From: Podarcis cretensis
Lineage: Eukaryota
NCBI GenBank assembly: GCA_951804945.1
Contig: OX638158.1
Coordinates: 54,498,001 to 54,562,000, forward strand
DNA length: 64,000 bases
Direction: 5' to 3'
Below are positions 1-64,000 of the stretch, piece after piece; positions within the stretch are counted from its first letter, which is position 1; each line of letters starts with the position of its first letter. A program made the translations under genes and the position numbers. Below the pieces are notes generated by a model. That model did no database searches and was not told where the DNA came from. It saw only the letters and a program-made list of their open reading frames with translations.

Positions 1-382
1 AGAATGAAAGTTGAAAATTTAATAAAGAGGAACAAGTGAAGAAAATAATGTGGCTACCCATACAATAATAATAATATTCAGTGTTTATTTCTATGTGCTC
101 AAAGTACTTTGCATGGATTATCTAATATTTACAATTTACTTCTCCTGTGGGTCACTTGTACCATCCCCATGTTACATAATGGAGCTTAAACTAAGATGTG
201 AGAGACTGCCTAATAACCCCTGGTTGAACGGGAAATCTCTGGTTCACAGCTTACTCTTTCAACCTAGTTCTTATATTTTGCATACCTCATTAGCTGTGTT
301 CACCTCAGAGATGAAGAAGGTATAGAAAAGGGAAATTAAAATTTCAAAGGTTATATATATATAGATTATCTTTCATCTAGAT

Positions 383-605
383 CCGTGGTTCCCAACGTGG
401 GGCACACGTCCCACGGGGATGTGTGTGTGATTTTTAAGGGGGGCAATTCAAGAATGAGTTTAGACCAAGTTAATGACCTTTTAGGCTTCCTCCACGTGAA
501 TAGGAGTTCACTTTTTGATAATAAGAATTATATGTCGGTGGGTGGGGATCAGGATTTTAGAGATGCTTAGGTGGGGCATGGTCAAAAAAGGGTTGGAAAC
601 TACTG
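383..605. mobile_element. non-autonomous hAT (Charlie-like) MITE
   Basis: TIRs c(c/a)gtggttcccaac ... gttggaaactactg. 8-bp TSD atctagat/atgtagat (NTCTAGAN-type target). Confidence 0.85.
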
Positions 606-1943
606 ATGTAGATATTTATGGGGGCGGCGGGAATGGGGCTTAGCACTCAGTAGGGAAAAGGGAAATGTGACAAATGGATTCCTCCTCAGTTCAAATCAGC
701 TCTGAGCCTACTGGGTACGGGATGTTTACTCTTGAAGGGCGTCCAGCATTATTATTTGCAACAAATAAAACCTATTTAAATGATTTGTAGACCTCTGTGT
801 CCCTTCACTTTTTGTGTTTGTTTTTTAAGTACTATCTTACATGAAGAGGTTGAATAGAAAAGTAGCCATTGTATGAGAGTCAAGTTCACAAATGTTAAAT
901 AGCTGGACACAGTGTGGCTTATTTTTCAGTAAGCATGCATAGGATTGTGCTGTTAATTTGTTTATATGTAAAATATTTTACTATTCAGATAATAGGCTTA
1001 TAGCAAGCTAGAAAAGAGAATGTTGCTGTTGCCGCTGCAGAGAGCAGCCACCCAGAGGATCCAACAGCTTCAATAAACATTTCTTTTTTTTTGTAACAAG
1101 AGTACCCAAAGTACTTGAAACACAAAAGCCTCTAAAACACTATCTCATGTACATTTCAGTTTTAAAACTATATTTTAATATTTCCGTTCTCTAATTAGAC
1201 TATCAACATGTTCATTCAGGCAGGGGGTTAATATTGCAAACAGGTTATTCATATATCACAATACAGGTCATTGGCAACAGGTTTCTTTTTAACTAATCAG
1301 TTTTTCCATGGAAAGGATTAAATCTCAGTTAAATTAAGGTGGGGAAGATGTAAGGTAGCTTTTTGATGCAAATATTGACAATGTTGTTTGGATACTGCAA
1401 AACCAACAACAATACTGCAAGGGACAATGAAACACCTGTCTGGAAGCACTCTTACTGTATTAAATAATGCTAAGTTAAAAATACAATACTGATGCATGAT
1501 ACTAATTTAATTTATAGCACAAACTGTAGCCAACCTTTGCATATTTTTAAAAAAGAAATGTTTCCTCATTGCTACTTTCATGTTTTGATGAGCAAGGGGT
1601 GCATAGGAATATTTCCATTACCAAACACTATATATCCATCCAGTCATGAGAGTTTGGGGCAAATGCACTGCAAAACATATGTTGTTTGTTATTGGTTTAC
1701 AGTTTTATAAATGAGTAATTTTTAAAAATTGACTAGTAAGAATTTTGCAGTCTCATTCTGTAAACAGCACTGTCTTACCTTACCATGTTTCAAAATAGAG
1801 TAAGAGAGTTCATTTATGCATAGACAGCCTTTCCCCAAAATCTCTGCTTGGGACGTTACTTTAGTCACTAGGGTACAAGTGACTATCTCTGTAGTAACAA
1901 CAAAATGTCACTGCTGCTGGACCATTGATAACACAAGGATCTG

Positions 1944-1966
1944 AATAATAATAATAATAATAATAA
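1944..1966. repeat. (AAT)n microsatellite
   Basis: Direct inspection. Confidence 0.95.
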
Positions 1967-3659
1967 ATCTAAAGCTTGGAATGTGAGATAATACGGCTTG
2001 GATCCTAAGCTCCCACAAGGAGCATAGGAATGTGAGAAAAGCCTCCAGGACAGTGTGAGGTGAGGCACTGCAGGCTCCTGTGGAAGAGAGGATTACCTAA
2101 ATTAATCTAGAGCCACATTGTGCCAGCACAGCTCCACTCATGAGAGGGTGGCCATTTTCCCTCTGCCCCCCCCCCATCCTACACTGTACTGGAGGATCCC
2201 CTAAGAGAGGGTTTCCAAGATGTTGGAAGGAGGAGAAGGAGACAGGGAGATTCCCTTCCACAAACTTTCTCCTCCTCAGGCTACTCGTCTTTGACCTGGT
2301 TAATAGGTTTGGTGAAGAAGAAAAACATCTGTCTCAAAACACAGTTCTATTAGTATTTAGGCAGAGCTGTGAGTCATTAAATTAATGCCTTGTTTGTCTT
2401 TGAGCTCCACTGAGCCACTGACCAGTTTGTCTGTAATGTTGCACAAACTGTTTGTGAACTCTGACCACTAAGAGTAACGGTTTAGCCATAACAATCAGTG
2501 CATGTTGTCAAGTAAAAGCTATGTTGGTTTGTGGGAGAACCTTCATACTAGGCCAACAGGGGGAAGGCCACAAGAGGGAGGCACTTGGGGTGGAAAGAAG
2601 GGAGAATGAAGTTCTGACTAGAAATCTTCCTTCTCCTCAGCAGAAGGACCAAAGTGCTGCATGTATACTTCAAAATGCCTTCCTGAAACAGCTAGGAGTC
2701 AAAACAACCCTTTTTTTTTTCATTTCCTTTGGGTGTGCTTATTATTTTGGTCACTCACTACTGCTGTTGAGGCCTTGATTGGCTCAGTTCTGAGTTTCCT
2801 TTCTCAGACCTCAACTTTGCTTCAGCCAGCCTCTCCTTTCCATTCTTTCGTTTTGTGGAAAGGAGACAAGGGAGAAAGTCCAGAGCCTAAGTTTCTGAAC
2901 TTGCAAGAGATAAGGTAGATTGCTATGTGTAGTCCACATAAAGGGAAACACAAGATTACCCATAGGAAATGAAAGAAAATGCTACAAGAAGCCAACTTTT
3001 CCTTGTGACGCTCACAACAAATGCCATTATTGAAGTAAGTATTCTAAGTAAATATTTTATAGCCTGCCATCATTCTGATGCTTGAGTCTCCTGGTGGGCA
3101 GTTCATGGAGACTGTCAGAAGCTTGGGAAGCCCAAACAGCATAGGATTAGCTGGATGGTAGGGAGAGAATGGATAAAGCAGGAGTTTAAGTGATATAGGA
3201 AACCCAAGAGGCTGAGAGATTAAAAGGAGGGAGAAGAGTGCTGAGGAAAGGAAGGAGTGGTGGAAGGGGCTGCAGATTAAGAGAAGGCAGGTGCAGGAAA
3301 GAAGGGGCTGATTGAAAGGATGGTGGCAATAAGAAAAAGGGTCAAGGAAGAACCTCACCAGAGCCTTGGAGGTGTGTACAATGTATAAAAAGTGTGATAC
3401 AGAATGTGGAATAACCCTATATGGTGAAACTCTTTAAGTGGTGTTTGGGGATGCATGTGTGGTGTTCCCTAAGGTTACCTCATTTGATTAACGATAAAGC
3501 ATATGGCAAAACACTTTCTGGGATTGGTGACTTAACATTGTGCCAGGTATGTTAGAACAATCTTGTGTAGATACCTGAAAAATGTATCCATAGGGATTTT
3601 GTTTCCTAACAAGCAAAAATAATGGATTCGCCGTTAACCCTCTGCTGACTGACAGCATC

Positions 3660-3880
3660 AGGCCTTCATAGCGCAGTGGCTAGAGTGTTAGACCTGTCCT
3701 ATTAGACTCAAGTTTCAAATCCCAGTTCTGTCACTGCTTGCTGTCTTTGGGAAAAATTATTCTCTCAGCTTCACTTCCACATAGACACAATGGAAAATGC
3801 AAGGAGAGCAAATGAGGTATGGGTTGCAGAACAATTCACAGATTCAAAAGCACTGTACAAATGTTGAATAATTACTACAT
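3660..3880 (+). mobile_element. decayed tRNA-derived CORE/MIR-like SINE
   Basis: A-box-like tagcgcagtgg, B-box-like gtttcaaatcc, core-like cccagttctgtcact...ttgggaaaaattattctctcagc, tail aaagcactgtacaaatgtt. Confidence 0.65.
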
Positions 3881-4599
3881 TATCTCAGTTTTAAAAATTG
3901 TGTTATTTGGCGAAGGATATGGCAACTGGTCATTAAATGAGTAACCCTAGAAATAACAGAGCAATTTCAGCGTACCCATTGCTCTGTTAAGTACTTGTGT
4001 GCCGCAGCCAAATCCCAGTGCACTCTTTTGAAACATTCCCCTTAATATTACTAAATGTGTTTTCTTTGTATTTAGGCTTTATCGCTGGGTGAATTTTTGT
4101 TTTGGTTTGTTAGTCTTTTCTAACATTTACCCAGGAGACAGAACTTAGCAGGTATTATAGTCTTTCACATAAATATATCCCTAGTTTTAAAAGTGCATTA
4201 TTTACTTGAAACACAAAAAAATGTATTACAATAAATACGTAAGTGGCCTGTTTTCTTTCCTGTTCTTCAGTACAAATCATATACCCAGTAGACTGAGTAG
4301 CTCAGCTAAACATTTGTTTAGGTAATTGTAAAAGCAAAACCATGCATTATGGAGCAAATACACTATGTACATAAATGCATATTCATAAATGATTGTGGAA
4401 TTTACCTCATAATAGGCACAGGTTTTAAATTGTGTTTGCACTCTGTTGTTGGGTATAAGACATTGATATGTTCCAGCCCTAAGAACAGAGGTGTGTTAAC
4501 CACTAAAGGATGGAATTAAAAATGGAAATGTTAACCCAATAATTGAAAAGAAAAAATAGCTTTTTGTCTGTCAGAACCCGACATAAGTTGTGCGTGAGA

Positions 4600-4960
4600 G
4601 AGATGTTTATTTAATGTATTTCTGTTTTATCTCCTCAGAGAAAACCTCACGGGTTGGCTAACAAAGTTCAAAACAAAATATTACATTAAATGCATAAAAA
4701 ACAGAATAAATGTCCAAAGGTCTTGGCTAGTTGTAATGAACTTAAGTTACAATAGGGTGTATTTTGGCTAACATGAGTCCTGCCTCCTGCCCCCGCAAAA
4801 AAAAATGATAATAGTTTGACAGTGGAGCCAATTACCTAGGGTTGTGTGAGAGAGGGTGGTCCTTAAGGTATCTTGGTCCTGAGCCACATAGAGCTTTAAA
4901 AGTCAAGATCATCATCTGCATTGATACCATAATTGGATTGGGAGCTAGAGCAGCTCTGTA
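4600..4960 (-). mobile_element. L2 LINE 3' fragment (decayed)
   Basis: The reverse strand reads like the L2 ORF2 C-terminus (..LTFKALCGSGPRYLKDH..), followed by a 3' UTR-like tail. Confidence 0.6.
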
Positions 4961-4991
4961 AGTAGCTAAGCTGCATCATAAGGACTTAACA

Positions 4992-5892
4992 CATTATCCT
5001 GTTTTGTCTTGTAAAATAGGTGGCAGTTCATGCTAGACCAAATATGTCTCCATTTGCAGAACCATTCATCCATAAACGTGGAGTGGTGGTATCAGCAGGA
5101 GGCCCGATTAGGCCGGCGGAGCCTCCCCGAGGCCTAGTAAGGCCCCCAAAACGCGGTAGGCCTCCCTGCGGCCTAAAAAAGGCCGCCTGGAGGCCACAAA
5201 GGCCCTGGGGGGTGGCCGGGGACCCCCTCCGCCTCCACCCACCACACCCCAGGGGCGCCAGGCCTGGCAGGGAAAGGGGAAGGGGCCGCGTGTGGCTTTG
5301 CCTCCCCCCCCCCGCGGCCCACACGCTCCCGCAGGCATGGGGGGGCAGCCAGAGGGGCCCCCATGCCATCGCCCAGCACCCAGGGAAAAGGATCCCCTTT
5401 TTAAAAAGGGGATCCTGGAATCCATTACCCCCCCTAGCCCTTGGAATCCAATCGCGGGGGGGGGGGGGGGAGGCCAAAGGCCCCAGGCTTACCTTTTGGA
5501 GCAAGGAAGTCCAGCGAGGTCCTTCCAGGAGAAGCTCTGGAGCCAAGTGAGGATTAACAATTAAGATCCACCCTCTATTGTGTGGGCAGGTAATCCCTCC
5601 CCCTACCTGGCCTGGTTTCCCTGGCAACGCTTCCCCCAGGTGGGATTGGACAACTCACTGGGGTAGGCGGGGACCTCCAGGTATCCCACCTGAGGGAAGG
5701 CAAAGCCTATGCTGATGGGGCCACTCCAGATCCAGGGCTGCACGCGTCCCCGCAAAGGGCGCCCCCCGTTTTAAGTGGGGAGCGGTCATTATCCTGTTTT
5801 GTCTTGTAAAATAGGTGGCAGTTCATGCTAGACCAAATATGTCTCCATTTGCAGAACCATTCATCCATAAATGTGGAGTGGTGGTATCAGCA
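4992..5892. repeat. 106-bp direct duplication (4992-5097, 5787-5892) flanking a 689-bp GC-rich insert
   Basis: The two copies are identical except for one C/T at a CpG (5077 vs 5872). The insert is 5098-5786. Confidence 0.95.
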
Positions 5893-6424
5893 ACTTTTGA
5901 AGGGGTGGTTGAAAAAATAATAATATGGTGGCTTACTTTTAATGTCAAGGTTGCCAAAGTGTGTTTTAGACAAAAAACAAGAAAAAGAAAAAGGTGGCAA
6001 GCTTTGCCATTTTTTCATATGGCAGCTTGACTATACTCACTGGCCCATCAGCATTCCCTCTGAAATTTTGGTCAGAAATCCCCATGGGAGTGATGCTGTG
6101 TCATGATGTGGTGTCATTTCCATACAGCATTTGCCCCCAAATTTCAAAGGTAAGCTGAAAGACTATAGAGGGCAGCCAAGCCTCTGTTTGAATGACTGGT
6201 TTCATTGTTTAGAAAGGGAAGAGGAACTTTGACCGCCCTCACCCAAATGCTCTTCAACTTCTCTGCACCTGGATATTGATCCAATAACCCCCAAATACTG
6301 TAAATCTTTGAACCAAATGTGTCAGGCCAGCAGCAGTACTAGTCCTTTGAAATCGGTAAACGTGATTTTGATAAAGCTACATACACTTGTCTGCACAGTA
6401 GTGCAGTAGCCAATTAGATGAATA

Positions 6425-6535
6425 AGGCTGTACCCACATGGCAGTTTATTCATTTATTCTTACATTTACCCGTTTACTTCCACATTATATTTGGGCTTTC
6501 ACATGATGTAGAAGCTACTTCTGGAAATCTAGTGG
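6425..6535 (+). mobile_element. single-arm fragment of the foldback MITE seen at 43939
   Basis: aggctgtacccacatggcag...ttccacattatatttgggctttcacatgatgtagaagctacttctggaaatctagtgg aligns by eye to 43939-44053. Confidence 0.7.
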
Positions 6536-6564
6536 CTTCCTGAAGCCAATCAGAAGATGTGCTT

Positions 6565-6636
6565 TGGTTTTCAAACGTTTTGGAAGTTGAACGGACTTCC
6601 GCAACGGATTCTGTTCGACTTGCAAGATACAACTGT
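6565..6636. mobile_element. Tc1/mariner (Tigger-like) MITE terminal fragment
   Basis: aacggacttccgcaacggatt..ttcgactt..agatacaactg|ta resembles the ...ggtaccactg|ta terminus of the 27068 family. Confidence 0.55.
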
Positions 6637-7044
6637 AGTCCTGAGCTTATATCCCTTATTTGTTCCTTAGCTTATGCTGAATAACACTCCTGTTAAGTTT
6701 TGATTTTCTCATACTATTCTCTTTTCCCTATCTTTTTATGCTTTTATTATTAGAATGTAAGCCTGTGGGCAGAGCCTTGTTAATTTTATCCTTCTTTCAG
6801 TGTCATTTTCAGCACTTTGTGGACAGATCTGCTGTTCTTTTTCTCATCCTGTGTACCCAATCAAGCATTAGTATACCCAGTGCTGTGGTAGAGGCACAGC
6901 TGGGGTGGTCATGAGCTAACCTTGGTATCCAACTCCAGTTTAGCTCCTAGTGCGGGTGCAATTGTTTTCGGTATCTTCCTCTGAAGTACTTAAAATGTGG
7001 GAGATGGTAGGCAGCCAGTTCTGGGTGGGGTTGCCTTCCTTTTG

Positions 7045-7302
7045 AAGAAACCAGGCAAAGGGCCTTCTCGGTAGTGGCGCCTGTCCTGTGGAACCTGCTC
7101 CCATCAGATGACAAGGAAATAACTATCTGATGTTTAGAAGACATCTGAAGGCAGCCCTGTTTAGGGAAGTTTTTAATGTTTGATGTTTTATTGTGTTTTT
7201 AATGTTCTGTTAGGAGACACGCAGAGTAGCTGGGAAAACCCAGCCAGATGGGCAGGGTATAAATAATAAATTGTTGTTGTTGTTGTTTTTATTTATTTTA
7301 TT
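7045..7302 (+). mobile_element. L2 LINE 3' end
   Basis: agggccttctcggtagtggcgcc..ctgtggaac (RAFSVVAP.LWN), then 3' UTR cccagccagatgggcagggtataaataataaa and a (TTG/TTA)n tail. Confidence 0.85.
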
Positions 7303-8708
7303 ATGCGTACTTTGGGGGTTCTGCTGAATCCAACTTCATCATTAGTGGGGGTGGACAGAATCTCAGTTTCTCTCAATTTCCCATTTTTCCAGTATTAAGT
7401 TTTGTTTTCCACATTTCCAAATAAGTTTGCGACTTATTTATTTTTAAAGTTATCCTGAAAATTCATCAGCATTCCTTCTAGAAAGCATATCCTGCCTTGA
7501 TTAAAACACATACCTTCTTTTATAATTTCTTGAGAAAGTGTAACTCTGTCCTGTTCAGCAAGGACAGGATCACCTTAGTAGAAGCGAGATCTGATTGGTT
7601 ACAACACTTCTGTTTTATTGCCTTTAGTTAGTGTCCCCTCCTTGCCTCTCATCCACTTTCCTTTTCTCTTCAACTTTCTTATTTTCATTGAGACACCTCT
7701 TAGGAAAGCACAAGCCACTGTCATCCTGACAAGGGTGTTACTCTGCTTTTGCAACACATTGGAGTAGGGTTGGGGTTGAAGGAACCCAGAGGTTCCTGAG
7801 TTCAAGGTCAGTTTGTCAACCACCACTTAGGAACCACTATATTGACAGACGGAAAGGTTGTATGAAACACTTAATCCGTGTCTTCTCTGTAGCCCAGCAG
7901 TAATAATGTGCTGACATGTTATAGGGGAAATCCAGCTTTTTGTTTCTCTTTGTTCATCCTATAACAGAACAGGTGATTCTTGCACTTCAACTTTCTCACT
8001 TCTTCCTGTTCCTCTTACTTCATGAATCTTGCCTTTTCCTAGCTCTCGCAAGAGCTAAATTCCAGCTATTTACATGTGAACATTTCCTCTTTCTGTTTCT
8101 CTCTCTCTTTCCATAGCTAAGCCAGGTCTTCAAGACTCTGTCTCCAGCCTCTTCCCCCTATCTTCACAGTAGTAACCATGGATATTCTCTATGCAGTGTA
8201 GTAGGGTGGGTAGCCTGTGTAATGTGTAACTATTAATCATTTTATTCCCCTTGTATTTCTAAATCAGCACTTCAAGCTACAGTGTTTTTCTTTCACTCCT
8301 TAAGCCTTTTTTTGAACAAAAATTCTAATTATAACAACTGTGTGATTATTGCTAAATACCCCCAAATTAGTTAAGGTACCAGTGGTGTTTTAGAAAATGT
8401 TAATCCGGCCAATTGCAATAAGGCCTATAAGCAAACAATTGTCTTCAGTTAAGATCACAAGAGAAGTATTGTTAATTCCCCCAAATTATCATTTCTGTGA
8501 TTACACATGTAAGGAAATCACATGTGTACTGGTGCACAAGCAGATTTGGCAACACTAAGGGCTATTACCAGAGTGTAACTACAACCTCACTTCTAGATAC
8601 ATTCCATTAGATACCGGAGCTATTCCAGTCTGATTGCCAATTTAGTAGTTTGAGGACAGAACTGGCTTTGCTTGTCCTGACTCCTGGTGGATCGTTTACA
8701 GTGGGAGA

Positions 8709-8710
<2 letters not shown>

Positions 8711-8739
<29 letters not shown>
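8711..8739. repeat. (GT)n microsatellite
   Basis: Direct inspection. Confidence 0.97.
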
Positions 8740-8741
<2 letters not shown>

Positions 8742-9274
8742 CACAGAAAGGAAGTCATGACCACTCTCCCTGTTCCATTTCCTCTTTCCTCGTTTCTCTC
8801 TATTCTTCATCTGTTTCTCTCCATGTCCTGCTGACCTGGCAGCAGCTGTTCTCCAGTGCTTTGAAGCAGCCCAAGTTGTTGTGTCCCCTCCTTTCCAGTG
8901 TTTTCCTCCTGGTATCCCAACAGCCTTTGGGGTGGCTTGTGGCTTTCAAGCATCCAAAGATGACATCAGCAGTGGGTGCTGAGAGCAACGGCAGCTCCAT
9001 ATCTGGTGGACGGGTCCACACACAACCTCACAGGTCCACCACCAGAGGCAGGTATGGACTGGTCAGGGGTTGGCAGTGGGCTCTCCTGAGGACACGAGCC
9101 ATTGGCTGTTGGTCCCATAGTCGACAGTGTTTCTGGTTGTTTCTGGAGGGCTGGTCTCAGAAAGTGGAGTTAGGTTACTGCTGCTTCATCCCTTGCCTTT
9201 TAATATATGTGAAGCTGCTAGAGTCTCTTGTCACCCATGCTGTGTTAATATCTTTGTGCTATTGTTGGTTGTGG

Positions 9275-9730
9275 ATCTGCAAGCTGAACCATTACCTGGA
9301 CAAAATATATCTAGTCATAGTTTCTCGTACCTTAGGGCCATCCAGATTGGATTATCCCTTTATGTGAGGTGCTAGGAAACTGCCATGAGTACAGATTGCT
9401 GTTGTCCGCTTACAGGACTAGATTCTCAGATCATATACCAGCATATATCAGCTGCTATCTAGTTTCCAGGACCAATTCAAAATGCCATTTCTGTTAGTTA
9501 AACCTTGAAGGGTCTGCAACTAGGGTATCTTAGGACCTACCTTTCTCCTTTATGAGTCTGTTGGTAAGTTTGGGTCACCTTCAGAGGCTGTGCTTTGTGT
9601 TCCCCATTCCTATCCTAAGGCGTAGTAAAGACCTTCTTTGTATTGCACCGAGATTATGCTACTTTCCTCCCTATGATTAGGAGGTTCATCTTGCTAATTT
9701 TCAGGCAGCTACTTAATATACTTGAGGCCT
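9275..9730 (+). mobile_element. L2 LINE ORF2 C-terminal fragment (highly decayed)
   Basis: KLNHYLDKIYLVIVSRTLGPSRLDY resembles the L2 motif L.PYL....L.TV.HALVTSRLDY. Downstream decayed ..QFK..L..K.L.GL...YL motif. Confidence 0.65.
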
Positions 9731-10551
9731 AGAAAATCTTTAAATTGTATTATTCTTTCTGCCCCCCCCTTCCCTACTACTGATTTTTACTGGCTAATGT
9801 TAAAATCTGAAATAGTTTGCACATGTCAGATGGTTCTTTGGGGTTTTTTTTACTGCAATTTTAATGTTTGTTGTATCCACCTTGTTTTGTTTTGTACAGA
9901 TTGTTTTGACACTAAGGTGGCTGTGCATCTATAATCAGCACTGGCAATTTAATTTAATGTATTGCCTGTATAGCCCACCTTTTTCTCCAAGAATCTCAAT
10001 GTGGTGGTCAAAATAAATGTCAACTCTGTGGCTTGTCCTAAGTTAAGTGTTTAAAAATCACAAAGATGTGAAACTCCCCTTCCCCGCTCCCCCCCCCCCA
10101 ACCCCTATGCTTGCCCAGAGATTATGATGGGACATGAAAACGCATTCACGTTATGAACAATATTTTCTTCTTATACTACTTTGAGGGGGTGGGGAGACAG
10201 TCTCATCTGTCTCCAGTTTGGTGTGTATCTGTGGAAAATATATATGGATATTATGTTCAAAAGTGGTATGGGACCGGAAACCACAGTCAAATTCAGACAC
10301 CTCTAATTTTCTGTAACACTTTTAGAGATGTTTGTTCTTATTAAATTATTGGTTTGTCTTGTCAATTTGGTTGCTTACTTTTCCATCCATCCCCCTCCTA
10401 TAGAATCACTGAAGTCCAGCCTCAACCCTCATCATAGGAGGCACAAGAGAGCGTTTTGGGAGGTGTTTCTATAAGGTTATATCTCCTTCACAGTTTCATA
10501 GATGCTATTGGGTAAATGTATTCTTTCTGAAATGTAAAAGTCCCTCTAGAG

Positions 10552-10686
10552 CAGGTGTGGGGAATCTGTCTTTCCAGTTAGTGTTGAACTACAACTCCCA
10601 TCATCCCTGACAATTGACCATTCTTGCCGTGGCTGGTGGGTGTTGTACTCAGAAACATCTAGAAGACCATAGATTCCCCACACCAG
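10552..10686. mobile_element. palindromic hAT MITE (URR1/MER5-like family)
   Basis: TIR caggtgtggggaatct ... agattccccacaccag. TSD ctctagag/ttctagag. Internal actacaactcccatcatccctga. Confidence 0.85.
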
Positions 10687-51100: not shown

Positions 51101-51436
51101 TGTGAGCATTTTAGCTGAACACTTAAAGACAAGTTCCTTGTGGAGATGAGGCTATTGATGCGGTTTATGATTTTTCCTCTTCAAGCACTTTACACAAATT
51201 AATGCTATTTCCTTGAGGATTTGTTGCACATATATACTTTTTCACAATATTTCGCATAAGTACTTTCTGTGGAATTTTCTTGGTGTGTTTAAAGAAAATG
51301 GAAAGTCTTCTGTTTTCAGATTGTATAAGGGAAGATCAAATTATGCTTGAAAGTTAACATTGGGTAAGTTACAAGCAATAACATTTTCAATTAAATGTTC
51401 AAAAATGATTTACCTTGATATTGTATTTACTTGCAG

Positions 51437-51526
51437 GCTTTGCAGGCAGCCAGACAGCTGCTTTTACAGCAACAGACAACTGGGCTGAAATCTCCCAAGA
51501 GCAGTGATAAACAGAGACCATTGCAG
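51437..51526 (+). CDS. FOXP2: FOXP2 internal coding exon (ortholog of human exon 3; 90 nt, phase 0-0)
   Basis: Translates to [30 protein letters not shown], 29/30 identical to the human FOXP2 segment as I recall it ([30 protein letters not shown]). It differs clearly from FOXP1 (ALQVARQ...KSPKRNDKQ) and FOXP4. Canonical acceptor ttgtatttacttgcag| and donor |gttagt, exactly 30 codons. Confidence 0.97.
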
Positions 51527-52990
51527 GTTAGTAAATCATCTTTACATCTGAGACCTAATCGCTGTAGCACTCAAGCACACCTAAATATAGGTATACAGCT
51601 GTACCTTGTTGCATTCTTGCATATTTACATTTTTGCAAATGGCTTTAGCTTTACTATTAGAACTGTAATTTATTAAGAAACGTTACTACGCAAGAAGAAC
51701 CCCTTTTATAGAAGCTTGTAGTGGCTTAAAAGGTCACACAGAGTGAAGCAGAACAATCTCGGGTCCAATAGGCGCTATACAAATAATCTTCCTACAGATA
51801 GCTGGGGAATTTTGTGCACATTCTTCACTCTGAACACTTGGTTGTAAAGTGGCAATTTTTCAGGAATGGAAAGCTTTCAGAACAATTATCTGAATATGCA
51901 AAGAGCAACCCCTCCTGCTATTAGAACGATGTATTTTATCGAACTGGTTGTGTGTTAAGGGCTCCCCCCGCCCTCTCTTCATATTGTGTAAGGATCCAAA
52001 AAGAATGTTTTTATCATGTGCTTCAGCTATTGTTCATAATATTTAATAGAAAAATACATACAGATTATAAATATAAATCTTGTTAATCCGATGAGGATAG
52101 TGGTGGTTTTTTTGTTTCGCTTTTATGGTTGTTTATAAATGACTTAGGTGACTTAGCAAAAGGAGTGGAACCAGGCCCTGCTGTCAAAAGCTAGTTCTGA
52201 CTTGTTTTATGTGAGCCAAATATTTGTTATTTCACTGCTGAAAAATGGAAGGTTCTTAAAGTGTGCATATATTCCTAGGAGTAGTAATAATGTTGTTCTT
52301 CCTCTCACAATACAACCCATGCTTTTCTTTACTTCCCTCATAAGTATAGAGAAAGTTTTCAAGCTGATGCCATTGTATCTAAACAGGCATTTGAGTGAAT
52401 TCAGTGTTTCACTTTCTTTTAAACCAAAGGCTGATTGAAATGTTACAGGCACTGCATGCAGGCTGCCAAAAATGACTTCTAGGTGACCGTGCTTCATGTG
52501 ATATTTGAAATGTTTGAAAGCCACTAACCATGTGGTTAGCCGTAATCACAGGGAGTCTCTTTATGCTGGTGCCATGCTGGTGGTAGTGGGGTGGGGAGCC
52601 TGCGCTGCCAGCAAAATCGTTTTGAGATGCTTAAAGTTGCCACATGGAACGCTGCTGTGTAGAGGTGATTTTTGACAACTTCCATGTGGGACCAAAATGA
52701 GAAGTAGAAAATAGGATATTTACTAGGGATGGCAAATATTTTCTGTGGAAACTAGTAATTGGTGATTGGGGCGGGGGGATTTGAACCCTATCCAAAAGAA
52801 AAAAAGCTTTTAGAGTTGTACAAATACTGACTTTCCCAACCCTGAGAACATTATTTTCCTTTGGTTCCATGCCATTTAACCCCTAGGTTGCTGCATTTGT
52901 CTCCTTGCTGGCTAGTCACGTGTATGATCCCACCCAATCATGTAGTGAGTGGCGATTGTGTCAAAATGTTGCATAGCTAAATTTGGTGTA

Positions 52991-53063
52991 GTAATAATAA
53001 TAATAATAATTTATTACTTGTACCCTGCCCAACTGACTGGGTTGCCCCAGTCACACTGGGCAG
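52991..53063 (-). mobile_element. L2 3' terminal fragment with (TTA)n tail
   Basis: (taa)n-tttatt..gtaccctgcccaactgactgggttgccccagtcacactgggcag is the reverse of the 7220-7290 tail. Confidence 0.8.
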
Positions 53064-53619
53064 TTGATGGTGCCACTGACGGCAAGTGAAGACAACATAA
53101 ATAAATAAGTGGACATTTCCCCAGGGAATTCTGAAATTTTGCTTGGAAAGAAGAGACATATTTGTTACTATTTGAAACTGTGAGTACTTTTCTCTCAGGG
53201 TTGCTGTAATACAGCTCTGTGCTAGACATGCATGGGGACAGGGATTCAGGGCCCTGGATTAGGGCATCCTGTTTGTGCTACATGAAGTAACACCTTACTC
53301 CAGGGAATCCATACACATACGGAAGATCCATTGCTGATTATCTTGGGTCATTCACAGATCACTGTGTTGCTCTATGGACCTCTGAACTCTTATCTGCCGA
53401 AGATGATAGCCTTGCTGTTGTTTCAGGATGAAAGATGTGAGTAAAGAGCCTCTGATTTTCCCAGTGTTGCCTCTGCAATACTACGTAAAATGTAGCATCC
53501 AAAGTAGCCCTTACTTCAGCCTTTCAAATATTACTCCTTGAACAAATAGGATGTTAAAATGAATTCAGAAGTTGTTATCCGAGGATAACAGATGATGTAA
53601 AAAGAGAAAACAAAATCTT

Positions 53620-53970
53620 CATTCGAACTTCATGATAAACCATGGTTTATTTGAGTGGAAATGAGCCACAGTGAGCCCTGGTGTTGTCTGCTTCCCTGCC
53701 TTCCTTCTCTGGCGCAGCAGCAAGGAGGGATTTGAAGAGGTTTCTTTCATTTTTGATTAATCACAGTTTGTAGATGCATTCAGGCCTCACAGACAGTCAT
53801 TGCTGGATGGGTTTGTTTGAAAGAAGCCAACTTCAGATTTTTTCTGCAAACCGTAGTTAAGGTTTGCTATAGTTTAGGATCCAAATGTAACACTAAACTG
53901 CAGTTAAGCAAAATTAGAAGTAAAAGCTTGCTTTCTCCTTACAGCTACTCCAGAGGAGAGGGGAGGTAGA
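53620..53970. mobile_element. decayed palindromic DNA element (aaaccatggttt family); related remnants at ~18700-18970 and ~61045-61400
   Basis: Shared motifs taaaccatggtttat, aaaccgtagttaa, aaactgcagttaagcaaaa..gaag with loosely inverted arms. Confidence 0.45.
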
Positions 53971-56900
53971 CCTTGTCCCTATAATGAGGAATAAAGGAGA
54001 ACATTTACTGACTTCTAATTCTGAGTAAATGCAGTTATACTTTAAAGCTCTGATTTGTCTCTTAAGCTTGGTCTTCTAGTTAAGTAAGTTAAGAAATTAT
54101 CTTAATATATTTATATGCATCTAACATAATTTGAATTGTGACACACGGGGGGGGGGGGGATAGAGAATTTTATAACGAAACCTTGAAATTTATGTCAAGG
54201 GTTGGTGCTGAATATAGCCCACTGAGTCTGTCTCTAGACAACACCACTCTACCATAGCCATAGCCCTCACCAGTCCTGCTCATTGCTATTCTTAAATGTG
54301 TTTGCGTGGCTGGAAAGTACTTGTGAACTGTGATAATGCCTCTTTCTTACCTTCATGGAGTTTGGAGAGATGTATGGGTGTGACCATGTAGAATCTTCTG
54401 ACTTTTGTGTGGCTAGAATGCAATCTGCTGTACAAAGGTAGGCGTCACATCTATTGTTCCCCGCCTCACTATTCTTTATAGTCCCATCCACGCTTACCTC
54501 TGACCCTGCCCACGCCCAACATATGGTTCCCAGATGTTTTCTCATGAGAGTACATGGCCCTCAGGCTAAAAAAAGGTTTGCCTCTCCTGGTTTATATATT
54601 TCTGATATTAACTGCCAATACAAAGCTCAGTGTTGTTCATTGGGTAGTGGAAATTTATATTGAATTTGTGACTCCATGGGTCACAAATAGTGACACTTCC
54701 TTTATTTTTGTTAAGCCATATTTAATGTTGACTTGTTCCAGTGTTTCACTGATGCAATTGTATTTAAAAAAGAACATTTAAAAGCCTGATGTGCTAGGAT
54801 TGGTGCAGTCTTAAGCTGCAATCCTATACTCATTAAACTATAAATGTCATTGAACACAGTAGCTGCATTTGCACAATCAAATCCAGACCACTCAGCCCCT
54901 TTGCTCTGGCTTTGCCAGAAGCTGTTAACCATGATAGAGCCTGCTGGGGAGGGTTCCTGATTGTATTGATATTCCTGGTTCACATGTAACAAGAAACTGG
55001 TTTGCTGTGCTTCCTGGTTTGTTCCCTGCTCACACAAAGGGGTGAATGAAGTAGGAGTGAAGGGGATGTATGCAAACACACTAAATTTGTGAATAATTTG
55101 GCTCATTAAGCGAGGATTTAATAGTGCAAACTGGGTTTGTGGGACTTAGGGTTACCAAAAGACAGGTACAGAAGGTACTGCTCTACCAGACCCACAGCTT
55201 GCAAGGCCCCCAGACTGATCTTTCATTTTTTTAAAAATCAATTCTTTAGCCCTTCTAAAAAGTTATGAAGCAAAATGTGCAGATACCCTTCTAAGTGATT
55301 TCTGTATGATGACCAAGCCTGTCTATTGTCACCATTCAGTATTTTTAGCCAGTGAGTGAAATCAGAGCTGTGTTTTGGGGAAACCAGGCATTAGGAATAC
55401 TTGTTTTTCCTATAAACCAGGATGCCTCATTCCTGTGGTGCTTTCATCTGAGATCAGGTACTCCCTATAAATTATTTTTTGCTAATTCTACCACATGCAA
55501 GTGGATGTTAATGAATCCCCCATTCTGTTCCCAATGACAGTGCAAAACTCATTCCTAGTTCAGTGGGTACAGAAGTGCAGCCTTGGTTTTGGTTTAGGGT
55601 TGGCATTGAGGGAAGCAGGCTTCTTGTGCTTTTAAGAAGTGTGTGACAGGCAGAAATCCAATAGGTAAAGGTTTTTCTACTATGGAAATACAATTATAGG
55701 AAAAGCTTTACCCGTCCACATTCTGTTACACGTTTTATGATGCTTGCAACCACTGATTTATTTTGAGGGCCTCAACTCCACCTGCAAAAAAGGACATACA
55801 TTTACCTACAACACAAAGCATATACACATTTTATATAAATCTATGTCCTCTACTACAGCCGGACTGGAGAGCCCAATTCACATACAGAGTGAACTGGGCC
55901 CAGAAAATCCTGTAAGCACCCCTTCTTACAATCTAATTTTTTTACTAGGGTGTAATCCCTGTTGAACACAGTGGAATTTACTTCTGAGTAAATATGCATA
56001 TAGATTCCAGTGTTAAGAGTTTTAATCCAGAAGTAATCCTCAATGAACTCAGCAGAAGATTCTCAGAAGTAAGCGGGTTTAGGATCAGATTGAAGTAAAT
56101 GAAGAGGACCAGCATACCCCATCAGCATCTTAAAGGGTTTCATATTAATGTGTTTCTAATTTCCTCTGTTTTGGCACAACTGACTGATCTGGCAAATGGA
56201 GACAGGTTGGAACTGCATTATAAGTCTAATAAAAATACCTAATAAAACTTTATACCTGGCTCACACATCAGCAAGCAAACGGAGAGCATTAGGTAATGTT
56301 TGCCATCACATCTCCTGTGTATACCATGTTTTTATTTAAAGGCAAAGCTGATTTATATAATGTGGTATTTATTTAAATGAAAGTTCTATACAATGCATGT
56401 ATTTTTATTATTTTCTAGCAGATAATGGGCTTGGTTTTGTTGGCAAATCCGTCAGCTGAAAATTACTGCAAACAATGTAAACCTACACAATGGCAGTTGT
56501 AGAAGGGCCCTTTTCCTGTGTTTTTTTGTGGGGGGTGGGGGTTAAATCATGTGCATCAAACAACTCTATCAAATATTTCTAGAAAAGTTCAGACTTCCTT
56601 CCAAAGCAGTATGTTGGTACTTCTCTTGGAAATTTATTTCACTGTGGTCACTTGTACTGCACGTTCATTAAAAGCGGTTAAACTATTGAGCCTTTAATTT
56701 TAAAAAATCATCTTTTACTGGACCACAGATAAATGCTTTGGAGGAATGAATCATAGTTCCCATTAGGACATTGCTATGTTGATAGCAAACTAACAGTGAT
56801 AGATGGACTGGCTGCTGAGTGTTAAGGCTTTATTGAATAAAAATGTGTTAGCCGAAGCAGGGCTTGTGCCTTGAACACCCTGAATTTGACCATGAACTTA

Positions 56901-57784
56901 AGTTCTATATGTGTACCGACCATAGACTCACTGTCATCAAAGGTTTATCTCTCAGCCTCTTCTCCCATTAAACAGAAAAAGTGGATTTTAAACTCTCCTG
57001 AATTTTGGTGCCACAACCTCAAAAGTAAACTCAAGGTAAAAACTACATGCACCGTGGAAATAGTTTTCCTTAAGCATCTTTGATACCAAAGCTACCAAAA
57101 AAGAAAAATACATGTAATATACAATATAAAGTATATAACTCTCTGAGTTTTTAAGGAGCTTAATGCACATTACCTCAGTAATCCTAATAACTCTTTTTAA
57201 TGTAGGTCAGTATTATTTAAATTTGGCAGACTTAGAAACACAACTTCAGCTGACCTTTGGGATAGCTATGAAAAGGGGACAATATAATAATAATAAGTGA
57301 ATGTTCATATGGCACTTTCACACAATAGAGAGCTGAATTTCTGCTCACGTGCTTTTGGTTCTAGACTTTGAGATGTGTTTATGGAGCTTGCCCTCAAAAT
57401 CTGGCTGTTGGGCTAATGTAGCCTCTTAGACAATGATAGAAAGGACCATGGTTCAGTGACACATCACATGCCATGCATCATGCCCCAGGTGCAGTCCTGG
57501 GCATCTCCAGAGGTGTGCGCGAAAGACTGTCTGACACTCGGAAGCATCACTGCCACACTGTTTAGCCAGCAGTGGGAAATCTCTAGCCTAATTAGATCTG
57601 CCAAACTTCCCCATTTGCCCTTTGAAGCCATTTTAAGCAAACCACTCCCACCTGGCCAACATTTGCCAAAATATTTATCATCAGCTGTAGAGCAGATGGT
57701 GTATTTCTTTTTTATTACTATTTTTTTGTTGACACATTTTGTTATTTGATGATAACTTTTTGTGAGGCAGTGGCTAGAACTGTA

Positions 57785-58026
57785 CAGTGGTACCTCAGGT
57801 TACATACGCTTCAGGTTACATACGCTTCAGTTTACAGACTCCGCTAACCCAGAAATAGTGCTTCAGGTTAAGAACTTTGCTTCAGGATGAGAACAGAAGT
57901 CGTGCTCCTGCGGCGCGGCGGCAGCAGGAGGCCCCATTAGCTAAAGTGGTGCTTCAGGTTAAGAACAGTTTCATGTTAAGAACGGACCTCCGGAACGAAT
58001 TAAGTTCGTAACCCGAGGTACCACTG
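57785..58026 (-). mobile_element. Tc1/mariner (Tigger/pogo-like) MITE, copy 3 (inverted relative to copies 1 and 2)
   Basis: TA|cagtggtacctcaggttac ... gtaacccgaggtaccactg|TA. The reverse complement is nearly identical to 27068-27325. Confidence 0.93.
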
Positions 58027-58304
58027 TATGCAATATTCCACATGTGACCACACCACAGATTTATGTAACATAATGTCAGTTTTGGTTGTTTTAATTTCAA
58101 CAACTGCCCTCATTCAGCATGCCTTTTACATCCCTGCTGCTCACTGAGTTTAGGATTTTGTTTAACCCCAAGACTTCTTTCTAGGTTAGTACATCCAGTT
58201 TATATACTTATCCATGTATTTGTATACTCAGGACTTTTTGCCCCAAAGTGTATCCCTTTCTCTTTACTTACATTGAACCTAATTGGCCGTTTCGTTACCT
58301 ACTT

Positions 58305-58437
58305 GTTGTTGTTGTTGTTTAGTTGTTTAGTCGTGTCCGACTCTTTGTGACCCCATGGACCAGAGCACGCCAGGCACTCCTGTCTTCTACTGCCTTCCAC
58401 AGTTTGGTCAGGCTCATGTTTGTAGCTTCGAGAACAT
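58305..58437 (-). mobile_element. RTE/BovB-type 3' end (heavily 5'-truncated LINE or BovB-tailed SINE)
   Basis: Reverse strand ..tggtccatggggtcacaaagagtcggacacgactaaac(aac)n. TSD cgttacctactt/cattacctactt (58293-58304, 58438-58449). Confidence 0.88.
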
Positions 58438-58689
58438 CATTACCTACTTACTCTGAGGAAATCATTTTTGGAGCTTTTTGCAGTCCATTTTGGGTTTTTC
58501 TATTTCGAATGATTTGGTGTGTCATCCACCACAAACTTGCCACCTCATTAATCACCCGAGACTCCAGTATGCTCACCACTTAACAATTTCCAGATCCATC
58601 CAAATTCCCGTTGCCATACTTTATGACAACTAGTGAGTTACAGAAATATTCCTTTATTATTTGATTGGTTAATTAACTGATTGCTAACG

Positions 58690-59818
58690 TATGGGGTTCT
58701 GTGAGGTTCCATTTTGTCCCCACACTGTTTAATAAATACATGAAACTGCTGGCTGAACTCACCCAGAGAATTGGAGTTCAGAGCCATCACTGTGCTAATG
58801 ACACCAAACTCTGTTTTGAATTGTCCTCTTATCTTAGGGAAGAAGTAGAAAGGCTGAACTGCTATTTGGTGGGTATGAAGGATTGGTTGGGTAGGGCAAG
58901 CTAAAATTTAATTCAGACAAATCAGAAGTAATGTTGATGGGTGGACTGTGTGACTCAGGTTTGGGTTTACAACCTGTTCTGGATGGGGTTGAAAAGATCA
59001 GGTTTGTAGCTTGGCTTTACTCCTTGAGTCCGTTTAACTGTAGGTGCTGGAGAGGCCAGACAAACATTTCTAGGGAGGGAATTCAGGAAAATCTGAATTC
59101 TAAATCTCACAGGAAGCTCACAAAAAATAATAATCAGAAAACAGGCCCCACTGTTGTTATCTCCCCCATCCACCCCAAAACTTATGGAGGCAATGGGAAT
59201 GGTGAGCTGACCTGGTGCACTTATCTCTGATAATATCCCTCATCATGTGAGGAATGTAACACATAAGACTATTGTGACAGAGGACTATATAAGACTGCCC
59301 TATAGGTAAATTTAGAAAATTGTAACTAGTGTGAAAAGTTTCAATTGGGATGCTGACTTGTGTTAGCCACTTCAAATTTTATCACACCAGTGTGTGATCG
59401 GCACTGGCTGCCAGTTTGCTTCTGAGCTCAATTGAAGATATTGATTGGTGTTGACCTTTAAAGACCTTAAAAGCTCGGGACCTGTGACCATCAACTTCCA
59501 TATGAGCCTTCCTGCACACTTGGATCATATTCTGATACTCCTGCTCTAGGTCTCTTGACACTGTGAAGCGGAGAATAAAGTAGGGCCTTTTCTGCAGTGG
59601 CACCCACACTGTGGAATGTCTTTTCAAGCAAGTTGCATCAGACCTCTCACTACGTTATTTTAAATGGCTGGTGGCAACATGCTTCTTTTAAAAGGCCTTC
59701 TTTCTGGTACAGTATTTTGTTTAATTCTGATGGCTTTTTTGTAATGTTTACTGTGGTCTTGTTTATCAAGCTATGGTTTTGATGTATAATTTGGTTGAAT
59801 TGTTTCCATGACTACTTC

Positions 59819-59856
<38 letters not shown>

Positions 59857-59900
59857 ACCACTTCGGCTTTTCATTTGAAAAACAGGCAAGATATAAGTTT
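58690..59900 (+). mobile_element. L2 LINE, fragmented (RT domain ~58690-59000; 3' end ~59380-59910)
   Basis: PTLFNKYMKLLAEL...HHCANDTKL is the decayed RT motif P.LFNIYMKPL.E...HQYADDTQL. Later HWLP...LVLTFK.L, RAFSAVAPTLWN and a 3' tail. Confidence 0.85.
59819..59856. repeat. (GTT)n microsatellite
   Basis: Direct inspection. Confidence 0.97.
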
Positions 59901-59967
59901 GTAAAATAAATATTAGGACCAGCATATTTCCCCCCTCTATTGTTGGTACTTAAACATTCTGTATTAG

Positions 59968-60546
59968 CGTAGCTGTCAAGTGTCCCTTATTTGAAGGGAG
60001 AGTCCCTTATTCCAGCGCCATGTCCCGCTGCTGTCCCTTATTGATGGATGTCCCTTAAATGTCCCTTAAATGATGTCCCTTAAATTTCAAAGGAAGCAGC
60101 TCCTCTCCCTCCCTGTCGGCCAGGGAGGAGGGAGGCTCCAACTGTGTTGCTTGGCTGTGTTGCTCACCCAATAAGAAGTCTAAGAATGACTGGGGGGTGG
60201 AGCTTGCATGCCTTGTGCGTGGCTAGTTTATGCAAGCTGAGGGGGGTTTTGAATTCTGGACGCCATTTTGTTGCATGTGCTGCTGCAAACTTTGCAGTGC
60301 AAAGCCAGGCCGGAGAGCCATCTTAAGTTGAGGCTGCATAGGCCTTGTGGTGCATGTGATTCAGATTCTATTCAGTTGAACCTCTGGTTACAAAGTTGGT
60401 TGGACAGTGTTCTCGAAGCTACCAGCATGAGTTTGACCAGACTGCAGGAGGACAGGAAGACTGGAGTGCCTGGAACAGGTGAGGCTGCAGGTCCCTTATT
60501 TTGGCTGCTGTTCGCTTATTTTCAAATCTGTAAGTTGACAGCTATG
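59968..60546. mobile_element. non-autonomous hAT element with perfect 8-bp TSD, containing an RTE fragment
   Basis: TSD tgtattag on both sides (59960-59967, 60547-60554). TIR cgtagctgtcaa ... ttgacagctatg. Repeated subterminal (t)gtccctta motifs. Confidence 0.9.
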
Positions 60547-61679
60547 TGTATTAGAAGTCATGTGTCAGGAAATCACGACTCCTGAAAGCAAAGGGTTAAG
60601 CTCTATGTGTACCAAGCGTGTTGTATAAATATCAAGCTGAATGGAATAGCGGGTGGCTAAGGTAAGCTTTGTTTGTTTAGCATGAACACTTAATTGAAGT
60701 AATCATTTTATATAAGTTGGTGTGAGGAAAGTTAAATGTACCTATAGGTTTAATTACTTGGTGTTTATTTTATTAGCCTGTAGGGACAAGAAAATAAGTG
60801 GAAAATATATATATTCACACCCATTCTCTTGCAAAGATTCACAGCTAAGTTAGTAAATAAAATTTAAGGACAAAAAGAGATTACAATCCCAGTTCTTGAT
60901 TCTTTATTTTACTCCAAAACTTTAGAAAGACAAATCCACCAAATAAATATAATCGTAAGAAAAAAAATGTTTGTTATTTTGAGGAGCATTTAAGCAAGAG
61001 GTCTGTGTTGGCAGCTAAATTTATGAAAAGTTTACCATAGCACACACTGGCCTCATTTCGGCGTAACACTGAACCATGGAGTAGCAGTATGGCACAAGGC
61101 TGGCTGGCTCTTGGGATCATTTGCTCCCTGTTTTAAACCAACTATGGGCTTTTGTTATGTCTCTGAACAGACAGTGATTAGTTTTTAGATGTGGCTTGTC
61201 TGAAGGAGATGGCTTCAAATGGCAGTTCACAATCCTGGCTTGTTCAGATAAACCATAGCGAAAAATAAGTGTGATTAGTTGAAAATGGAAGCAAATCCTT
61301 CCATTCTCTTCCTTACAGCCACATCTAGAAGAGAAGATGGGAGAGCAAATGCTAGAGCCCATGGCTCACTCAGGCTAGTTTCCATAGTGCTAAACTTCCA
61401 TGCACACACAGACCTAGCAGTTAAGCTCATGACCTTTTTCTAAACCAAAACACCACAGGGGTGGTTTTTTAGGGGCGGGGGAGAGGGGAGAAATGGAAGA
61501 AGGAAAGAAAAAAGACGGGAGAGAAAGAGTGTGGCAAAAATGAGTGGGCCACCTCTATTTCCGACCCCACCGGCTTTTGGCTTACTAGTGTTGTAGACAC
61601 AACCAGCTGCAATTTCCATAGTGGCTGCAGCACACTGTGGAACAGCTGCACTGTGGAGGTGGTATCCGTTCATGTAAAC

Positions 61680-61815
61680 CAGGCATAGGCAAACTTGGCC
61701 CTCCAGGTGTTTTTGGGACTACAGTTCCCATCATCTCTGACCACTGGTCCTGTTAGCTAGGGATGATGGGAGTTGTAGTCCCAAAACATCTGGAGGCCAA
61801 GTTTGCCTAGGCCTG
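61680..61815. mobile_element. young palindromic hAT MITE
   Basis: Perfect TSD atgtaaac. Near-perfect arms caggcataggcaaacttggccctccaggtgtttttgggactaca / tgtagtcccaaaacatctggaggccaagtttgcctaggcctg. Confidence 0.93.
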
Positions 61816-62079
61816 ATGTAAACAATGCCTTTATACAAGACCTCAGCCATGTGTGCAGGAGCAGCCCAATATATTTCCTTGGTCATTGTAGACAAGCTAC
61901 TATGACCCTTGAACAGACCCATGGTTTGCTTAAACTAAATATGGAATGATTCCCCCCCCCCCATGCTGTACATGGCAAGGTGTTATATTTTTGAAGGGTA
62001 AGCCTGTTTGGACAGATTCAATTTTCTGTGTTCTAGTAATGTCTAGGTTAGTTTACTGCAATGTGTTGTAGTAACGGCT

Positions 62080-62680
62080 GACCGTTTGGAAACTACAGCT
62101 AGTGCAGAATTCTGAAGCCATATTACTGGGATCAAAAGGTCTGAACATACTGCAATAAATCTGGCCTGACTGCACCAGCTACCCAAAAGTTTCCAGGCTC
62201 AGTTCAGAGGGCTGGCTTTGGCCTATAAGGCCTTATGCCTCTCAAGACCCCAAACCTCAAGGATCACCTCTTCTCACTTGAATCAGCTTGGACCCTGCAG
62301 TCTTTCTTCATGTACCTCATCCAAGGGAAGTACAGAGGGTGGCTGCATAAGAGCAGGCTGTTTAATTGGAGGCTCTTTGTCTGTTCTGTTCTTTCTGCAG
62401 GTAAACACAGGTGGTTCCATTGTTGTCAAATTTTAGGCATTAGGCTAAAAGATTTTTATTTACGTAGGCTTTTGGTGATTCCGGGAGTCTCTACTGTAGT
62501 GCTAGTCTTTTAATGGGGTGGGGTAGGACTTATTGTGTGGCCTGATTAGCATTTTTAGGAATTTTGTACGTCATTTTAAATTTGACTTTAAATTGTTTTG
62601 TATGTTGGCATTTTTTGTTGTTGGGTCACTTTGAGACTATTTTTTTGTAGTGGCAGCTAACTAGTCAAGTAATAATAAAT
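62080..62680 (+). mobile_element. decayed L2 3' fragment
   Basis: LQLVQNS.A.LL.G (ctacagctagtgcagaat), LAYKAL, LKDHL motifs and an aataataaataaa tail. Confidence 0.65.
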
Positions 62681-63972
62681 AAAGCCATCCAAATTAGCAG
62701 CCATTCCTATGCCTTTAGGTAGCAAATTCTATAGTTTTGTTTTGTGTGAAGTGGTTCCTTTTGTCTTTCGTTCTTCCTGCACAGTTTCAATGGAAATCTA
62801 TACTGAATTATAGTTATGCTCAAACTTTTCAATTGGTATAATATTGTTCGTAATGCTCTGCAAATTTGTAGTACTAACTGCCTTGGTTCTATTGTACTTG
62901 TATTGCCTCTATTTATACAATATTTCCAAAGGACTATTTTAGAATTGCAATATATTTTTTAACCTTCAAAAGATTGCTTTGTTGCAATTTCTTAATAAGA
63001 GAATTAAAATGTTTAAAACCAACTTTTTGGATGTTTATCAGTATTATAGGTCTTTTCTGCAAGTTGATGGAATAGAGGTTGAAAATTGGTTAAGCTGATG
63101 ATATAGAAATATTACTAGGTAACTCTTCAAAGAATTTTAAGCACACACTAAAGTGGAATGAGATATAATACAAGGTGGAAATGCAACTTAACACTTTCTC
63201 AAAACGCTGACACTTCTGATAGTGGCACATTGTCTTAAAGTTGCAATCTTGACATCTCCCTGACACTGGTGTTACTGCACATTCTCAGGTGAAAGCCGAG
63301 GGGCACATTTGAGTTGATACAATGAGGAAGTCTTGTTCCTTTATATAAAATAATAGTACAATGCAGAACTAAAAATTGAAAGTCACTATGTAGGGTTTAT
63401 ATATTTAATTTGTATCTGAAGAATAAAATTTCCTTTTAAAAATATATATTTTAACATTTTCTCTCATGGAAACCTTATAAACCAATTGCCACAAGAAGTA
63501 GTGCTGACTTTAAAAAATGGTTAGATAGATAAAAGTCATAGCTCACATGGAAGGGAAGCAGAGTACAAAGGAATTTTGAAGATGCTCTCTTTTGCTCCCA
63601 CCCCTGTTGCCATGCAGCTTATTCCCGCTTCCTGTGTGTTCAGGGCCAATATGTACAGAGGGGTTCATGCTATACTCACCCAGGGTTCTAGATTGCAGGG
63701 GGAGCCTACACAAGGACACCCCCAAAATAGTGATCTCGGGGGAAGGGCTGCCTCGATTTGATGTGTGTCATTTAACCTTCATTAACCCTGCTGAATAGTC
63801 AATAAGCAGTAGGTTGGTTGATTCAGGATACACAACCAACGGCCACTAAAAACCTGCTGGGACTGTAATCAATAAAACTGTGGCCTGTTCAAATCCCAAG
63901 TGGTTATCCTGTGTTGTTGCAACTTCACCATGCCTTGGCCTGATCATAATCAATGAAACAGAAGGGATAGAT

Positions 63973-64000
63973 CAGGCTTCCTCAACCTCGGCCCTCGAAA
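63973..64000. mobile_element. start of a hAT MITE truncated by the window end
   Basis: caggcttcctcaacctcggccctc matches the family TIR. Confidence 0.55.

Follow-up and report, generated by a model that had tools for sequence, protein, structure and literature searches.

What event leaves a GC-rich block of 689 bp between two nearly identical 106-bp copies of the sequence around it? The question is raised by a locus in the window, by which we mean the whole 64,000-nucleotide stretch of Podarcis cretensis DNA analysed here. Comparison of the window sequence with itself bore out the structure described in the first-pass annotation: the direct repeat has one mismatch (C5077/T5872), and the block that it encloses has 65.6% GC and 4.2 CpG per 100 bp, whereas the 2-kb flanks have 38.5% and 40.6% GC and 0.7 and 0.95 CpG per 100 bp (Table 1). 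That annotation had called the insert foreign and had offered two readings, a real insertion by an unusual route such as polymerase-theta-like repair, and a joint between contig ends that gap-filling had padded with junk. FOXP-CC exons lie ~50 and ~66 kb past the window end on the + strand (G000:C10:54612205-54628684), positions of the FOXP coiled-coil exons that fit a FOXP locus, and the element described below is antisense to them. The window also contains, at 27064-27327, 44341-44572 and 57783-58028, three copies of a different dispersed repeat, 82-95% alike and MITE-like, with TACAGTGG-type ends.

A BLAST comparison of the insert with its own genome, which the first-pass annotation had proposed, uncovered a dispersed family: the search gave 49 match rows from the best 40 of 1668 candidates, and exact genome matches number 555 for the 5' 22-mer and 714 for the 3' 23-mer. 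In window orientation, all 30 fetched loci stop at the same base, followed by CATT. As the CA (5787-5788) and the core TT (5789-5790) adjoin the block in 30/30 fetched copies, the element extends to 5788/5790; of the 106 bp, the strict target duplication therefore takes up 104 bp, AA core included, and the other 2 bp match by chance. Longer copies of the family reach 6-8 kb, with ORFs running opposite to the + strand of the window. In the 8022-bp copy L048, A1 (263 bp) is followed by four overlapping ORFs, B1 (~410 bp), A2, a spacer and B2. Comparison of these ORFs with Pfam recovered RVT_1 (E 4e-11) and then, on the same strand, Phage_integrase (E 1e-6); the RNase H-like part is matched by RVT_3 alone (E 0.07), and the ORF downstream of the YR matches Lipase_GDSL_2 (E 5e-7, just under the curated cut-off), as befits a putative SGNH hydrolase, placed as in Ngaro elements of the amphibian type. 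Among Pfam matches at E<=0.1 the four ORFs had none to an APE, RLE or GIY-YIG endonuclease and none to a methyltransferase domain, the lack of which distinguishes Ngaro from PAT and DIRS; the latter result is an absence of match only. The order of the ~8-kb element is A1-gag-RT/RH-YR-SGNH-B1-A2-B2, and the split direct repeats A1-ORFs-B1-A2-B2 are present in 5 of 12 self-aligned copies (L032, L036, L045, L048 and L049), with most of the others stopping at B1. Judged by layout, ORF order and Pfam domains, the family is a Ngaro-type retrotransposon (order DIRS), and the element appears on these grounds to be a new member of a known superfamily. The window insert corresponds to A1 and ~430 bp of the GC-rich 5' region on the minus strand, 3'-truncated and with 97-98% identity to positions 1-623 of L048; what had been taken for foreign DNA is a genuine and recent Ngaro fragment, from the 5' end of a retrotransposon. 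The earlier remark that the block has no TE coding similarity is correct, because the block is the non-coding 5' end of the element and has no TE ORF.

Table 1. Features of the insert and its flanks in the window
Feature	Positions	Strand	Remarks
Target duplication, copy at the truncated end	4992..5097	+	Has C5077, the same base as the empty alleles of four other samples
3-bp microhomology GCA	5095..5097	+	Common to the target and the element continuation at the truncation point
5' fragment of putative Ngaro-type YR retrotransposon	5098..5788	-	3'-truncated ~690 bp into the ~8-kb element; 97-98% identical to full-length copy L048
Structured, non-coding GC-rich stretch that separates A1 from the gag-like ORF	5098..5527	-	First part only
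A1 split direct repeat, 263 bp	5528..5790	-	From self-alignment of copies
Inverted match, 15/19, to the duplication boundary (5079-5097 and 5874-5892)	5710..5728	+	
Inverted copy of the element's B end within A	5746..5755	+	9/10 in the window; pairing with the B|A junction predicted for single-stranded DNA
AATG at the precise junction	5787..5790	-	Includes the invariant crossover core AA (5789-5790)
Target duplication, copy at the intact 5' end	5787..5892	+	Has T5872

Several other identities were considered and set aside. A DIRS1-like element, which would have inverted terminal repeats and an internal complementary region, was rejected on the direct split repeats and on self-alignments that contain no terminal inverted repeats, and the TPRT class (non-LTR or Penelope-like) on the missing endonuclease match, the fixed end being the 5' end, and the absence of a tail. 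An initial reading as a 5'-truncated LINE or Penelope-like element was dropped once the ORFs were seen to run in the opposite direction and to encode RT, YR and SGNH. The block folds strongly (z -4.5 and -5.5, 20 shuffles), but its 12 matches in Rfam all lie far under the gathering scores, and a viroid, ribozyme or structured-RNA identity was abandoned, the block being a TE 5' region; coding capacity was likewise rejected, the open frames being merely GC-rich. The 5' region of the element also contains a perfect 28-bp palindrome (window 5389-5416), which is found in most copies.

The family is diverse in form. Sampled copies are mostly solo A-spacer-B units of ~855 bp (L051-L130, L200-L210), and 8 long copies among L031-L043 stop at B1 without A2-B2; recombination between repeats, or repair after integration of linear cDNA, could account for both forms. 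Short copies in which part of A is fused to part of B, with both termini intact (L057, L082, L119, L179, L183 and L203), are possible products of end-joining of two arms. L032, L033, L045 and L048 have variable tandem arrays at two places, built of ~170-bp units within the GC-rich 5' region and of 112-bp units close to the 3' end, and the full-length copy L038 is split by ~4.7 kb of other sequence containing a 1241-aa open frame. L029 and L030, which lie ~37 kb apart on opposite strands of C7, are an identical truncated insertion with identical flanks, and represent either an inverted segmental duplication or an assembly duplicate.

Reads at the site were compared in 7 of 23 listed runs, with X15 and X16 belonging to one sample (S15). 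The first-pass annotation had proposed that reads be followed over both junctions: an X15 contig bridges the truncated junction, covering 5047-5131 with zero differences, and at the 5' junction X15 and X16 yield a 51-nt contig (21 + 30 letters), which is under the bridging threshold. X17 and X18, other samples with the same species label, skip 795 bp, X1 skips 787 bp, and in X2 and X19 the left flank is joined to a single repeat copy. These empty sites contain one copy of the 106 bp, and the SNP base is C in X17, X18, X1, X2 and X19. The insertion is polymorphic, filled in one individual and empty in four other samples. X15 and X16 may be the assembly's own sample, in which case the junction support is a second data type and not a second individual. 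The depths in X15, 50.5 and 55.5 at the junctions, 121.7 in the repeat and 83-89 in the flanks, suggest that sample S15 is heterozygous. One X16 contig consists of the left flank, one T-bearing copy and the right flank, and reflects either heterozygosity, with T on the empty allele, or collapse of the graph; despite this empty-type contig, the X16 junction depth is 14.2 against 15.4 in the flank. T5872 itself could stem from CpG decay, an allele or a mosaic.

These data bear directly on the possibility of an assembly artefact, in which overlapping contig ends were linked by filler. Such an origin would explain the single SNP between the repeat copies and could draw on the shortness of the 5'-junction contig and on the chance that the insertion-bearing run is the assembly's own sample, but we consider it extremely improbable: 1) the supposed filler is a family member that begins at the exact terminus with the AA core; 2) the X15 contig runs over the truncated junction without a difference; and 3) the same scar, of 14-320 bp, occurs in fifteen other independent copies and one mirror case. 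The gap-filling reading of the first-pass annotation is refuted by the dispersed family with its fixed terminus, by that contig and by the empty alleles.

To place the window copy within its family, the first 100 listed 5' matches were taken, of which 95 were examined (5 were omitted, 3 of them from L037/L038, which had been examined already); 6 of the 95 are internal A2 copies, leaving 89 consecutive insertion 5' ends. Complete copies ending at the B terminus account for 67 of the 89, mostly solo A-spacer-B units of ~855 bp, and 22 are 3'-truncated. A duplication of at least 13 bp is present at 7/22 truncated copies and at 0/67 complete copies (p=2.5e-5). The 22 truncated copies divide into 7 with a duplication of 14-125 bp, 3 with one of 7-9 bp and 12 with none. 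Additional truncated copies picked by BLAST, among which L029 and L030 are one count, have duplications of 22, 23, 38, 64, 66, 71, 106 (the window), 142 and 320 bp; no duplication was found at the BLAST-picked L191, L197 and L198 or at two copies followed by poly-T. Across truncated copies the duplications range from 14 to 320 bp, in fifteen independent copies besides the window one plus one mirror case, and the long ones copy the flank of the intact end as far as the AA core. Complete copies have the short AA core only, and a target change of 0 is the leading estimate in 5/8 of those lying within other repeats. A flank comparison for target deletion in truncated copies without duplication gave +22 for L060 from one subject, in conflict with this copy's own 9-bp duplication, and the cases with 7-9 bp are therefore weaker. 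Some of the 12 duplication-free truncated copies, whose empty sites were not seen, may be later deletions. The long duplication is a trait of this Ngaro family, and probably a recurrent by-product of incomplete integration.

The two ends of these copies differ in kind. At complete copies AA alone is invariant, the next base being A, T or C in 31, 21 and 3 of 55; in L051-L130 the -2 position is a purine in 72/78 sites, and A or T comes right after AA in 52/55. Truncated junctions have 0-7 bp of microhomology or filler. The mean microhomology at 14 filler-free junctions is 2.2 bp against 0.74 expected, a value inflated by taking the best over many family copies; L055 and L013 have filler copied from the flank, and the computed filler of L019, L024 and L030 may reflect mere divergence from the library copies. 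The suggestion in the first-pass annotation of a real insertion involving polymerase-theta-like repair holds in outline, with 3 bp of microhomology at this site and microhomology or filler at other copies, and fails in treating the element as unclassifiable. Truncation points fall at 199-263, the end of A, in 17/22 copies, an interval picked after seeing the data (150-263 gives 18/22), and the window copy, truncated at ~690, lies outside this cluster. Nested insertions were rejected as the cause of truncation, as none of 20/20 sampled 3'-truncated copies has a downstream remainder. A snap-back pairing between the start of the duplication and the element was rejected as a general rule, with 15/19 positions in the window, 14/19 in L022 and none in the other 13/15; the inverted match at 5710-5728 may have helped to set the duplication boundary at the window site, and is not family-general.

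The symmetry of truncation was assessed with 60 regions for 3' ends that had no matched 5' end, 59 of them with the motif. Thirteen apparent 5' truncations were found, of which 8 were kept after removal of 4 nested insertions and the ambiguous L187; one, L158, has a mirror scar: the copy is 5'-truncated, ends at B and is accompanied by 75 bp duplicated from the right flank. Per end, truncation is more frequent on the 3' side (22/89 vs 8/~96, ~96 being the terminal B ends counted in the first 100 listed; p=0.003), and so are long duplications (7/89 vs 1/~96; p=0.03); per truncated copy, polarity is not significant (7/20 vs 1/8, p=0.37).

The precise end of the truncated copies has the same AA core as complete copies and is therefore most likely made by the recombinase, and the truncated end has the marks of microhomology-primed repair. 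We consider it probable that the 106-bp duplication beside this real, polymorphic, 3'-truncated 5' Ngaro fragment is the scar of a one-ended YR integration, in which the 5' end was joined and the other end was healed by host repair. The substrate would be an unfinished plus-strand cDNA, at least partly single-stranded, on whose B|A junction the recombinase would carry out a single strand exchange. The A side would become a 3' flap, ending usually near the end of A (at or before 263) and sometimes, as in the window copy, in the GC-rich region. Upstream of the cut, this flap would find 1-7 bp of microhomology on the intact target strand or the sister chromatid, anneal there and prime synthesis through the site, giving the second copy of the 106 bp, and the B side would be lost by trimming. 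Synthesis can be primed from a 3' flap and not from a 5' flap, which would produce the polarity, and stalling of the plus strand where A2 no longer matches the template would produce the cluster at or before 263; for the window copy, synthesis would have gone ~430 bp further, into the structured GC-rich region. On the plus strand, a predicted stem at the B|A junction pairs the B end with its inverted copy in A, a modest signal (z -2.04, 6/200 shuffles) that was not seen in shorter 65-nt windows of this junction; position 5750 is A in most reads, which makes the inverted copy (5746-5755) 10/10. The variable lengths of the duplications, unlike a fixed staggered cut, support the one-ended model, and the accessible parts of PMC7192593 describe DIRS-1 cDNA as mostly linear and single-stranded. 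Weighing against the model are the 12/22 truncated copies that have no duplication, the position of the window breakpoint outside the cluster, the mirror case L158, the modest fold and the fact that no intermediate has been observed; further, C5077/T5872, if they represent two haplotypes, could favour repair from the homolog.

Repair from the homolog would start with a clean complete insertion. A break would later arise within this hemizygous element, and synthesis primed by microhomology on the empty homolog would mend it, deleting the 3' part and copying the target. The final structure would be identical, the mirror case L158 would find a place, and the C/T difference could be two alleles, the T-bearing empty-type contig of X16 standing against C in the empty sites of other samples; the T sits at a CpG, however, where deamination is an explanation too, and the X16 contig may have arisen by collapse of the graph. 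We hold this history unlikely, as breakpoints should then be scattered along the 855-bp solo or the 8-kb element, in contrast to the 17/22 found at the end of A, and polarity should be symmetric, in contrast to 7/89 against 1/~96. A precise end opposite a variable one, together with a duplication of varying length, also has a non-LTR-like look and would be expected from target-primed synthesis. In that route plus-strand synthesis, templated by minus-strand cDNA, would start from a nick at AA, and a LINE-like long TSD, as in R9 or Dualen, would come from a second nick at a distance of 14-320 bp. Tyrosine recombinases leave a 3'-phosphotyrosine and not a 3'-OH, which speaks against priming by the YR; with the four L048 ORFs devoid of a match to an APE, RLE or GIY-YIG domain, complete copies free of TSDs and no natural stop at the end of A, we regard this route as quite improbable, even with long TSDs on record (median 900 bp for Dualen-4b and 126 bp for R9 in the accessible text of PMC9977147; see also PMC8557442).

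How the one-ended model relates to known systems can be judged from the portions of the cited reports available to us. The hydrolase-bearing Ngaro layout is that of L048 (PMC9210276, PMC4157794). The Xenopus DIRS-53_XT-type Ngaro shares the A1-ORFs-B1-A2-B2 arrangement, the order gag-like, RT/RH, YR and SGNH, and the lack of a methyltransferase match, and differs in repeat size, with A of 236 and B of 152 there against 263 bp and ~410 bp in the window family (PMC9210276); for that type we found no description of target duplications such as the 14-320 bp ones at our truncated copies. Solo AB copies are likewise known from the Cafeteria Ngaro (PMC8547959). The DIRS-1 integration model similarly has a short circle-junction core, which matches the target and remains at both ends, as AA does in the window family, but it needs a complete double-stranded circle and yields no long duplication (PMC7192593), whereas in our sample roughly one copy in four is one-ended. 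The LINEs R9 and Dualen-4b also surround an insertion that has one fixed end with a long duplication, but use an endonuclease and TPRT; the window family has a fixed 5' end, a YR, no tail and complete copies without TSD (PMC9977147). A literature search that included the accessible parts of PMC8547959, PMC3783388, PMC13465315, PMC9210276 and PMC7192593 and lacked two core reviews returned no account of truncated YR retrotransposons with long duplications, which is not proof of absence; the present analysis contributes the family-level duplication counts and the empty alleles.

Integration of YR retrotransposons is still mostly a model, and YR specificity has not yet been investigated experimentally according to the available part of PMC7192593. 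With its hundreds of copies, and with failed products that have long duplications and a fixed stop, this young family leads to testable predictions on the strand, its single-strandedness and the transfer point. Integron attC sites and CTX-phi, bacterial DNA elements without RT, integrate as folded single strands by one strand exchange, which host replication or repair then resolves. The window family may work likewise, by analogy only and not as a member of these systems. It is conceivable, though we propose it tentatively, that Ngaro integrates in the same manner from a folded single-stranded plus-strand cDNA via a single strand exchange; truncated copies with duplications of 14-320 bp would then record, like fossils, plus-strand intermediates that were left unfinished, with 3' ends accumulating at the end of A as the strand-transfer point. 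In a reptile assembly, a long duplication around a GC-rich fragment need not mean a mis-join, and the presence of a TSD does not exclude a YR element. If true, the folded-single-strand reading would chart a step of Ngaro replication that has so far escaped observation, and Ngaro would be a source of tandem duplications in its host.
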